Assembly: GCA_026398935.1 (NCBI GenBank)
Contig: JAPLRW010000271.1
Coordinates: 1,132 to 65,131, forward strand
DNA length: 64,000 nucleotides
Direction: 5' to 3'
DNA from: Methylococcales bacterium
GTDB taxonomy: Bacteria; Pseudomonadota; Gammaproteobacteria; Methylococcales; Methylomonadaceae
Part shown: piece by piece, positions 1 through 64,000 of the stretch
Layout of the letters: each line of letters starts with the position of its first letter
How positions within the stretch are numbered: the stretch's first letter is position 1
Notes under the pieces: model-generated
Database searches by the model: none
What the model was told of the DNA's origin: nothing
Seen by the model: the letters and a program-made list of their open reading frames with translations, nothing else
Translations under genes and position numbers: made by a program

Positions 1-506
1 CCTGTCGTTTTCTTGAGTCATACTAAAATAAAGAACATCATTTAGTATAGATGCGCCCACCACAAGAGAATAAAACAGACACCTTTCTTAAATATAAAAG
101 CTGTATTTTATGGCGATACTGTAGCGGCGACCCTGTGTGGTTGCCCTTATATCTAACGGCGTATTTGTATAAAGGGCAATCACTCAGGATTGCCTCCCTA
201 CAACTTACTGCCATTTAGCACGGTGCGGCGCTCTAACTTTATTTAGGAAAAATGTCTATTTAGCTACCCCCCTTTCTTTACGGTATATTTTAAAATAATG
301 CGCTATTTTCACGGGTACGCGACTGCATCACTAATAGCCTAGCCACTCAAAAATCTTGTCACATCACTCTTGAAATCATTCAGCTAATTATTTATCGGTA
401 GCTGTAGATTTTAGACGCATTTTTAAATGTATATGCTATTGGATGTATTTCGATAGTTGTGTAATAGGATTTTCGATTTTTTGAACTTATCCTGCAGACC
501 TACGCT

Positions 507-2197
507 ATGTCATTAATAAATTTCTTTACAAAAAGTTCATTCAGATCCAGCCGTATGCCTGTATTATTCACAGCGTCATTGCTGGTTAGCCTAACAAGTA
601 AGACCAGTAATAGCCTCGTATTAATGTTAGAAAATGTTTCATTAATATTACTACTGCTGCTCATTATTTATTATTTGTATAGCCATTATAATAAGCGCAC
701 CCGCTTACCCCTTAATTATTGCACATTTTTTTACCTCGCCTTTATTGTCTGGGCGAGTTTTTCGGTATTGTGGTCTAGCGCACAAGCCACTAGCCTGTTG
801 ACCTTGATGCCGTTCATCGGTGGCTTACTCGCACTTGTCGTTGCTTACACCTATTCAGCCGAACAAACCAAAATACAAATGCAACTCCTGTTGCTACTGG
901 CATTTTTGTTGTCGATATTGACGCTATACCAAGCGCTCATCTTAAAAATTAACCGTCCCGCTGGCTTGTTTCTGGATTGGAATACCCATGCGGCTTTTTT
1001 AACGATGGTGCTTTTACCTTTATGTGGACAATTTTTAATCGTCCAAAAACAGCAATATAACAGCCTTTTTATGGGTATCTGCTGCGGTCTGTTATGTGTT
1101 GCCATTAACCTGACGCTCAGTCGTGGTGCATTTTTATCTCTGTTACTTGGCTTAATACTGATCAGCACCTTGGCGTTGCGTTATAAAATGTCAATCGCCA
1201 GTCTTTTAAAACTGTACGCCATTTTAGCCACAGGGTTCTTACTCGGTGAGTGGCTTAATTATTGCTATTTTTGGGCTTTGTCATCAGCTTAATCCTTTGC
1301 TTACTTAAGCTGTTAAAGCTAGCATCCGACGGTAAATTTTCGGCAACGCATTTTTACAATTATGCCTTACTGTCTGCTTGTATTGGAATGCTAGTGCATT
1401 CAACCGTTAATTTCAATTTGTATCAGTTACCTATTCAAATTTTGTTGGGACTATACGCGGGATGCGCCTTAAATTATATTTACGCCGAGCAATCATCTTT
1501 TATTCCAGCACAAATAATGACCGCTAAGCGCTATTACAGTATTGTTTCAGGCTTTAGTTTGCCAGCAGTGTTGCTACTTGGCTCCCTTTTGTTTGCTTTA
1601 GTAAATGCCAATAAAGCTCAAAACACCAGCAATCCAGCCGATAAATTAGATTATGCGTGGAGAGCACAACTGTTTTTGCCTTTTTTTGATACCTTTGATT
1701 ATCAAAAAAGCCTACAGTTAACAGAATTGCTCAAAAAAGCGGATATATCACTAGCAGATAAACAAGAAATCAATGCGATGGCCGGGGATTTAATTGACCA
1801 GGCCATTTATAAGTCCTCACTTAATCCACTTAACTATGTTGCAAAAGCAGAGTTATTAAGAGCTGCTGATTCTCAACAGATCAATAACAGCCAAATTAAG
1901 CGTAATTATCAACATGCACTTATGCTTACGCCAGATTCTTTAAAAATTCGTGATGATTTTGCAACTTATTTATATGAACACCAACAAAGTGAACAAGCGT
2001 TGACTATACTTTGGGGTGCGTGGGGACGTTACAGTGCAGGCTTATACCAAAATGGTATTATTTTTTTGACGCATCAATTACAAGTAAATCAACAAGTAGG
2101 AAAGACGGAGGATAGCCCTAAAATTGAGCGCGAAATTAACAAATTGCTGGAATTAAAAAAAATCAGCGACGGCGGCGAGTTTATCCTTGAACGGTAA
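507..2197 (+). pseudogene. O-antigen-ligase / Wzy_C-like polytopic membrane protein with C-terminal helical-repeat (TPR-like) tail, split by a 1-nt frameshift
   Basis: ORFs 507..1292 and 1262..2197 are adjacent frames of one gene. The N-part has many TM helices and LSRGAFLSLLLGLIL, an O-antigen-ligase-type motif. The C-part has more TM helices, then a soluble repeat-like tail. The frames fuse (..NYCYF-LGFVISL..) if the T5 run at 1268-1272 is read as T6. Confidence 0.55.
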
Positions 2198-2324
2198 ACC
2201 TAAAAATCAGATGAGGTTTAGGCTAACGGTCTAAACAAAAATAGATGCCAAGTCGGCTCGTCATTTAACGAAAACAGCCACACCGCATTAGCGGCAAGCA
2301 AATTAAACAAGCACGAGGTTTATA

Positions 2325-3740
2325 ATGGCTAAAATAGGACAGCTAAAGGAACACGCCAGTCTATTGGTTTTTATTGTTAAACTGTTAGATTGGTTAATTA
2401 TTTGTGGCGGTGGTTGGCTAGGGTTCTTAGTGTTAGAACCGTTTAAAACCTTTCCAGACTATACAGGTTTATTGCCACCGAATTATTTAACCGCTATCAG
2501 TTTAGGTTTTGTTTTTAGCGCATGGTGGTTTCCGGTATTTAACGTGTATAAGCGCTGGCGTGGCGAAAGCATTTATGAAGAGATTCGTACCCTGTTTTTT
2601 AGCTGGGCATCCGCCATGTTGGGAGTACTGGTGTTTATCGTCTTTACCAAAACCTCGGTCGCTTTCTCTCGGCATTGGCTCGCCGCCTGGTTTGCATTAG
2701 CCTTTGCGGGGTTAGTGCTTTTCCGTATCATATTAAGATTAACATTGCGTTATTTGCGACAAAATGGTTTTAACCAGCGGTATATTGTGTTGGTTGGCGA
2801 TGGTAGGCTTAGTCGACAAATTGCCGAAAAAATCGCCTCATCTACTTGGTTAGGATTAAATATCGTTGGTTTTTTTAGTGACACGGTGCAAGTACAGTCC
2901 GTTAGTGGCCTAAAAAAATTGGGCTCACTCGCTGAAATGGCTGCATACGTGGAAAAAAACGCCATTGACCAAGTGTGGATCACGCTGCCGTTAAAAGAAA
3001 TAGACGTGATCGAAAAGCTTTGTCACCAATTACATACCGTTGCGACCAATGTCCTCATGGTGCCGGATATGTCTAGCTTACGCTTGCTAAACCAATCTGT
3101 TACACAAATTGATGGTATTCCTATTATCAACATGTCTGTTTCACCAATGCAAAGCGGTAACCTTATCGGCAAATGGATAGAAGATAAGCTGCTGTCTCTG
3201 CTGATTTTGTTATTGATTAGTCCTTTGCTGGTATTGATTAGTCTTGCCGTTAAGCTAACCTCTCAAGGGCCGGTATTTTATAGCCAGGAACGTATCAGTT
3301 GGAATGGTAAGCGCTTTAAGATGTTAAAGTTTCGAACCTTGGCGGTTGATGCCGATAATCAAAAAGGCGCGCCTGTCTGGGGCGGGGCACGCAGTAAACA
3401 AGCGACACCAATAGGGCATTTTTTACGCAAAACCAGTATGGATGAGTTGCCGCAATTTATTAATGTGCTGAAAGGCGACATGTCGATTGTTGGCCCAAGA
3501 CCAGAACGCACGGTATTTGTCGATCAATTTAAATATGAAATTGATTGTTACATGAAAAAACATTTAGTAAAAGCTGGCATTACCGGATGGGCGCAAATCA
3601 ATGGCTTGCGTGGCGATACTTGTATAAAAACCAGAGTAGACTACGATTTGTATTATATTGAACATTGGTCGCTGTGGTTTGATTTGAAGATTATTTTGCT
3701 AACGTTGTGCAAAGGGTTTGTGCATGACAATGCATATTGA
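2325..3740 (+). CDS. undecaprenyl-phosphate hexose-1-phosphate transferase (WcaJ/exopolysaccharide polyprenyl glycosylphosphotransferase family, initiating enzyme)
   Basis: 471 aa. N-terminal TM helices are followed by a central soluble domain and a C-terminal bacterial sugar-transferase block (MDELPQFINVLKGDMSIVGPRPER, GITGWAQINGLRG). Confidence 0.85.
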   Translation: MAKIGQLKEHASLLVFIVKLLDWLIICGGGWLGFLVLEPFKTFPDYTGLLPPNYLTAISLGFVFSAWWFPVFNVYKRWRGESIYEEIRTLFFSWASAMLGVLVFIVFTKTSVAFSRHWLAAWFALAFAGLVLFRIILRLTLRYLRQNGFNQRYIVLVGDGRLSRQIAEKIASSTWLGLNIVGFFSDTVQVQSVSGLKKLGSLAEMAAYVEKNAIDQVWITLPLKEIDVIEKLCHQLHTVATNVLMVPDMSSLRLLNQSVTQIDGIPIINMSVSPMQSGNLIGKWIEDKLLSLLILLLISPLLVLISLAVKLTSQGPVFYSQERISWNGKRFKMLKFRTLAVDADNQKGAPVWGGARSKQATPIGHFLRKTSMDELPQFINVLKGDMSIVGPRPERTVFVDQFKYEIDCYMKKHLVKAGITGWAQINGLRGDTCIKTRVDYDLYYIEHWSLWFDLKIILLTLCKGFVHDNAY

Positions 3741-3891
3741 CCACCATGAGCTTAGCGTCATTTTAGCTGACGGATTTGGTACATAGATTGGCAAAATACG
3801 CTGTTTAGACTGGAAACCTGTGCATAACGTCGATTGAGAAAATATCGATACACACCTGTGGCAGAGTGATTGCCCATAATTATTAATACTT

Positions 3892-5271
3892 ATGAAAGGA
3901 AATACTGTGCAAGCAATGGCTAATCGTTTAGGTATTGACCGTGCAGTGTTTTATACATTACTCGCGAGGTCTTGGTCTGTCGGTGTAGGACTGTTAACGA
4001 TCTACTGTATTAGCCATTTTTTGTCCCCAACCCTTCAGGGCTATTACTACACCTTCAATAGCCTTATTGCACTACAAATATTTGTTGAACTGGGGCTTAA
4101 TTTCGCTATCGTACAGTTTGCTAGCCATGAAATGATTCATCTTTCTTGGCAATCGGATGGCACTATCGGTGGCTCGGAACTTGCAAAACGGCGATTACAG
4201 TCGCTTATAGGCTTTGGTCTGACGTGGTTTGGTATTGCGGCGTTATTAATGATGGGGTTTTTAATACCGATAGGAATGGTTTTTTTCGACAGAACGGCGG
4301 AGACAGGCATTACATCGACTGAAATATATTTACCTTGGACACTGTTGGTCATATTTACGGCACTAAACTTAATAGGCAGTAGTGTCGTTGCATTGATTGA
4401 AGGATGTGGTCAGATAGCTCAAGTGGCTATCCTGAAACTGTTACAATCGATTTTAACGGGGACGGTTGTATTACTGTCTTTAAGCCAAGGGCTTGGATTG
4501 TACGCTTTGGTCGGTAATAGTGCTGTGTTGCTCGCTATAACGCTTGTCTGGCTGGCAGGTAACTATCGGTGGTTTTTAATTGATCTGCTGAAGCATCGTT
4601 CCAAATTGCCAGGCATGAGTTGGCGGCATGAAATATGGCCATTTCATTGGCGAATTGCCCTAAGCTGGATGAGCGGTTATTTTATCTTCAATCTTTTCAA
4701 TCCGTTACTATTTGCCACCCATGGATCGAAGCTTGCTGGGCAAATGGGTATTAGCCTACAAATTATTTCAACGCTGAATGGGACTGCACTGGTTTGGATA
4801 AACACTAAAGCACCTATATTCGGTCAACTAATCGCGAAACGACAACCCAAGCAGCTCGATGCCTTATTTTTTAGAGCACTTTTTATATCGATGATTGCAT
4901 TAAGCATAACGCTACTTATTATTGGATGCGTACTTTGGTATCTTGATACGATCGGGTCAGTCTTTGTGCAACGGTTACTCCCACTACCTCTTTTAGGAGG
5001 GCTTGCTTTAGTATGCCTTGCAAATCATATTGTTTTTGCAGAGGCATCATATCTGCGTGCTCATAAGCAAGAGCCATTTATGGCGCTGTCTATCGCAAGT
5101 GGTATCGTTACGGCTTGTCTTGCTCTACTATTGGTGCCTATTTATGGGGCAGAGGGAGCTGTCGCAGCTTATGCTTCTACTGCCATAGTGATCGGATTGT
5201 TTGGTGGTACGGCAGTCTTTTTAAGAAAACGTCGCCAGTGGTGGCCAGAAACAATAAACATCGTCCCTTAA
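3892..5271 (+). CDS. Wzx-like oligosaccharide/polysaccharide flippase (MOP superfamily-like multi-pass membrane protein)
   Basis: 459 aa with roughly 12-14 predicted TM helices. It sits between the initiating transferase and the glycosyltransferases. The start could also be the Met at 3916. Confidence 0.55.
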   Translation: MKGNTVQAMANRLGIDRAVFYTLLARSWSVGVGLLTIYCISHFLSPTLQGYYYTFNSLIALQIFVELGLNFAIVQFASHEMIHLSWQSDGTIGGSELAKRRLQSLIGFGLTWFGIAALLMMGFLIPIGMVFFDRTAETGITSTEIYLPWTLLVIFTALNLIGSSVVALIEGCGQIAQVAILKLLQSILTGTVVLLSLSQGLGLYALVGNSAVLLAITLVWLAGNYRWFLIDLLKHRSKLPGMSWRHEIWPFHWRIALSWMSGYFIFNLFNPLLFATHGSKLAGQMGISLQIISTLNGTALVWINTKAPIFGQLIAKRQPKQLDALFFRALFISMIALSITLLIIGCVLWYLDTIGSVFVQRLLPLPLLGGLALVCLANHIVFAEASYLRAHKQEPFMALSIASGIVTACLALLLVPIYGAEGAVAAYASTAIVIGLFGGTAVFLRKRRQWWPETINIVP

Positions 5272-5346
5272 ACTATTATCGTACGGGATAATTAATGAAA
5301 AACGATCCCTTTATTGATATAACTATACTGCAATAGGTCTATATAA

Positions 5347-6123
5347 ATGAGCTTGAGTGTTTTCATACCCACTTATAATTGTGGGCAGTATATTAGAGAA
5401 ACAATTGAATCTGTTTTATTGCAATCGATACCGTTGTTAAAAATTATCGTTGTAGACAATTATTCAACGGACAATACAGAAGAGATAGTGTCCAACTATA
5501 CTGAAAAAGGCGTCAGCTACATAAAACATCCCGTCAATATTGGAGGGATACCTAATCACAATTTTTGTTTAGATATGGCGGATACAGAATATCTAAAGTT
5601 ATTATCTGCTGACGATGTTTTATTGCCTGGAATTCTGGCGCTACAGCTAAACGCTTTAAAGAATAATCCAGAGTGTGGTATTGCAACGTGTAATTATCTC
5701 ATTACTGACTCAACTTTACACGTTACAGCCCATTCAAAAATTTTACAAGGCAAGGTCAAAGGAGCACATGTTATTAAAACGTGTGCTACTAAAGTAAAAA
5801 ATCTTATTGGCGGCCCTTCAATGGCAATGCTGCGCCGTGACGCTATTGGAGAAAGACGATTTAATTCCAATTTTAAATGGACTAGCGACTTGTTATTTTT
5901 TTGCGACATTTTACAACACTCAACCTTAATAAACGTTGGTGTTAATGGTGTATTGTATAGACGACATAATCAAACTGATTCTGATTTAATGTGTATAAAA
6001 TCTATTCGGCTTCATGATGAAATGTACTTTGTAAATAACTTCTCGAAAAGAAAAGTCGAACCTTATTTAAGATTGTTAAAAAGATATGGATTTGACTATA
6101 TTTCCAAAATTACTGAACCTTAA
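5347..6123 (+). CDS. family 2 glycosyltransferase
   Basis: N-terminus LSVFIPTYNCGQYIRETIESVLLQ..VVDNYSTDNT and a later SADD(V) DxD-like motif are classic GT2 (GT-A) signatures. The gene is AT-rich. Confidence 0.8.
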   Translation: MSLSVFIPTYNCGQYIRETIESVLLQSIPLLKIIVVDNYSTDNTEEIVSNYTEKGVSYIKHPVNIGGIPNHNFCLDMADTEYLKLLSADDVLLPGILALQLNALKNNPECGIATCNYLITDSTLHVTAHSKILQGKVKGAHVIKTCATKVKNLIGGPSMAMLRRDAIGERRFNSNFKWTSDLLFFCDILQHSTLINVGVNGVLYRRHNQTDSDLMCIKSIRLHDEMYFVNNFSKRKVEPYLRLLKRYGFDYISKITEP

Positions 6124-6156
6124 TTCATAAAATTTATTTTTAAAGCGTATTAGACA

Positions 6157-7029
6157 ATGGCCCATTCAACATCAAATAAAGCTGATATTATAGTTAGCCT
6201 AATAATGGCTACTTATCATAGGAAAGAAGAGGTGGCCTGTTTTATTAAAAGCCTAGTCGTTCAAGATTTTGATATTAAAAAAATAGAATTAATTATTGTT
6301 GACCAAAATAGTGATGGATTGCTTGATATTATCGTAGCAGAGTATCAGTCACAATTAAAAATCATACACATTAAATCTACAACGCTTGGACTCAGCCTTA
6401 ATAGAAATATTGGTATAAAAAGCGCTAAAGGTAGTATTCTTTGCTTTCCAGACGATGATTGTACGTATTATCCGAATACATTAGCAGAGGTTCATAGATT
6501 ATTTTTAGAAAATGATCGAGTGACTACTCTTCTAGGTCAGATTATTGATGTTAATGGTCATAAAATCATTAGAAAATGGCCTGACAATACTGTGAAATTA
6601 TCAAGCATGAATTTCTTTACTTTATATTCTTCAATTACTGTTTTTACAAAATGCAAGAACACTTATTTTGATGTTCGCCTAGGGATTGGTAATAAATTTG
6701 GTTCTTATGAAGACGCTGATTATATTTTGTCACTGCTGAGAGAAAATCCCGGCGCAATGTATTATTATCCCAATATAAAAGTGTCTCATCCCCCCTTGAA
6801 TATTAAAACCATGTCGCCTGAGAAAGTAGTGAACTATGGCCTCGGTTTTGGTGCATTTTGTAAAAAAAATATATCCTTTTATATTTTTACATTATACCTA
6901 AAAGTAATAATATATCATGTGCTTATGATGCTGCTGGCTGTTTTAAAAATGGATTCAGTAGAATTAAAAAAGCGCTATTTGTCTACCACATCAAGGATAA
7001 AAGGTTTCTTAGTTTTTCAAGATGATTGA
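6157..7029 (+). CDS. family 2 glycosyltransferase
   Basis: IVSLIMATYHRKEEV..IIVDQNSDG and FPDDDC (DxD) match the GT2 fold pattern. A hydrophobic C-terminal helix is present. The gene is AT-rich. Confidence 0.75.
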   Translation: MAHSTSNKADIIVSLIMATYHRKEEVACFIKSLVVQDFDIKKIELIIVDQNSDGLLDIIVAEYQSQLKIIHIKSTTLGLSLNRNIGIKSAKGSILCFPDDDCTYYPNTLAEVHRLFLENDRVTTLLGQIIDVNGHKIIRKWPDNTVKLSSMNFFTLYSSITVFTKCKNTYFDVRLGIGNKFGSYEDADYILSLLRENPGAMYYYPNIKVSHPPLNIKTMSPEKVVNYGLGFGAFCKKNISFYIFTLYLKVIIYHVLMMLLAVLKMDSVELKKRYLSTTSRIKGFLVFQDD

Positions 7030-7075
7030 TATAGATAGCATCTGTTATGCACACCTATGAAATGTAAGCCAACTG

Positions 7076-8011
7076 ATGGTTATTTATAATACAGCCTCTA
7101 TTATGCCGCGTCCTTCCATCAATGTTTTTATTCCAACATATAATGCCGAACTGTTTATTGCTACACTGCTGACTAGCATTAAAAGCAGCCCTTATAACGT
7201 TTATATTTTAGTCATTGATTCCTCTTCCTCTGATGATACTGTCAATATTGTTCGGCAATACGCTGCCGAAATCATCGTTATTCCACAATCTGATTTTAAT
7301 CATGGTGCAACAAGGGAGTTTGCACGAAAAAAATACCCGCATGATATTACCGTTTTTTTAACCCAAGATGCGCTGCCAACTTCAACTGATTTAATTGAAA
7401 AATTGGTTGCACCATTGATAGCCGATAAAACCATTGCAGTCAGCTATGGTCGCCAAATTCCGCAGGATAACGCGGATATATTTGAAGCGTTCCCACGTGA
7501 GTATAATTATGGCGTAGAGGCTCAAGTACGTAGCATCGGTGACGTTAATCAATTTGGTGTATATACTTTTTTTTGTTCCAACAGTTGTGCTGCTTATAGA
7601 AACTCAGCGCTTGATGAAGTGGGTGGTTTTAAACGTGTATTAACCAATGAAGATTATTTCGCGGTTGCTGATTTGCTACAGAAGGGCTACAAAATTGCTT
7701 ATGTTCCCGATGCCGTTGTTATACATTCTCACCGCTATACCTTATGGCAGGAGTTTCAACGCTATTTTGATACGGGGTATGTTAGAGCGGAATATCCGAT
7801 TATTCAACAATTAGTCGGGCAGGCAGAGAAAAGAGGTATGGGATTTGTAACGGCTTTAATTAAAAAGCTATGGATAGAACGGCCAAGATTAATCCCTTAT
7901 GCAATAGGTCAATCTCTTATAAAGTGGTTAGGGTATAGGGTAGGTTTTTATGGCAAAAAGTTACCTTTATGGCTAAAAAAGCAATTAAGTCAGCAACATT
8001 ATTATTGGTAA
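7076..8011 (+). CDS. family 2 glycosyltransferase (rhamnosyltransferase-like)
   Basis: INVFIPTYNAELFI..VIDSSSSDDT and FLTQDALP motifs. The more likely start is the Met at 7103 (MPRPSINVF..). Confidence 0.75.
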   Translation: MVIYNTASIMPRPSINVFIPTYNAELFIATLLTSIKSSPYNVYILVIDSSSSDDTVNIVRQYAAEIIVIPQSDFNHGATREFARKKYPHDITVFLTQDALPTSTDLIEKLVAPLIADKTIAVSYGRQIPQDNADIFEAFPREYNYGVEAQVRSIGDVNQFGVYTFFCSNSCAAYRNSALDEVGGFKRVLTNEDYFAVADLLQKGYKIAYVPDAVVIHSHRYTLWQEFQRYFDTGYVRAEYPIIQQLVGQAEKRGMGFVTALIKKLWIERPRLIPYAIGQSLIKWLGYRVGFYGKKLPLWLKKQLSQQHYYW

Positions 8012-8216
8012 TCAACAGTTAATCCATCCGGTTATTTGGCGGATAAAAATTAACATCGAACGACACTTTGCATGATTCACTATTGAATTTGTATTATCGT
8101 TGTCTACACTTTACAGTGATTCGATGGCTGCATTTTGTGAGGGTGGATTTTTCGTTCTCTCATTATTCAGCACCTAAAACAACCCTTTATTCATTACTTT
8201 AATTAACATTAATACT

Positions 8217-8981
8217 ATGCATAGCATTACACGCGTCAAAGCAGGTCTTATTCATTTTTGCTTAAGCCTTACGATCTTTTCAATTATTTTTTTTATATTA
8301 TTTACGCTTTGGTATCCCGAGCCTTACTTTACGGCTTCAGGTGGATGGCAAGGGCTGAAAATAGCCGCGGCTATCGACGTTGTGTTGGGGCCATTGTTAA
8401 CTTTGATTATTTTTAATCCTCAAAAATCAGCACGCGTGTTGAGTATGGATTTAGCTGTGATTGCCTTTTTCCAAACAGCAGCATTAGTTTGGGGGATTTT
8501 TACAATTTATCAACAGCGCCCAGTGGCGGTGGTATTTTGGGAAGATAGCTTTATGACGGTTGCCGCAATAGATCTAAACCGCTATAACTATCCGCTTGAG
8601 CAGTTACAGCAGCTTAGTAAACTTAACCCTCCACTTATTTACGTCGAAAAACCTAAAGATGTTGAGGGGTTAAAGCAGTTGTTATCCAAAATACAAGACA
8701 GTGAAATACCCCCGCACCACCAGACGGATCTCTATCGGCCGTTAGTTGAGCATTTTGCTGAAATCGCATCACAGCAATTACCGATTGATAAGGCGCTTGA
8801 GCATACGCCCACTTTACGCCCGCAACTGGATAAATTACTGAGCGAGTCTAAGCATACTGTGTATGAATTACAGTATTACCTATTAAAAGCCAAGTACCAC
8901 GATATTATCCTAGCTTTTACACCAGCGGGTGAGTTGGTTGGACACTTAACACCTCCGCAAAAATCGCTGCCAGTAGATTAA
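8217..8981 (+). CDS. membrane protein resembling type IV pilin accessory proteins (FimB/TfpZ-like); function uncertain
   Basis: 254 aa. Three N-terminal TM helices carry WYPEPYF..GG and VVLGPLLTLIIFNPQK, followed by QQRPVAVVFWEDSF. I recall this pattern from pilin-accessory (FimB-like) proteins. The family assignment is from memory only. Confidence 0.45.
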   Translation: MHSITRVKAGLIHFCLSLTIFSIIFFILFTLWYPEPYFTASGGWQGLKIAAAIDVVLGPLLTLIIFNPQKSARVLSMDLAVIAFFQTAALVWGIFTIYQQRPVAVVFWEDSFMTVAAIDLNRYNYPLEQLQQLSKLNPPLIYVEKPKDVEGLKQLLSKIQDSEIPPHHQTDLYRPLVEHFAEIASQQLPIDKALEHTPTLRPQLDKLLSESKHTVYELQYYLLKAKYHDIILAFTPAGELVGHLTPPQKSLPVD

Positions 8982-9288
8982 CGGGGTTGATTACTATCTT
9001 GAAGAGAGGCTAGGCGATCGACTCGACTCAAGGCGCATTCAACTTGAACAGCGCATGACCATCAAATTAGGGACGTTGATGGTCATCGCCGTCAGTGCCG
9101 TGGCAACGTTAGTTAAGGTTTTATAATCTGTTGGCACTTCACCTATTGGATATGCATTCCACTTCGCTCGAAAAAAACCTCCCTCTTTACCATTCTCACA
9201 ACGTGATGCACAAAATACCCCTTAATTTATCGTTATAAGCCGCGCAGTTGATGGTAGAATTGAACCTTTGGGTTTATTGTCGAGAAAC

Positions 9289-10221
9289 ATGCGGGTCATT
9301 AGGGGTTTAACGCACTTAGAGCCATTACAGCAAGGTTGTTTATTAACCATTGGCAATTTTGATGGCGTACATTTAGGGCATCAGGCGGTCATTCATAAAC
9401 TAGCGCAACACGCTAAAACGTTAAACTTACCTGTCGTGGTGATGATTTTTGAGCCACAGCCGCTAGAGTATTTTTTAAAGGCCGATGCCCCACCCCGCCT
9501 GATGCGCTTACGTGAAAAAGTGAGCCAATTTAACAGATTGCCAGTAAATGACTTATTAGTACTCAAGTTTAATCAGCACTTTGCCAATTTAGAGGCTGAC
9601 GCATTCATTCAGCACATTCTGCTCGAAAAATTAAACGTTAAGCACTTAGTGGTTGGGGATGATTTCCATTTTGGCAAAGCTCGGCGTGGTAATTTTGCGT
9701 TATTACAAGCAGCAGGGTTACGTTACGGATTTACCGTTGAAGATACTTGCTCCACTATAGTAGAAGGTTTACGTGTGAGCAGTACGGCTATTCGTCAAGC
9801 GCTAGCCTCAGGAGATTTGGCGAAGGTTGAACAATTATTAGGGCGACCCTATTCCATCTGCGGTAGAGTAATTAAAGGCGAGCAACTGGGTAGAACGCTG
9901 GGCTATCCGACGGCTAATATTCAGCTATCCCGAAAAAATAGTCCTCTTAGCGGCGTCTTTGCGGTGCTGATGACGGGTCTTAATGGCCGACAGATCCGCG
10001 GTGTCGCCAATGTCGGCACACGTCCGACAGTTACGGGCGAAAAAAACGTTATTCTTGAAACGCACTTATTTGATTTTGATGACAATTGTTATGGGCAAGC
10101 AGTAGAAGTCCATTTTATGAAAAAATTACGTGATGAACAGCACTTTGCGTCTTTAAATGATCTTAAGGCACAAATTGCAAAGGATGCTATCGCCGCCAAT
10201 GCTTTTTTCCTTTCTACTTGA
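9289..10221 (+). CDS. ribF: bifunctional riboflavin kinase / FAD synthetase
   Basis: MRVIRGL..GNFDGVHLGHQ (nucleotidyltransferase motif) and a C-terminal riboflavin-kinase block (GYPTANI, NVGTRPT). The ORF opens at TTG 9268, but ATG 9289 matches the usual RibF N-terminus. Confidence 0.93.
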   Translation: MRVIRGLTHLEPLQQGCLLTIGNFDGVHLGHQAVIHKLAQHAKTLNLPVVVMIFEPQPLEYFLKADAPPRLMRLREKVSQFNRLPVNDLLVLKFNQHFANLEADAFIQHILLEKLNVKHLVVGDDFHFGKARRGNFALLQAAGLRYGFTVEDTCSTIVEGLRVSSTAIRQALASGDLAKVEQLLGRPYSICGRVIKGEQLGRTLGYPTANIQLSRKNSPLSGVFAVLMTGLNGRQIRGVANVGTRPTVTGEKNVILETHLFDFDDNCYGQAVEVHFMKKLRDEQHFASLNDLKAQIAKDAIAANAFFLST

Positions 10222-10317
10222 AGCGGGACATACATAAGATGTAACCTATCATGCCATCATTGTTCCGTCCGCCTTGTGCAGCAGGGGTGTGTTTCTGAGC
10301 ATGACTACTTATTATCG

Positions 10318-10348
10318 TGCCTCCTGCTGTGTGAGGCATTCATTTTTT
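10318..10348 (+). terminator. stem-loop plus T-run in the ileS leader (possible attenuator)
   Basis: TGCCTC (10318-10323) pairs with GAGGCA (10333-10338), followed by ttca and T6 (10343-10348). It lies 30 nt upstream of the ileS ATG. Confidence 0.35.
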
Positions 10349-10377
10349 GCTGATTTATACCTTACCGATACCCTACG

Positions 10378-13203
10378 ATGGACTACAAACAGACCCTTAA
10401 CTTACCAAATACACCCTTTGCCATGAAGGCTAATTTAGCCCAGCGTGAGCCAGAACGTTTAAAGCAATGGACTAAGGCTGAACTGTATCAAAAAATTCGG
10501 GCGGCGCGCCTTGGCGCACCGCAGTTTATTTTGCACGATGGCCCTCCGTATGCGAATGGCTCTATTCACATCGGCCATGCGGTTAATAAGGTGTTAAAAG
10601 ACATTATTATTAAGTCAAAAACCCTCAGTGGTTTTGATGCACCGTACATTCCTGGTTGGGATTGCCACGGCTTGCCGATTGAGTTAATGGTCGAAAAGAA
10701 AATTGGCAAGGCAGGTGTTAAGGTTTCTGCGGCAGATTTTCGTAAAGCCTGTCGTGAGTACGCGCAAAAACAAGTGGGTACTCAAAAAGACGAGTTTATC
10801 CGTTTAGGCATTTTAGGCGACTGGGAAAATCCTTATCTCACCATGAGTTATGGGGTTGAAGCTGACATTGTTAGGGCGCTAGGGAAAATCAGTAATCGCG
10901 GGCATTTAAGCCAAGGGTCAAAGCCCGTACATTGGTGTACGGATTGTGGCTCTGCGTTAGCGGAAGCGGAGGTAGAATATGAAGACAAACATTCTCCCGC
11001 CATTGACGTTCGTTTTAAGGTGGTTGATAGCACTATGTTTATGGAAAGCTGCCATCATTCACCGGAACACCATGGTGAAGGCGAGCTATCCGTGGTCATC
11101 TGGACGACAACGCCTTGGACATTACCCGCTAATCAAGCAGTCGCTTTAAATGCCGCGCTTGACTACGCAGTCGTGCAGTGTGAACAGGACGGTCAACCTG
11201 AGCGTTTGGTGATTGCAGAAGCATTACTAAAGGATGCCATGCTGCGTTACGGCATTGATGATTATCACGTCATTGCCTATTGCAAAGGCGAGGCATTAGA
11301 AAATCAATTATTGCAACACCCTTTTTATGATCGCCAAGTGCCGATTGTGTTGGGCGAGCATGTCACCACCGAAGCAGGTACGGGCGCGGTGCATACGGCT
11401 CCAGGTCATGGTCAGGATGATTATATTGTTGGACAACAGTATGGCTTGCCTGTTGATTGCCCCGTCGGCGATAACGGTGTTTTCTTGCCCAGTACTGAGT
11501 TGTTTGCGGGCGAACATGTGTTTAATGCCAATGCACATGTCGTCGAGGTGTTACAAGAGCGTGGCAAACTGGTACACCACCAAGCCTTACTGCACAGCTA
11601 TCCGCATTGCTGGCGGCATAAAACCCCGATTATTTTTCGCGCGACGCCGCAATGGTTTATCTCCATGGAGAAACAGCATCTGCGTGAAGATGCCCTGCAA
11701 GCCATTAAACAGGTGCAATGGATTCCCGATTGGGGTCAGGCGCGCATTGAAAGCATGATTAATGGTCGTCCTGATTGGTGCGTATCCAGACAGCGCACTT
11801 GGGGCGTACCTATTGTATTATTTGTGCATAAAGAAACGGGTGCCTTACATCCGCGTACCGATGAATTGCTTGAAGCCGTGGCCTTACGCATTGAACAAGC
11901 GGGCATAGAAGCCTGGTTTTCTTTAGATGCCACAGAATTACTGGGCGCAGAAGCAGAACACTATCAAAAAATGACCGATACACTGGACGTCTGGTTTGAT
12001 TCCGGTGTAACCCATTCGTCCGTTTTAAACAGACGCGAAAATTTACGCTTTCCTGCTGATTTATATTTGGAAGGCTCTGATCAACATCGCGGCTGGTTTC
12101 AATCCTCCTTACTGTCATCCATTGCGATGCAAGGTATTGCGCCTTATAAGGCAGTGTTAACACACGGCTTTACGGTGGATGCCGAAGGCAAAAAAATGTC
12201 CAAGTCCAAGGGTAATGTGGTTGCACCGCAAACCGTAATGAATGCCTTAGGGGCTGACGTGCTACGGCTGTGGGTTGCCGCAACGGATTATCGCGGCGAA
12301 ATGACCGTATCGGATGAGATTTTGAATCGTACCGCAGACGGTTATCGGCGTATACGTAATACAGCACGCTTTTTATTATCCAATTTAGATGGCTTTGATC
12401 CTGCTCTTCATAGTGTTAAACCAGACGAAATGCTGGCGTTAGATCGTTGGGTAGTGGATCGTGCGGCTGTTTTACAAGAAGAAATTAAAGCGGCCTACGA
12501 CAGCTATCAATTTCAAGTAGTGACGCAAAAAATCCTGCATTTTTGCTCATTGGATTTGGGTGGCTTTTACTTAGACATCACCAAAGATCGGCAATATACC
12601 GCAAAAGCCGACGGCCTCGCCAGACGTTCCGCGCAAACGGCCTTGTACCATGTTATTGAAGCGTTAACCCGTTGGCTTGCACCTATCATTAGCTACACAG
12701 CGGATGAAATATGGCAAAGCATTCCCGGTAACCGCGCCGAGTCGGTATTTTTAGAAACGTGGTATGACGGCTTGTTCAACCTGCAAGAACAAGAGCTTAT
12801 GGGGCGTGACTTCTGGAATACCCTCATGGAGGTGCGTACCACGGTTAGCAAAGCATTAGAACAGCATCGCGCTAAAGGCGAGATCGGCTCATCACTTAAT
12901 GCAAGCGTCCAGTTATATGCGGATGAGCGGCTATACCCGCTGTTAAAACAACTGGAAAGCGAATTGCATTTTGTATTGATTACATCGCTCGCAACCATTG
13001 CGCCTATCGCAGAAGCCCCCAGCGATGCTATCCAGACGGAAATAAGCGGTCTACGCTTAAAAGTCACGGCCTCTTCTCAGCCAAAATGCGTCCGTTGTTG
13101 GCATCAACGTGCCGATATTGGTAGCCATGCTGAGCATCCTGAACTGTGTGGTCGTTGCGTTGATAACGTAGCCGGCACAGGTGAAGTACGCCTTTACGCT
13201 TAA
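10378..13203 (+). CDS. ileS: isoleucine--tRNA ligase
   Basis: 941 aa with HIGH motif ([11 protein letters not shown]), KMSKS motif (KKMSKSKGN) and a C-terminal Zn-finger (CVRCW..CGRC). Confidence 0.98.
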
Positions 13204-13213
13204 AGAGAATGTT

Positions 13214-13690
13214 ATGTTGAAATGGTTGTGGTTGTCAGTATTGGTGCTGATTTTAGATCAGGCCAGTAAATTAGTGGTGGCAGAGGTGATGCAGCTGTAT
13301 CAATCCATCCCCTTGCTGCCAATGTTTAATTTACTGTATGTACACAATAACGGTGCGGCGTTCAGTTTTCTAAGCGAAGCGGGCGGCTGGCAGCGCTGGT
13401 TTTTTGCCGCAATGGCCTTGATCATTAGCGTGGTACTGACGGTTTGGTTAAGCCGCTTGCAAAAAACTGAGACACTATTAGCAGCCGCCTTGTCACTGGT
13501 GTTAGGTGGAGCAATCGGCAACCTGTATGATCGCTTGGCGTACGGCTATGTTATTGACTTTTTGGATGTGTATTATCAAAACTGGCATTGGCCAGCGTTT
13601 AATATCGCCGATTCAGCCATTACACTAGGGGTTGCGCTGCTGTTACTGGAATCGTTTGGGGTGGGTAAGAAAACGGCATCGAGTGAGTAG
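13214..13690 (+). CDS. lspA: lipoprotein signal peptidase (signal peptidase II)
   Basis: MLKWLWLSVLVLILDQASK.., NNGAAFSFL and FNIADSAI motifs. It occupies the conserved position after ileS. The ORF is open from 13181, but ATG 13214 fits the family N-terminus. Confidence 0.93.
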   Translation: MLKWLWLSVLVLILDQASKLVVAEVMQLYQSIPLLPMFNLLYVHNNGAAFSFLSEAGGWQRWFFAAMALIISVVLTVWLSRLQKTETLLAAALSLVLGGAIGNLYDRLAYGYVIDFLDVYYQNWHWPAFNIADSAITLGVALLLLESFGVGKKTASSE

Positions 13691-13825
13691 TCAGGCGCTG
13701 TAATGCGCAGAGCATAGAAGCGCATTCTCGCTGACGCTTAATAATCGCTAAAAAATATTGAAAAATAACCTTTCTGGCAACCTCAATAATGCAATCCTTT
13801 ATAAGGACGAAGAATTTTATAAAGT

Positions 13826-15127
13826 ATGAAATTAAAATTAGAAAATATAGGCATGATACGCCACGCGGATATTAAACTAGATGGATTGACTGTTATCGCT
13901 GGAGAAAACGATACGGGTAAAAGCACTGTAGGAAAACTCATATTTTCTTTAATTAAAGCCTTTAACCGTTATGAGCAGGATTTGAATGAAAGCAAGTCAG
14001 ATAGAGTTTTTGAATTAATTGAAAAAATTTATTTTCAACTGCGTAAAGAGTATGATTTTAAAGAGAATATGGAAATTAGAGATGCGTTTTTTCCACCTGT
14101 TTTTTTGAGGGAGTTTAAAAAAGCTGACGACCCGATCGCCCTAATTGATCATAAAATCATTCTCTTAAGAAAAATTGACGCAGTTAATGTTATTGCTGAT
14201 CTCGAATTAATAAAAAAAATATACTCAGAAGATGAAGATAAAGAGTCAAGTATTAAAAGAGCATTAGCCAAGGCTTTTGTTTCTGAATTTTATTTTGAAT
14301 TAACTCCAAAAAACTCTACTTTAGCCTCTCATATTAATCTTTCGGAAGGGCCAAATAAGATATTCGATATCGCTATAAAAGACAATAAAATTGACGATCT
14401 GAAGCTATATGACGACTTAACTTTTAATGACGTTACTCTTATTGAAACGCCTATTTTTTTGCAAATGTATGATTTAATCCGTTCTGCGTCGACTCTATTT
14501 GAAATGGAAGACAGTCGTGAGCGATCATTAAAATCTAGTCGACCAAATCCAAAGGTGGCATTACATGTAAAAGACTTAATTTCAAAACTAGAAAATGCAC
14601 AATATTTTTCTTTTCAACAAAAGCGTTTATTTGAAGATAATTTGGACAGCTTATTAGCTGATATTACTAAAATAACAAAAGGATCAGGATTTACCTTTGA
14701 AAAGAAAGATAGAGACTTCTACTTTAATAAAAACGGGAACACGAATTTCAAATCCATTAATACGGCAACCGGTTTAAAAGCATTTGGTATTATTCAATTG
14801 TTGATTCAGGCAAGTATTCTTAATGAAAGAAGTTTGCTTATTATTGACGAGCCAGAAATTCATCTACATCCGAAGTGGCAAGTAGAATATGCCAAATTAA
14901 TAGTAACTTTAGTGAAAAATAATATTCCAGTTTTATTGACTTCACATAGTCCAGAAATAATACAAGCATTAAGTACTTTCAGTGAAGAATTTGGAGTGCA
15001 AAATAGAACTACTTATTATCTTACAGAGAGTGATGGCGTAGTTTCTGACATAAATGATGTTAGCGAAGATATTAATAAGATATTCATTAAACTAGCCGAA
15101 CCATTACATAATTTGGTTTGGGATTAA
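13826..15127 (+). CDS. ABC/SMC-like AAA ATPase (AAA_15/AAA_21-type), candidate defence-system sensor/motor
   Basis: 433 aa. Walker A GENDTGKST (res 26-34) is followed by a long charged helical insertion, then NTATGLKAFG, Walker B LLIIDEPEIHLHP and LLTSHSPE. Sampled 60-nt lines are about 30% G+C, against about 45% in the flanking core genes. Confidence 0.8.
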   Translation: MKLKLENIGMIRHADIKLDGLTVIAGENDTGKSTVGKLIFSLIKAFNRYEQDLNESKSDRVFELIEKIYFQLRKEYDFKENMEIRDAFFPPVFLREFKKADDPIALIDHKIILLRKIDAVNVIADLELIKKIYSEDEDKESSIKRALAKAFVSEFYFELTPKNSTLASHINLSEGPNKIFDIAIKDNKIDDLKLYDDLTFNDVTLIETPIFLQMYDLIRSASTLFEMEDSRERSLKSSRPNPKVALHVKDLISKLENAQYFSFQQKRLFEDNLDSLLADITKITKGSGFTFEKKDRDFYFNKNGNTNFKSINTATGLKAFGIIQLLIQASILNERSLLIIDEPEIHLHPKWQVEYAKLIVTLVKNNIPVLLTSHSPEIIQALSTFSEEFGVQNRTTYYLTESDGVVSDINDVSEDINKIFIKLAEPLHNLVWD

Positions 15128-15132
15128 CAGGC

Positions 15133-15777
15133 ATGCTTGAAAGACTAATAGAATTTGGAATTAATGGGCATTTTTTTTATTTTATGCCAATAGGTCAATT
15201 AGAAAAGAGTTGTTGTTCTAACTCAAAATTAGAGGTTATTGATTTTGACAAAACCAAAGAAATACTGTCCAACATAACAAAATTACAACAACCAAAATCG
15301 GCTGACGCACTAAAAATATTACCTTTGTTGGATCGTATAGACTTCATAGAATTAAAGGGATTTAAAAAATTCATTCAGTACAACCAAGATAAACCAGATA
15401 TTGACAAAGAAATAAGCTATCAAGTTGAAAAGTTTGGTTTGACTGAAAAAATAAGAGATAGTTTATTTGTTTTGACCTTACTGACAAAACTGAAAGAATT
15501 TGAATGTAAAAAATCAGAACGCGAACAATATCAAAAAGCTACAAAAAACTATATTATAGTCGTTGATATTGATTTATATCAAAATCCTATAAAAGATAGA
15601 TTGATTACTTTGGCCTTTTTGAGTGAAGCTACCATCAATATAAAAAGCAGAATCTTAGATGAATTAAGTCAATCGGTTGATCGCATATTGATTTCTAGCC
15701 TAGAAAATCTTCAAAAGCCTATGATTATTAGTTGCAAAAATATAGATAGCTACTATCAAAAGCTTTTAAAAAAATAA
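15133..15777 (+). CDS. uncharacterised 214-aa partner protein of the AAA ATPase (possible nuclease-type effector)
   Basis: The ATG lies 5 nt after the ATPase stop, and the ORF is open from TTG 15118. Composition is equally AT-rich. I recognise no family. Acidic/Lys motifs are present: D58..D70-F-I-E73-L-K75 and VVD145-I-D147. Confidence 0.6.
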   Translation: MLERLIEFGINGHFFYFMPIGQLEKSCCSNSKLEVIDFDKTKEILSNITKLQQPKSADALKILPLLDRIDFIELKGFKKFIQYNQDKPDIDKEISYQVEKFGLTEKIRDSLFVLTLLTKLKEFECKKSEREQYQKATKNYIIVVDIDLYQNPIKDRLITLAFLSEATINIKSRILDELSQSVDRILISSLENLQKPMIISCKNIDSYYQKLLKK

Positions 15778-15878
15778 TAGAGGTTGTTGAGTTCAGGATA
15801 GATACACGGTTAAAGTTCAAACCCATTTCATCTGTCTGTCGTTCTCGCGCTTTAACTTAAGAACAATGCAACGAGGAC

Positions 15879-16616
15879 TTACCGTCTAACCGCCCGCATC
15901 ACTTGTTTCAAATCCTTTACGGTCTGTGCTAAGCCGGAAAACAGTGCTTGAGCAATGATTGAATGCCCGATATTCAGCTCAACAAGCTCAGGAATCTGAC
16001 AAATGGCTTCAACATTGTAGAAGTTTAAACCATGCCCTGCGTTGACCTGTAAACCACATTGCTTAGCGTAGTGTGCGGCGTGTTGAATGCGTTGCAGCTC
16101 TACTTGTTGTTGCGCGCGACCACTGGCATCGGCATAAGCGCCGGTATGTAATTCAATAACGGGCGCGCCCGCTTTAAGCGCCGCATCAATTTGTGCGGCT
16201 TCAGGATCAATAAACAACGACACTTCGATCCCGCCATCCCCTAAGCGTTGGCAAGCACCACGCACTGCAGTAAAGTTAGCGACAACATCCAGTCCGCCTT
16301 CGGTGGTTAATTCCGCTCTTTTTTCTGGAACCAAACAACAGGCAAATGGCTGTACTTGCAAGGCAATACGCAGCATCTCTTCGGTGACGCCCATTTCTAA
16401 GTTCAAGCGCGTTTGTAGCACCTCTTTTAAACGTAAAATATCGCTATCCTGAATATGCCGACGGTCTTCCCGTAAATGTGCGGTAATGCCATCAGCGCCG
16501 GCTTGTTCTGCCACCAGCGCAGCTTGTACAGGATCAGGGTAAATCGTTCCGCGCGCCTGCCGAACGGTGGCGATATGATCAATATTAACGCCCAGTAAAA
16601 TAAGATTTTTCTGCAT
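15879..16616 (-). CDS. pdxJ: pyridoxine 5'-phosphate synthase
   Basis: [32 protein letters not shown] matches the PdxJ signature. It sits in the conserved recO-pdxJ position. Confidence 0.95.
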
Positions 16617-16619
16617 ACA

Positions 16620-17366
16620 TTAGAGTTGTTGGTAGATTTTTGCAAGAATGGCGCGCGTTTTTAACGGCTTACCCTGTAGGTGAAAATTAATGACATTGCG
16701 CATGATGTATTTGGCTTCGCTGAGTGCCTGAGTATCCGTAAATACTTTGTCATTTATTGCTTGGATGGTTTTGCCGCTGACCGTTCCGGCGACATGTTCA
16801 ATGACCCCTCGCTCAGCCTGAAAAAAATACTGTGCGTCAGTGTTAATGGGTGCTTCGGTATGGGCATCGTACTCGGTTAATAATGCTAAACCAATGTGTT
16901 GCATAAGATTGAGTTCAAACAAGCGCAAGACTGCTTCTACCTGCAATAAAGGCGTGAAACCAGCAGGATTTTCAGTCTCACGCATCACACGGGTTAATTG
17001 CATTAAACAATCGCGATAATCAGCATAAACCTCAGGATGCGGATCGTGTTTATGGCAAAAACGCCCGATTAATTCATTAACATAAAAACCACAATACAGC
17101 GCAAGCCCCGTTAAGTCAGTGTGAATGGGCTGTGCCTCAACCTGCGTCAAGGTCTTGAGTTCTGCTTTACCGCAATAAGAAACGCTTAATGCTTTAAACG
17201 GTAACAACAATCCTGCCGTTCTGGACTTGGCTTTTCTAACGCCCTTGGCTAAAATCGAAATAATGCCATAATCACGCGTGAATACCTCTAAGATTAAGCT
17301 GGTTTCTCGGTAGCGACGGTGATGTAAGATGAATCCCGGCTGACACTCAACAACGGTTTCAGTCAT
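16620..17366 (-). CDS. recO: DNA repair protein RecO
   Basis: 248 aa. The N-terminus (GFILHHRRYRETSLILEVFTRDYG) is RecO OB-fold-like. The gene lies between era and pdxJ as in the E. coli rnc-era-recO-pdxJ operon. Confidence 0.9.
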   Translation of the reverse strand: MTETVVECQPGFILHHRRYRETSLILEVFTRDYGIISILAKGVRKAKSRTAGLLLPFKALSVSYCGKAELKTLTQVEAQPIHTDLTGLALYCGFYVNELIGRFCHKHDPHPEVYADYRDCLMQLTRVMRETENPAGFTPLLQVEAVLRLFELNLMQHIGLALLTEYDAHTEAPINTDAQYFFQAERGVIEHVAGTVSGKTIQAINDKVFTDTQALSEAKYIMRNVINFHLQGKPLKTRAILAKIYQQL

Positions 17367-18248
17367 TAAATCCTAAGCTTTGTAACGCACGCTCATTATC
17401 CGACCAGCCTTTTTTAACTTTTACCCACAATTGTAGATAGACTTTTTGATCCAATAGTTTTTCAATATCTTTACGCGCATCCGAGCCGATACTTTTTAGC
17501 ATTTCACCTTGAGCGCCAATAACAATGCTTTTTTGCGATAAGCGTTCTACCCAAATAATGGCGTATATTTTACTGATCGTCGGCAGCTCTTCAAACTTTT
17601 CTATTTCCACGGTTATCGAATAGGGCAATTCATCCCCTAAACGCCGGGTTAATTTTTCACGCACAATTTCAGCACATAAAAAACGCTCCGGTCGGTCAGT
17701 AATTTGATCAGCAGGATAGATTAAATCTGCTTCTGGCAACATGGACATTAAAACGGTCTCAAGCTCCACCAGATTGGTTCTTTTTAGCGCAGAAATGGGT
17801 AAGATATGTGCAAAGGGATAGCGTTTTTGCGCGGTTTCAAAAAAAGCCAAGACGGTATCGCGATTCTTGATTTTATCAATTTTATTTACCACCAAAACAA
17901 CGGGCAAACCTGCTTGTTCCAGCTTTTTAAAAATGATGTCATCATAATCATGCCACATCAGGCCATCAATCAGCCACACCACAACATCTACACCCAAAAG
18001 AGTCGTGTCTGCGGTACGGTTAAGATAACGATTTAACGCGCGACCAGCTCCTTCATGCATGCCAGGCGTATCCATATAAATGGCCTGCCCTGCGGCGGTG
18101 GTGTTAATGCCTAATATACGATGCCGCGTGGTTTGCGGCTTTCTGCAGGTAATGCTGATTTTTTGACCGAGCAGATGGTTCATGAGGGTTTGAGGGTTGA
18201 TTTGCCAACATTAGGACGACCAATTAACGCAACTGTGCCACAATTCAT
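17359..18248 (-). pseudogene. era: GTPase Era, reading frame broken by an 8-bp tandem duplication after the P-loop
   Basis: A 22-codon ORF (18248..18180: MNCGTVALIGRPNVGKSTLKPS*) carries the G1 P-loop. The 274-aa ORF 17359..18183 (MNHLLGQKISITCRKPQTTRHR..) carries the rest, including the KH domain. Removing one copy of TGAGGGTT (18183-18198) restores ..GKSTLMNHLLGQK.. and a protein of about 293 aa. Confidence 0.85.
18183..18198. repeat. perfect 8-bp tandem duplication TGAGGGTT x2 inside era
   Basis: Read directly: tgagggtt tgagggtt at 18183-18190 and 18191-18198. Confidence 0.95.
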
Positions 18249-18272
18249 ACTATTAATCCCTTTGTTAAACAA

Positions 18273-18974
18273 TTAAAGGCGGTTCTCACTAGGCCTCTTA
18301 TCCTTTTGCAACAATTGCAGCATTTGTTCTGCTGAGGCTTGTTCCGCTCTTTTTCTTGAAATACCCGTTGATACAGTGGTTTCGTTCAGTAACTTAACCT
18401 TGCACTCTACCTTGAAGGTTTGTTGATGTGCCAGTCCAGACATGCTGAGCAAACGGTATTCCGGTAGCTCTTGCTGCTTAGCTTGCATCAATTCCTGTAG
18501 CAAGGTTTTAGGGTCTTTGCTCCAGTTTTCCAAGGTTAATTGTGCTAATTTTTCTTCAAATAAGCGCAGTATCCACGTTTGGCAAACCATAATGCCTTGA
18601 TCCTTCAGCAATGCGCCCATAATGGATTCCAGCGCATCGGATAAAATAGAATCTCGGCGATACCCGCCACTTTTTAATTCTCCAGAACCCAGCAGCAAGT
18701 AATCACCTAGCTGATGATCTCTGGCTATGCTGGCCAAGGAGGTTTGATTCACTAAGCTGGCACGTAACCTGCTCAATTCACCCTCACTGGCATCGGGGAA
18801 TAATTCTGTTAATTTCTGTGCAATAACAAACCCTAAAACAGCATCGCCTAAAAACTCAAGCCGCTCATTATTTTTAGCGCCTTTGCTGCGATGGGTTAAG
18901 GCCATTACAAAAAGTTCAGGGTTGTTAAACTGCAATCCCAATTGATTGCAAAGTAATTCTGACGCTTTAATCAC
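18273..18974 (-). CDS. rnc: ribonuclease III
   Basis: RNase III signature NERLEFLGDAVLG and a C-terminal dsRBD. It lies upstream of era. Confidence 0.95.
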   Translation of the reverse strand: MIKASELLCNQLGLQFNNPELFVMALTHRSKGAKNNERLEFLGDAVLGFVIAQKLTELFPDASEGELSRLRASLVNQTSLASIARDHQLGDYLLLGSGELKSGGYRRDSILSDALESIMGALLKDQGIMVCQTWILRLFEEKLAQLTLENWSKDPKTLLQELMQAKQQELPEYRLLSMSGLAHQQTFKVECKVKLLNETTVSTGISRKRAEQASAEQMLQLLQKDKRPSENRL

Positions 18975-19354
18975 TAACTATCCTCTCCAACTTCAATGAC
19001 ATCATCAAATGTAACCAAAACACTGGCATTACCCATAATTTTTTCTACCACTTCGTAAGCGACTTGAACTTTTACATAACTGCCGCGTTTAGTAATTTTA
19101 ACATCGTTATAGTCAATGGCATTGACATAATCCATGCTAAAACGTTTCGCAATACTGACTTTAATCTCTCCTGCTGACTGGTTAGGCAGCTCCGGTGACG
19201 CTTTTAATGCATTTAAAGAACTAACGACTTTTCTATGATCCATATAAATGGGTGCAATTTTTAATATCAACAGCACAAAAAAACCAACAATCCCTAAAAC
19301 AAATATTAACGAAATAAACGTTAAACCTTTTTCTCGCTTCGGCGTTAAACTCAT
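18974..19354 (-). CDS. DUF4845-like small membrane-anchored protein
   Basis: 126 aa with a single N-terminal TM (GLTFISLIFVLGIVGFFVLLILKIAPIY). It sits in the conserved slot between lepB and rnc in gammaproteobacteria. Its stop overlaps the rnc start. Confidence 0.6.
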   Translation of the reverse strand: MSLTPKREKGLTFISLIFVLGIVGFFVLLILKIAPIYMDHRKVVSSLNALKASPELPNQSAGEIKVSIAKRFSMDYVNAIDYNDVKITKRGSYVKVQVAYEVVEKIMGNASVLVTFDDVIEVGEDS

Positions 19355-19376
19355 AGCAACCTCTTCGTGTTTATGG

Positions 19377-20153
19377 TTATTTTAAAACAGTACCAATTCG
19401 GTCAAAACCGACGCCTTTGTTATCAAGATCCCAGCTCATCCAAATAAAAAAAGCTTTGCCGACTAAGTTTTGTTCAGGCACAAAGCCCCAATAACGACTG
19501 TCATTACTGTTATCACGGTTATCACCCATCACAAAATAGTGTCCTTCCGGCACTTGGTAGACGCCTTCGACAGACGGCGCGCCAGTTTTGATAAGTATGT
19601 CGTGCTCAATAGAGTCAAGATTTTCACGCTTATGTTCTGCGCCGGACATATCTTCTCCTTGACCAACCCCCTGATAGACACCAAGAGACGCTTGTGTAAC
19701 GGGCTTGTCGTTAATACGCAAGGTTTTATCGTAATACGAGATACGATCACCCGGCAAGCCAATGACGCGCTTAATATAATCAACAGTGGGGTCTTTTGGA
19801 AAACGAAACACCACAATGTCGCCATGCTGCGGTGAATTTAACGTGATGATTTTAGTATTAATAACCGGCAGACGAATCCCATAGGTAAATTTATTGACTA
19901 AAATAAAATCACCAACCAATAAAGTGGGCATCATTGAGCCAGATGGAATACGAAACGGCTCAACTAAAAATGAGCGCAGCAACAATACGATTAAGACAAT
20001 CGGAAAAAATGAGCGTGCGGTTTCAATGAGCCAAGGCTCAGTGGTTTCATCAAATTCACGCCCTACTTTTTTGAGATAAAGCAAATACCCCGCCCAAATA
20101 AGGCCGGTAACAACCGTGGCAATGAGTAGAAAAAAAGAGAAATCAATATCCAT
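19377..20153 (-). CDS. lepB: signal peptidase I
   Basis: Catalytic-Ser box IPSGSMMPTLLVGDFILVNKF, then GDNRDNSNDSRYWGFV. It lies downstream of lepA. Confidence 0.95.
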   Translation of the reverse strand: MDIDFSFFLLIATVVTGLIWAGYLLYLKKVGREFDETTEPWLIETARSFFPIVLIVLLLRSFLVEPFRIPSGSMMPTLLVGDFILVNKFTYGIRLPVINTKIITLNSPQHGDIVVFRFPKDPTVDYIKRVIGLPGDRISYYDKTLRINDKPVTQASLGVYQGVGQGEDMSGAEHKRENLDSIEHDILIKTGAPSVEGVYQVPEGHYFVMGDNRDNSNDSRYWGFVPEQNLVGKAFFIWMSWDLDNKGVGFDRIGTVLK

Positions 20154-20228
20154 GAGTTACTTATTGAGTTGTTTGTTTAAATAGATGCAAGGAAAAAAGG
20201 GCTTAAATTAGAATGTAGCAATGCACTA

Positions 20229-22028
20229 TTATTCTTTATTAAGCTGCAATACCGCCAGAAACGCTTCTTGGGGAATTTCAATGCTGCCCACTTGCTTCAT
20301 ACGTTTTTTACCTGCTTTTTGTTTTTCCAGTAATTTTTTCTTACGACTAATGTCGCCGCCATAACATTTCGCGGTAACATTTTTACGCAATGCTTTCACA
20401 GTTGAGCGGGCAATAATTTTAGCGCCTATTGCCGCCTGTATGGCAACATCGTACATTTGCCGGGGAATAAGTTCTTGCATTTTATCAACCAGTTCACGTC
20501 CACGCGTATTGCTTAAATCTCTATGTACAATGATGGATAACGCATCGACTTTCTCCGCATTAATCAGTACATCCAACTTAACCAGCGCCGCCTCTTCAAA
20601 GCGTAAAAATTCGTAATCGAAGGATGCAAAGCCACGACTCACTGATTTTAAGCGATCAAAAAAATCTAAAACCACTTCGCTCATCGGCAATTCGTAATGT
20701 AATGATACTTGCCGTCCAACATACTGCATGTCTTTTTGTACGCCACGTTTTTCAATACATAACGTAATAACATTACCCAAGTAGGCTTGCGGCACTAAAA
20801 TATTTGCGCGGATGATGGGCTCTCTAATCACCTTAATTAACCCTTGTTCGGGTAATTTAGCGGGATTATCTACCATCAAGATCTGGTCATTTTGCGTAAT
20901 AACTTCGTAAATAACCGATGGCGCGGTAGTGATCAGATCAACATCATATTCGCGCTCTAGCCGTTCCTGCACAATCTCCATGTGCAGCATGCCTAAAAAG
21001 CCGCAACGAAAGCCAAAGCCTAGCGCTTCTGATGTTTCCGGTTCAAATACTAAGGCGGCATCATTCAGGTTTAACTTATTTAAGGATTCGCGCAAGCTTT
21101 CATAGTCATCGGTACTGACCGGATATAAGCCTGCAAATACGCGTGGCTGTACCTTTTGGAAGCCGCTTAAGGGTTCTGACGCGGGATTGTCAGTTAAGGT
21201 GATGGTGTCACCAACGGGCGCCCCAAAAATATCTTTAATACCCGCAACAACAAAACCTACCTCACCGGTATTTAAGCTGTCACGCTCAACACGTTTAGGG
21301 GTAAATACACCGACTTTATCCACAAGGAACGATTTTCCCGTAGACATAATGGTCATTTTCTGTTTTTTACGGATACTGCCGTGCATAACCCGCACCAAAG
21401 AGACTACCCCTAAATAACTGTCGAACCATGAATCTATAATCAATGCTTGCAACGGGCCATCAAGATTGCCTTGTGGGGGCGGGACTTTGACCACCAGCTG
21501 TTCCAGCACATCCAATACGCCTAATCCCGTCTTGGCGCTAATTTGCAGGGCTTCATCCGCGGGGATACCGATGACTTCTTCAATTTCTGCCATTACCCGT
21601 TCTGGCTCAGCAGAGGGCAGATCAATTTTATTCAACACGGGCACAACTTCCAGCCCTTGCTCAATAGCGGTATAGCAATTTGCAACACTTTGCGCTTCCA
21701 CGCCTTGTGCGGCATCCACGACTAACAACGCCCCTTCGCAAGCCGCCAGTGACCTTGAGACTTCGTAAGAAAAATCAACGTGTCCAGGCGTATCGATAAA
21801 ATTAAGCTGGTAAATCTCACCATCTTTGGATTTAAAATCCAACGTGACGCTTTGCGCCTTAATGGTAATGCCACGCTCACGCTCTATATCCATAGAGTCA
21901 AGCACTTGCGCCGACATCTCCCGATCGGTCAAGCCGCCACACAATTGAATAAACCGATCGGCTAACGTCGATTTACCATGATCGATGTGCGCAATAATGG
22001 AGAAGTTTCTGATATGTTTTAAATCCAC
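20229..22028 (-). CDS. lepA: translation elongation factor 4
   Basis: 599 aa with a GTPase N-terminus ([33 protein letters not shown]) and the LepA-specific C-terminal domain. Confidence 0.98.
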
Positions 22029-22372
22029 TTAAATGTCAACTTGTGATGAGATTATTAAGGCGTTATGCCACGCAGTACGAAGAATTAAACGTGTGTCACA
22101 TCGGCAGATGCAGCTTGATACTTAAGCAAGTGCTTAGATACCTGTTGTTCGCCGAGTATGGAACCGCAGACGCGGATTTAGCCACAGGATGCAAAAAATT
22201 CACATAGACAAAAGATAAAACGTTTTTCTGGATGGCGATAACGGTATTACACGCGGCAATTATAGCAGAATAGTCACCAAAAGAATGCGTCAACGCCAGT
22301 GTTTCATCAAACCTTAGTGCGAAATATGCGCTGGATTAGCATAATAATCATATGCTTTCAGTGTTGCAGGTA

Positions 22373-22399
22373 TTCAGCGGCAACGCAGCTGCCGCTGAA
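22373..22399 (-). terminator. 10-bp stem / 7-nt loop hairpin downstream of mucD (no U-tract)
   Basis: TTCAGCGGCA (22373-22382) pairs with TGCCGCTGAA (22390-22399). It lies 60 nt past the mucD stop. No T-run follows on either strand, so terminator function is uncertain. Confidence 0.3.
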
Positions 22400-22459
22400 C
22401 AAAGGGACGTATTCGCTGTCGGCGGTTATGCTGCCAGCGAAGTAGAGCGACAAATAAAC

Positions 22460-23851
22460 TTATTTATCAATTTTAAGCGCTAAAAAGACTGGGCTATCAC
22501 GGCGTTGAATTAATAATGCGACTGATTTTCCGGCGGGGAGATTTTTAACAATTTTTTCAAAATCAGCCACATTTTCAACCATGGCGTTCTGAATTCTTAA
22601 AATAACATCACCACGTTGAATACCTGCTTCTAACCCAGGGCCTTTTGCCACTTCCTGCACTAAGACGCCGCCCTGATTTATTTTCAATTGTTCACGTTGC
22701 TCATCATTCAGGCTGGTAACCGTAACGCCAAAGCGATTACTGATTTTAGGTGCGGCGGTATCGGCAGCTAACTGCGCCTCTTCCGGTAATAAACCAATGG
22801 TAATTGGCGCGGTTTTCTTATCACCTTGCCGAATAAATTTAACCTCTGAGGCTTGATCAATCGGCGTCATACCTACCATCGGTGGTAATTCACCCGAGGT
22901 TTCTATTACATGGCCATTAAATTCAATGATGACATCCCCAATCTGTAATCCCGCTTTTTCCGCCGGACTATCGGGAATAACCTTAGCAACCAATGCGCCC
23001 TGTGGTTTACTCATACCAAAAGACTCGGCCAATTCACGCGTGACATCTTGGATTTGCACACCCAACCAGCCGCGTGATACTTTGCCTTTGGCTTTAATTT
23101 GACCAACCACGTTCATGACCACGTCCATCGGGATGGCAAAAGATAAGCCCATATAACCGCCGGACTGACTGTAAATTTGCGAGTTGATTCCCACAACCTT
23201 ACCTTCCATATTAAATAATGGCCCGCCGGAGTTACCGGGGTTGATAGCAACATCGGTCTGAATAAACGGGACATAATTACCGCCCGGCAAGCTTCGACCT
23301 TTAGCACTGACGATACCGGCAGTGACAGATTGATCAAAACCAAAGGGTGAGCCGATTGCCAATACCCATTCCCCCACCTTTAATTTGTTGGCGTCACCAA
23401 TAGACACGGTCGGTAAATTGACCGCGTTAATTTTCAATACAGCAATATCGGTGCTTGGGTCTGAACCGATCAATTTGGCGACTAACTCACGTCTATCAGA
23501 TAATTTAACGACAATTTCTTGCGCATCGTCGACAACATGATGATTGGTCAATACATAGCCATCACTGGACAAAATAAACCCAGAACCCAATGCTTTTGAG
23601 TTTCTAGGCATTAAATCACCGCCCTGACCCTGTCCGAAACGTTTAAAAAGCTCCTCCATTTCAGGCGGCATGCCTTCGGGCAGTTGTTGCAATTGAGCCG
23701 GCCCTTTGTCCGGCGCATTGTGCGAACTGCTAATGTTGACAATAGCACCGCCATTCTTTTCAACCATTTCTGTAAAATCAGGGAGCTGTGCCAGTGTAGC
23801 TTCACTAACAAGCAACAATAACGCAACCGACCAAGCCTTTGTATTGAGCAT
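22460..23851 (-). CDS. mucD: periplasmic serine endoprotease, DegP/DegQ/MucD (HtrA) family
   Basis: Signal peptide, trypsin-like domain with GNSGGPLFN, and two PDZ domains. It is the last gene of the rpoE-rseA-rseB block, as in the Pseudomonas algU-mucABCD arrangement. Confidence 0.9.
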   Translation of the reverse strand: MLNTKAWSVALLLLVSEATLAQLPDFTEMVEKNGGAIVNISSSHNAPDKGPAQLQQLPEGMPPEMEELFKRFGQGQGGDLMPRNSKALGSGFILSSDGYVLTNHHVVDDAQEIVVKLSDRRELVAKLIGSDPSTDIAVLKINAVNLPTVSIGDANKLKVGEWVLAIGSPFGFDQSVTAGIVSAKGRSLPGGNYVPFIQTDVAINPGNSGGPLFNMEGKVVGINSQIYSQSGGYMGLSFAIPMDVVMNVVGQIKAKGKVSRGWLGVQIQDVTRELAESFGMSKPQGALVAKVIPDSPAEKAGLQIGDVIIEFNGHVIETSGELPPMVGMTPIDQASEVKFIRQGDKKTAPITIGLLPEEAQLAADTAAPKISNRFGVTVTSLNDEQREQLKINQGGVLVQEVAKGPGLEAGIQRGDVILRIQNAMVENVADFEKIVKNLPAGKSVALLIQRRDSPVFLALKIDK

Positions 23852-24008
23852 AAATTTTCCTTTAAAACGCTAAAATAAAAAAATAGTATAGTCATTCAGA
23901 CGGTTTTGTCCTGTGTAGCAACAAAGATGCATACGCGAGATAGGCACTGTATTATCTGAACGGCTAATTTTAACGAACATATCGCGGCAATTTCTTAACA
24001 GACAACCC

Positions 24009-24980
24009 CTACTGTTCAGTAAACACAATGCCTTGTGCGATAAGTTCTACTGTTGCAGCAGGAACATCGCCCAGCACAGTTATTGAATAATCGCCTATAA
24101 CGCGACTTAACGAATTAACCGCACCAGCGGTTTGTAGCCCAGCATGAAAGTTCTGTGGATTCTTTTCTACATATACCGATACCGAACTTAAGCCATCACT
24201 TAACAATAGTTGTTCTACGGCTTTATTTGATGGGTGCAAATGCGTACGGATAAACGCGCGCTTTTCAAACCCATCGGGCAAATTGTGTAATTGAAAAGGC
24301 AATTGCTCAATACCCAGCGCTTCGAACTGGTGAATGTGCTGCACCTTCTTATCCGCCATGGCAATATCGACTTTAGTGAGCCCGTCTACCACACGCAAAT
24401 CGGTAAAGATGACTTGTTCTAATGTCTCGCCGGTAAAATCCTGCACTTCAATCTTTAGTGGCAAATGTGATTGTTTTGCGATCCAATATTTCCGCGTGTA
24501 CCGAAATTGATCTACTGGCTTAATAAGCATAACATCCGCAGCTTGTAGCGCCACTTGCGCCTCATGTTCTACCGCTAACGTGTACTGTTTCTCAAGCATA
24601 GAAAGATCCTTAGGCAAATCCAATAAAAATGATTGCCCTACCGGCTTGTGATCAATAACAACCTGCTGTGCAGCTTTAAATAAGCAACTTACTTGATCGG
24701 CATCTCTGATGACTTCTCGCAACGGTGAGTTTAACGACACCAAGCGCTCTTGCTCTACGCCCTTTTGCATGGTATGAAAATAGTGCAACGTATCCAGCTT
24801 GGCATTTTTCAAAATGGCGAGCGTGCCTTGATAATTAAGCGACGCCATCGCCTGCTGCATAGCGATCAACAGCGATAATGGCTTGTCCTCAGCTTCTCCC
24901 GCCACACTCGAACCGATGAATGAAAGCGCACCCAGCAGCGCCAGCCAACGCAACATACTACGCTTACTCTCCTTGATCAT
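24009..24980 (-). CDS. rseB: sigma-E regulatory protein RseB/MucB
   Basis: It follows the anti-sigma gene and is periplasmic, with signal peptide ..MLRWLALLGALSFIGSSVAG. The start is ambiguous: Met at 24980 or Met at 24956, the latter preceded by AAGGAG. The 25040 start in the ORF track looks too long. Confidence 0.8.
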   Translation of the reverse strand: MIKESKRSMLRWLALLGALSFIGSSVAGEAEDKPLSLLIAMQQAMASLNYQGTLAILKNAKLDTLHYFHTMQKGVEQERLVSLNSPLREVIRDADQVSCLFKAAQQVVIDHKPVGQSFLLDLPKDLSMLEKQYTLAVEHEAQVALQAADVMLIKPVDQFRYTRKYWIAKQSHLPLKIEVQDFTGETLEQVIFTDLRVVDGLTKVDIAMADKKVQHIHQFEALGIEQLPFQLHNLPDGFEKRAFIRTHLHPSNKAVEQLLLSDGLSSVSVYVEKNPQNFHAGLQTAGAVNSLSRVIGDYSITVLGDVPAATVELIAQGIVFTEQ

Positions 24981-25512
24981 AGCTCGCCAATTGTGTGCGA
25001 TATTGGAGATCGGCAGCGCCGTTGGTATACAAGCTGCCATTATGTGCTTGCAAGTAGCCCTGAAAGCGCTGATTGACCGGATACAAATGCAGTGGTTGCG
25101 CAGATTTGGCAGGTATTAGTTTGCCATATGTCTGCTCTGTACTGGCTAATGCCATGCGGGTCTGCTCAGTATTGATCTTCATGCTGACCGGAATAATAAT
25201 TGCCGCCGCCGTTATCGACGCGGCAAGCGCCAAGGCTGCCGTTTTATAGTGCTGCGATTTTGGCCGCCGTTGCGGTAATAAATAAACAGGTTCCGAAGCA
25301 AGTTTCTGGGTTATTTGCGCTGAAAACGTTGCATCAGCTACGGGTACCGGTCTTGCTCTTAATGCTTGATTGATTAGCTGGTAGCGGTGCATCGTCGCTT
25401 GTAAATCGGGCTGTTGCTGCATAGCGGTTAATAAGTGCAATGACTCCGACTGACTAAGATCATCATCGAGAAATTGTGACACTTTTTTATGTAATGGGTT
25501 AGTCATCATCAA
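24964..25512 (-). CDS. rseA: anti-sigma-E factor RseA/MucA
   Basis: The N-terminal domain (KVSQFLDDDLSQSE..HRYQLINQALR) matches the RseA_N pattern, with a central TM helix. Its start overlaps the rpoE stop. Confidence 0.85.
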   Translation of the reverse strand: MMMTNPLHKKVSQFLDDDLSQSESLHLLTAMQQQPDLQATMHRYQLINQALRARPVPVADATFSAQITQKLASEPVYLLPQRRPKSQHYKTAALALAASITAAAIIIPVSMKINTEQTRMALASTEQTYGKLIPAKSAQPLHLYPVNQRFQGYLQAHNGSLYTNGAADLQYRTQLASYDQGE

Positions 25513-26108
25513 GTACCTTTTGTCAGTAAAGGGTTTAATTGTTTATCGATGGCTTCGCGCGCCCTGAATATACGTGAACGAATCGTCCCTACCGGACAAC
25601 TCATAATCTCTGCAATCTCTTCATAACTCATGCCATCTATTTCGCGCAGCATAATGGCGGTGCGCATATCTTCGGGTAATTCGTCAATAGCCGCGTTAAT
25701 CACCTGCAAAATTTCATCATTCAGCAGTAATTGCTCCGGCGTATCCATGCCATGTAATTGCGGGGCATTTTCAATTTGCTCGGCATCCTGAATATCTATA
25801 TCAAAATCATGACTACGCTTAGCTTTAGCGACCAAGAAATTTTTAGCCGTGTTAATAGTGATTCTGTATAGCCACGTATAAAAGGCGCTATCCCCCCTGA
25901 AATCACTCAGTGCACGATATGCTTTAATAAATGCTTCTTGGGCAATATCTTGCGCTTCACTAGGGTCTTTTACGTATCGGTTCGCTAATTGCGTAACTCT
26001 GTGCTGATATTTAATAACCAATAAATCAAAAGCACGCTTATCTCCCTGCTGCACCCGCAAAACCAAGTCGCTATCTAAATGTTCACTGGCTATACGCTGA
26101 CTATTCAC
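25509..26108 (-). CDS. rpoE: RNA polymerase sigma-24 factor RpoE/AlgU
   Basis: LVLRVQQGDKRAFDLLVIKYQHRV (region 2) and MSYEEIAEIMSCPVGTIRSRIFRAR (region 4 HTH). The start appears to be GTG at 26108. Confidence 0.95.
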   Translation of the reverse strand: MNSQRIASEHLDSDLVLRVQQGDKRAFDLLVIKYQHRVTQLANRYVKDPSEAQDIAQEAFIKAYRALSDFRGDSAFYTWLYRITINTAKNFLVAKAKRSHDFDIDIQDAEQIENAPQLHGMDTPEQLLLNDEILQVINAAIDELPEDMRTAIMLREIDGMSYEEIAEIMSCPVGTIRSRIFRAREAIDKQLNPLLTKGT

Positions 26109-26132
26109 CGTTTATTTTCTACCCTGCAATGG

Positions 26133-26159
26133 ATGGACAAAATTAAGCTATAGAAGTTC
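26133..26159 (-). promoter_or_regulatory. candidate sigma-E (AlgU-type) autoregulated promoter of rpoE
   Basis: The minus strand reads GAACTT (26159-26154), a 16-nt spacer, then TCCAT (26137-26133), about 25 nt upstream of the GTG start. The -35 matches the GAACTT consensus exactly. The -10 (TCnnA-type) matches only partly. Confidence 0.45.
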
Positions 26160-26325
26160 GATAGCGTTAAAAAAACTGCTATGATGTCGAAAAGCGTTAT
26201 TATCAAGCGTCAAAGATAAAGGCGCAAGGCTAATCGCTAAGGAGCGCTGTCTATCTCGCCGATTTTAGGCCTGCGATCAGTGTCGCGTTCAATCGTTCAT
26301 CCCTTACCCTTAAAAGCATAAACAT

Positions 26326-27927
26326 ATGAAGCCGCACGCTACAACGTATGATGTTCTCATTATTGGCAGCGGTGGTGCTGGCTTAAGCTTAGCATTGAAA
26401 CTGGCAAAAAGTGCTCGCGTTGCGGTGCTTTCAAAACAATCACTCCACGAAGGCAGTACGTTTTATGCTCAGGGCGGTATTTCAGCGGTAGTCGACGCGC
26501 AGGATTCAATCGCTTCCCACATAGCCGATACACTGGATGCGGGGGCGGGGCTTTGTGATCCTGAAATTGTGCGCTTAACTGCGTCTTACGGTAAGCAATG
26601 TATTGACTGGCTGCGCAGTCAAGGCGTGATTTTTACTGAAGAACAGAATGAGGAGGGGCAAACCCAGCTGCATTTAACCCGTGAAGGCGGTCATTCTCAT
26701 CGACGGGTTGTCCATAACGCCGACGCCACAGGCAAGGCTATCTCTGAAGCACTCGTTGCGCGTGCTCGCGAACACAGCAATATCGCATTATTTGAACATC
26801 ATAACGTCATTGATTTAATTGTTAGCGATAAAAAAAATCCACAGCAGAAAAAAGTTCACGGTGTTTATGTGCTTAATACGCAGCGGCAAGCCGTTGAATC
26901 GATAGCCGCTCGTATTGTGGTTCTTGCCACGGGCGGTGCTAACAAAGTATATTTATATTCTACCAATCCACATACCTCTAGTGGTGATGGTATCGCACTG
27001 GCTTGGCGTGCGGGTTGCCGGGTGTCCAATATGGAATTTATGCAATTTCACCCAACCTGCCTGTATCATGCAGGCGTCCCTTCGTTTTTAATCAGTGAAG
27101 CCGTGCGTGGTGAAGGCGGGTATTTGACCTTGCCCGATGGGACAAGGTTTATGGATCAGTATGATGTCCGATCAGAGTTAGCGCCCAGAGACATTGTTGC
27201 GCGAGCCATCGACAGCGAAATGAAAAAACGCGGCATTGATTGTGTTTACTTGGATATTAGCCACAAGCCAGCAGCGTTTATCCGCGAACATTTTCCGAGT
27301 ATTCATGAGCAATGCCTAAAATTAGGCCTCGACATTACTCGCCAACCGATTCCGGTTGTACCCGCGGCTCATTACACCTGTGGCGGTGTTTTAACCGATA
27401 GTTATGCGCGAACAGATATAGGTAATCTTTATGCTATTGGGGAGGTTGCTTGCACTGGCTTGCATGGTGCTAATCGCATGGCGAGCAATTCATTATTAGA
27501 ATGTTTTGTATTTGCTGAGCGCGCCAGCGAAGCAATTCTGCAACAATTACCGAACATCCCGACACCGCCAGCTATTCCCGCATGGGATGAGTCAAAAGTC
27601 ATTGATTCTGATGAAGAAGTTGTCATCTCCCATAATTGGGATGAATTACGCCGCTCCATGTGGGATTATGTCGGCATTGTACGCACCGATAAACGCCTTT
27701 GTCGCGCAATGCATCGGATAGAGATGCTTAAGGAAGAAATCAGTGAATATTACGGCAACTTCCGTGTCACCAGTGACTTACTGGAGCTGCGAAATCTAGT
27801 GATTGTGGCCGAACTGATTATTCGCTGTGCGCAATTGCGTAAAGAAAGTCGTGGACTGCACTTTACCGCCGACTATCCCTGCACTGATAATAGTCAGCCG
27901 CCAAAAAATACGATACTGACGCCATAG
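26326..27927 (+). CDS. nadB: L-aspartate oxidase
   Basis: FAD-binding N-terminus [17 protein letters not shown] and a fumarate-reductase/succinate-dehydrogenase-like fold. It is divergent from rpoE, as in E. coli and Pseudomonas. Confidence 0.95.
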
Positions 27928-28208
27928 TGAGGCAAGCTGGGCAGGCGCTTTTTAAAGCGATGTCACGCAACAAGCATTAATACTGATAAAATAGGCATCA
28001 GTTGGCTGGCAGCACCCGCAGTGAAGGCCTTGACTCTTTCCCGATCTTACTTTAGACGGTTGCCATATTGACGGCGGCCGTTAATCATCTGGTCGGCAAA
28101 TGATAATGATGGCAGCGAACTCCCGCCGATGATATTTTTCAGCAACACACTTGGTATAGTTAAACTGACCGAGTACTGATCCTCCTTTTCGATTACACGA
28201 GAACATTC

Positions 28209-29519
28209 ATGACTACACCTCGCATAGGCTTTATCAGCTTAGGCTGCCCGAAAGCATTAGTTGATAGCGAACAAATTTTAACGCGCCTTCGAAGTGAAGG
28301 GTATCAGATTTCGCCAAGCTACCAAGACGCTGATTTAGTGATTGTTAACACCTGCGGCTTTATTGATGCTGCAGTTGAAGAGTCGCTAGACAGCATTGGT
28401 GAAGCATTGGCCGAAAATGGCCGCGTCATTGTTACTGGCTGCCTTGGCGCAAGAGCGGATGAAATCAGAGCACGCCACCCGGAAGTTTTAAAGATAACTG
28501 GCGCGCATGCTTTAGAAGAAGTGGTTAGTGCTGTGCATGAGCATTTGCCACCCTCGCACGATCCTTTTCTGCATCTTGTGCCGCCACAGGGCATTAAATT
28601 AACCCCAGACCATTATGCTTATTTAAAGATTTCGGAAGGCTGTAATCAACAGTGTAGTTTTTGCATTATTCCATCTATGCGGGGTCGCTTAGTCAGTCGC
28701 CCCATTAGCGATGTTTTACGCGAAGCAGAACAATTGGCGGCTGCAGGTGTAAAAGAACTTCTGGTTATCTCGCAAGATACCGGTGCGTACGGCGTTGATT
28801 TAAAATACCAAGCGGCACAATGGAAAGACACGACTATCCGCACGGATATTGTTGATTTAGCCTCGGCGCTGGGTGATTTGGGTATTTGGATTAGGATGCA
28901 CTATGTTTACCCCTATCCGCATATCGATAATATCATCCCCCTAATGGCTGAAGGCAAGATTTTGCCTTATCTGGACATTCCTTTTCAGCATGCGAGCAGT
29001 CGTATTCTTAAGCTGATGAAACGTCCCGCCGCCGCAGAAAACAATTTGGAGCGTATTCGTGCCTGGCGAAATGCGTGCCCTGACATTACCTTGCGCAGTA
29101 CTTTTATTGTGGGTTTTCCGGGTGAAACAGAGCAAGAATTTGAAGAGTTATTAACGTTTTTAAGCGCAGCTCAGCTTGATAGAGTGGGTGCTTTCGCGTA
29201 TTCGCCCGTTAATGGCGCTGCCGCTAATGCGCTGCCTGATCCTGTCGCTGAAGAAGTAAAAGAAGAGCGTCTTGCCCGCTTTATGGCGCATCAGGCCGAT
29301 ATTAGTGCAAATAGGTTGCAGCAACGTATTGGTCGAATTGAAACCGTACTGGTTGATGAGGTAGTTAGCGAGGGCGCAGTAGCTAGAAGTAAATCGGATG
29401 CACCTGAAATAGATGGCCAAGTATTTATTGATGGCGCAACGCATTTAAAAGTGGGGGATTTTGTTACAGTAGAAATCGAAGAAGCTGACGACTATGACTT
29501 ATGGGGTAAATTGGTCTAA
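28209..29519 (+). CDS. rimO: ribosomal protein S12 methylthiotransferase
   Basis: N-terminal MTTase domain ([16 protein letters not shown]), radical-SAM CxxxCxxC ([13 protein letters not shown]) and a C-terminal TRAM domain. Confidence 0.93.
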
Positions 29520-29596
29520 CTTGCGATTATTATGGTCAAGGATGACTATAATAACTTGAATGGTTCGGGGGAGGGGTCTTGAGGGTGAATCAATAA

Positions 29597-29629
29597 CTCA
29601 GAGCCATTTAAATCTAAAACAGCTCTGAG
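29597..29629 (-). terminator. 8-bp stem hairpin between the convergent rimO and csp genes
   Basis: CTCAGAGC (29597-29604) pairs with GCTCTGAG (29622-29629) across a 17-nt loop. The minus strand then reads ttattgatt. Confidence 0.35.
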
Positions 29630-29649
29630 ATACCAGTTACAACGGATTA

Positions 29650-29859
29650 TTAAGCAGGAATAACATTCTCAGCTTGTGGTCCTTTCTGACCATTTGTTAC
29701 TTCCATAGTAACTTTTTGACCTTCTGCTAAGGATTTACGTCCACTGCCATTGATAGCGCTGTAATGAACGAAAACATCTTTACCACCTTCTTGCTCAATG
29801 AAACCGAAACCTTTCTCATCATTGAACCACTTAACAGTACCTGAAACTTGATTTGACAT
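29650..29859 (-). CDS. cold-shock protein, CspA family
   Basis: 69 aa with [15 protein letters not shown] (RNP1) and DVFVHYSAI (RNP2). Confidence 0.97.
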
Positions 29860-30095
29860 ATTACTCTCTTGCTTAAAAATTTTACGCGTTTGCGCTGTGT
29901 AATTGAATCTAGCGACCTCATTTGAGATTCGCTACAGTGAATTCTACACCATTTATAAAAAAATGATACCCTAATTATTAAAATTAAATTAAATATATTT
30001 TTAATAACGAGCTATCTTATAGAAAATCATTTAAAAACAGCATGATGAATAAAATAACGCGTCATTCCGTCTTCGCAAGACTGTCGAAAACTTGC

Positions 30096-30629
30096 TTACT
30101 CGGCGCTATCCTTTGCCAACAACTCTTTTAAAGAGCGATACAGTAATAAAGCGGATTTCTGTGGCGCAGTACCAACAATTTCTTTTTTTGCACTGCGCAC
30201 CAAATGCCGCAGCTTCTGCCGGTCTGCCCCCGGATGTGCTGTTAATAATTGCGTCAGAACACCCTCTTCACCGCTAAGTAATTGATCGCGCCAGCGCTCA
30301 GCAACATGATGTTCTCTAACCGCATGCGCACTTTTACTCTGCAATCGTGCCAGCTTTTCTTGCAGCGGCGCAATATCGGTCTTTCTCAATATGGCACAAA
30401 TGTATTTCATTTGTCGCTTGCGCGCGCCAGTAGGCGGCATGTCAGATGCGGCAACAATAGCTTTATACAGCCCAACATCTAAATCAAACTGATTAAGCTG
30501 CGCCGCCGACAATGCGGCAAGCTCCTCCGCAAAAGCGGCAAGCTCAGCTATATCACGCTTAATCTGACTTTTATTCGGCCTGATTGCATAATAATCAACA
30601 CCATTTTCATCCAATTCTTCTTCGTACAT
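30096..30629 (-). CDS. yjgA: ribosome-associated protein YjgA (DUF615/DarP family)
   Basis: 177 aa with an acidic N-terminus then RPNKSQIKRDIAEL, the typical YjgA opening. It is helical and basic throughout. Confidence 0.8.
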   Translation of the reverse strand: MYEEELDENGVDYYAIRPNKSQIKRDIAELAAFAEELAALSAAQLNQFDLDVGLYKAIVAASDMPPTGARKRQMKYICAILRKTDIAPLQEKLARLQSKSAHAVREHHVAERWRDQLLSGEEGVLTQLLTAHPGADRQKLRHLVRSAKKEIVGTAPQKSALLLYRSLKELLAKDSAE

Positions 30630-30630
30630 C

Positions 30631-30861
30631 TCATACCATCACAATTAAAAAAACGACAAACAGCACAACAAAACCCAATGGTAGTAAAACCGCAAACCAA
30701 TCCGACGGTACGCTTTTGCTGCGCTGAAACGCTAATTTCGTACCGGATTGCATCCAAAAAACCACCATTAACACCAGTGCGCCCAGTATTAAATTTTCCC
30801 ACCAAGCATAAGACTGCATAAGCGCCTCACTCTTAAATAACGCAATAGTACCATATGCCAC
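30631..30861 (-). CDS. small two-TM membrane protein (hypothetical)
   Basis: 76 aa with two clear hydrophobic helices. It ends 1 nt before the yjgA start codon. No family recognised, and the start is uncertain. Confidence 0.4.
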   Translation of the reverse strand: MAYGTIALFKSEALMQSYAWWENLILGALVLMVVFWMQSGTKLAFQRSKSVPSDWFAVLLPLGFVVLFVVFLIVMV

Positions 30862-31015
30862 CCCTTATAACAGGTGGATTTTCTTGTGAAATCATTCTTA
30901 TGGGGCAACTTAAATGACAATCACCAGAGAATAATTCCTCACAGAAAAACTAATATTTTTATCCATTCTGAAATTTGCGATAATGACCACTTTTCAGTCA
31001 GAGAATTTACAAGAC

Positions 31016-31927
31016 ATGTGGTTTAAAAATCTTACCTTATTTCGCTTTACGGAACCTTTCACCCTTTCCCCTGCAGAGGTAGAGGAAAAACTTCAGGCTA
31101 TGCTATTTAAACCGTGCGGCAATCATGAAGAAGCCAGTTTTGGCTGGACAGCACCGCTAGGCAAAGCCTCTGACCAACTGGTACACGCCAATAATGGCTT
31201 TATGATGCTGTGCTCCAAACGAGAAGAGAAAGTATTGCCCGCAGCGGTGGTCAGTGAAATGGTGCAGGAAAAAATTCTTGAAGCGGAAGAGCGTGAAAGT
31301 CGCAAGCTGTCGAAAAAAGAACGCACTGATATTAAAGATGAGATTATTTTTGACTTACTTCCCAGGGCATTTGCATTTTCACGTAAAACATACGCATACA
31401 TTGATCCCAAAGGGGGTTGGTTGGTGGTCGATTCTGCCTCGGCTAAAAAAGCGGAAGATTTATTAAGCAATCTTCGCAAATGTTTGGGCTCCTTGCCAGC
31501 CATTCCCCCTGTAACGGTGACAAAGCCGATTTTAACCTTAACGCAATGGCTTTTTTCGGACGAATTACCGCCAGCAGACATTACCATTGAAGACGAGTGT
31601 GAATTGCGTTCGCCTGAAGAAGCGGGAGGTACGATTCGCTGTAAGCGCCATGATCTGGCGCTACCTGAAATTAAAAACCACTTAGATATTGGCAAGCAAG
31701 TTATCAAACTCGCCATTACTTGGGAAGATAGACTCAGCTTTATCATTGATGAAAACCTAGGCATTAAGCGCTTAAAATTTCTGGATCTTATACAGGAACA
31801 AGTAACGGACACCGCCGCAAATGATGAGATTGAACAGTTTGATGTTGATTTTTCAATCATGACTGCGGAGCTATCTAACTTCTTGCCCCGCTTACTGGAA
31901 TTGTTTGATGGAGAGCTTAAGTCCTAA
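31016..31927 (+). CDS. rdgC: recombination-associated protein RdgC
   Basis: MWFKNLTLFRF is the canonical RdgC N-terminus. That gives about 303 aa from ATG 31016, while the ORF is open from 30983. Confidence 0.92.
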   Translation: MWFKNLTLFRFTEPFTLSPAEVEEKLQAMLFKPCGNHEEASFGWTAPLGKASDQLVHANNGFMMLCSKREEKVLPAAVVSEMVQEKILEAEERESRKLSKKERTDIKDEIIFDLLPRAFAFSRKTYAYIDPKGGWLVVDSASAKKAEDLLSNLRKCLGSLPAIPPVTVTKPILTLTQWLFSDELPPADITIEDECELRSPEEAGGTIRCKRHDLALPEIKNHLDIGKQVIKLAITWEDRLSFIIDENLGIKRLKFLDLIQEQVTDTAANDEIEQFDVDFSIMTAELSNFLPRLLELFDGELKS

Positions 31928-32436
31928 TGCCTCATGCGCTGCCCTTTTTATTGATGCTCCTGGTCAGTCAATCGCCATTAGCCATAAACAATGGATCTAG
32001 TCGCGGTAACGCAGTGGACAGGAATGATGCACTATCCTATAAGGATATTGCATTGAACGCGGCGCGGGTGCGTTATTACTTGAGCACCCTAACCTTGCGC
32101 CTTGGATTACCTGCCTATACCAGTCCACCTTTTGAAGAAGATATGCGGGTATTTCCTAAAGACGTTGAAACATTACGCCATGCGCTAACCGTTAATACCC
32201 GTCAGCACCCAGCCAGTGCCGCCATTAAAGTAGCCTGGGAAGGTGATGCATTAACTATTCAAATTGATCCGCAATTAAAAGCCACGCATCTTGATGATGA
32301 GGCGCTCCTGCAGTCGGCGCTCACGCTTATTCAGCAAGCCAACAATAACAAACTTCCCATTATTAATGGTCGAGCATTAAAGGCGGCGTTAGAGAAAAAA
32401 GACGGCATTCCAGTGAAAATTTTTAAACGGAGATAG
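31927..32436 (+). CDS. hypothetical exported protein
   Basis: 169 aa with a signal-peptide-like N-terminus (MPHALPFLLMLLVSQSPLA). Its ATG overlaps the rdgC stop (TAATG). No family recognised. Confidence 0.45.
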   Translation: MPHALPFLLMLLVSQSPLAINNGSSRGNAVDRNDALSYKDIALNAARVRYYLSTLTLRLGLPAYTSPPFEEDMRVFPKDVETLRHALTVNTRQHPASAAIKVAWEGDALTIQIDPQLKATHLDDEALLQSALTLIQQANNNKLPIINGRALKAALEKKDGIPVKIFKRR

Positions 32437-32455
32437 TTGTAGTATTTTGAGGCAT

Positions 32456-32493
32456 AAAAAAAGCCCAGTCAGCATTGCCGACTGGGCTTTTTT
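32456..32493. terminator. bidirectional intrinsic terminator
   Basis: An A-run (32456-32461), a 9-bp stem AGCCCAGTC (32462-32470) / GACTGGGCT (32480-32488), then a T-run to 32493. It sits between convergent genes. Confidence 0.85.
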
Positions 32494-32510
32494 ATAATGA
32501 TGCTTAAAGC

Positions 32511-32789
32511 TTATTTCATCATTGATTTTTTGAACATACGATCTAATTTGCTGTTTGTATCTTCAGCAAGTGATGCAGCACGGTTTGCAGCAGCTTCAGC
32601 AGCAGCAGCACGTGAAGAAGCATCAGAAGCAGCACTTGCAGCGCTTGCAGCGTCAGAAGATGCTTTAGAAACGCTAGATTTCATGTCATCAACTTGAGTT
32701 TGAAGATTAGTGATGTCTGAAGTACTAGCACAACCAACTGCTAAACTTGCAACTAAAGAAATAACTGCTAATTTTGATACTTTATTCAT
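32511..32789 (-). CDS. Lpp-like (Braun-type) alanine-rich coiled-coil lipoprotein
   Basis: 92 aa with a signal peptide and lipobox-like LAVGC. The mature part is an Ala/Ser-rich helical repeat, and the protein ends in Lys (..KKSMMK). Confidence 0.75.
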   Translation of the reverse strand: MNKVSKLAVISLVASLAVGCASTSDITNLQTQVDDMKSSVSKASSDAASAASAASDASSRAAAAEAAANRAASLAEDTNSKLDRMFKKSMMK

Positions 32790-32881
32790 TATTTTTTCCT
32801 TACGAAAAGTGATGTTACAACTAAAATTAAAAAAGCTTCAACCCTGTACAATTATGCCTGTTTTTTAAAAATTTTCCAGCT

Positions 32882-33424
32882 TTATTTTATTTTAATGACC
32901 ATTCCGGCGGTGACCCAATGTCTCAAACGATCAATTTGTGCATTGGTTAACGCAATGCATCCGCGCGTCCAATTCATTGATTCATGAATCTTAGGGTCAG
33001 CTCGCCCTAGGCCGTGAATACCGATTCGACCGCCTATCGGCGTGTTTTGCGGTGGAGTACTTCCCCAATCATCTGCGTCAGCAATTGCCGCGTAATGATT
33101 TTGGTTAATTAATCCTTGTTGCAGAGCTTGTTTAGCGTTTTTCTCTGACGGATAGGTAATACCCATAAATACATGAAACGCACTGCGCGTATCAATTGAG
33201 CCAATCCGATACTCACCTAATGGGGTTATTTCATCGCCGACGCGCCGCTTAAATCCAGCACCCCGCTTACCAATTGCAATATTGTCGAAGACTTCCAAAG
33301 TCTTATTTCCCTGATTAACGGAAAGACTTAATGCCTTGGTATCTGCAAGCAACCAAATTTTTTCTCCAGCGAAAGCCGCTGAACTTATCCAACTTAAAAG
33401 CAATAATATGTAAATTCGGCTCAT
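32882..33424 (-). CDS. L,D-transpeptidase (YkuD domain)
   Basis: Signal peptide, then catalytic block IGIHGLG..NWTRGCIALTN (the H..GC motif of YkuD enzymes). Confidence 0.85.
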   Translation of the reverse strand: MSRIYILLLLSWISSAAFAGEKIWLLADTKALSLSVNQGNKTLEVFDNIAIGKRGAGFKRRVGDEITPLGEYRIGSIDTRSAFHVFMGITYPSEKNAKQALQQGLINQNHYAAIADADDWGSTPPQNTPIGGRIGIHGLGRADPKIHESMNWTRGCIALTNAQIDRLRHWVTAGMVIKIK

Positions 33425-33474
33425 AAAACTCTATAAATAAAAGGTATTTTGGTGTAACGTAAACATTCTGTTAA

Positions 33475-35130
<1,656 letters not shown>

Positions 35131-35247
35131 TAAGCCGCTTTAGCGCTTGTTGGCGATAGCGTAACCAGTCGAACGAACGCCTTCGTTTGGTTACGCTTAT
35201 TGCCTGACAAGATCACTTCCCTACAGCAAAAGACCACGTACTGAAAA

Positions 35248-35811
35248 TCAAAACATCAGTCCGACCGCTAAACCAGCACCTGAAAAAGAAATGCTTGCAC
35301 CAGCGGCGCGCTGCCACCATATGCTCCGCGATTTAAGCAACAAACCAACGGCAATACCTAAGCAATGTAACAGCACGGTGGCCAGAAGCATGCCCGTTAA
35401 TGCCGCTGTTGTGTTCAGCTCTTGCCCATGTGCCGCACCGTGAAAGAGCGCAAAGCCAGCGACCAAGATTACTGTGGCAACTTCAGGTAAGTGGCTGCGC
35501 ATCATGACCAGTAAACCAAACAACAGCACTGAAACAGCAACTATCGGCTCAGCCGAGGGCAGAATAAACCCGTTCTGCGCAAGCAACGCGCCGAACAAAA
35601 TCATCACCGCGAAACTGAGTGGCGCAATCCAGATACGGCGCACTGTCGTAGCGCTCCATAACCCAACGGCGAACATTGCCAGCATATGGTCAAGCCCTGT
35701 AAGGGGATGAATGAAGCCCTCTATAAAGCCGAGCGATTGTTCCGTGTGACCGGAATGAGCAAATGCTGGCACTGCGGCGAATAATAATAGCGGAGTAATA
35801 AATTTACGCAT
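35248..35811 (-). CDS. hupE: HupE/UreJ family metal (Ni/Co) transporter-like membrane protein
   Basis: Signal peptide MRKFITPLLLFAAVPAFA, then HPLTGLDHMLAMFAVGLW (the HupE/UreJ motif) and further TM helices. Start 35811 has an upstream AAGAAGGA. The longer ORF reaching 35922 looks like an artefactual extension. Confidence 0.8.
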   Translation of the reverse strand: MRKFITPLLLFAAVPAFAHSGHTEQSLGFIEGFIHPLTGLDHMLAMFAVGLWSATTVRRIWIAPLSFAVMILFGALLAQNGFILPSAEPIVAVSVLLFGLLVMMRSHLPEVATVILVAGFALFHGAAHGQELNTTAALTGMLLATVLLHCLGIAVGLLLKSRSIWWQRAAGASISFSGAGLAVGLMF

Positions 35812-35943
35812 ATATCCTTCTTGATTAAAAAATCGTATTATGAATAGTAATTGGAGAGTGCAAAAATAATAACAGCCTTTTTTGGATAGCGTGTGCCATA
35901 AATTATTCTGGGTGCATTTCATATTCAGTAGACGGTAACGCTT

Positions 35944-37275
35944 TTACTCACCCGCAATAGACATCTGTTCCAGTAAAATCGAACCGCAACGAATATTGCC
36001 GCGCAAATCCATATCATTACCTACCGCGACTATATTTTTAAACATGTCTTTAAGATTTCCAGCAATAGTGATTTCTTCGACCGGGTATTGAATTTCACCG
36101 CGCTCTACCCAGAAGCCCGACGCACCTCGTGAATAGTCGCCAGTAACACTATTAACGCCCTGTCCCATTAATTCAGTCACTAACAGCCCAGTATCCATGC
36201 GCTTTAACAGCGCGGCAAAATCATCACTGCCGGAACTGATTTCCAGGTTATGCACGCCGCCCGCATTACCAGTGGTTTGTAGACCTAATTTCCGCGCGGA
36301 GTAACTACCAAGCACATACCCTTGTACGATACCCTGACTAACAATATCACGGGTCTGCGTAGTAACGCCTTCCGCATCATAAGCAGAGCTTCCTAGCGCA
36401 TTTTTTAGTAAAGGTTGCTCATGAATACGGATGAAGTCTGGAAAGACAGCTTGCCCTAAACTGTCCAGTAAAAAGGAGGTTTTACGGTATAAATTACCAC
36501 CGCTAATCGCGCCCAAAAATGCGCCGATTAAACCACCCGCCACATCAGGAGAATACAACACGGGGCATTGACGCGTACTAATACGACGCGCATCAAGGCG
36601 TTTAATGATACGCTCACCCGCTTTACGACCAATGTCGCTGGCGCTTTCCAGATGCGCTGCATTTCTAGCAACACTGTACCAATAATCCCGCTGCATACTG
36701 TCACCGCGCTGCCCTAAGACCGAGCAACTTAATGAATGGCGTGTCGAGGCGTACCCCTGAATAAAATCCAGACTATTGCCAAAGACGCGTATCCCTTGGT
36801 GTGAGCTTAACGTAGCGCCCTCAGAATTGGTAATGTCCGGATGATACTCCCGTGCCGCTTGCTCGCACTCAATGGCTATCGCAAGCGCTTGTGTCGCATC
36901 CAGTGTCCACGGGTGATACAGGTCTAAATCTGGAAACTGGGTGGCTAATGTAGCCTTATCCGGCAGGCCTGCATAGGCATCTTCGCTGGCAAATCGGGCA
37001 ATGCTGCAAGCGGCCAAGACGGTTTCGTGGATGGATTCAGGCGATAAATCGGTACTGCTGGCCGAGCCTTTACGTTGTCCAAAATAGACGGTAACGCCCA
37101 GACCTTGACCGCAATGGTATTCAATGGTTTCAACATCACCCAGACGCGCAGTAACGGATAAACCGTCATCAACACTGAGCGCCGCTTCAGCAGCCGAAGC
37201 ACCTTGCTTTTTTGCTTCATTCAGCAAGTCTTGCGCGATATTTTTTAAGCGGTTAATTTCTTCCTGATTTTGCAT
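35944..37275 (-). CDS. pmbA: metalloprotease PmbA (TldE)
   Basis: 443 aa of the PmbA/TldD fold family, adjacent to tldD. Its opening residues (QNQEEINRLKNIAQDLLNEAKKQGASAAE) fit PmbA. Confidence 0.9.
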   Translation of the reverse strand: MQNQEEINRLKNIAQDLLNEAKKQGASAAEAALSVDDGLSVTARLGDVETIEYHCGQGLGVTVYFGQRKGSASSTDLSPESIHETVLAACSIARFASEDAYAGLPDKATLATQFPDLDLYHPWTLDATQALAIAIECEQAAREYHPDITNSEGATLSSHQGIRVFGNSLDFIQGYASTRHSLSCSVLGQRGDSMQRDYWYSVARNAAHLESASDIGRKAGERIIKRLDARRISTRQCPVLYSPDVAGGLIGAFLGAISGGNLYRKTSFLLDSLGQAVFPDFIRIHEQPLLKNALGSSAYDAEGVTTQTRDIVSQGIVQGYVLGSYSARKLGLQTTGNAGGVHNLEISSGSDDFAALLKRMDTGLLVTELMGQGVNSVTGDYSRGASGFWVERGEIQYPVEEITIAGNLKDMFKNIVAVGNDMDLRGNIRCGSILLEQMSIAGE

Positions 37276-37328
37276 GAGTGTTTTCTACTAATTGGATAAA
37301 AACAATTTAGCGTATGATCCGCTAACGT

Positions 37329-38777
37329 TTAAACGCGTGTACCACCAACGGTGATGCCATCGATTTTTAAGGTCGGCTGACCCACTCCGACAGGTACACT
37401 TTGTCCTTCTTTACCACACGTACCCACACCACTGTCTAGCGCTAAATCATTGCCTACCATTGATACTTTGGTTAATACGTCGGGGCCGTTACCAACCAAG
37501 GTTGCGCCTTTCACCGGACGCGTAATTTTTCCATTTTCAATCAAGTACGCTTCACTGGCTGAAAAAACGAACTTCCCAGACGTAATGTCAACCTGACCCC
37601 CTCCGAAATTTTTCGCATAAAGACCGTTTTTAACGGAACGGATAATTTCCTCTGGATCACTTGCGCCAGGCAGCATATAGGTATTTGTCATTCTGGGCAT
37701 CGGCATGTGTGCATAGGACTCACGCCGCCCATTGCCCGTAGAGGAAACGCCCATCAATCTTGCATTTAATTTATCTTGCAAATAGCCTTTTAAAATACCT
37801 TTTTCAATTAATACCGTATTTTGTGTGGGCGTCCCTTCATCATCGATACTGAGCGATCCGCGTCTACCCACTAATGTACCGTCATCCACAACCGTACATA
37901 AATCTGACGCAACGCGTTCACCTACCCGACCACTAAACGCCGACGTACCCTTGCGATTAAAATCACCTTCCAAACCATGCCCTATGGCTTCATGCAGTAG
38001 AATACCCGGCCAACCTGAACCTAGTACTACGGTCATATTGCCCGCGGGCGCGTCTTCTGCTTCAAGGTTGACCAACGCTTGCCTTAAGGCTTCTTTGCCA
38101 TAACTCAAAGCTAAATCCTGATCAATAAAATAGCCATAATCTGCCCGTGCGCCACCACCCATACTGCCCCGCTCACGCCGACCATCTGCCGCAACGACGA
38201 TAACGGTTACATTTAAACGCACTAAAGGACGAATGTCGGCGACTAAAGAGCCATCCTGACTAGCCACTAAAATATTGTCATGTACGCCCATTAAGCTAAT
38301 CATCACATCTTCAATGCGACTATCCAGCTGACGTGTTTCAACGTCCAGCTTATGCAGCAAAGCGACTTTTTCTTGATCAGCCAAGGATTTTAACGGATTA
38401 AACGTTGGGTAATACGTCGGCCAGTCCTTAGCGGGTTGCACGTTGACTTTGACGTGCTGCCCTTGCTTAACGATTGCTTTTACATTGTCGGCCGCGCGCA
38501 GTAATATCGGTAGCTCAATGCGTTCACTATAAGCAAACCCAGTTTTCTCACCTGCGACAGCTCGGACACCAACGCCTTGTTCAATACTGTGACTGCCTTC
38601 TTTAACAATTCCCCCTTCCAGCGACCAGGATTCAGAATGGCTAGACTGAAAATAGAGGTCTGCTTCGTCAACAGCAGCACTCAGCAGATTATGCATAACC
38701 TGTTCAATATGCAGCTCCTGAATGCCGTTTGGCGCAAGAATGGCTTGTTTAACTTGATCGAGTAAGTTCATGGGCAC
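37329..38777 (-). CDS. tldD: metalloprotease TldD
   Basis: 482 aa with the [11 protein letters not shown] metal-binding motif and a Gly-rich C-terminus. Confidence 0.93.
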
Positions 38778-38862
38778 TCATGATGGGGTTGAACGCGTCA
38801 TTACCTAACGCAGATAAAATTTTTAGACGCTTACCGTCCAATAAATTCAGGGGTTAAATCGA

Positions 38863-38897
38863 CATGGCTAATATCCCTTTGAGGGATGTTAGCCATG
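38863..38897. repeat. 35-nt near-perfect palindrome (nested hairpin) in the intergenic region upstream of tldD
   Basis: CATGGCTAA-T-ATCCCT-ttg-AGGGAT-G-TTAGCCATG gives 15 paired positions with one T/G mismatch. No clear U-tract follows. Confidence 0.6.
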
Positions 38898-38974
38898 CTT
38901 TTACTCATCGTACATCGAAGGTGGCGCGTATTTCCTGTAGTCTTTGACGACTAATACACGTTCCATACTACTTT

Positions 38975-39628
38975 TTAATGTCTTCCACGTCCGTGACGCA
39001 TTTCAGGCTCGACAAAACCATCATGCAAACTTTTATACAGTGTCGCTAATAACCGCAACGCACTATCCTCTGGCCCTTTAACATGGGTATCAACGATCTC
39101 CTCAATGGCATCATCGGGATCTGCTTCAGTCGTAACAGCGCCTATATCTATGGCGGTAATATGCGTGTATTTATTCTGGTTTGTAACCGCTAGCTGGTAT
39201 TTTCGAAGACCATAACTGTCCGCAAACACTTTATCACTTAGCCCCGAAAAAAAGCCCTCGTCAGCACGGTAAGCGTCGGTATCAAAAGTAACCAAATAAT
39301 GTCCCCGTTCACGATCATGATCGGTTATCGCTATTTTTTGATGGCTTAATACTTTTCTTAACAGTTGCCAAGTATTATCAAAATCCATGCTGAGCTTTAA
39401 CACGGGTGCGCTTTTGTTGCCCTGTAAGCTAATCCTGTTGCCCAAACCATTGTGCGCCTGCATTTCATCGGTAATGGCGGCCACCTCACTCACATCGGTG
39501 TGCGGTATAATCTTTAATTGCGGCGGACGTTCCAAATGATCAAAAGCATCCATTGTTTTTGGCTCACTGCTGCACGCTTGTATTAAGAGTGCCGTTAAGG
39601 CGATACTTACTAATTGTTTAATATGCAT
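38975..39628 (-). CDS. hypothetical lipoprotein
   Basis: 217 aa with a signal peptide ending in the lipobox-like LIQACSS. No family recognised. It lies 6 nt downstream of the nitrilase-family gene. Confidence 0.5.
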   Translation of the reverse strand: MHIKQLVSIALTALLIQACSSEPKTMDAFDHLERPPQLKIIPHTDVSEVAAITDEMQAHNGLGNRISLQGNKSAPVLKLSMDFDNTWQLLRKVLSHQKIAITDHDRERGHYLVTFDTDAYRADEGFFSGLSDKVFADSYGLRKYQLAVTNQNKYTHITAIDIGAVTTEADPDDAIEEIVDTHVKGPEDSALRLLATLYKSLHDGFVEPEMRHGRGRH

Positions 39629-39634
39629 GGCAGT

Positions 39635-40453
39635 TTATTGCGTAAAAAAGCGACGATGTTGTAGAACAGGAAAGGCTGCACGCATTTTTTCTAATTTTTC
39701 AAGATCAATGTCCGCACTCACAAAACTACCACCGGTTTTGTGACACGCTAACACGCTTCCCCAAGGATCAATCACCATGCTGTGTCCAAATGTTTGCCGT
39801 CCATTCAAATGGAAGCCGCCCTGATTTGGCGCAATCACATAACATAAATTTTCAATGGCGCGTGCTCGCAATAACACTTCCCAATGCGCCGCACCGGTTT
39901 GAGCGGTAAATGCCGAAGGGACAACCAATATTTGTAGACCTTGCATTTGCATGCTGCGCATCATTTCTGGAAACCGCAAATCATAACAAATCGCAATGCC
40001 CAATTTGCCGAAGGGTGTATCGATAACCAATGGCTCGCTGCCTGCTTCAATAGAGTCAGATTCACGATAAACCTCATCGGTATCCGGCACATTCACATCA
40101 AACAAATGCACTTTGTCATAACGTCCAACCCGTTCACCTTGATCGTTATACACTAAGCACGCGGCTCTAATTTTATCGGCAGCGTTGGCGACCAGCGGAA
40201 CAGTACCCGCGACAATCCATACACCATGTTTTTTAGCCGTTTCGGCTAAAAAATTCTGTATGGGGCCTGCGCCATCTACTTCTTTATGCTTAAGTTTATC
40301 GGTAGCCAACTCGCCCATTAGTGCAAAGTTTTCAGGCAATGCCACTAATTTGGCACCTGCGCGGACTGCTTCTGCGATGAGCTTATCCGCTTCCAGCAAA
40401 TTAAAGTTTACATTCGGAGAAGATGCCATTTGTATGGCCGCACAGTGACTCAT
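39635..40453 (-). CDS. carbon-nitrogen hydrolase (nitrilase superfamily) protein
   Basis: 272 aa with E-K-C triad context (LVALPENF; KVHLFD; GIAICYDLRFPE). Confidence 0.88.
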   Translation of the reverse strand: MSHCAAIQMASSPNVNFNLLEADKLIAEAVRAGAKLVALPENFALMGELATDKLKHKEVDGAGPIQNFLAETAKKHGVWIVAGTVPLVANAADKIRAACLVYNDQGERVGRYDKVHLFDVNVPDTDEVYRESDSIEAGSEPLVIDTPFGKLGIAICYDLRFPEMMRSMQMQGLQILVVPSAFTAQTGAAHWEVLLRARAIENLCYVIAPNQGGFHLNGRQTFGHSMVIDPWGSVLACHKTGGSFVSADIDLEKLEKMRAAFPVLQHRRFFTQ

Positions 40454-43400
40454 TATTTCTCTCTATTAGTGTTTTTAATGTTTTTCTTTAACCAAGAAAA
40501 ATCCGTTAATCCGTACCAAGTTTTTTGTAGCAAGCCATCATTTTCACGTAAGCGAATAACCTGGGGATTGTCCCACTGCCCCAAGATTTTATACTCTGAA
40601 CCCAATAAAAATCCAGCCTGTGAATTACCCGTTACTGCTTCCAAGCTGAAGGTCAAAATTCTGTCCACAATTGTACCAGCAATAGGCAGGGCTGCAGAAC
40701 TTTTAGGCAGCACCCTAGCGTGATAATCCATAGAGCGCTCCGCCAAATGGGCAACGCCAGTAATATTGACTTCAGCGGGTACGGCATCAACCACAAGATT
40801 GTTGGTTATCGCATCGCCCTTATCGAGATCAAAATGCCCGTGAATCCGATTAAACGTCAGTCCTTCTGAGAGCATATCGCTAAAATCCAAACGTAAACGC
40901 CGCTCCCATTGCTCAAACGCTAAAAAACCTAACGGCTACTGCGTCGGTTGCTTTTAAGTCTTGCGCAACGCCCATCGTCGATAAAAACTCACCAAACCCA
41001 CGCATAGCAAAGGTACCCTTTACGGTCGTTAATTGCTTCTCGGCATTATTAATCGTCCAATCGCCTGTCAAATTTAATTCGCCTTGTGCATTTTTAAGGC
41101 TCATCTGCTTAAATGCAATGCCATTAGGGATACGCGCAGTGTCGAGTGCTAACATGCCCACATTAACGCCCTCCCATACAACTTGTTTACTGGTGAGGTT
41201 AAATAAAGGCAAGTGTTTATCCTCAATCAATTGCGGCTCACTGGCTTTTAAATGGCTTAATCCGGATAAATTGATATACTCCAGATCCAGTAACATCGGC
41301 TTGTCTTGCGTTGCGTCCGAAGGCTTATCAATATGTCCTTTCAATAATTGGCTATCAATATCCATGTGCCAAGCTTGCTGTGCGTGCTGCATTTGTGCGT
41401 CTAGCTTACCCAAAGGCTGTCCTTGCCATAATGCCTGATTGGCTTTTAGGGTTATCTGTTCAAAGAAAGGGGGAGAGGGGGCAAGGGCGGCCTCCGTTTC
41501 CGAACTGGCTAAATCAATCCAATCGGCTAGCGTACACTGTTCTACATTAATCCTTAAGTTACCGCCTTTTGCAGGAACAGCGCCCAATTCACCCGCGCCA
41601 ATGCGTACTTCGGCGGCGACCAATGATTTTTCTTTCGTATTAAGCACCATAGATGCCTGCAGAAGCTTGTCCATCTGCAACGTCATCGGCAGTAGCGCCC
41701 CTTCGGTCAAGTTCATGTGTAAATTAACGGGACGTGCTACGGCAGCCAATTTGGCTAGATTATCAGGCAATCTAAGTGCGACACCCACTAAGTCAGATTT
41801 TAATGTGAGGCTTGCAGGCGTCTTATTATTGGGGAGCGTTAAGTTGAGCTGATAATCTGTATCACCCTGCGCATATCGCCAAAGGGGTATGCCAAATTGT
41901 TGTTGCAAATCGATAACATCGGTATGCCCCAAAACAGTCAGCAACATCTTTTCTGTGTTATTTTTAATACTGACATTAATGCCACCGTCTAATGTCTGTC
42001 CTTGTAATTGCCCCGCAATAATACCTCGCTCATTAAATGCAATCTCTCCTTGCAGATGACTGACGGGTAGGGTTAGGGGCAGTACATTTAAACTGACATC
42101 TTGCAAGAGTAAGGAGCCTTGCAATTTTAAAGCATTCTGGTCGACAATCGGCACTTGAATCGCCAAATTGATGGGCGCCAATCCTTGCGGAGTAATGATT
42201 TGTAACAAACGATCAACTTCGTTCTTTATCGGGGACTGCCGCAAATACCCCAGCGTTTGCATAATGTCGCCCGCACCTTTTATATCCACGTTAATATAAG
42301 GATTGACCTGAAAAAAAGACGGGACATTTAAATCGAATTGTTGCAACTTAGCGCCCTGTACGCTGGCTTGTAAGGCGCTAATCTGCATGCCACCGTTATA
42401 AAACAAGACTTCTGCATCAATGTCCCGAACGGGCTCCCAATCTGGGGCATACCGAAAATCGATGCTTTTAAAATCAAGAATTAACTCAAACACGCCTTGT
42501 TTGTGCGGAAAAGGAAAGTCAGCTACGGCTCCTGAAAATAAAAAACCGCGAGGATTAACATACCCCTTAAGCAAGGCTTGTTTTAACCAATTGACGGAGT
42601 CTGTCCCCATCAATCCATCCGGCCAGTAAATTCCAAAGGATTTTATATCACGGCTGCCATTAAAAACGCTCTGCACATCCATCCAGACAGCATGCGTCGA
42701 ACGATTTATTTTAAGTTGCACGTGGCTGTTTGCTTGCATATCAGGCACTGCAAGCGCCAGATTTTGACTGGTGATTACCCAATTCTCAGCGTCTTGTTGC
42801 CACAAAATTTGCGTATGTAGGTCATTTATAGGCAACGGTTTGGCAAAAATACGCGGCAAATCTAGCGCTGTATTTTTGATAGCAAGATCAACAGTGCCTT
42901 GTTGTTGATTGCCCTGAATGTGCCCACTGATATTTGTTATCCCGGGAAAATCATCATGCGTGGCTAATGAAATATGTTCAAAAGCACTTTGTACCGCAAA
43001 TTGCTTAGCGTCCGGTGCTAGCATCAATGAAACGGACTTAAGTTGCCCCTGTAACGCATCAACGGGAAAAGGCAGCGCATCGGCTACACCAAAAAAACGC
43101 CCGACTTGTGCGCTTTGTTGCAAATCAAGCTGTGGTATTTGAATTTCCACACGAGATAAGTCAGCGCTGTGTGCGGTACTTGTACCTTTTAACAATACGC
43201 GAGTATCGGTGAGCTGTATCGCAGCCGAGTTAACGGATAGTGCATCAATCCGTAATGCCCACTGCTCATTTTGATTAATCCAGTTAAAGCGGTTGCGTAA
43301 TTGTTTAATCGCTAAGAGTGCTTGCGCTGGTCGTTGTAGCACCAGTTGCTGTAATTGTGTCGTACCTGTGATAGCTTGCAATTGCGAGTGCTGCCAATAA

Positions 43401-44224
43401 CTCCAGACATTTATCGTACCAACTCCGTCAGTCACCCGGAGATCTAAAGGAAGCGGGTACGCCGTTAATAGCTTAGCTAACTCTAACTGCTTACCTTCAA
43501 TGTAAATTAAACCATTGATACCATCGGCTGTTAAAAAATTACCCCGTAGCTGCATGGACACACTAATGGTGTCACCGTAAGGTTTGGGCAAGGTTACCAG
43601 CATATTAATCAAGTGCCGCTGCCCATCTTGATCGCTTTTCAGGGTCACATTAGCCTCTTTAAAAACCAATGCATCCTTTATGGGTTTGGCTGGCAGCAGT
43701 GAAGGGGATTTTTTTGATGTCGCAGGGAGCATTTCATCCAGCCAAGTTATTTGGCTGTGTAACATTTCAAATTGCGCGGTGTGAAGTATCCATGTGGGCG
43801 GTTCAGTGTTGCTGGCGGGCAAGCCACGCACCGCAATGCTGCCATCGAGATGACGAACGACGGTAGTACGCGCTCCGACTAAGGTGATCCAAGAGGACGC
43901 AAGAATTTGTTTTTGCCCATAACTTTGCAATAAATCCATGCTAAGCCGGATTTCCTGTACATCAAGAGGGGCTTTTTGTGTTGGATCTTCCGCTAAAATT
44001 TGTACGTTTTTTAACAATAATTCAGGTCTAAAACCACGCATGCCTGCGCCTAGGTGGCCAATCTTAACGGGTGCGGAAATTTCTTTGCTGACAATGATTT
44101 CCAGATCTTCTTTGTAATCATTGATGACGCTTAAAATCAAGCGAATAGCGGTTAGGATAAGTGCTATTGTAAGCAATCCCCAAAAAATCAGATGCCGCGT
44201 GGCTCGAGTGATATGATGAATCAT
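40453..44224 (-). pseudogene. yhdP: AsmA-like/YhdP family large envelope protein, split by a +1 frameshift in a homopolymer
   Basis: ORFs 40913..44224 (1103 aa, N-terminal TM anchor) and 40453..40890 (145 aa, contains the ..RRLRLDFSDML.. C-terminal block) are one gene of about 1260 aa. Reading the A6 run (40922-40927; T6 on the coding strand) as 5 nt fuses them (..AVAVRF-LAFEQWERRLRLDFSD..). Confidence 0.8.
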
Positions 44225-44300
44225 GCCAACTGATCAAAATGAGGAATAATATCTTGCGCTAGCAATAGATCCTGCCATGCGTCAGTGCGAAAAAGAACCG

Positions 44301-45755
44301 TTAAAGCAAAACCACATCATATTGTTCCTGATTGTATTCTGCCTCGGCTCTAAATCGAATTTCCACTTTCAGAAAATTTTCTAATTCTGCTAGCGTATCC
44401 GCCTCTTCATCCAATAACATCTCAACCACATCGTTAGATGCCAACACCAGCAATTGCTGGACATTAAACTGGCGAACTTCGCGAATAATTTCACGGAAAA
44501 TTTCTAAACACATTGACTCGGCAGTTTTCAATACGCCACGCCCACCACAGGCACAGCAAGGTTCGCATAAAATATGCTCCAGACTTTCACGCGTGCGTTT
44601 ACGCGTCATTTCAACCAATCCCAGCGCAGATACCTCGGTTATTTTGGTTTTTGCGTTATCTTTACTTAATAGCGCACTTAAGGTTTCTAAAACTTGCTTA
44701 CGGTGCTCCTCGCTCTGCATATCAATAAAGTCAATAATGATAATGCCGCCTAAATTACGCAGTCGCAATTGCCTGGAAATTGTTTGCGCGGCTTCTAAAT
44801 TGGTTTTAAAAATAGTTTCTTCTAAATTGCGCCCCCCAACATAGCTGCCGGTATTGACGTCAATAGTGGTCATGGCTTCCGTTTGATCAAACACCAAATG
44901 TCCACCAGATTTTAATTTAACTTTACGCTCTAATGCCTTGGATATTTCGTCTTCGACATTGTAAATATCAAAGACGGGGCGATCACCTTTGTAGTGTTCA
45001 ATAACGGGAACAATTTCAGGTACAAAAATCTCTGCAAATTCGACTAAGCGTAGATAGGTTTCTTTAGAATCGACGCGCACGCGTTCAATGCCTTCGCGAT
45101 AAAGATCCCGTAGGGTGCGTATACTTAACGGCAGGTCTTTATGCACCAATTCTTTCGGGGCGATGGTGTTGATATTTTCTTCAATGGATTGCCAAAGCTT
45201 TAGCAAAAAAGTCATATCAGAACACAGAATGGGTTCTTCTATACATTCAGCAGCAGTACGCGCAATAAAGCCACCACATTTATTCTGTTTTTGATAGCCG
45301 TCTAAGCAGGCCCGCAAACGAACCCTTTCGTGTTCGGCTTCAATACGTTGTGATACCCCACAATTCTTAGCATAGGGCATATACACTTGGAATCGAGAAG
45401 GGATGGCAATTTCTGTCGTTAATCTTGCACCTTTGCTACCCAATGAGTCTTTGGTGACCTGCACGATAATGGACTGGCCTTCGCGCAAGTAATGCTCAAT
45501 GTTTTCAGAGCCTTTTTTTTCTAAATCTCGCGTACACAGATCGGAAAGGTGCAAAAACGCCGCGCGCGCTAAGCCAATATCGACAAACGCCGCCTGCATC
45601 CCTGGAAGGACTCGGCACACCTCGCCTTTATAAATATTGCCCACTAAACCACGCTGCCGGGTTCGCTCTATAATGAGCTCTTGTAAAACCCCATTTTCGA
45701 TCACCGCTACGCGCGTCTCAGGGGGGGTCACATTAATTAAGATTTCTTCAGTCAT
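44301..45755 (-). CDS. rng: ribonuclease G
   Basis: 484 aa with an S1 domain N-terminus and an RNase E/G catalytic core (..IDVNTGS..). It keeps the conserved maf-rng-yhdP order. Confidence 0.93.
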   Translation of the reverse strand: MTEEILINVTPPETRVAVIENGVLQELIIERTRQRGLVGNIYKGEVCRVLPGMQAAFVDIGLARAAFLHLSDLCTRDLEKKGSENIEHYLREGQSIIVQVTKDSLGSKGARLTTEIAIPSRFQVYMPYAKNCGVSQRIEAEHERVRLRACLDGYQKQNKCGGFIARTAAECIEEPILCSDMTFLLKLWQSIEENINTIAPKELVHKDLPLSIRTLRDLYREGIERVRVDSKETYLRLVEFAEIFVPEIVPVIEHYKGDRPVFDIYNVEDEISKALERKVKLKSGGHLVFDQTEAMTTIDVNTGSYVGGRNLEETIFKTNLEAAQTISRQLRLRNLGGIIIIDFIDMQSEEHRKQVLETLSALLSKDNAKTKITEVSALGLVEMTRKRTRESLEHILCEPCCACGGRGVLKTAESMCLEIFREIIREVRQFNVQQLLVLASNDVVEMLLDEEADTLAELENFLKVEIRFRAEAEYNQEQYDVVLL

Positions 45756-46326
45756 GGCCTATTTTAATCCCTACCCGCTCCAAAAGGCTGGCCGTCTCGA
45801 AGATAGGCAAGCCAACAACGCCTGAAAAACTCCCCTGAATAGCCGCAACAAAAACACCTCCCAGACCCTGAATCGCATAGCTACCGGCTTTATCAACCGG
45901 TTCGCCCGTTTTCCAATAGGCGATGATTTCTGTCATCGTCAACTGCCTGAACGTGACCTCCGTAATGCTAACCGTATGCCAATGCTCTGTAGCCACTCTT
46001 AATGATACTGCGGTATACACCTGATGGGTACGCCCAGATAATTGTAGCAGCATTTTGACTGCGTCAGCCTCATCTTCCGGCTTACCTAGAATCATTCCAT
46101 CACAAACGACTGTCGTATCCGCGGCTAATATGGGTAAATGGGAGGTATTTCGCGATTGCACCCACGCTGATTTTTCTGTAGCGATTCGTGTTACATAAGC
46201 TAAAGGTGCCTCGTTTAACAAGGGCGTTTCGTCCAAATCAGCCGCCTGAACGGTATAGCGAATGCCTATTTGGTCGAGCAGTTCACGACGCCTCGGTGAC
46301 TGCGAGGCTAAAATAAGGTGTGGCAT
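45748..46326 (-). CDS. maf: Maf-like nucleoside triphosphate pyrophosphatase
   Basis: MPHLILASQSPRRRELL is the Maf N-terminus, with AGSYAIQG near the C-terminus. ATG 46326 is preferred over the longer ORF reaching 46392, which overlaps rlmH. Confidence 0.9.
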   Translation of the reverse strand: MPHLILASQSPRRRELLDQIGIRYTVQAADLDETPLLNEAPLAYVTRIATEKSAWVQSRNTSHLPILAADTTVVCDGMILGKPEDEADAVKMLLQLSGRTHQVYTAVSLRVATEHWHTVSITEVTFRQLTMTEIIAYWKTGEPVDKAGSYAIQGLGGVFVAAIQGSFSGVVGLPIFETASLLERVGIKIGHD

Positions 46327-46330
46327 AACA

Positions 46331-46798
46331 TTAACGGTGATAGGGGTGGTTGTGCAAGATGCTCCAAGCACGGTAGAGTTGCTCGGCAACAATAACCCGC
46401 ACTAAGGGGTGCGGTAACGTGAGCGTAGAAAGACTCCATGATTCATGCGCCGATTGCTTCGCCGCGGCTGATAATCCCTCAGGGCCACCAATAAGTAAGG
46501 CGACATGTTGCCCTCCTTTAAGCCAGCGTTGCAAAGCATCGGCCAATTCAACGGTTGTCCAGGGCTTGCCGGGGATATCCAACGTCACAATGTGCGTATC
46601 GCGATTGATTGCGGCTAGCATTCGCTCACCCTCATCTTTAACAATACGCTCCACATCACTATTTTTAGTTCGCTTACCGGGGGCAATTTCTTTTAACGTT
46701 AATTCGCATTCTCGCGGTAGGCGCTTAGCATATTCATCATAACCCGCTTGTATCCATCCGGGCATGCGGTTACCCACCGTAATTAATTGTATTTGCAC
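46331..46798 (-). CDS. rlmH: 23S rRNA (pseudouridine1915-N3)-methyltransferase
   Basis: 155 aa of the SPOUT family. [27 protein letters not shown] and IGGPEGLS motifs. Confidence 0.93.
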
Positions 46799-46943
46799 TG
46801 GCGACCTTTAAGTTGTAGCGGGCAGCATACACACAACATTGACGAGATGCAATGACTCCCTAAGTCAATTTTGAGGGTATTTTTTTAAACCAAAAGTTGT
46901 TATTATTGCCCAATAGGTTAATTTTCATAAGCGGGATGGGTGC

Positions 46944-47402
46944 ATGGACTTTAAAAGCAAGCTTTTTGGTGAACAGTTGATCGACCCCGATACCATTATC
47001 ACCTTTCCAAACGGTATTCCCGGTTTTGAAGCACAAAAACAGTACAAGCTGTTTCATCAGGAAGGCAGCCACATTGTTTACTGGTTACAATGTTTAGATG
47101 ACGAAGATCTGGTTTTTTCAGTGGCGAGTCCGGCGCATTTCAATATCAACTACAATTTTATGTTAACTACAGCGGAGGAAGTTACCTTAAAGCTATCCAA
47201 TGCTGAAGATGTGGTTATATTAATTCTCTTACATAAAGCTGACATAGAAAGCGAAGGGCAGCCAACCATCAAAGGCTCCATCAAATCCCCACTGGTTATT
47301 AATTGTAAAGAAAGACTCGGAATACAAAAAGTACTGGTGGATATTGAACAAAGCATTACCTTAACTGAAAAAAGTAATGCTATTGAAGTAACGGAGTTGT
47401 AA
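46944..47402 (+). CDS. fliW: flagellar assembly factor FliW (DUF180) family protein
   Basis: 152 aa. ITFPNGIPGFEAQKQYKLF, WLQCLDDEDLVF and IKSPLVINCKERLGIQKVL follow the FliW pattern (FP.G.PGFE..F.L, LQS.., aPlviN...g.Q.vl). Confidence 0.8.
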   Translation: MDFKSKLFGEQLIDPDTIITFPNGIPGFEAQKQYKLFHQEGSHIVYWLQCLDDEDLVFSVASPAHFNINYNFMLTTAEEVTLKLSNAEDVVILILLHKADIESEGQPTIKGSIKSPLVINCKERLGIQKVLVDIEQSITLTEKSNAIEVTEL

Positions 47403-47528
47403 AAATATACGGTATAACCGCTCACCTTATGAATGCTGCTAAACACATATTGACTTACGCGCCTTTCCGGGAATTTTTGATCTATAAGCAGTAAAAAGGC
47501 GCTCCGTTTGTATAGTTGCTAACGATAA

Positions 47529-47909
47529 TCAGGCCATTTGTACAGGAATAGAATCGCCGGAACGTATAACCTCGTTATGTTGATTAAAGTACACTAATAC
47601 AGGTTTATGTGCTGTAACTTCTTGTTCATCCAGCGAGCAATAAGTACAAATAATCAGTATATCCCCTACAGCAGCTAGTCGTGCTGCTGCGCCATTCACT
47701 GAAAAAATCTTTGATCCCGCCTCTGCACGTATTGCATACGTAGTAAATCGCGCACCATTATTTACATTGTAAATTTGTATTTGTTCATATTCTCTAATTC
47801 CAGACAGGTCTAAAACCTTACCATCAATGGCACAAGAACCTTCGTAACCTAATTCAGAATGCGTTACGCTAGGTCGGTGAAGTTTTGCTTTAAGCATTGT
47901 AGTTTGCAT
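47529..47909 (-). CDS. panD: aspartate 1-decarboxylase
   Basis: [26 protein letters not shown] contains the G-S self-cleavage site (YEGS). 126 aa. Confidence 0.95.
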
Positions 47910-47973
47910 AATATAAACAACTAAAAAATTTTACAGGCGAGCATTATGCCTTAAATTACCTCAGTCTTCAAAC

Positions 47974-48000
47974 GTAAGCCTTGTAAGCCTTGTATGGCTT
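47974..48000. repeat. three tandem copies of a 9-mer (GTAAGCCTT, GTAAGCCTT, GTATGGCTT)
   Basis: Read directly in the panD-mraZ intergenic region. Confidence 0.8.
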
Positions 48001-48315
48001 ATTTCAACCTAAAGCCTGAAATCAGTAAGCGGATTAATTTCGGCTAGTGTTCTTAATGTGTACAAATCAAGCAACTGACTGTTTTAGTCGGTAATTATTT
48101 GATGGATCGTCCATCACTGACAGCACTATCCACATCAAGTTACGCGTTATGACGCAGTCGACATTTTTTCTGACAGTAGAAGTAAGTTAGCAGGCATGAC
48201 AGCTAACATAATGAAAAAAAACAGGTGTATTTTTAGTGTACGGATAAATTCCGTTATTTTTTAAAGATCTATTCAAGTTATCGTCTAAAAACAAAAGTTT
48301 AGTTTGCTTTCACGC

Positions 48316-48344
48316 TTGACTAAGTGTCAATTGAAATTTATAGT
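48316..48344 (+). promoter_or_regulatory. near-consensus sigma-70 promoter of the dcw cluster (Pmra)
   Basis: TTGACT (48316-48321), a 17-nt spacer, then TATAGT (48339-48344), about 60 nt upstream of the mraZ start. Confidence 0.6.
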
Positions 48345-48360
48345 GGCAAATTTATGATGT

Positions 48361-48398
48361 AAAGTGGAGGAAAATGGAATTCCTAGGAAATTATAGGT
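48361..48398 (+). promoter_or_regulatory. candidate MraZ operator: four 10-bp-phased (T/A)GG repeats
   Basis: aaaGTGGAgg aaaaTGGAat tcctAGGAaa ttatAGGTca. The GG cores sit at 48366, 48376, 48386 and 48396, exactly 10 nt apart, between the -10 box and mraZ. The last copy may simply be the Shine-Dalgarno sequence. Confidence 0.4.
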
Positions 48399-48404
48399 CA
48401 TAAT

Positions 48405-48871
48405 TTGTTTCGCGGCATCAGTACCATTAATTTAGATACCAAAGGACGGATCGCTATCCCTACGCGTTATCGCGAGAGTTACAGTCTTGTTGTAATGGCC
48501 AACTGATTGTAACGGTTGCGGTTAATGAACGTTGTGTTGGTGAGCGGGGTTGCCTGTGGCTGTATCCTCTAGCCGAATGGGAACAACTTGAGCAAACCAT
48601 TAGTAAATTACCCACACTGAATAAAATGGCTGGAAAATTGCGCCGATTTGTTATTGGTAATGCGACAGAATGTGAAATGGATAATCAAGGACGCTTGCTA
48701 TTACCTGAAAAGTTAAGAGCATTTGCTGAAATGGATAAAAAATTGATTCTGCTCGGGCAGCTAAATAAATTTGAAATTTGGAATGACACCGCTTGGCTCA
48801 CAAAAGAACACGAATGGTTAGATAGTGATGATCGTGAAGGCCTTGAAGAATTAGAGTCATTAGCCTTTTAA
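48405..48871 (+). pseudogene. mraZ: transcriptional regulator MraZ, interrupted by a 1-nt frameshift
   Basis: The frame from TTG 48405 reads MFRGISTINLDTKGRIAIPTRYRE and then stops at 48504. The rest (LQSCCNGQLIVTV..MAGKLRRFVIG..) continues in the -1 frame to 48871. The junction is at 48477-48478 (gagAGtta), which is one nucleotide short. Confidence 0.85.
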
Positions 48872-49003
48872 GCTAAGGCAAGCAGTACCGATTTTTAGCA
48901 TTTTTTGGTCGCTCTTTTGTGCGACTTTATTGCCTCTTGCATGAGGCTGAATGACCATCTCCGCTTTCGCCTAGAGGAGCATATACTTTAACGGAGCAGT
49001 TTT

Positions 49004-49930
49004 ATGGTGCATTTACCCGTCATGTTTAAGGAGGTTTTGGAGCAATTAGCAATCCGCCAAGACGGTTTTTATCTGGATTGCACCTTTGGCAGGGGAGGCC
49101 ATAGCGGTGGCATCTTAACGCAGCTCGGTGCCACGGGTCGATTGTTAGCGCTTGATCGCGATGTGGATGCTATTAGCTCAGAAGCGGCCAATGTGTTAGC
49201 AAAAGATTCACGCGTTCAGATACAGCACTGTTGTTTTTCTGCATTGGCCGGTGCGGTCAGTCAAGCAGGGGGCGATGGTTTGTTAGATGGTGTACTGATG
49301 GATCTCGGCGTTTCGTCGCCACAATTGGACAATGCCGAGCGCGGATTTAGTTTTTTAAGGGACGGCCCTTTGGATATGCGCATGGATACCAGTGCAGGCT
49401 TGTCCGCACAACAATGGCTAGCAACAGTCGCCGAACAACATTTGGTTAAGGTGTTGTTTGAGTATGGCGAGGAGCGTTACGCACGGCGCATTGCTGCCGC
49501 AATTGTCGCTGAGCGCGCCATTAATCCTATTACATCGACACGGCAACTGGCTAAGTTGATTGAAAATACTATTCCTAACAAAGAAAAACATAAACACCCT
49601 GCAACGCGTACTTTTCAAGCGATACGCATTGAGATCAATCAAGAGCTGGAAGAATTAAAAGCGGCTTTGCAACAATCTTTGCAGGTATTGAAACCCGGTG
49701 GAAGACTGGTGGTTATTGCGTTTCATTCTTTAGAAGATCGACTGGTTAAGCGGTTTATTAATAATGAGGCAGGAGCTAAACATCATCCCGGAAAATTGCC
49801 CATTAGAGAAGTTGATATTGTGAAAGGTGATTTAAAAAAAATGGGCAAAGCAATTAAAGCCAGCGCAGAAGAGACACGTCAAAATATACGCGCCCGTAGC
49901 GCGATTATGCGTGTAGCAGAGAAAGTATAG
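49004..49930 (+). CDS. rsmH: 16S rRNA (cytosine1402-N4)-methyltransferase
   Basis: HLPVMFKEVLE..DCTFGRGGHS and DLGVSSPQLD motifs. Second gene of the dcw cluster. Confidence 0.95.
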   Translation: MVHLPVMFKEVLEQLAIRQDGFYLDCTFGRGGHSGGILTQLGATGRLLALDRDVDAISSEAANVLAKDSRVQIQHCCFSALAGAVSQAGGDGLLDGVLMDLGVSSPQLDNAERGFSFLRDGPLDMRMDTSAGLSAQQWLATVAEQHLVKVLFEYGEERYARRIAAAIVAERAINPITSTRQLAKLIENTIPNKEKHKHPATRTFQAIRIEINQELEELKAALQQSLQVLKPGGRLVVIAFHSLEDRLVKRFINNEAGAKHHPGKLPIREVDIVKGDLKKMGKAIKASAEETRQNIRARSAIMRVAEKV

Positions 49931-50202
49931 TGCTTGCTATTCGTAATATCAGTTTAACAATACTGTGGCTAGTATTACTGGTCAGCGCAGTGCTGGTCAT
50001 TTATTACAAATATGAAACGCGCTCACTGTTTATTGAGATGCAAAAGCTTGAGCGTGATTTGGACAGCACCGAAATTGAATGGGGGCAATTGCAACTGGAG
50101 CTCACGACACTGACAGAACAAAATCGCATTGAACAATTTGCCAATACAAAATTAAAGTTGGTTGTGCCGCTTCGTGACAATATTATTTATATAAAGCCTT
50201 GA
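49930..50202 (+). CDS. ftsL: cell division protein FtsL
   Basis: 90 aa, a single TM followed by a coiled coil. GTG start overlaps the rsmH stop. The position is conserved. Confidence 0.85.
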   Translation: MLAIRNISLTILWLVLLVSAVLVIYYKYETRSLFIEMQKLERDLDSTEIEWGQLQLELTTLTEQNRIEQFANTKLKLVVPLRDNIIYIKP

Positions 50203-51936
50203 ATGTATAACTCCTACCAACAAAAGGCGCCACGCTCTCAACCGGCAAATCTGGATAAGCGCCGTAAAATCCTCTTGTATTGCATGCTCGGCGGCATGGT
50301 TCTACTCGTATTGCGTAGTATTCATTTACAGGTTGTCGAGAAGCAGTTTTTGCAGAACAAAGGCGTCATGCAGCAAGTTGATACCGTTTCTGTTTTAGCT
50401 TATCGCGGCAAAATCGTGGATCGTAATGGCGAGCCACTAGCGGTAAGTTCACCCGTGCAATCCATTTGGACTAATCCTCAGGAACTGCGCAAAGCCGACC
50501 CTAAGCAATTAAAACAACTGGAAGTATTACTCGGTTTGTCGGCCGGAAAAGTAACGCAGCTACAAGAACCTGATGAGAAACGCCGTTTTGCGCACATTAT
50601 GCGCAAGGTCAACCCACAATTGGCCGCTAAAGTTAAAGCCATGAAATTGCCGGGGGTATATTTTCAACGTGAGTTTAAGCGCTACTACCCTGCAGGTGCA
50701 GTTTCTGCTCAGATAGTGGGTTTTACAAACATGGATGATGCCGGACAAGAAGGCTTGGAACTGGGTTTTGAAGAGGCGCTAAAAGAACGCCCAGGCAAGC
50801 AGCGCGTCATTAGGGACGGTATCCAACGCATTATTGCTGAAGTTGAAAGTGTGCGCGAACCAGTTGATGGGCAAGATCTACAATTAAGTATTGATCAACG
50901 TATTCAATACCTTGCCTTCAAAGAACTACAAGCAGCGTTAGCTGAGAATCAAGCAAAAGCCGTTACAATGGTGGTGTTAGATGCGAAAACCGGTGAAATA
51001 TTAGCCGCCGCCAATCAGCCGTCTTTTAACCCCAATAGCCGTAAACACCCCAAGGGTACATCGTTCAAAAATCAAGCCATTACCGATGTATTTGAGCCAG
51101 GCTCGACCGTCAAGCCTTTTGTTGTTGCGGCGGCATTAGAGGGTAACTACATTGAACCAGGAATTGAGATTGAAACACACGGTTCATTTGCGATTGGGCG
51201 CAATGTGGTCAAAGATGTCCATAACTATGGCACACTGACGTTAACGGAGTTACTAAAAAAATCCAGCAATGTTGGCGCAAGTAAAATTGCACTACAAATG
51301 CCCCCTGACTATTTTTGGGGTGTTTATCATAAACTTGGATTTGGTGAAGCGCCCGAATTAAGTTATCCGGGTGAGGCGCGCGGCAGCTTGTCAGACTATC
51401 ATCATTGGCGTCCTTTTAATCAGGCTACGGTGTCTTTTGGGTATGGCGTCAGCTCATCCGTGCTGCAACTGGCCAAAGCCTACACTGCTTTAGCCGATGA
51501 TGGTCTACTGCATTCTGTCACGCTATTAAAGCGGGATACCGACGATCGAGCCGTACAAGTGTTTTCCCCTAAAACTGCACAGCAAGTAAGAGCCATGCTA
51601 GAAACCGTGGTTATGCGTGACGGTACAGCGTATCAAGCGCGTGTTGATGGGTATCGCGTTGCAGGTAAAACCGGTACAGTAAAAAAACTGGGTGAAGGCG
51701 GCAAATATACCGAAGATAAGTATTTAGGGGTATTTGTCGGCATGGCACCCGCTAGCAATCCACGCTTAGTCATTGCAGTTATGGTCGATGAGCCTTCTGC
51801 CGGTAAGTATTATGGTGGATTAGTGGCTGCACCTGCGTTTTCAAAGGTGATGGCAGGCGCATTAAGGATTTTAGGCATTGCCCCTGATCAAGAAGAAAGC
51901 ATGCCAATGTTATTAGTTAAAAAAGGGCCCGCATAA
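50203..51936 (+). CDS. ftsI: peptidoglycan D,D-transpeptidase FtsI (PBP3)
   Basis: N-terminal TM and PBP dimer domain, then transpeptidase motifs STVKP, SSN and KTGT. Confidence 0.95.
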   Translation: MYNSYQQKAPRSQPANLDKRRKILLYCMLGGMVLLVLRSIHLQVVEKQFLQNKGVMQQVDTVSVLAYRGKIVDRNGEPLAVSSPVQSIWTNPQELRKADPKQLKQLEVLLGLSAGKVTQLQEPDEKRRFAHIMRKVNPQLAAKVKAMKLPGVYFQREFKRYYPAGAVSAQIVGFTNMDDAGQEGLELGFEEALKERPGKQRVIRDGIQRIIAEVESVREPVDGQDLQLSIDQRIQYLAFKELQAALAENQAKAVTMVVLDAKTGEILAAANQPSFNPNSRKHPKGTSFKNQAITDVFEPGSTVKPFVVAAALEGNYIEPGIEIETHGSFAIGRNVVKDVHNYGTLTLTELLKKSSNVGASKIALQMPPDYFWGVYHKLGFGEAPELSYPGEARGSLSDYHHWRPFNQATVSFGYGVSSSVLQLAKAYTALADDGLLHSVTLLKRDTDDRAVQVFSPKTAQQVRAMLETVVMRDGTAYQARVDGYRVAGKTGTVKKLGEGGKYTEDKYLGVFVGMAPASNPRLVIAVMVDEPSAGKYYGGLVAAPAFSKVMAGALRILGIAPDQEESMPMLLVKKGPA

Positions 51937-53489
51937 TGCAATTACGCACATTATTGAATGGGTTTGCGACATGCAATCACGACGTTGCCATTACTGGACT
52001 GTCTTTAGATAGCCGTAAAATAAAGGCGGGACACGTTTTTGTTGCCTTAGCGGTTGCGGATCAAGCTGTCATCCAACACGTAAAGCAAGCGCTTGCATTG
52101 GGGGCATGTGCCGTTATTTATGATCCTAACGATACCGTTTTACGGCGTTGGCTAGCAGAACCAGCGCTGGATGCCTCCGAAAAAAAGCCCATTGATACGT
52201 GCGCTTTTATTGCCCTGCCCACCTTAGCATCGCAACTGGGCGCTCTCGCGGCACGTTTCTATGCACACCCCTCAGAAAAACTCGCTATTATCGGCATCAC
52301 CGGGACAAACGGCAAAACCTCTTGCAGTCAGTTTCTGGGGCAGTTATTGGATAGTTGCGGCATTATTGGTACGCTGGGATGGGGAGTATGGGGACAATTG
52401 GCCTTAACGGGCTACACCACGCCCGATGCTTTAGCAACACAAGCCATGCTGGCAGAATTCGTAAACCAAGCGCAACGCAACGTTGTCATGGAAGTCTCAT
52501 CACATGGATTAGCAGAAGGGCGCGTTAATGCGGTGCGCTTTAAAGGGGTTGTACTCACCAATATTAGTCGTGATCACTTGGATTTTCACGGCTCAATGGA
52601 GAACTACATTGCCACCAAGCAGGCGTTATTCACCCATTCAGATACGGAATTTGCTGTATTTAATCTGGATGATGCTCTCAGTGAGCAATTTATAGCGATT
52701 GTGCCGGAGCAGGTCGCCATCTGGGGATTTTGTATTTTAGCGACAACGATCAGCGGGGCAATGCATCGCAATGCCGCATTGGTAGGGAACAATAAACGTG
52801 TCTACGCGCAAAATATTAGTCACCATGTAGACGGGTTATCATTTGAGTTAGGCTGGCAAGATCAGCTACAAACCATATACGTGCCTCTTTACGGTGAATT
52901 TAATGTCGAGAATCTATTGGCAGTCGTCACGGTTCTGCTCGCCATGGGTCAATCATTGGCAGCAATTTCTGCCAATCTGCAACGCCTTAAGCCAGTAACA
53001 GGACGGATGCAACGCTTTGGTAATCTACACTCTGCATTGATCTTTGTCGACTATGCACACACCCCGGATGCGCTTGAGAAAGCGTTAATCAGCGCCCGCC
53101 AACATTGTCAACGCAATGTATGGGTAGTCTTTGGATGTGGCGGTGATCGAGACGCAGGTAAACGTTCGCAAATGGGGGCTTGCGCCCAAAAATATGCTGA
53201 CCATGTCATTATTACCGACGATAATCCCCGCTCGGAAAACCCTGCTGCAATTACGCAGGCTATTTTATCGGGCTGCCAAAGTAATTCAGGACAGTCTGCA
53301 GCGAATATCACCGTTATTCATGACCGTGAACAGGCCATTCGCACGGCAATAGCACAAGCGTCAACAGAAGACTGTATTGTCATTGCGGGCAAGGGTCATG
53401 AGCTATACCAAGAATATCACGATAAAAAAATCCTATTTAGTGACGAGCAAGTGGTTATGAACAGCTTAAAAGAATTGGAGGCGAGGTGA
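51936..53489 (+). CDS. murE: UDP-N-acetylmuramoyl-L-alanyl-D-glutamate--2,6-diaminopimelate ligase
   Basis: Mur ligase P-loop GITGTNGKTS and DNPR motif (TDDNPRSE). The order is conserved. Confidence 0.95.
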   Translation: MQLRTLLNGFATCNHDVAITGLSLDSRKIKAGHVFVALAVADQAVIQHVKQALALGACAVIYDPNDTVLRRWLAEPALDASEKKPIDTCAFIALPTLASQLGALAARFYAHPSEKLAIIGITGTNGKTSCSQFLGQLLDSCGIIGTLGWGVWGQLALTGYTTPDALATQAMLAEFVNQAQRNVVMEVSSHGLAEGRVNAVRFKGVVLTNISRDHLDFHGSMENYIATKQALFTHSDTEFAVFNLDDALSEQFIAIVPEQVAIWGFCILATTISGAMHRNAALVGNNKRVYAQNISHHVDGLSFELGWQDQLQTIYVPLYGEFNVENLLAVVTVLLAMGQSLAAISANLQRLKPVTGRMQRFGNLHSALIFVDYAHTPDALEKALISARQHCQRNVWVVFGCGGDRDAGKRSQMGACAQKYADHVIITDDNPRSENPAAITQAILSGCQSNSGQSAANITVIHDREQAIRTAIAQASTEDCIVIAGKGHELYQEYHDKKILFSDEQVVMNSLKELEAR

Positions 53490-54865
53490 TGACTATGTCA
53501 CTGGATTCAATAGCCGCTTTGTTAGGCGGCGAACTGCATGGAGCAACAACTAATGTTGCTGTGGCGGGTTTTAGTATTAATACCCGTACCCTACAGGCAG
53601 GAGATGTTTATATTGCTATTAAAGGCCATGTCTTTGATGGACATGATTTTATTGAACAAGCGGTGCAAGCGGGAGCAAAGGCCGTGATTGTGCAACGGCA
53701 CGTATCTACGACTATTCCCAGCGTTATTGTGAACGATACGCATCGGGCACTGGCACAACTGGCTACCGCTAAACGACAACAGGCGTCTACTTTGGTTGTC
53801 GGTGTCACTGGCAGTAATGGCAAAACCACGGCAAAAGAAATGCTTGCCGCTATTTTAGGTGTAAACGCACCCGTTCTGTACACCCAAGGTAATCTCAATA
53901 ACGATATTGGCGTGCCCTTAACCTTATTAAGACTGCAAGATGAACATCACTATGCGGTGATTGAAATGGGTGCCAATCATGCAGGCGAAATTGCTTACAC
54001 CAGTGCGTGTGCAAAACCAGATGTGGTACTAATAACCAATGTCGGCGACGCGCATTTAGAAGGTTTCGGTAGCGCTGAAGGAGTTGCGCAGGCTAAAGGT
54101 GAGATTATTGAAACCTTAAAGGCGGATGGCGTTGCGGTGCTTAATAAAGATGACCGCTTTTATAATTACTGGAAAACGCTAGCAGGAACACGTAAAAGCA
54201 TCAGTTTTGGTATCAGTACACGCGCCGATTTTAGGGCTGAAGCCATCCGTACTGAAGTCGTCGATAATGCTTTCAGCACTCGTTTTACATTAGTCACACC
54301 CTTAGGCGACTTACCCATTACGCTTAATTTAGCGGGACAACATAATGTATTGAACGCATTGGCAGCCAGTGCGGCGGCGAGCGCGTTAGGTATTGAGCTG
54401 ACACAGATTCAACAAGGCTTGGCGAGCTTGCAACCCGTTAAAGGACGCTTGCACCCACAGGTCGGACAGCAAGGCAACATTTTGATTGATGATACCTACA
54501 ATGCGAATCCTTCCTCCTTAAAGGCAGCGCTAGAGGTATTAATGGGCTGTAATGGCGAACATTGGCTGGCATTAGGTGCGTTTGGCGAATTAGGCGCGAA
54601 TAGCTTAGCGATACATGCCGACATGGCGGATATGATTAAAAGTTGCGGCGTTACGCGGCTGTTTGCAACGGGTTCTGACACACAAGCCACTGTCGATGCC
54701 TTTGGTTTTGGTGCGCAGTATTTTACTGCTCAAAATGATTTAATTGCAGCCTTAAACCAAGCGCTGACGCCTAATGTTACGCTTTTAATCAAAGGTTCAC
54801 GTTCTCAACGCATGGAACATGTGGTCGCAGCACTGATGAATTCAACAGGGAGTAAGCCATGTTAG
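53489..54865 (+). CDS. murF: UDP-N-acetylmuramoyl-tripeptide--D-alanyl-D-alanine ligase
   Basis: Mur ligase P-loop [13 protein letters not shown] 53489 overlaps the murE stop, and GTG 53486 is also possible. Confidence 0.95.
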
Positions 54866-55941
54866 TGTATTTAACCGATTATTTGATGAGCTTTGGTGGC
54901 GGCTTCAGAGTATTTCAATACCTGACCTTTCGAGCCATTTTAGGCGCACTCACCGCATTAATGATTTCCTTAATGATTGGCCCCTGGATGATTCGGCGCT
55001 TAACCCGAAAAAAAATCGGCCAAATGGTGCGCGATGATGGGCCTGAAAGCCATTTTGATAAAGCGGGCACGCCCACCATGGGCGGCACATTGATTATCAC
55101 GGCTATCACTATTAGTACCTTATTATGGGCGGATTTAGGTAATCGCTATATTTGGGTGATTTTGCTGGTCACACTGGGCTATGGCGTTATTGGTTTTATA
55201 GATGATTATAAAAAAATATCCTTAGGCAATAGCGCAGGTTTATCGGCGCGCGCTAAATATTTTTGGCAATCCGCCATTGGCTTAACGGCTTCGATTTTTT
55301 TGTACCAATCCGCTTTGCTGCCTGCTGAAACGCAATTTATTGTGCCATTTTTTAAGCATGTGATGATAGATATGGGTTGGATGTACGTGGTCTTGAGTTA
55401 TTTTGTGATTGTCGGAACGAGTAACGCGGTAAATTTAACCGATGGCTTGGATGGTCTGGCCATTATGCCGACGGTCATGGTTGCAACGGGGCTGGGTATT
55501 TTTGCTTATCTGTCAGGACACATTAATTTTGCAGAATATTTAGCTATTCCTTACCTGCCGAAGGCGGGTGAGTTAATTGTTTTTTGCGCGGCGATAGTGG
55601 GCGCAGGTCTCGGTTTTTTATGGTTTAACACCTATCCTGCTATGGTTTTTATGGGCGATGTCGGCGCTTTAGCATTAGGCGGCGCTTTAGGTGTACTCGC
55701 GGTGTTGGTACGACAAGAAATCGTGCTGATCATCATGGGCGGTGTATTTGTAATGGAAACAGTTTCAGTTATTATTCAGGTTGCATCCTTTAAAATGACC
55801 GGTAAGCGTGTATTTAGAATGGCACCCATACACCATCATTTTGAATTAAAAGGCTGGCCTGAGCCAAGAGTCATTGTTAGGTTTTGGATTATTACTGTTA
55901 TTTTAGTTTTAATCGGTTTGGCAACCCTCAAGTTACGCTAA
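54859..55941 (+). CDS. mraY: phospho-N-acetylmuramoyl-pentapeptide transferase
   Basis: 360 aa, polytopic. Motifs [20 protein letters not shown] and APIHHHFE. Confidence 0.97.
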
Positions 55942-57369
55942 GTGATTATGAACATTGAACGTATTTCGCACACTTTAAAAAATGCTTTTGACTTGGATTC
56001 TAACTCAAAAGTCGTCGTCGTGGGATTAGGCATAACCGGAATGTCCATTGCGCGTTACTTAGATCAGCTGGCGATTCCCTATGCGATGGTGGATAGCCGC
56101 AATAAGCCGCCACAAATGCTTGAATTTGCAGAACAGCATCCGGAAATACCGGTGTTTACCGGCGGGTTTGATGCGGCGGCGTTTGCAGTGGCTACGCATT
56201 TAATAGTAAGTCCTGGTGTTTCGTTAAATGAGCCTGCTATTCAAGGCGCACTGGTTCGCGGCGCAATAAACTTAAGCGACATTGACTTATTTAGCTGTTC
56301 GGCAACGGCTCCTATTATTGCCATTACAGGTTCAAATGGCAAAAGCACGGTCACCACGATGGTGGGTGAAATGGCCAAGATGGACGGTAAAAAAGTCGGT
56401 GTAGGCGGAAATCTGGGTGTACCAGCGTTAGATTTACTGAGCACTGATACAGCGCTTTATGTATTAGAACTGTCAAGTTTTCAGCTAGAGCGCACCACGC
56501 AACTAAATGCGGCCGCTGCAACCATTTTAAATGTGAGTGCTGACCATTTGGATCGGCATGCGGACATGGCGGATTACACAAAGCAAAAACAAGTGGTTTT
56601 TAATGGATCTGGCGTGATGGTCTTAAACGTTGACGATCCACTGGTCAGCGCGATGCAAAAAGACAGTGTTAACCGTACGGTTCTTACGTTTGGCTTAGAG
56701 CATACTGCTGACTTTCATGTTGCCAGAGAAAATGGCGTTGCTTATTTGATGCACCATGACCAACAATTGATGCCGATGGCGGAGCTACCACTGGAAGGAT
56801 CGCATAATGTTGCTAACGCGCTGGCCGCATTAGCATTGGGGTCGGCTGTGGGTTTAAGCATACCTAAAATGTGTGCTGCTTTACGCATATTTAAAGGTTT
56901 GGCGCACCGTATGCAAAAAGTCGCTACCATTGAAGATGTTGCTTGGATTAATGATTCTAAAGCAACCAATATCGGTGCTTGTGTAGCCGCTTTGCAAGGA
57001 TACACGCACCCCTTGATATTGATTGCGGGTGGCGATGCCAAGGGTGCCGATATGCAGGACTTAGTACCTGCTATTCAAGCTAAAGTTAAAAGTATTATTT
57101 TAATGGGTAAAGATGCCGGATTAATTGAACAAGCCTTAAACGGGTGTGTGCCCGTTTTTTCAGTACCCAATATGCAACAAGCCGTGAAAGTAGCTGCGGG
57201 CATCGCCCTCGCAGGTGATAGCGTACTGTTATCGCCCGCTTGCGCAAGTATTGACCAGTTTAAGGATTATAAGGATAGAGGCGAGCAGTTTACGAGAGCA
57301 GTATTGGCGTTATCAAAACCCAGTAAAGATGTGCGCGCGAAAGGCTCGCGTGGCTCGGTTAGTGCATGA
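55942..57369 (+). CDS. murD: UDP-N-acetylmuramoylalanine--D-glutamate ligase
   Basis: Rossmann N-terminus VVVVGLGITG and P-loop ITGSNGKST. The start is GTG 55942 or ATG 55948. There is a slightly extended C-terminal tail. Confidence 0.93.
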   Translation: MIMNIERISHTLKNAFDLDSNSKVVVVGLGITGMSIARYLDQLAIPYAMVDSRNKPPQMLEFAEQHPEIPVFTGGFDAAAFAVATHLIVSPGVSLNEPAIQGALVRGAINLSDIDLFSCSATAPIIAITGSNGKSTVTTMVGEMAKMDGKKVGVGGNLGVPALDLLSTDTALYVLELSSFQLERTTQLNAAAATILNVSADHLDRHADMADYTKQKQVVFNGSGVMVLNVDDPLVSAMQKDSVNRTVLTFGLEHTADFHVARENGVAYLMHHDQQLMPMAELPLEGSHNVANALAALALGSAVGLSIPKMCAALRIFKGLAHRMQKVATIEDVAWINDSKATNIGACVAALQGYTHPLILIAGGDAKGADMQDLVPAIQAKVKSIILMGKDAGLIEQALNGCVPVFSVPNMQQAVKVAAGIALAGDSVLLSPACASIDQFKDYKDRGEQFTRAVLALSKPSKDVRAKGSRGSVSA

Positions 57370-57405
57370 AAATAATGACTGACAATCCAATAGGAGGCGA
57401 GTGAT

Positions 57406-58575
57406 ATGAAACAATACGTGCCGCGTCAGTTATCTTTTCAGGTTGATAATGTGCTATTAGTTGTCTGTGTTAGCTTGTTGCTCATTGGCTTTGTTATGGT
57501 GACGTCGGCGTCCTTACATCTAGGGACAAAAATCACTGGTTCTATGAGTCACTATCCCATTAGACAGCTTATTCATATTGGCTTAGGTTTGTTTTTTGCA
57601 GGATTAACCCTGACCGTGCCCATGCAGCGCTGGGAACAAATTAATAGCACCTTATTTATTGCGAGCTTGGCGCTGTTATTGATCGTACTTGTTCCTGGAT
57701 TGGGTGTAAAAGTTAACGGCAGCGTACGGTGGTTGTCGATAGCAGGTTTAAGAATACAAGTCTCAGAAGTAACTAAAGCCTGTGCTGTGATTTATATGGC
57801 GGGCTATATTACACGGCATTACAAAAATATCCAGCAATCCGCATTTGGCGTATTTAAGCCACTGCTGTTATTTATGGTGGCCAGCGTCTTGTTACTGATG
57901 GAGCCTGACTTCGGTTCTGCGGTGGTTATTTTAATTATCGCAATGGGCACCTTATTTTTAGCCGGTGCTCGTTTGGGGCAATTTGCTATTTTATTGTCAT
58001 TGGTTACTGCAGCAGCAGCTTTCCTAGTGTACTTCTCCCCTTATCGTTTAGTGAGGGTAACCAGTTTTATTGATCCGTGGGCAGATCCATTAAATAAAGG
58101 CTTTCAATTAGTGCAAGCTTTAATTTCATTTGGTCGCGGTGAGTGGCTTGGTGTTGGCTTGGGAAGCGGTGTGCAAAAGTTATTTTATTTACCGGAAGCG
58201 CATACTGATTTTTTATTTTCAGTTATTGCAGAAGAATTAGGCTTACTCGGTGTTGTGACCGTTATAAGCCTGTTCTCTGTGTTAATATGGCGAGCTTTTT
58301 TTATTGCCGGTCTTGCTGAACAAGCAGGGCAAAAATTTTCAGCATATATCGCTTATGGATTAGGGATTTGGTTTGGTTTTCAAACGTTTGTGAATATTGG
58401 TGTCAATATGGGCATTTTACCCACAAAAGGCTTAACGTTGCCGCTGATGAGCTATGGTGGCGGCAGTATGATTGTGATGTGCGTAGCGATGGCATTGTTA
58501 TTTAGAGTCTATGCAGAAGCGGTTGAAGTGATTGCAAGTATTCCAAAAGGTAAGCGCCAATGGCACAGCGGATAG
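57406..58575 (+). CDS. ftsW: peptidoglycan glycosyltransferase / lipid II flippase-family protein FtsW
   Basis: SEDS-family polytopic protein (PDFGSA, LPEAHTDFIF-like LPEAHTDFLFS, GLTLPLMSYGGSS-like). A strong RBS, AGGAGG, precedes the start. Confidence 0.95.
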   Translation: MKQYVPRQLSFQVDNVLLVVCVSLLLIGFVMVTSASLHLGTKITGSMSHYPIRQLIHIGLGLFFAGLTLTVPMQRWEQINSTLFIASLALLLIVLVPGLGVKVNGSVRWLSIAGLRIQVSEVTKACAVIYMAGYITRHYKNIQQSAFGVFKPLLLFMVASVLLLMEPDFGSAVVILIIAMGTLFLAGARLGQFAILLSLVTAAAAFLVYFSPYRLVRVTSFIDPWADPLNKGFQLVQALISFGRGEWLGVGLGSGVQKLFYLPEAHTDFLFSVIAEELGLLGVVTVISLFSVLIWRAFFIAGLAEQAGQKFSAYIAYGLGIWFGFQTFVNIGVNMGILPTKGLTLPLMSYGGGSMIVMCVAMALLFRVYAEAVEVIASIPKGKRQWHSG

Positions 58576-59615
58576 TAATAATGGCCGGTGGAACTGGCGG
58601 ACATGTATTCCCAGCCCTCGCTGTTGCACACTATTTACGTGAGCAAGGATGGCAGGTTACTTGGCTTGGAACGCAACAAGGATTAGAAAGTCGCGTTATC
58701 CCAGAGCAAGGCATAGAGATTGATTGGTTATCTGTTGCTGGCGTTAGGGGTAAAGGTTTTTTTGCTAAGTTTACGGCGGCCTTCATGGTGCTGAAGGCGT
58801 GTGCGCAAGCGTGCTCTATTTTACGTCGCCGTCAGCCACACGTAGTTTTAGGTATGGGCGGATTCGTTGCAGGGCCTGGAGGACTGATGGCTAAGCTGCT
58901 GGGTATTCCTTTGGTCATTCATGAACAAAACAAAGTGCCAGGAACGACGAATAGGCTGCTGGCGAAAATGACTCGCAATGTACTCGCCGCCTTTGAAGGC
59001 AGTTTTAACCCGACTGTAAAAGCACAGTATACCGGCAACCCATTACGCAAAGAATTAACGCATTTAGCAAAAAAAGAAGCGTGGCAAGGTGTGCGTCAAT
59101 GCAGAGTGCTGATTATTGGTGGCAGCCAAGGAGCGGCTATTTTAAACACCACCGTTCCTGCTGCTTTGGCACAACTCCCAGAGGTAGCCATTCGACATCA
59201 AACTGGACGTGCGATGTTAACGGAGGTTGAGCAACAGTATCAGCAATTAGGCGTGTCAGCAGAGGTGAGCGATTTTATCCATGATATGCGCGCCGCTTAT
59301 GAATGGGCCGATATAATCATTTGTAGAGCGGGCGCTATGACGATCAGTGAAGTTGCGGCAGCTGGCCTACCCGCAATTTTGATACCGTTGCCGAATGCCA
59401 TTGATGATCATCAAGTCGCTAACGCTCGAGTGCTTGCGGATGCTGGTGGAGCCATCATTTTGTTACAACAAAATTTAAATAGCAGTAATTTACTGCGTGA
59501 CATAAAACAGGTACAAGATAATAGTGTGATTATGTCAAATAATGCAAAAAAAGTGGCTCGTCTTGATGCCACGCAACAAGTCGCCAATATTTGTATAGCG
59601 CGAGCAAAACCATGA
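58560..59615 (+). CDS. murG: undecaprenyldiphospho-muramoylpentapeptide beta-N-acetylglucosaminyltransferase
   Basis: [18 protein letters not shown]-terminal G-loop and a GT28 fold. Confidence 0.96.
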
Positions 59616-61051
59616 ATAGACCTAGCCATTTTCTACCTCAAACATTAACCAACATTGACCGAATTCATTTTGTGGGAATCGGCGGAACAGGCATGTGTGG
59701 TATAGCAGAAGTTTTATCTAATCTTGGTTATCAAGTATCGGGCTCAGACATCAAAGCATCGTCTGTAACGGAGCGACTCGCCAAACAAAGCATTATGATC
59801 AATATTGGTCATCAGCGCGAGAATATTGCGCAGGTTGATGTTGTCGTTGTTTCAACGGCAATTGATCGAAGTAATCCCGAAATTGATGAAGCCTATTTGC
59901 AACGTATCCCCGTTATTCCACGTGCAGAAATGTTGGCAGAATTGATGCGTTTTAGATTTGGTATTGCGATAGCCGGTACGCACGGCAAAACCACGACCAC
60001 CAGCTTAACCGCTAGCATTTTAGCTGAAGGCGGCTTAGATCCTACCTTTGTAATCGGCGGGCGATTAAACAGCGCTGGCAGTAATGCCAAGCTGGGCCTA
60101 GGCAATTATTTAGTTGCAGAAGCCGATGAAAGCGATGCGTCTTTTTTGTATTTACAACCGATGATTGCAGTGGTGACCAATATAGATCAAGACCATATGA
60201 GCACCTATGACGGGTGTTTTCAGCGATTAAAAGACACGTTTGTTGAATTTTTACATCATTTACCGTTTTATGGCCTGGCTGTTTTGTGTCTGGATGACGA
60301 AGGGGTACAAGAAATCTTGCCCGCCTTGTCAAAGCCAGTCAAAACCTATGGGGTTCACCCTGATGCAGATGTCCGTGCCGTGGATATTAAGCAACAAGGT
60401 ATGAATACGTCTTTTACGGTGTTGCGCTGGGGGGATTTTAAGCCGTTGCGCGTGACATTGAATATGCCCGGCTGGCATAATATGCTGAATGCTTTAGCCG
60501 CGATAACGGTTGCAACCAATTTAGAAGTCAATGATGCGGCGATTATTAAAAGTCTGGGTGATTTTAAAGGCATTGGACGCCGTTTCCAGATAAACGGTGA
60601 CGTGGCGATATCTAACGGTTCTATCACTTTAGTCGATGATTACGGGCATCATCCGCGTGAAGTTGCGGCAACATTAGAGGCATTAAAGCAAGCGTGGCCA
60701 ACACGTCGCTCAGTCGTAGTGTTTCAGCCGCACCGTTACAGTCGCACGCGCGATCTTTTTGAAGATTTTGTGCGGGTGCTCTCTACGGTTGATATTTTGA
60801 TTTTATTGGACGTTTACTCAGCGGGTGAGTCCGTCATAGCAGCGGCAGATGGACGCGCATTAAGTCGAGCGATTCGCATACGCGGTCAAGTTGATCCTGT
60901 GTTTGTTGAAAACAGTGATGATCTTGCTACGGTGCTGGCAGGCATATTACAGCCAGAGGATGTGTTATTAACCTTAGGTGCAGGTAACGTAGGGCAAATT
61001 GCGATACAACTACCGCAACAATTAACGGAATTATTTCAGGATTACGGCTAA
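59612..61051 (+). CDS. murC: UDP-N-acetylmuramate--L-alanine ligase
   Basis: [16 protein letters not shown] and P-loop [12 protein letters not shown] 59612 (MNRPSHF..) is preferred over TTG 59591. Confidence 0.95.
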
Positions 61052-61313
61052 GCGGCTGTTTTTATACACAGTAGTAATCAATAAAATAAGCGCGTCCCTT
61101 AGACGGTGTATTCATGCTTACTTAATAATAGCGAGCCGATGTATTGTGACATTATTATGCGTCGCGCCGAGCGTCCTTCTATGACGTGACGCGTACACCG
61201 AAACGCGGTAGTATGGTAGATTTTTTAAGCCTTTAAGGCGGTTTGAGTAATTTTAATTGTAGGAGTAATAACTATAGCATAGCAGATGTTTATTTATAGT
61301 CTATGCCTACAGC

Positions 61314-61338
61314 AAATTAATGCTTAAAAATTAATGCT
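61314..61338. repeat. 11-bp direct repeat AAATTAATGCT x2 (period 14) in the murC-murB spacer
   Basis: Copies at 61314-61324 and 61328-61338, read directly. Confidence 0.8.
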
Positions 61339-61505
61339 CCTGCCTTATTGTGATGATTATATAGGCGTGTTTGGATTAACACTCAACAGAACTTAACTGT
61401 TTAGGTTATCACGTACTATTTTAAATGTAGGATTAGTGGCTATAGCCGAGTAGATATAGGAATTGATTTCTTTACCAAAGTACTGATTATAAGTATTTAT
61501 ACGAA

Positions 61506-61534
61506 TTGACTCTTAACATTATATGGAATATAAA
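61506..61534 (+). promoter_or_regulatory. near-consensus sigma-70 promoter inside the murC-murB spacer
   Basis: TTGACT (61506-61511), a 17-nt spacer, then TATAAA (61529-61534), about 175 nt upstream of the murB ATG. It is followed immediately by AAAGTGGA, the same heptamer that opens the candidate MraZ operator at 48361. Confidence 0.45.
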
Positions 61535-61707
61535 GTGGATTATTATAATGGTGCTTTGACTTGCTTTTTAACAGCAAACCGTCCTTGGGTCATTTATGCA
61601 GTAATGGACAGCCCGCCCTTCGACGAGTTCACGATCAGCCATTACCGCGTCTTAAGGTGGCTATCCTTTTTATTTAGTGAAAGATCGCCTATACATCGGC
61701 TTAAATT

Positions 61708-62604
61708 ATGCAAATGATTGTGAATGGCATCGTGGCCGGGCAGTTGTTAGTCAATGAAAGTTTGGCTAACTATACTAGCTGGAGAGTAGGCGGCGCTGCC
61801 GAGCAACTTTTCATCCCAGAAGATAAGTCAGGACTGTGTGCTTTTATAACGCATCTGGCTGGCAGTAGCGACTTATTCTGGATGGGATTGGGCAGCAACC
61901 TGCTGGTGCGTGACGGTGGAATAGCGGGTGTGGTTATTAACACCCGTGGCCGTCTAAAACAAATGCATCTGCTTGACACATTATCACTTTATGTTGAAGT
62001 GGGCGTCCCTTGCGCACATGTCGCAAGGTTTTGCGCCGAACAGGGCTTGGTTGGCGCTGAGTTTTTAGCGGGTATTCCCGGTACGATGGGTGGGGCGCTA
62101 AAAATGAATGCTGGCGCTTTTAATGGCTCAACGTGGGATCTAATTAGCAGCGTGGAAACGATTAATAATAGGGGTGTGCTTAGGCAGCGTGCGGCCAAGG
62201 AATTCACCGTTCATTACCGTAGCATAGACGGATTGGGCGATGAATGGTTTCTAGCGGCTACTTTAACCCTACAAAAAGGCGATACAAAAGCAAGCCAAGA
62301 AAAAATTAGGCAATTACTGGCAAAACGAGCACAAACTCAGCCGACCAATCAGCCTAGCTGTGGCTCGGTATTTAAAAACCCTGACGGTGACTATGCCGCG
62401 CGTTTGATTGAGGCTGCAGGCTTAAAAGGATATAGTATTGGCGGTGCGCGCGTATCAGATAAACATGCAAATTTTATTGTCAATACTGGCGCTGCTACGG
62501 CCGCAGATATTGAAGCATTAATCGAAACAATTCAACAGCAGGTTGAGGTGAAATATGGCGTTAAATTACAAACAGAAGTTTGTCGTGTGGGTCGTTTGAA
62601 ATGA
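61708..62604 (+). CDS. murB: UDP-N-acetylenolpyruvoylglucosamine reductase
   Basis: 298 aa. FAD-binding domain (SWRVGGAAEQLF, LGSNLLVRDGG) and C-terminal SCGSVFKNP. Confidence 0.95.
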   Translation: MQMIVNGIVAGQLLVNESLANYTSWRVGGAAEQLFIPEDKSGLCAFITHLAGSSDLFWMGLGSNLLVRDGGIAGVVINTRGRLKQMHLLDTLSLYVEVGVPCAHVARFCAEQGLVGAEFLAGIPGTMGGALKMNAGAFNGSTWDLISSVETINNRGVLRQRAAKEFTVHYRSIDGLGDEWFLAATLTLQKGDTKASQEKIRQLLAKRAQTQPTNQPSCGSVFKNPDGDYAARLIEAAGLKGYSIGGARVSDKHANFIVNTGAATAADIEALIETIQQQVEVKYGVKLQTEVCRVGRLK

Positions 62605-63533
62605 GACCATTATCAATTACCAGCCCGACTGATTTTGGGTGTGTAGGCGTGCTGATGGGCGGTGCTGCTGCAGAGCGAGAGGTTTCGCTAAGAAGCGGCG
62701 CGGCGGTTTATGCTGCACTGCAACGTCAAGGCATTCAGGCTCTGGCGATTGATGTTGCGGACAATGCCATCGCAGCGCTACAAGGTCAAAAAATTGATCG
62801 CGTTTTTAATATTATTCATGGTCGTGGTGGTGAGGACGGTGTTTTGCAAGGTGTTTTGCAAACATTAGCCATACCATATACCGGCAGCGGTGTCGCTGCC
62901 TCGGCGTTAAGCATGGACAAGTTAAGAACCAAACTGTGCTGGCAAGGTGCGCAGTTAAATACGCCCGCTTGGTTTCTGTTAAACACCCCTGCAGATATAC
63001 AAGCCTGTATTACGGCATTAGGATTTCCCGTCATCGTAAAACCTGCACAGGAAGGTTCCAGTATTGGTATGAGCAAGGCCAATAATGCAGCTGAATTGTT
63101 AGCCGCATTACAAACAGCGGCTCAATACCAATGTGATGTTTATGCAGAAGCGTGGGTGACTGGCGCTGAATATACGGTAGCCATTTTAAATGGTGAAGCG
63201 CTGCCCGTCATTCGATTAGAGACGCCCCGCAGCTTTTATGATTTTGAAGCTAAATACAAGGCGAATACCACACAGTATCATTGTCCTTGCGGTTTACAGG
63301 CAGACGAGGAGCGGGCGTTACAAGATTTGGCGTTACAGGCATGTGATGTGCTTGGCATTAAAGGCTGGGCGCGAGTGGATGTGTTTATTGATCAACACGG
63401 GTTAGCGCAGTTAATTGAAGTGAATACCGTGCCGGGAATGACCGATCACAGTTTAGTTCCGATGGCGGCAAAGCAGCAAGGAATTGAATTTGATGAATTA
63501 GTCTGGCGGATACTGGAAACAAGTTTTGCTTAA
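62601..63533 (+). CDS. ddl: D-alanine--D-alanine ligase
   Basis: VGVLMGGAAAEREVSLRSG, ATP-grasp motifs (PVIVKPAQEGSSIG) and EVNTVPGMT. ATG 62601 overlaps the murB stop (ATGA). Confidence 0.95.
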   Translation: MRPLSITSPTDFGCVGVLMGGAAAEREVSLRSGAAVYAALQRQGIQALAIDVADNAIAALQGQKIDRVFNIIHGRGGEDGVLQGVLQTLAIPYTGSGVAASALSMDKLRTKLCWQGAQLNTPAWFLLNTPADIQACITALGFPVIVKPAQEGSSIGMSKANNAAELLAALQTAAQYQCDVYAEAWVTGAEYTVAILNGEALPVIRLETPRSFYDFEAKYKANTTQYHCPCGLQADEERALQDLALQACDVLGIKGWARVDVFIDQHGLAQLIEVNTVPGMTDHSLVPMAAKQQGIEFDELVWRILETSFA

Positions 63534-63539
63534 TACTGT

Positions 63540-64000
63540 ATGAGTAAAGTCATTTTCCTTAGTGCGCTTATCATTGTTGGTGTGGCGTCAACTTTTTGGG
63601 CAGAGATCAAAAGTGGCATTACCACGCTAGTACCTATCCGATATGTTAGAATCGAGGGTGTTTTTCAGTATATTAGTAAAGAGACGCTTAAGAAAACATT
63701 ATTGCCTTATGTATTAACGGATTTTTTTTCGGTTGATGTACAAGAAATTGATAAAGCAGCTTTACAACTGCCATGGATAAAGAGCGTTAGTGTTAAACGG
63801 GTGTGGCCTGACGCGATTGACATTAAGGTTTCTGAGCAATTTCCCATCGTGCGCTGGGGTGAGAATAGCTTATTAAACCTAAACGGAGAGTTATTTACGC
63901 CGGATAATGTGGAGCAATTTAATAATCTTCCTTTAATTCAGGGGCCTAAAGGATATGAGGCTCGCTTATTGGAAATAATGAAGGGTTTGGAAATTGATTT
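63540..64000 (+). CDS. ftsQ: cell division protein FtsQ (5' part; runs off the window end)
   Basis: My translation from ATG 63540 is MSKVIFLSALIIVGVASTFW.. (TM helix), then a POTRA-like region (IRYVRIEGVFQYISKETL..PWIKSVSVKRVWPDAIDIKVSEQ). It is absent from the ORF track because no stop falls within the window. Confidence 0.85.
   Translation, partial: MSKVIFLSALIIVGVASTFWAEIKSGITTLVPIRYVRIEGVFQYISKETLKKTLLPYVLTDFFSVDVQEIDKAALQLPWIKSVSVKRVWPDAIDIKVSEQFPIVRWGENSLLNLNGELFTPDNVEQFNNLPLIQGPKGYEARLLEIMKGLEID

Follow-up and report, generated by a model that had tools for sequence, protein, structure and literature searches.

The AT-rich two-gene island between lspA and pdxJ is a divergent branch of the known HEC-02/PD-T4-4 class and not a new kind of system; the branch is uncatalogued in the sense that its second protein, ORF2, escapes every current model. 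The island is probably an antiphage cassette acquired horizontally, of the kind that combines an ABC ATPase with a PD-(D/E)xK nuclease. Its main features within the window (the whole 64-kb stretch of DNA analysed here) are the following.

13826..15127, + strand: ORF1, 433 aa, ABC/SMC-type ATPase (AAA_15/AAA_21), predicted sensor/regulator subunit
15133..15777, + strand: ORF2, 214 aa, predicted PD-(D/E)xK (NERD-like) nuclease effector, remote HEC-02B relative
13781..13825, + strand: AT-rich leader and ribosome-binding region, the sole non-coding stretch conserved with related cassettes
15778..15878, no strand assigned: downstream spacer from the ORF2 stop to the pdxJ stop, not conserved with other cassettes

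Locus, base composition and distribution

The two genes are co-directional, separated by 5 nt, and lie between the stop codons of lspA (13690) and of the oppositely oriented pdxJ (- strand, 15879); the sequence-only reading had given both coordinate pairs, the gap and the neighbouring stops exactly. ORF2 has an alternative start codon, TTG at 15118; its start is set at ATG 15133, since MLxRL is the N-terminus in all homologues. When the flanks of 10 cassettes were aligned, the homologous stretch started about 40-45 nt before the ORF1 ATG and ended at the ORF2 stop codon. The spacer at 15778-15878 is probably host sequence, and its predicted fold is no better than that of shuffled sequences. 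No convincing sigma-70 promoter candidate was found on the + strand at 13691-13825, nor any meaningful terminator or flanking repeat at the island, integrase-like ORF within it, or tRNA across the whole window; scans of the window and the island thus bear out the earlier remark that no integrase, tRNA or flanking direct repeat is visible. There is no Rfam match, structured RNA or retron ncRNA being absent, and no retron RT near the pair.

The pair had been taken for an AT-rich, compositionally foreign block from hand counts, and this is upheld: its G+C content is 0.302 vs 0.442 in the remainder of the window, and no other 1,952-nt segment of the 64 kb is as low (z = -4.6; the runner-up, at ~5.25 kb, has 0.326). 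GC3 is 0.24 in both ORF1 and ORF2 vs 0.46 in ileS, 0.56 in lspA and 0.44 in pdxJ. Elsewhere, too, the pair is AT-richer than its own flanks (19 of 19 loci). It is missing from all 80 related metagenomic pdxJ loci, the closest PdxJ among which is only 76% identical; recO and pdxJ stay together in these loci, lspA/ileS are downstream in none of them, and no empty (pre-insertion) site could be reconstructed from them. Horizontal acquisition of the pair is supported, as is the earlier proposal of a sensor-type ABC ATPase with a small effector.

Related loci were searched for with alignment A1 of the ORF2 family as the query. ORF2 homologues led to 26 assessable loci, and in every one of them the gene directly upstream, on the same strand, encodes an ATPase: 25 have an ORF1 homologue, shown by tblastn in 18 and listed in the called-gene tables as an AAA_15/AAA_21 ATPase of 433-461 aa in seven, and one (L111, with the ORF2 homologue P0054) has a short ATPase of 328 aa identified by Pfam/PADLOC. 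The two genes, for which the sequence-only reading had demanded consistent adjacency, therefore co-occur strictly. The distribution of the cassette is patchy and crosses phyla: the loci come from Gammaproteobacteria, Bacteroidota and Bacillus plasmids, and methanotrophs, sulfur bacteria and enterobacterial plasmids are among the carriers. Remote versions of the pair occur on Klebsiella and Acinetobacter plasmids and in one record of a phage collection. No two loci share an insertion site, and this includes relatives whose ATPases are 88% and whose nucleases are 77% identical. The cassette, about 2 kb long, is bare: the homologous part extends from -45 nt to the stop codon, repeats and a recombinase are absent, and the site, among housekeeping genes, is a different one in each genome; this bareness, together with the varying sites, hints at unrecognised mobility, which possibly uses the cassette's own nuclease.

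It is very unlikely that the pair is a native one for DNA repair or chromosome maintenance, with a RecF/RecN/SbcCD-like ATPase and its nuclease. The flanking genes are housekeeping ones, the fold of ORF1 resembles Rad50/SMC heads, and its sequence gives weak RecN and SMC_N matches; however, the low GC3 relative to the neighbours, the absence from the 80 pdxJ loci, the patchy distribution, plasmids included, and the differing insertion sites in close relatives all speak against this origin, and no NCBIfam housekeeping equivalog comes near its own cut-off for ORF1.

The ATPase and the predicted nuclease

ORF1 carries the motifs of an ABC ATPase, all of them exactly at the positions previously read from the sequence.

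13901..13927, + strand: Walker A/P-loop GENDTGKST, residues 26-34, K32
14759..14788, + strand: ABC signature-like NTATGLKAFG, residues 312-321
14834..14872, + strand: Walker B and D-loop LLIIDEPEIHLHP, residues 337-349, D341, E342
14933..14956, + strand: H-loop/switch LLTSHSPE, residues 370-377, H374

Across 49 ORF1 homologues the invariant residues are G26, G31, K32, S33 and T34 in Walker A, N312, A314, G316, K318, F320 and G321 in the signature motif, D341, E342, P343, E344, H346 and P349 in the Walker B/D-loop, and H374, S375 and P376 in the H-loop. Pfam matches (AAA_15, 2.7e-15; AAA_21, 3.3e-13) confirm the AAA_15/AAA_21 ABC/SMC-like head assigned earlier, and PHROGs returned phrog_14430 at 1e-68. 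The AF2 model (pLDDT 86.6) gave PtuA, Rad50 and SMC heads as top folds in Foldseek (E 2e-8, prob 1.00). A charged helical insertion of about 270 aa had been described between the motifs; a segment of about 260 aa is indeed there, but it is not helical throughout: in the model, the beta-strands 168-206 that come after a helical bundle at ~49-155 are part of the ABC core. There is no extra C-terminal domain in the model, the end at residue 433 coming shortly after the H-loop. ATPase homologues of about 610 aa were considered as ATPase-nuclease fusions and rejected as such: the additional ~170 aa lie at the N-terminus and show no relation to ORF2.

As to ORF2, Pfam, PADLOC, NCBIfam and PHROGs contain no model that matches the protein itself, and neither a nuclease nor a defence model was reached at E <= 1, in agreement with the initial failure to place it in any family. 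Its family comprises 431 clusters (50% identity) at E<=1e-3. Among 82 members, down to 17-30% identity, the only invariant residues are S56, D58, E73 and K75, a pattern that we read from the alignments as the PD-(D/E)xK nuclease signature.

15235..15357, + strand: predicted catalytic core of ORF2, residues 35-75 (alignments A1 and A2, secondary structure of the model)
15448..15462, + strand: helix motif KIRDS (K106, S110), conserved in >=90% of the 82 members
15565..15567, + strand: D145, at the end of the beta-strand 137-144 (VVD), conserved in >=90% of the members

The core consists, in order, of the strand VIDFD (D37, D39), a helix, PKSaDA (K55, S56, D58) and FIELKG (E73, K75). In the model, strands at 34-37, 59-63 and 68-75 and a helix at 38-49 are formed, D58 stands just before the strand 59-63, and E73/K75 are inside the strand 68-75. 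The hallmarks of PD-(D/E)xK nucleases are, within an alpha/beta core, a strand that opens with an acidic residue and is followed by one bearing (D/E)xK, which ORF2 has, and significant structural similarity to a known member, which was not found. D37/D39, K106/S110 and D145 are probable accessory residues. Of the residues proposed earlier for mutation, E73 and K75 are thus invariant and D145 is conserved in >=90% of members, but D147 is not conserved, being D/E/S/N or a gap. A TOPRIM-like reading of ORF2 (E73 plus D145xD147) was rejected because of the variable D147. The sequence-only reading saw in the effector neither an obvious HNH nor a canonical DUF4435, which is in accord with the lack of HNH, DUF4435 and TOPRIM matches and with the conserved D...ExK found instead. 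A match to Tox-REase-9 at 1e-3 was obtained within the family.

Could ORF2 not be a nuclease at all, but an adaptor or effector of novel fold, in which D...ExK is coincidental or serves other chemistry, within an undescribed ATPase-effector system? We regard this as quite improbable. It would fit the confident AF2 model (pLDDT 89.4), for which Foldseek found nothing at E < 1e-3 in PDB and BFVD, the empty profile searches against PDB sequences, the lack of a match of ORF2 in the four model collections named above and the non-significant full-family alignment with HEC-02B described below. Against it stand the restriction of invariance among 82 members to S-x-D ... E-x-K on consecutive beta-strands, the repeated independent HEC-02B and NERD matches over the same region, and the result of the intermediate profile given below. 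The best, if weak, Foldseek matches of the model (E 0.17, TM ~0.2) are MUS81 and XPF, which are PD-(D/E)xK-superfamily nucleases. Folds of the PD-(D/E)xK type are known for being difficult to recognise (Steczkiewicz et al. 2012, as cited by Payne et al. 2024).

The scan of 82 members against PADLOC produced 19 member-to-model matches to HEC-02B, the best at 6e-6, in which four sub-models were matched by 8, 5, 5 and 1 members, over residues ~36-117, i.e. the core; none of the other PADLOC nuclease-type families was matched by more than one member. Three Csm4 models received one match each, likely by chance. Two members form a bridge, P0297 (5e-21 to ORF2) and P0262 (1e-22), both of which match HEC-02B models at 6e-6 to 2e-4; residues 47-103 of P0297 match Pfam NERD at 2.6e-3, which is below threshold, and the A3 profile, built on the validated HEC-02B type, matches the same protein at 4e-6. 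The profile of the intermediate subclade aligns with the HEC-02B family at P = 0.0027 over 110 columns (reversed control, 0.62). By hhalign, the full ORF2 family and the validated HEC-02B give E 0.12 (single sequence) and 0.09 (profile), neither of which is significant alone as evidence of direct homology to the tested Dickeya HEC-02B. The support for the link runs through the intermediate profile and the PADLOC sub-models only. The Dickeya HEC-02B core (KAMD...IEVK) is in the same register as that of ORF2, and KIRDS aligns with its KVRDTL. The ORF2 family thus appears, judging by profile comparison, to connect to the NERD-like nuclease HEC-02B by remote homology.

Relation to known defence systems

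HEC-02 (Hma-embedded candidate 02) consists of an ABC ATPase and a NERD-like PD-(D/E)xK nuclease, both genes of which are needed for its antiphage action; the tested example is from Dickeya dianthicola NCPPB 3534 (Payne et al. 2024, 10.1101/2024.01.29.577857). PD-T4-4 of E. coli ECOR58, described as "ATPase, nuclease", is a validated antiphage system as well (Vassallo et al. 2022, PMC9519451), forms higher-order complexes (10.1101/2025.07.10.664194), and has a nuclease classed as PD-(D/E)xK. The pairing of an ABC ATPase with a small PD-(D/E)xK nuclease is therefore already described and validated, and the suggestion that ours might be a new pairing is not supported.

With HEC-02 the island shares the two-gene operon in which the ABC ATPase comes first and the small NERD-like nuclease (here a predicted one) second, an adjacency and order kept at 26 of 26 ORF2-homologue loci. 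On the nuclease side, the K[SA]xD, phi-phi-E-phi-K and K-x-x-D-[ST]-L motifs of HEC-02B align in register with the ORF2 family; on the ATPase side, the short 328-aa ATPase found in one subclade of the ORF2-family pairs is collinear with the HEC-02A profile. The HEC-02A models match ORF1 at 4.8e-27 (PDLC04214; 93 bits, in two stretches) and 5.8e-22 (PDLC04213), level with the PD-T4-4_A score, and in BLASTP against the tested Dickeya HEC-02A (8e-12) only the C-terminal 126 aa and the P-loop are covered. That ORF1 and HEC-02A are related is clear from these matches. The differences are that ORF1 is ~90-100 aa longer (433 vs 342 aa), owing to its larger helical insert, that ORF2 has 214 aa vs 169 aa in HEC-02B, that the pair is not embedded in an Hma system, and that ORF2 itself matches none of the HEC-02B models of PADLOC-DB v2, for which reason a two-component HEC-02 call by these models would presumably fail.

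PD-T4-4 resembles the island in the span of its two ORFs (1,973 nt vs 1,952 nt here), in being carried on a mobile element, and in PD-T4-4_A, whose profile length is 460-474 vs the 433 aa of ORF1 and which is the top PADLOC match of the latter: PDLC04033 at 3e-28 (97 bits, in two stretches, over part of the profile) and PDLC04032 at 1.6e-21. PD-T4-4_B, in contrast, compared via the PADLOC models only, is matched at E <= 0.1 neither by ORF2 nor by any of the 82 members of its family. Next after PD-T4-4_A and HEC-02A, whose scores of ~95 bits are far below the level expected of a true family member, come PDC-M47A (4e-23) and NsnB (6e-23), and then AriA (4e-16) and PtuA (4e-15), which are weaker than the first two.

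Septu has in common with the pair the logic of an ABC ATPase with a small nuclease, and PtuA (Septu, retron I-A) is the closest to ORF1 both among solved structures (9n69, 8sux, 8eea; E ~2e-8, prob 1.00) and by PDB sequence search (1e-6). However, PtuB is an HNH nuclease, whereas ORF2 has no HNH motif or match; a single member of the 82 touches the PtuB model, at the chance level of 0.0037, and ORF1 scores 43 bits with NCBIfam PtuA, the cut-off being 500. As for PARIS, AriA is also an AAA_15/AAA_21 ABC ATPase, and its structures are matched by ORF1 at 1e-4, but AriB is a DUF4435/TOPRIM protein, neither of which is found in ORF2 at E <= 1 in Pfam/PADLOC, and the conserved residues of ORF2 are D...ExK, not E...DxD. 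Unlike OLD/Gabija (GajA), ORF1 has no fused C-terminal TOPRIM, and the Old and GajA models match it only at the Walker B region, residues 332-381. Membership in PARIS, Septu or OLD/Gabija was rejected on these grounds. The idea of a very divergent or miniaturised PARIS/Septu relative is not supported either: ORF2 has neither HNH nor DUF4435 nor TOPRIM, and the best models of ORF1 are PD-T4-4_A and HEC-02A. For the most part the claim of a new system does not hold, given the relation to HEC-02/PD-T4-4, and what stands of it is that ORF2 itself is outside every current model. We give limited credence to the possibility that the nuclease clusters, 431 or more at 50% identity, make up a defence family of their own that has no name yet, whose effector would have drifted out of range of Foldseek and of every current model, and which maybe has another trigger or another substrate (e.g. 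RNA) than HEC-02 or PD-T4-4 and an unrecognised mobility.

Possible mode of action and implications

As for the action of the pair, we infer complex formation, trigger, substrate and defence phenotype. ORF1 is an SMC/Rad50/PtuA-like ABC ATPase whose insert regions may sense an infection cue, and ORF2 would be a small nuclease of the restriction-endonuclease fold (NERD-like) with D58, E73 and K75 as the putative catalytic residues. The 5-nt gap suggests that the two are translationally coupled. By analogy with PD-T4-4 and Septu, they would form an ATPase-nuclease complex in which the ATPase keeps the nuclease inactive; a phage-derived trigger would relieve the inhibition, and with ATP bound or hydrolysed the nuclease would be free to cut phage DNA or, in an abortive-infection mode, host nucleic acid/RNA. 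DNA substrates were not cut in vitro by purified PD-T4-4, which of the relatives studied biochemically is the nearest, so that the nuclease activity of ORF2 and its substrate stay predictions.

The neighbourhoods of the pair bear on a different function, that of a selfish addiction (TA-like) module in which ORF2 would be toxic as a nuclease and ORF1 would counteract it in an ATP-dependent manner; the pair would then persist because losing it does harm, and phage defence would be no more than a by-product. A mobilizable Klebsiella plasmid of 5.9 kb has the pair as its main cargo, the pair adjoins RelE/ParE modules on Bacillus and Acinetobacter plasmids and HicAB at one further locus (L005), and the Pfam description of AAA_21 reads "putative AbiEii toxin, Type IV TA system". 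Most copies, moreover, stand singly among housekeeping genes and not in defence islands. At one locus the pair lies between SIR2-nSTAND and CHAT-NACHT genes, and at another it adjoins a Type ISP restriction enzyme. Nevertheless, we find the addiction function improbable. HEC-02 and PD-T4-4, the nearest characterised relatives, protect against phage, and TA behaviour and abortive-infection defence are mutually compatible. An orphan ATPase without the nuclease (L007) suggests that the ATPase can persist alone; toxin loss would be expected with either function.

The pair, which we regard as an antiphage cassette, opens no new category of immunity. It does reveal a blind spot: the nuclease of a fairly widespread cassette goes unrecognised by the models of PADLOC-DB v2, Pfam, NCBIfam and PHROGs, and members of the HEC-02/PD-T4-4 class are therefore probably undercounted in model-based defence censuses. 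This detection gap would be filled by an ORF2-family profile from alignments A1 and A2, and the divergent branch is useful for studying how ABC ATPases gate PD-(D/E)xK nucleases.

Limits and base composition of the cassette

The ORF check of the window showed that the positions proposed for the two genes in the sequence-only reading were exact.

13826-15127, + strand: ORF1, ATPase gene, 433 aa
15133-15777, + strand (same as ORF1): ORF2, gene of the predicted nuclease, 214 aa, 5 nt from ORF1
13690: stop of lspA, upstream limit of the island
15879: stop of the convergent gene pdxJ, downstream limit of the island

A TTG at 15118 would give a longer ORF2; however, the start is the ATG at 15133, as all homologues start with MLxRL. 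The G+C content of the pair is 0.302 versus 0.442 for the remaining window, which is the minimum among all 1,952-nt stretches in the 64 kb (z = -4.6), and GC3 equals 0.24 in both genes versus 0.44-0.56 in ileS, lspA and pdxJ, so that the compositional anomaly noticed earlier is real and strong. The same reading had seen neither a tRNA nor a flanking repeat at the island, and indeed no tRNA was found in the whole window and no meaningful repeats flank the island; nor did the island contain an Rfam RNA or any promoter or terminator convincing beyond chance.

The gene order in the window (13181-16616) is ileS-lspA, the island and the convergent pdxJ-recO-era-rnc block. Among 80 related pdxJ loci (L024-L103), recO and pdxJ are kept together in all 80 and an empty (pre-insertion) site was found in none; since neither lspA nor ileS occurs within 5 kb downstream of pdxJ in any of them, the island is located at a lineage-specific synteny junction.

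Another AT-rich patch of the window, at about 5.3-7.0 kb (G+C 0.30-0.35), holds the three glycosyltransferase-like ORFs listed here.

3892-5271: multi-transmembrane Wzx-like ORF, preceding the next three
5347-6123: glycosyltransferase-like ORF
6157-7029: glycosyltransferase-like ORF
7076-8011: glycosyltransferase-like ORF

The stretch 3892-8011 looks like an ordinary polysaccharide-biosynthesis cluster, probably horizontally variable.

The ATPase and the predicted nuclease

ORF1 matched Pfam AAA_15 (2.7e-15) and AAA_21 (3.3e-13), and the best PDB matches of its confident AlphaFold2 model (49 homologues; pLDDT 86.6, pTM 0.85) were PtuA (Septu, retron I-A), then Rad50, SMC heads and retron-Eco8, with a probability of 1.00 throughout. 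On these grounds ORF1 is an ABC/SMC-type ATPase head with a helical insert (helices at about 49-155), as had been suggested from the sequence. The Walker A, signature, Walker B and H-loop motifs, all confirmed at the residues previously assigned to them, are intact and invariant across the 49 homologues. phrog_14430, a PHROG whose function is unknown, aligns with the whole of ORF1 (1e-68). Some Bacteroidetes homologues of about 610 aa (P0140, P0158; 47-50% identical) have an extra N-terminal domain of about 170 aa ahead of the ORF1-like body; the domain is not ORF2, and a fusion was therefore rejected.

As for ORF2, it had no match at E <= 1 in Pfam, PADLOC, NCBIfam or PHROGs, and profile searches of PDB sequences found nothing. 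Its homologues formed 55 clusters in a word-indexed search and, in an exhaustive profile search, 431 clusters at 50% identity with E <= 1e-3 (255 with E <= 1e-10), nearly all of them stand-alone proteins of 200-230 aa. Across 82 aligned members of wide diversity (identities down to 17-30%), S56, D58, E73 and K75 alone are invariant; D37, D39, K106, S110 and D145 are kept in no less than 90%. In the confident AlphaFold2 model (pLDDT 89.4, pTM 0.86), strand 34-37 and helix 38-49 precede strand 59-63, at the start of which D58 is located, and E73/K75 lie within the next strand, 68-75. An acidic residue at a strand start followed by (D/E)xK in the next strand is the hallmark of the PD-(D/E)xK (restriction-endonuclease) fold, and the modeled layout of ORF2 is this arrangement. 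One homologue is annotated by JGI as 'predicted nuclease of restriction endonuclease-like (RecB) superfamily'. Foldseek against PDB and BFVD gave no significant match; the top weak matches (E 0.17, TM about 0.2) were MUS81 and XPF, which are nucleases of the PD-(D/E)xK superfamily. This absence of a structural match is what speaks for ORF2 not being a nuclease at all, which we regard as improbable.

Relation to HEC-02, PD-T4-4 and other named systems

HEC-02 consists of an ABC ATPase and a NERD-like PD-(D/E)xK nuclease and provides phage protection, for which both genes are needed (Payne et al., 2024, bioRxiv 10.1101/2024.01.29.577857). ORF1 matched HEC-02A of the tested Dickeya dianthicola system, taken from the supplementary table of that work, at 8e-12 in BLASTP. 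When the 82 ORF2-family members were scanned individually against PADLOC, four HEC-02B models were matched by 8, 5, 5 and 1 of them (best E 6e-6) and no other nuclease-type family by more than one; three Csm4 models received one match each, taken as chance. The matches of P0297 and P0262, which hit the window's ORF2 directly at 5e-21 and 1e-22, span residues 36-117 or so, i.e., the conserved core of the family. P0297 is also matched by the HEC-02B family HMM (4e-6) and, below threshold, by Pfam NERD (18.7 bits vs. the cut-off of 22.1, residues 47-103), and another member matches Tox-REase-9 at 1e-3. The ORF2 family profile against HEC-02B alone was not significant (hhalign E 0.12 with the single sequence and 0.09 with a 41-sequence family profile), with KSxD/KAVD, IExK/IEVK and KIxDSL/KVRDTL in register in this alignment; the intermediate profile of the P0297 subclade reached the HEC-02B family with P = 0.0027 over 110 columns, versus 0.62 over 15 columns for the reversed-sequence control. 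Finally, P0054, a distant ORF2-family member (31% identical), has as its partner a short ATPase of 328 aa, which is collinear with the HEC-02A profile over its whole length (3e-31, one stretch). Inserted between purE and glyQ (L111, 6018-7642), this pair stands in its architecture between canonical HEC-02 and the pair of the window. These results together lead us to consider ORF1 and ORF2 as probable remote homologues of the HEC-02 components, the window ATPase having an insert larger by about 100 aa and its nuclease being longer.

Matches to HEC-02 by A/B name need care: PDLC04146 (named 'HEC-02B', length 344) matches ATPases and PDLC04145 ('HEC-02A', length 170) a nuclease-family member, and PADLOC evidently includes a HEC-02 subtype with reversed gene order.

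PD-T4-4 has the same 'ATPase, nuclease' layout (Vassallo et al., 2022, PMC9519451), is nearly equal in size (1,973 nt vs. 1,952 nt) and is classed as a PD-(D/E)xK system (10.1101/2025.07.10.664194). In the PADLOC ranking of ORF1, PD-T4-4_A (3e-28) and HEC-02A (4.8e-27), about equally distant at some 95-100 bits, are followed by PDC-M47A (4e-23) and NsnB (6e-23) and, lower, by AriA (4e-16), PtuA (4e-15), Old and GajA (about 1e-13). The PD-T4-4_B models, through which this nuclease was compared with the ORF2 family, were matched by none of the 82 members at E <= 0.1. PARIS, Septu and OLD/Gabija were rejected as the identity of the pair, since no TOPRIM, DUF4435 or HNH match was obtained for ORF2 and ORF1 lacks a fused TOPRIM domain; the earlier suggestion of a divergent or miniaturised PARIS or Septu relative thus gives way to PD-T4-4_A and HEC-02A for ORF1 and HEC-02B for the ORF2 family. 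Its alternative, a new pairing, is not supported either, because HEC-02 and PD-T4-4, both described and validated before, already show this architecture and the two domain types.

Spread and probable function

In each of the 26 loci that were found through an ORF2 homologue and have upstream sequence, the gene immediately before the homologue, in the same orientation and either overlapping it or separated from it by a few nt, encodes an ATPase (an ORF1 homologue by tblastn in 18 loci, a called AAA_15/AAA_21 ATPase with a length of 433-461 aa in 7, the short ATPase in L111). These loci include metagenomic contigs, 12 species-representative genomes and one Bacillus cereus plasmid. The hosts are Methylomonas, Methylococcaceae, Thioploca, Halobeggiatoa, Deferrimicrobium, Arcicella, Saprospiraceae and Flavobacterium. 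The ATPase is always more conserved than the nuclease (e.g., 77% vs. 55%). ORF1 and ORF2 are passed on and mobilized together, as one unit.

The pair is AT-richer than its own flanks in 19 of 19 loci, and its insertion site is different every time, also among relatives whose ATPases are 88% and whose nucleases are 77% identical; one such cassette follows thrC and another has an Rce1-like gene on one side and a Fer4/CCG gene on the other. In the compared cassettes (the window, L002, L003, L005, L011-L013, L019, L104 and L106), homology extends from about 45 nt before the ATG of ORF1 to the stop codon of ORF2 (window 13781-13825 and 15777), and neither terminal repeats nor a recombinase were found in them. 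The bare cassette spreads in a site-promiscuous, recombinase-free manner. A housekeeping function in repair is contradicted by both the base composition and the distribution of the pair and seems to us extremely improbable.

The neighbours are mostly housekeeping genes, apart from single loci beside a Type ISP restriction enzyme, beside IS110 and with HicAB. A further exception is L109 (1-12953), where the pair does belong to a genuine defence island, with two SIR2-nSTAND (Avs-like) genes on one side of it and a CHAT-NACHT-TPR gene on the other.

Remote versions (ATPase 28-29% identical, 192-222-aa partner with the same motifs) occur on three more records, namely a mobilizable Klebsiella plasmid of 5.9 kb, a plasmid from Acinetobacter and, in the phage collection, a record of human-gut origin. 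On the first, the small clinical MOBP-mobilizable K. pneumoniae plasmid NZ_CP103616.1 (5,883 bp), the pair (3382-5347; ATPase 28% identical, 222-aa S-x-D...E-x-K partner) is the main cargo, beside a RelE/NadS module, and is annotated just as 'AAA family ATPase' and 'hypothetical protein'. In another locus (L007, 5001-7300), a homologue of the ATPase (53% identical) adjoins small phage-like ORFs and a CI-like repressor (HTH_3/Peptidase_S24); no ORF2-like partner was found downstream and the G+C content jumps sharply right after the gene. Either the system has decayed here or the contig is chimeric.

Plasmid carriage and solitary placement among housekeeping genes would also suit a toxin-antitoxin-like addiction module, which we consider unlikely, though it is compatible with defence rather than exclusive of it. 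The pair, in which ORF1 with intact ABC motifs is translationally coupled to ORF2 with an invariant PD-(D/E)xK-type triad, is rather likely to be a phage-defence cassette. In the PtuA-PtuB structures, the ATPase scaffold holds the nuclease. Because of these structures, the two-gene requirement of HEC-02 and the complexes of PD-T4-4, we suppose that ORF1 and ORF2 may form a complex, and that the ATPase would sense a phage cue and license the nuclease, with direct restriction or abortive infection as the possible outcome. PD-T4-4 forms higher-order complexes (10.1101/2025.07.10.664194) and is inactive in vitro on all DNA substrates, which suggests that a viral cue is needed or that the target is RNA.

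The particular family to which the window's pair belongs is uncatalogued, and its nuclease goes unrecognized by the library models tried. The main value of the pair is that it exposes this detection gap and offers a divergent branch for mechanistic work.

Follow-up and report, generated by a model that had tools for sequence, protein, structure and literature searches.

The ORF1-ORF2 locus

Within the window, i.e., the whole stretch of 64,000 nucleotides that was analysed, a low-GC islet was identified between lspA (end at 13690) and the convergent pdxJ (15879-16616, with its stop at 15879), which was found to hold the following two genes only:

13691..15878, no strand assigned: low-GC islet with ORF1 and ORF2 only, delimited by GC content and flanking genes
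13826..15127, plus strand: ORF1, 433 amino acids, ABC ATPase of the PtuA/OLD (AAA_15/AAA_21) type and presumed sensor or regulator
15133-15777, plus strand: ORF2, 214 amino acids (214 codons), predicted PD-(D/E)xK nuclease and presumed effector

The GC content of the islet amounts to ~30% (ORF1 31%, ORF2 28%) as compared to 48-49% for ileS and pdxJ, and the DNA around it (44-49% GC, about 47%) carries housekeeping genes, namely ileS, lspA, pdxJ, recO, era, rnc, lepB and lepA. Direct or inverted repeats of note, which might serve as insertion marks, were not found to flank the islet. Neither a retron reverse transcriptase nor a non-coding RNA was found beside the pair, and no Rfam family was identified within the window. 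The promoter scan at the locus gave background level, and the terminator-like sites comprised no clear operon terminator. Only 5 nt separate the ORF1 stop from the ORF2 start, whereby the ATG at 15133 was taken as the start codon of ORF2 because its homologues begin with 'MLxRL'; a TTG at 15118 was rejected on the same grounds. Numbering from Met1 at 15133 places D58 at 15304-15306, D67 at 15331-15333, D70 at 15340-15342, E73 at 15349-15351, K75 at 15355-15357, D145 at 15565-15567, D147 at 15571-15573 and the stop codon at 15775-15777, so that the reading frame and all numbered residues agree with those of the original prediction for this gene.

The ATPase partner and its linkage to ORF2

ORF1 matches the Pfam families AAA_15 (2.7e-15) and AAA_21 (3.3e-13), the latter of which is labelled 'putative AbiEii toxin' in Pfam, and the following motifs were located within it:

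13901-13927, plus strand: Walker A, GENDTGKST
14759-14782, plus strand: signature-like motif, NTATGLKA
14834-14857, plus strand: Walker B, LLIIDEPE
14939-14953, plus strand: H-loop, TSHSP

The best PADLOC matches of ORF1 are PD-T4-4_A (3e-28), HEC-02A (4.8e-27), PDC-M47A and NsnB, all of them partial, whereby the best stretch of the PD-T4-4_A match comprises only ORF1 residues 240-384 and the HEC-02A match extends only over parts of the profile. ORF1 was further found to match phrog_14430 (1e-68) and the PADLOC AriA models (4e-16), with six ATPase models from four other systems scoring better than the latter, and it reached 43 bits with the NCBIfam PtuA model, the cut-off of which is 500. Using the AF2 model of ORF1 (pLDDT 86), Foldseek identified PtuA and retron PtuA (TM ~0.4 for PtuA) as the nearest PDB structures, followed by Rad50/SMC heads, with E ~1e-8. 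A nuclease domain was not found in ORF1 with Pfam.

Homologues of ORF1 and ORF2 were found adjacent to each other in 28/28 GTDB loci with upstream DNA. Considering GTDB, metagenomic, plasmid and phage loci, the aligned region of the ORF1 homologue ends 8-25 nt before that of the ORF2 homologue on the same strand, and the identities of both homologues co-vary (r = 0.89). The genomic contexts of the pair are unrelated, as it was found between ftsB and ispD, between purE and glyQ, beside a Type ISP restriction enzyme and on plasmids, and therefore the pair moves as a unit; ORF1 and ORF2 are strictly linked and horizontally mobile. The nearest relatives derive from Methylococcaceae and Beggiatoaceae, the more distant ones from Bacteroidota, Campylobacterota, Paenibacillus and Bacillus. 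Two plasmids, namely a mobilisable one of 5.9 kb from Klebsiella and one from Acinetobacter, were also found to carry the pair, as was a phage contig from the human gut. When ORF2 was used in tblastn, the plasmid collection gave a single match and the phage collection none, and the more distant partners on phage and plasmids were reached solely through their ATPase homologues.

The ORF2 family and the conservation of its residues

A word-indexed search revealed 55 close relatives of ORF2, and a profile search extended the family to 435 clusters at 50% identity, the members of which are nearly all stand-alone proteins of ~200-230 amino acids. The original prediction had pointed out two alternative sets of nuclease-like motifs in ORF2, i.e., D58..E73-x-K75, as it would be expected for a PD-(D/E)xK nuclease, and E73..D145-x-D147, as it would be expected for a TOPRIM domain, and had cautioned that such short motifs arise by chance. 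When ORF2, which is a Lys/Asp/Glu-rich protein, was shuffled with its composition preserved, 89% of the shuffles contained the pattern D-x(10-20)-[DE]-x-K and 51% the pattern E-x(40-70)-D-x-D. Taken as bare patterns, both motif sets are hence at chance level.

A distinction between the two sets was obtained from an alignment of 115 diverse representatives sharing 24-52% identity with ORF2. Among its 214 positions, S56, D58, E73 and K75 and no others are invariant in all 115 representatives, followed by the near-invariant D39 (99%), K106 (99%), S110 (98%), D145 (96%) and D37 (95%), and by D109, which is conserved in 84%. As a consequence of its invariance, the D58/E73/K75 set was counted as real: with D58 and E73 being spaced by 15 residues, it represents the pattern D...(D/E)xK and constitutes the conserved heart of the family. 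The remaining acidic residues to which attention had been drawn behave differently from this triad, as D67 is Asp in 8 of the 115 representatives (7%), whereas D70 is Asp in 87. The position of D147 is occupied by Asp in 44 (38%), by Glu in 20 (17%), by Asn in 12 and by Ser in 10 representatives and is a gap in 11, being otherwise non-acidic or absent. In the plasmid and phage relatives, moreover, D145 is replaced by R or N. The D145-x-D147 'DxD' is thus not a motif, and of the two sets originally pointed out the first one has held and the second one has not. In addition, four conserved cysteines were noted in many family members.

Predicted fold of ORF2

An AlphaFold2 model of ORF2 was built from a 45-sequence alignment and was obtained with high confidence (pLDDT 89, pTM 0.85). 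The features derived from it and from the family alignment are the following:

15232..15357, plus strand: predicted catalytic core of ORF2, residues 34-75 (from conservation, AF2 secondary structure and hhalign)
15241-15249, plus strand: D37-F-D39 at the end of strand 34-37
15298-15306, plus strand: S56-x-D58, opening strand 59-63
15349-15357, plus strand: E73-x-K75, on strand 68-75
15364..15537, plus strand: helical insertion after the ExK strand, residues 78-135 (from AF2 secondary structure)
15448-15462, plus strand: conserved K106-I-x-D109-S110 within the helical insertion
15541..15573, plus strand: strand 137-144, then D145-I-D147, the 'DxD' of the original prediction

The N-terminal part of the model comprises strand 34-37, helix 38-49, strand 59-63, a 4-residue turn and strand 68-75, followed by four helices (78-84, 90-100, 103-119 and 127-135), the third of which carries K106, D109 and S110 according to the AF2 secondary structure. 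The C-terminal part consists of strand 137-144, which leads into D145, of further helices, of a short strand (197-200) and of a last helix. Within the model, D58 locates to the N-terminus of strand 59-63 and E73-x-K75 to the adjacent hairpin strand 68-75. In the canonical PD-(D/E)xK arrangement (Steczkiewicz et al. 2012, as cited in PMC12137116), an Asp opens one strand and the ExK resides on its hairpin partner. On the level of secondary structure, the modelled core topology of ORF2 matches this arrangement, i.e., it possesses the strand-opening Asp, the hairpin ExK and flanking helices.

The TOPRIM reading could draw on the AriA matches of ORF1 and on the high conservation of E73 and D145, each of which lies at the C-terminal end of a strand or close to it. 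In TOPRIM domains, however, the sheet is parallel and Rossmann-like and its first strand terminates in the Glu, whereas E73 of the ORF2 model is part of an antiparallel hairpin, in which the 4-residue turn connects strands 59-63 and 68-75, and is followed by the invariant K75. Neither a Toprim nor a DUF4435 nor an AriB match was obtained for ORF2 at E<=1 in Pfam, PADLOC and NCBIfam.

Foldseek searches with the ORF2 model against the PDB and BFVD gave nothing significant, the best E-values being 0.13 (PDB) and 0.036 (BFVD). REase-fold proteins recur among these weak, non-significant matches, which include MUS81, XPF, Zip2, FAAP24, CdiA-CT, arenavirus and bunyavirus endonucleases, Cas4, T7 endonuclease I-like proteins, VRR-NUC and MmcB; TOPRIM proteins are absent from both lists, as are primases, topoisomerases and OLD proteins. 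The predicted fold of ORF2 is therefore assigned on the basis of motifs, topology and remote profile links and not of a structural match.

Remote links to known nuclease families

Library searches for ORF2 were carried out with the single sequence and with two family profiles, whereby nothing at threshold was obtained in Pfam, PADLOC, NCBIfam, PHROGs and PDB sequences. A Pfam scan of all 115 members revealed five families matching two members each, with Tox-REase-9 (0.001) and NERD (0.0026), both sub-threshold, leading the list. The Tox-REase-9 match of relative P0052 is located on the ExK strand, and a weak, likewise sub-threshold HSDR_N_2 match (0.059) of the phage-borne relative extends across the motif region. 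Tox-REase-9 and NERD are PD-(D/E)xK families, and HSDR_N_2 represents the nuclease domain found in type I restriction enzymes.

A further link leads to WonAB from the Vibrio cholerae WASA-1 prophage, which comprises an OLD-type ABC ATPase and the 16 kDa protein WonB, described as a 'variant of the PD-(D/E)xK fold' (PMC12137116); the same paper equates it with the operon that Krishnan et al. 2020 named 'OLD-ABC ATPase + novel REase'. WonAB is equivalent to the PADLOC candidate PDC-M29, whereby the model PDC-M29B matches WonB-type proteins with 1.5e-65 to 3.8e-6; neither this nor any other PADLOC model gave a threshold match for ORF2 or for the six relatives checked. The supplementary tables of PMC12137116 list sequences of WonB and of 'novel REase' proteins, and comparing these with the ORF2 family in hhalign gave a probability of 70% (P 4e-5) with 9 and of 45% (P 2e-4) with 30 WonB-family sequences. 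In both comparisons D39/D58/E73/K75 of ORF2 fall on D43/D54/E68/K70 of the WonB family, and an unrelated control, i.e., the ATPase alignment, gave a probability of 0.5%. The relation is visible in the core strings, which read 'VIDFDGC...ACDFVV...YVELKG' in WonB-type proteins and 'VIDFDKT...SADALKI...DFIELKG' in ORF2. Three distant ORF2-like partners, reached via the ATPase, carry the same layout of D, SxD and ExK, and the plasmid and phage partners align with the ORF2 family at a probability of 96.6% (P 7e-10) and with the WonB family at a probability of 56% (P 1e-4). At database-wide Z, the ORF2-family HMM is not significant against the WonB family and the plasmid and phage partners (best E 0.21), so that only the targeted comparison and hhalign provide the link. 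Because plain HMM scores are not significant database-wide, the homology of ORF2 and WonB, as judged from these alignments, was graded as probable and not as proven.

Proposed mode of action and alternative explanations

Considering conservation, model and remote profile links, ORF2 is likely to be a metal-dependent PD-(D/E)xK nuclease that serves as effector of a two-gene module together with the PtuA/OLD-type ATPase ORF1. The pair most likely represents an unmodelled variant of the defence class 'ABC ATPase + REase-fold nuclease', to which WonAB, HEC-02 and PD-T4-4 belong, and is not PARIS-like. WonAB and HEC-02 provide precedents in which such an architecture protects the cell from phage. 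The original prediction that ORF2 may be the nuclease effector of the pair is thus backed with respect to the fold, for which the triad, the hairpin, the WonB alignment and the weak REase-fold matches argue, while nuclease activity is what we infer, as we do for the ORF1-ORF2 complex, the role in defence and the substrate.

The suggested mode of action assumes that ORF1 forms a dimer or oligomer which would hold ORF2 and keep the nuclease in check, as suggested by analogy to WonAB, HEC-02, PD-T4-4, Septu and PARIS. The variable inserts of ORF1 may then sense a phage-derived infection cue, upon which ATP binding or hydrolysis by ORF1 would license ORF2, presumed to be a Mg/Mn-dependent nuclease. 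Within its active site, D58 and E73 are expected to bind the metal and K75 to serve as catalytic lysine, whereby D39 (with D37), located on the strand and helix in front of them, might contribute one more acidic ligand. Finally, cleavage of host or phage nucleic acid by ORF2 would result in abortive infection. An RNA substrate (e.g., tRNA or rRNA) is a serious possibility for ORF2 because of the cases of WonB, PARIS and retron-Eco7 PtuAB, and DNA would be equally allowed by the fold. PARIS is reported to target tRNA, and retron-Eco7 PtuAB to target tRNA-Tyr. In the case of WonAB, genomic DNA was found to stay intact while translation stops, which suggests rRNA or tRNA as target (PMC12137116).

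A step further, the pair may constitute a distinct anti-phage or abortive-infection system, the effector of which would be a new REase-fold clade with a trigger and a substrate of its own as compared to WonAB, HEC-02 and PD-T4-4. This reading is held tentatively, at somewhat less than an even chance; within it, the four conserved cysteines seen in many members could act as ligands of a metal or of an Fe-S cluster.

It was also considered that ORF2 is indeed a REase-fold nuclease but that the module is not primarily anti-phage and instead functions in addiction or stabilisation (toxin-antitoxin-like) or in the competition between mobile elements. Such a function would be in line with the location of relatives on the 5.9 kb Klebsiella plasmid and the Acinetobacter plasmid, where RelE/ParE toxin-antitoxin genes adjoin them, with the fact that the pair stands alone amid housekeeping genes and outside any recognisable defence island at most chromosomal loci, and with the AbiEii label of AAA_21. 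A simple toxin-antitoxin pair is, however, argued against by WonB, which is non-toxic in the absence of WonA and whose toxicity requires the ATPase activity of WonA (PMC12137116). Furthermore, the ATPase families nearest to ORF1 (PD-T4-4 and HEC-02) were found through phage-defence selection or tests, one relative of the pair adjoins the Type ISP restriction enzyme, and plasmids and prophages commonly carry defence systems, so that this explanation is considered unlikely.

Even less probable, and in our view very doubtful, is the idea that ORF2, while derived from a nuclease fold, has no catalytic activity and serves as an adaptor or binds DNA, with ORF1 carrying the real activity. That ORF2 matches no nuclease family at threshold and no structure significantly, and that a large share of it is helical in the AF2 model, would fit this idea, yet of the 214 positions it is precisely those of the acidic/Lys triad and S56 that never vary. 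When a nuclease fold becomes inactive, such residues are usually the first to be lost. In addition, ORF1 is devoid of a nuclease domain, and the equivalent Lys is essential in WonB, where the exchange K71A within the ExK motif abolishes both defence and toxicity (PMC12137116).

The reading of ORF2 as TOPRIM-like nuclease, with E73 as strand-terminal Glu and D145-x-D147 as metal-binding DxD in a PARIS-like pair (AriA/AriB), is hardly credible and was rejected on the basis of conservation and topology, matches to OLD, Toprim and DUF4435 being absent from the Pfam, PADLOC, NCBIfam and Foldseek results and the AriA match of ORF1 being far exceeded by those of PD-T4-4_A and HEC-02A.

Comparison with known ATPase-nuclease systems

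Pairs of an ABC ATPase and a nuclease rank among the largest groups of immune modules in bacteria, and with the nuclease class of ORF2 settled the pair is not to be filed as PARIS-like. PARIS likewise combines an ABC ATPase sensor with a separate nuclease effector, but AriB is a TOPRIM/DUF4435 protein, which ORF2 is not, and ORF1 fits AriA more weakly than the ATPases that are paired with PD-(D/E)xK proteins. Septu (PtuAB) and retron PtuAB share with the pair the combination of an ATPase and a small nuclease partner, and ORF1 is structurally nearest to PtuA; PtuB, however, is an HNH nuclease, whereas ORF2 possesses neither an HNH motif nor an HNH match and ORF1 stays below the NCBIfam PtuA cut-off.

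Closer systems are those with a PD-(D/E)xK partner. In PD-T4-4 of E. coli, a validated defence system, the ABC ATPase is combined with a nuclease classed as PD-(D/E)xK (bioRxiv 10.1101/2025.07.10.664194), and PD-T4-4_A is the top PADLOC match of ORF1, although restricted to the stretch given above; for ORF2, in contrast, a PD-T4-4_B match was not obtained. HEC-02 consists of an ABC ATPase and a NERD-type PD-(D/E)xK protein and was validated, with both genes being required (bioRxiv 10.1101/2024.01.29.577857). Its architecture is the same as that of the pair, ORF1 matches parts of the HEC-02A profile, two ORF2-family members show weak NERD matches and relative P0037 gave a weak match to HEC-02B (E 0.03), whereas ORF2 itself matches neither HEC-02B nor NERD.

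WonAB resembles the pair in that its operon likewise consists of two genes, the leading one encoding the ABC ATPase and the next, directly adjoining one a small PD-(D/E)xK protein, both systems being located on mobile DNA. Furthermore, both nucleases share the order of a strand ending in D, (S/C)-x-D or C-D, a hairpin and hydrophobic-E-x-K-G. ORF2 differs from WonB in its length, as it comprises 214 amino acids and is ~70 residues longer than WonB with its ~140-170 amino acids, in the helix between the first two motifs and in the ~58-residue helical insertion after ExK, which WonB lacks. Moreover, ORF2 conserves K106/D109/S110 and D145, whereas WonB has A-x-x-Q and a conserved Pro. PDC-M29B matches WonB-type proteins and not ORF2 or its relatives, ORF1 and WonA share generic ABC-core similarity only (26% identity over 177 amino acids), and in the part of the WonAB-paper homologue tables that was examined signature strings of the ORF2 family did not occur. 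The ORF2 pair was consequently set apart as a variant because of its ~70 extra residues, its own conserved positions as compared to WonB and its lack of fit to the models of the named systems.

The family of the presumed effector was missed by PADLOC 2.0.0, Pfam, NCBIfam and PHROGs, and it ranges from Methylococcaceae and giant sulfur bacteria over Bacteroidota, Campylobacterota and Bacillota to plasmids and a gut phage contig. Being sizeable, unannotated and testable, it is a reasonable candidate for defence-system catalogues, whereby the gain is incremental rather than conceptual and a specialist will not be surprised. Judged by sequence models, the ORF1-ORF2 pair does not fall into WonAB/PDC-M29, HEC-02, PD-T4-4, PARIS or Septu, but it possesses the operon layout of the WonAB class, i.e., an ABC ATPase with an adjacent small REase-fold gene. 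Hence, the type of system, an ABC ATPase combined with a REase-fold nuclease, is known, whereas the family of the presumed ORF2 nuclease is so far without name or model.

Start of ORF2 and its junction with ORF1

For the predicted nuclease gene ORF2, an alternative in-frame start exists, namely a TTG at 15118, which would extend the protein by five codons and overlap the stop of the upstream ATPase gene ORF1 (window 15118-15135). The start at 15133 is preferred, however, because the homologues begin at a Met (MLxRL). Within the 5 nt separating ORF1 from ORF2 no strong Shine-Dalgarno sequence is evident, and this suggests that translation of the two genes is coupled.

Plasmid- and phage-borne copies and their neighbourhood

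Distant relatives of the pair were identified on two small plasmids, and a further copy on a phage contig (positions within the fetched loci):

L012, 3001-4966: distant pair, Klebsiella pneumoniae plasmid pMB6975_2 (5.9 kb, MOBP)
L013, 3001-5032: distant pair, Acinetobacter plasmid
L014, 2950-4876: phage-borne pair, human-gut phage contig MT835532.1 (unverified)

Both plasmids carry the pair as cargo adjoining RelE/ParE toxin-antitoxin genes. In these versions the ATPase and nuclease genes share about 10 nt, and the nucleases possess an Arg where ORF2 has D145. The phage-borne pair encodes an ATPase of 453 aa and a partner of 192 aa with the motifs NFDK...KSID...FVEFK, and its occurrence is consistent with the strong phrog_14430 match of ORF1. 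Among the loci with inspected gene calls, the sole clear defence-gene neighbour is a Type ISP restriction-modification enzyme of 1033 aa, located about 0.7 kb from the pair on a metagenomic contig (L006, 854-6666).

In the window itself, a further stretch is low in GC (~5347-8011; 34.5% over 6-8 kb). It contains three ORFs which, as judged by eye, resemble family-2 glycosyltransferases, and upstream of these, likewise judged by eye, lie putative O-antigen ligase, sugar transferase and flippase ORFs. This would be a surface-polysaccharide cluster bearing no relation to the ORF1-ORF2 finding.

Variant and incomplete copies

A Bacteroidota subset of the ORF1 homologues (P0408, P0426 and similar proteins of 606-612 aa; locus L038) is extended at the N-terminus, with about 170 residues preceding the ATPase, and here the ORF2 homologue is still found directly downstream. 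Two contigs of one Candidatus Thiomargarita nelsonii genome (L041 and L042) match residues 1-70 of ORF2 only. One of the matches breaks off with about 80 nt of fetched sequence remaining, the other begins 42 nt into its stretch; possibly these are truncated or interrupted copies, or assembly breaks.

Conserved cysteines

The alignment of 115 ORF2-family representatives revealed four Cys columns:

15211-15216: residues 27 and 28
15301-15303: residue 57
15733-15735: residue 201

Each column is occupied by Cys in 71-76% of the representatives, and 47 of the 115 possess the complete set. ORF2 of the window has three, position 57 being Ala. The four residues could constitute a Zn or Fe-S site, comparable to those of Cas4/AddB-type nucleases, or form disulfides. 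The family of WonB, the small PD-(D/E)xK nuclease of the WonAB defence system, likewise possesses an invariant Cys immediately N-terminal to the catalytic Asp.

Follow-up and report, generated by a model that had tools for sequence, protein, structure and literature searches.

Can a gamma-proteobacterium live with an Era GTPase whose P-loop is encoded apart from the rest of the protein? This question is raised by the era locus of a Methylococcaceae record, from which a stretch of 64,000 nucleotides (hereafter, the window) has been analysed. As written, the era frame is interrupted right after the P-loop by a short tandem duplication, and the preliminary description of the locus left several causes side by side: an artefact, a recent variant in a subpopulation, or a lesion tolerated by the cell. 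The balance of the evidence leans to the first two. The lesion is private to the record, era exhibits no relaxed selection, two more private lesions affect mraZ and yhdP, and no recoding signal accompanies the break. The features on which the argument turns, in window coordinates, are the following.

18183..18198, minus strand: perfect 8-bp tandem duplication, AACCCTCA twice on the coding strand (TGAGGGTT twice on the plus strand)
18180..18248, minus strand: 5' fragment of era, with 22 codons and then TGA, ending in MNCGTVALIGRPNVGKSTLKPS and the stop (also given as ...GRPNVGKSTLKPS and the stop)
17359..18183, minus strand: 3' fragment of era, with 274 codons that begin at Met20 of uninterrupted Era and read MNHLLGQK at their start
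18273..18974, minus strand: rnc (RNase III, 233 aa), intact, directly upstream of era
16620..17366, minus strand: recO (248 aa), intact, with an 8-nt overlap with the end of era

At the sequence level, the repeat announced at 18183-18198 was recovered by Tandem Repeats Finder (period 8, 2.0 copies, 100% match, unit TGAGGGTT) and by direct reading of the minus strand, which from 18248 to 18180 runs ATG AAT TGT GGC ACA GTT GCG TTA ATT GGT CGT CCT AAT GTT GGC AAA TCA ACC CTC AAA CCC TCA TGA. The same reading confirms the truncation to GKSTLKPS and a stop right after the P-loop, since 22 codons are followed by TGA. In the list of open reading frames (ORFs), the 5' ORF occupies 18180-18272 of the minus strand with the same MNCGTVALIGRPNVGKSTLKPS end, and its stop (18180-18182) overlaps the start of the 274-aa ORF as ATGA, in agreement with the overlap described beforehand; the A of this restart ATG is provided by the second AACCCTCA unit. 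The era frame is broken after codon 19, leaving G1 on a different chain from G2-G5 and the KH domain. The 5' fragment contributes strand beta1, the P-loop of G1 (GRPNVGKS) and helix alpha1 up to its first turn, and then ends in three foreign residues; its match to Pfam MMR_HSR1 covers positions 1-15, those of the P-loop, and its alignment with E. coli Era (1EGA) begins at residue 8. The 3' fragment contains the remaining G domain (G2-G5) and the KH domain, and corresponds to positions 20-291 of the 291 in the NCBIfam Era equivalog NF000908. Both pieces together keep every residue of Era, and the stop overlaps an in-frame ATG. It has to be remarked that the repeat alone is not unusual. The window holds one perfect 8+8 tandem repeat and shuffled sequences a mean of 1.01, which corresponds to chance frequency, so the weight of the repeat derives solely from the fact that relatives have a single unit. 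A chance repeat was nevertheless rejected as an account of the era break. No microhomology in register was found at the flanks of the duplication, and a nearby TCA...TCA pair is spaced by 7 nt, not 8.

The identity of the interrupted gene is firmly established. When one repeat unit is skipped, the product has 293 aa and is 100% identical over its full length to a public protein (NCBI MFI3137356.1, 'MAG: GTPase Era [Methylococcaceae bacterium]'; P0001), which upholds the earlier expectation of a normal Era of about 293 aa upon removal of one unit; with this, the descriptive part of the preliminary account is borne out in full. This read-through protein carries Pfam MMR_HSR1 and KH_2, and is a GTPase Era in the sense of NF000908 / TIGR00436, with a G domain bearing a G1 P-loop followed by a KH domain in a chain of around 290-300 aa. 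Its best 120 homologues all measure 293-294 aa, the 119 that follow P0001 coming from Methylobacter, Methylomicrobium, Crenothrix and related lineages, and it matches E. coli Era (PDB 1EGA) with E = 1e-88 over residues 3-293. In this alignment GRPNVGKSTL/MNHLL of the window stands against GRPNVGKSTL/LNKLL of the E. coli protein (the slash marking the cut), which places the break inside helix alpha1, one turn past the GKS of G1. The surroundings are equally conventional, as the order lepA-lepB-DUF4845-rnc-era-recO-pdxJ is found in the window and in four contigs of the same species (L001-L004) and includes the classical rnc-era-recO synteny of gamma-proteobacteria. The host is a Methylococcaceae methanotroph, a gamma-proteobacterium with the usual rnc-era-recO operon, whose species makes Era as one 293-aa chain.

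The state of the gene in other members of the species was addressed through exact look-up of P0001 together with the RNase III of the window, a procedure that identified seven contigs from seven different samples (ERZ27287888, GCA_044426755.1, ERZ4201064, SRR24858483, ERR3856788, ERZ27287886 and ERZ27280190; L001-L005, L090 and L091). Their nucleotide identity to the window is 97.6-98.9%, which assigns them to the same species. In all seven, AACCCTCA occurs once and era stays open across the site, and the five that span the whole gene encode a complete 293-aa Era. The 8-bp insertion is thus derived and private to the present record. Consistently, exact scans for the duplication junction in genome and JGI metagenome contig collections gave no match, and an exact product look-up of the 274-aa Era piece returned no other assembly on record. 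At greater distance, matches over Era residues 1-293 were obtained at 80 genome loci of Methylococcales; in the genome contig collection, from which a representative of the species is absent, the best Era is 93% identical, and a search with the first 128 Era residues, directed at partial products of short contigs, gave a best match of 87% identity. The literature yielded nothing under the accessions of the related assemblies.

The pattern of substitutions in era provides a second line of evidence. Relative to five of the same-species contigs, the gene shows 8-13 synonymous and 0 nonsynonymous differences, while about 77% of its sites are nonsynonymous. There is no sign of relaxed selection in era and no second lesion inside it. 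These counts point to purifying selection on the gene for essentially all the time that separates these strains, and differences that are exclusively synonymous imply that the lesion is either very recent or not biological. An established, ageing pseudogene would also have a disrupted frame, but this candidate is ruled out by the lack of relaxed selection or further lesions.

A closer relative was found in run SRR20698644, from which two Logan contigs (L086 and L092) represent a near-identical strain, with 99.93% identity over 4269 nt and 99.4% over 2653 nt. No indel separates them from the window over 6.9 kb. These contigs end at window positions 17888 and 18473, around 300 bp on either side, so that a hole of 584 bp lies exactly over the era site, perhaps owing to low coverage or to strain bubbles. 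The partial RNase III product guessed for the intervening Logan contig, assuming a k-1 overlap, was not on record. The intergenic space from lepB to the DUF4845 gene is 6 nt longer in the window than in five same-species contigs (insertion at 19362-19369), and L092 has these 6 nt as well, which identifies them as a true marker of the strain rather than an error. Together, this common insertion and the agreement without indels over 6.9 kb argue against a generally sloppy assembly.

A 2.2-kb island of two genes lies on the plus strand at 13703-15879, between lspA and pdxJ; it is present in L086 and absent from the same-species contigs L001 and L002, which have 134 bp instead. The first gene (433 aa) encodes an AAA_15/AAA_21 ATPase, whose best PADLOC matches are PD-T4-4_A, HEC-02A, NsnB and AriA, and the second (219 aa) has no family match. 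The island is a candidate strain-specific anti-phage defence pair.

Era is not the only gene of the window that is broken. Two further lesions were identified by comparison with the same species.

48405..48871, plus strand: mraZ, 1 nt shorter than the seven same-species loci at about 48476 (CGCGAGAGTTACAG versus CGCGAGGAATTACAG)
40453..44224, minus strand: yhdP (AsmA-like), lacking at 40932/40933 119 nt that are present in same-species contigs L098 and L099

In mraZ, the loss of 1 nt in a GG pair converts the 155-aa MraZ into ORFs of 33 and 81 aa, and in yhdP the deletion turns the 1296-aa YhdP into ORFs of 1103 and 145 aa, without useful microhomology at the junction. Both lesions are private to the present record, the second one as judged against two same-species contigs. 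Exact product look-up found neither the 81-aa MraZ nor the 1103-aa YhdP piece on record elsewhere. As with era, neither gene shows relaxed selection: mraZ has otherwise 4 synonymous and 0 nonsynonymous differences, and dN/dS in yhdP is about 0.17 on either side of the deletion. The remaining indels relative to the same-species contigs are all intergenic or in frame, and the other genes of the window, as far as they have a full-length NCBIfam equivalog match, are all full length. Three broken genes out of about 58 in 64 kb, era among them, is more than is expected for a healthy free-living genome. Concerning the type of error, the window includes 63 homopolymers (at least 7 A/T or at least 6 G/C), none of which breaks a gene, so this is not a consensus with ordinary homopolymer errors. 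This agrees with the earlier remark that an 8-bp duplication is not an error of the homopolymer kind; the whole set of lesions (+8 in era, -119 in yhdP and -1 in mraZ) is larger or atypical in comparison.

Other repeats and length differences were also recorded in the window. Upstream of mraZ, at 47974-47994, an intergenic tandem repeat of GTAAGCCTT (2.3 copies) has one more unit than the same-species contigs that align there. In ddl, a perfect 12-bp tandem repeat (GGTGTTTTGCAA twice, at 62838-62861) encodes GVLQGVLQ; its interpretation as a fresh duplication, or as part of a burst of duplications, was rejected, since these residues fit the G-x-LQG-x-L motif usual in D-Ala-D-Ala ligases and no anomaly of length appears against the family model. 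Finally, an AT-rich spacer of 656 nt separates murC from murB (61052-61707), whereas in 18 Methylococcales relatives murC ends around 3-43 nt before murB. Neither an ORF family nor an Rfam entry matches this spacer, which occurs once in the window and contains an 11-nt perfect inverted repeat at 61134-61144 and 61691-61701; it may be an insertion or the remnant of a small mobile element.

The explanation that best accommodates these observations, and one that we hold with reasonable confidence, is that the living population is misrepresented by the lesion, which derives from an assembly or amplification artefact, or from minority or non-viable molecules. As a biological feature, the duplication is probably not real, and we infer that living cells have an intact era. 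According to this explanation, the duplication would be a very recent lesion, private to the record, and not an evolved way of making Era. Taken literally, the gene would direct the synthesis of a 22-aa peptide with beta1 and the P-loop and, at best, through termination-reinitiation at ATGA, of a 274-aa protein deprived of G1 in which the KH domain is kept. From published genetics, such a protein would be expected to be non-functional and possibly dominant-negative, and the bulk of the living cells of the strain would not carry the lesion.

Two routes may have brought the duplication into the record. A variant from minority or non-viable molecules may have won the consensus, and amplified or low-coverage material can fix single-molecule variants. 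Alternatively, a medium-scale assembly or amplification error may have survived polishing; besides homopolymer errors, errors of tens to hundreds of bp have been reported in long-read assemblies (PMC8442456). Random errors or non-selected variants could easily account for three hits in about 58 genes with one essential gene included. There are also observations that weigh against an artefact. The consensus looks otherwise accurate, with no gene broken at a homopolymer, and a simple 1-nt error such as that of mraZ should fall to polishing, for which reason the sequenced DNA may truly contain at least some of the lesions; indeed, all three could equally be real mutations there. In addition, the unusually clean split of era is the one kind of frameshift in this gene that might be survivable. 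This cleanness is not discriminating, being a mere precondition of the tolerated case, and a viable lineage requires that the era split be tolerated, which we regard as having a slim chance at best.

Among the alternatives, the one that survives best is that a viable lineage really has the duplication in fixed form, with Era function kept and the break somehow compensated, be it through non-covalent assembly of the 22-aa peptide with the 274-aa protein, through a rare +8 hop of the ribosome, or through a second era elsewhere. It is unlikely. The arguments in its favor are that the split loses no residue and creates the ATGA overlap, that homopolymers are clean and the near-identical strain agrees without indels over 6.9 kb, and that the other two lesions could be real as well, mraZ and yhdP being dispensable in E. 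coli. Hopping has in principle a substrate: exactly 8 nt further on there is a second copy both of ACC (Thr) and of CTC (Leu), with a reading that proceeds as TLMNHLLGQK. These matched codons exist because any perfect tandem duplication creates them. In the primary sequence, both take-off candidates are followed by ordinary sense codons and not by the signals of a programmed-bypass site, and with neither a stop nor a known stimulator after them hopping would be very rare. A hop at ACC or CTC could only re-create wild-type Era at trace activity at most, as no known bypass stimulator is present. Restart on the second ORF fares no better: no Shine-Dalgarno precedes its ATG (the best candidate matches AGGAGG at 2 of 6 positions), so that any 274-aa product needs termination-reinitiation at ATGA. 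As for frameshifting, no X_XXY_YYZ slippery heptamer exists in the 22 era codons, and the upstream -1 frame is closed by a TAA, which confines a rescuing shift to the last few codons. Both -1 frameshifting and Shine-Dalgarno-driven restart were consequently rejected.

Complementation in trans by a free beta1/P-loop peptide is conceivable and would need a central beta-strand to insert into the rest of the domain, which makes it unlikely. The position of the cut, in helix alpha1 one turn past GKS, argues against retained function; Era GTPase activity is strictly required and even the conservative G1 change K21R is lethal in E. coli (PMC10582724). Moreover, overexpression of the KH domain deprived of its GTPase domain is toxic, and G1 mutants of the human homologue are dominant negative through their KH domain (PMC10582724); by the same token, an Era lacking G1 with an intact KH domain would be expected to be toxic. 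The comparative data add to this, since a split era is found in none of the seven same-species contigs and in no more distant relative examined, and no second copy of era is present within the 64-kb window. In its strongest form, namely that a free-living lake methanotroph lives with an Era cut in alpha1 by means of the 22-aa plus 274-aa assembly or of the +8 hop, the proposal is very improbable.

The possibility that the duplication is real and era simply lost, Era being dispensable in a lineage that accumulates pseudogenes (for instance following a bottleneck, within an enrichment culture or as a mutator), is more doubtful than that of retained function. It would account for three independent loss-of-function lesions in 64 kb, and it finds precedents in S. 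aureus, S. pneumoniae and Mycobacterium, where era is not essential, although at a cost (PMC10582724; see also PMC6738653). In this respect, the preliminary description was right to call era essential in E. coli and too broad in extending this to most bacteria. According to a 2023 review, era is essential in the gamma-proteobacteria tested, E. coli, Salmonella and Haemophilus, as well as in Synechococcus (PMC10582724). Loss of the gene is also at odds with the exclusively synonymous differences in era, with the dN/dS of yhdP on both sides of its deletion, which would make the decay extremely recent, and with the full length of the other genes that match an NCBIfam equivalog. Programmed recoding, that is, an evolved frameshift or bypass regulating Era synthesis, has in its favor only that the duplication incidentally leaves matched codons at a distance of 8 nt, and is so improbable as to be negligible, as no slippery heptamer is present and its absence from seven same-species contigs, the best 120 protein homologues and 80 genomic loci effectively refutes it.

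The distinction between these explanations has practical consequences. If the duplication is an artefact or a minority variant, era, mraZ and yhdP of the present record need to be flagged, and the record is unfit as evidence for a dispensable or split era in Methylococcaceae. With at least three suspect lesions in it, this record also illustrates that larger, gene-breaking lesions can be present in an assembly whose homopolymers are clean. If, on the other hand, the duplication were real and fixed, it would define a gamma-proteobacterium without Era, or a P-loop GTPase that works with the P-loop supplied by another chain of 22 aa or is made by ribosomal hopping, a surprise for specialists in ribosome assembly and in protein engineering. 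Were function kept, the locus would constitute a natural two-piece P-loop GTPase or an essential gene sustained by bypassing.

Several known systems resemble the locus in part. Natural split genes coupled by ATGA, and proteins reconstituted by fragment complementation, share with it two adjacent ORFs that encode every ancestral residue and a stop/start overlap. Unlike natural splits, which separate domains from each other and show conservation within a clade, the cut lies here in alpha1 of the G domain, leaves a fragment of 22 aa and appears in one record. This uniqueness, together with the missing Shine-Dalgarno before the second ATG, indicates that it is not an evolved split gene. Translational bypassing is known from phage T4 gene 60 and from short-range hops from one matched codon to another in E. 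coli. The identical take-off and landing codons (ACC or CTC, 8 nt apart), from which landing restores the wild-type reading, recall these cases. Unlike an efficient bypass, the site shows in its primary sequence neither a stop or rare codon after take-off nor an evident take-off stem-loop or nascent-peptide signal, and it is not conserved. Lacking both signal and conservation, it does not belong to the recoding family.

Spontaneous short tandem duplications, produced by slippage or template switching, offer a better parallel for the lesion itself, which is a perfect head-to-tail copy, is derived and would in principle be revertible by loss of one unit. It differs from them in having no in-register microhomology, and an era null is not expected to persist in a gamma-proteobacterium. 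The closest match is provided by housekeeping genes fragmented by indels in draft, metagenome-assembled and long-read assemblies (PMC12007338, PMC8442456). Unlike in the usual cases of this kind, the lesions consist here of 8 bp duplicated in tandem, 119 bp deleted and 1 nt lost from a GG pair, and homopolymers are clean. The locus shares with these fragmented genes a small indel that leaves a conserved single-copy gene as two neighbouring ORFs on one strand, intact close relatives, no sign of relaxed selection and several breaks per contig.
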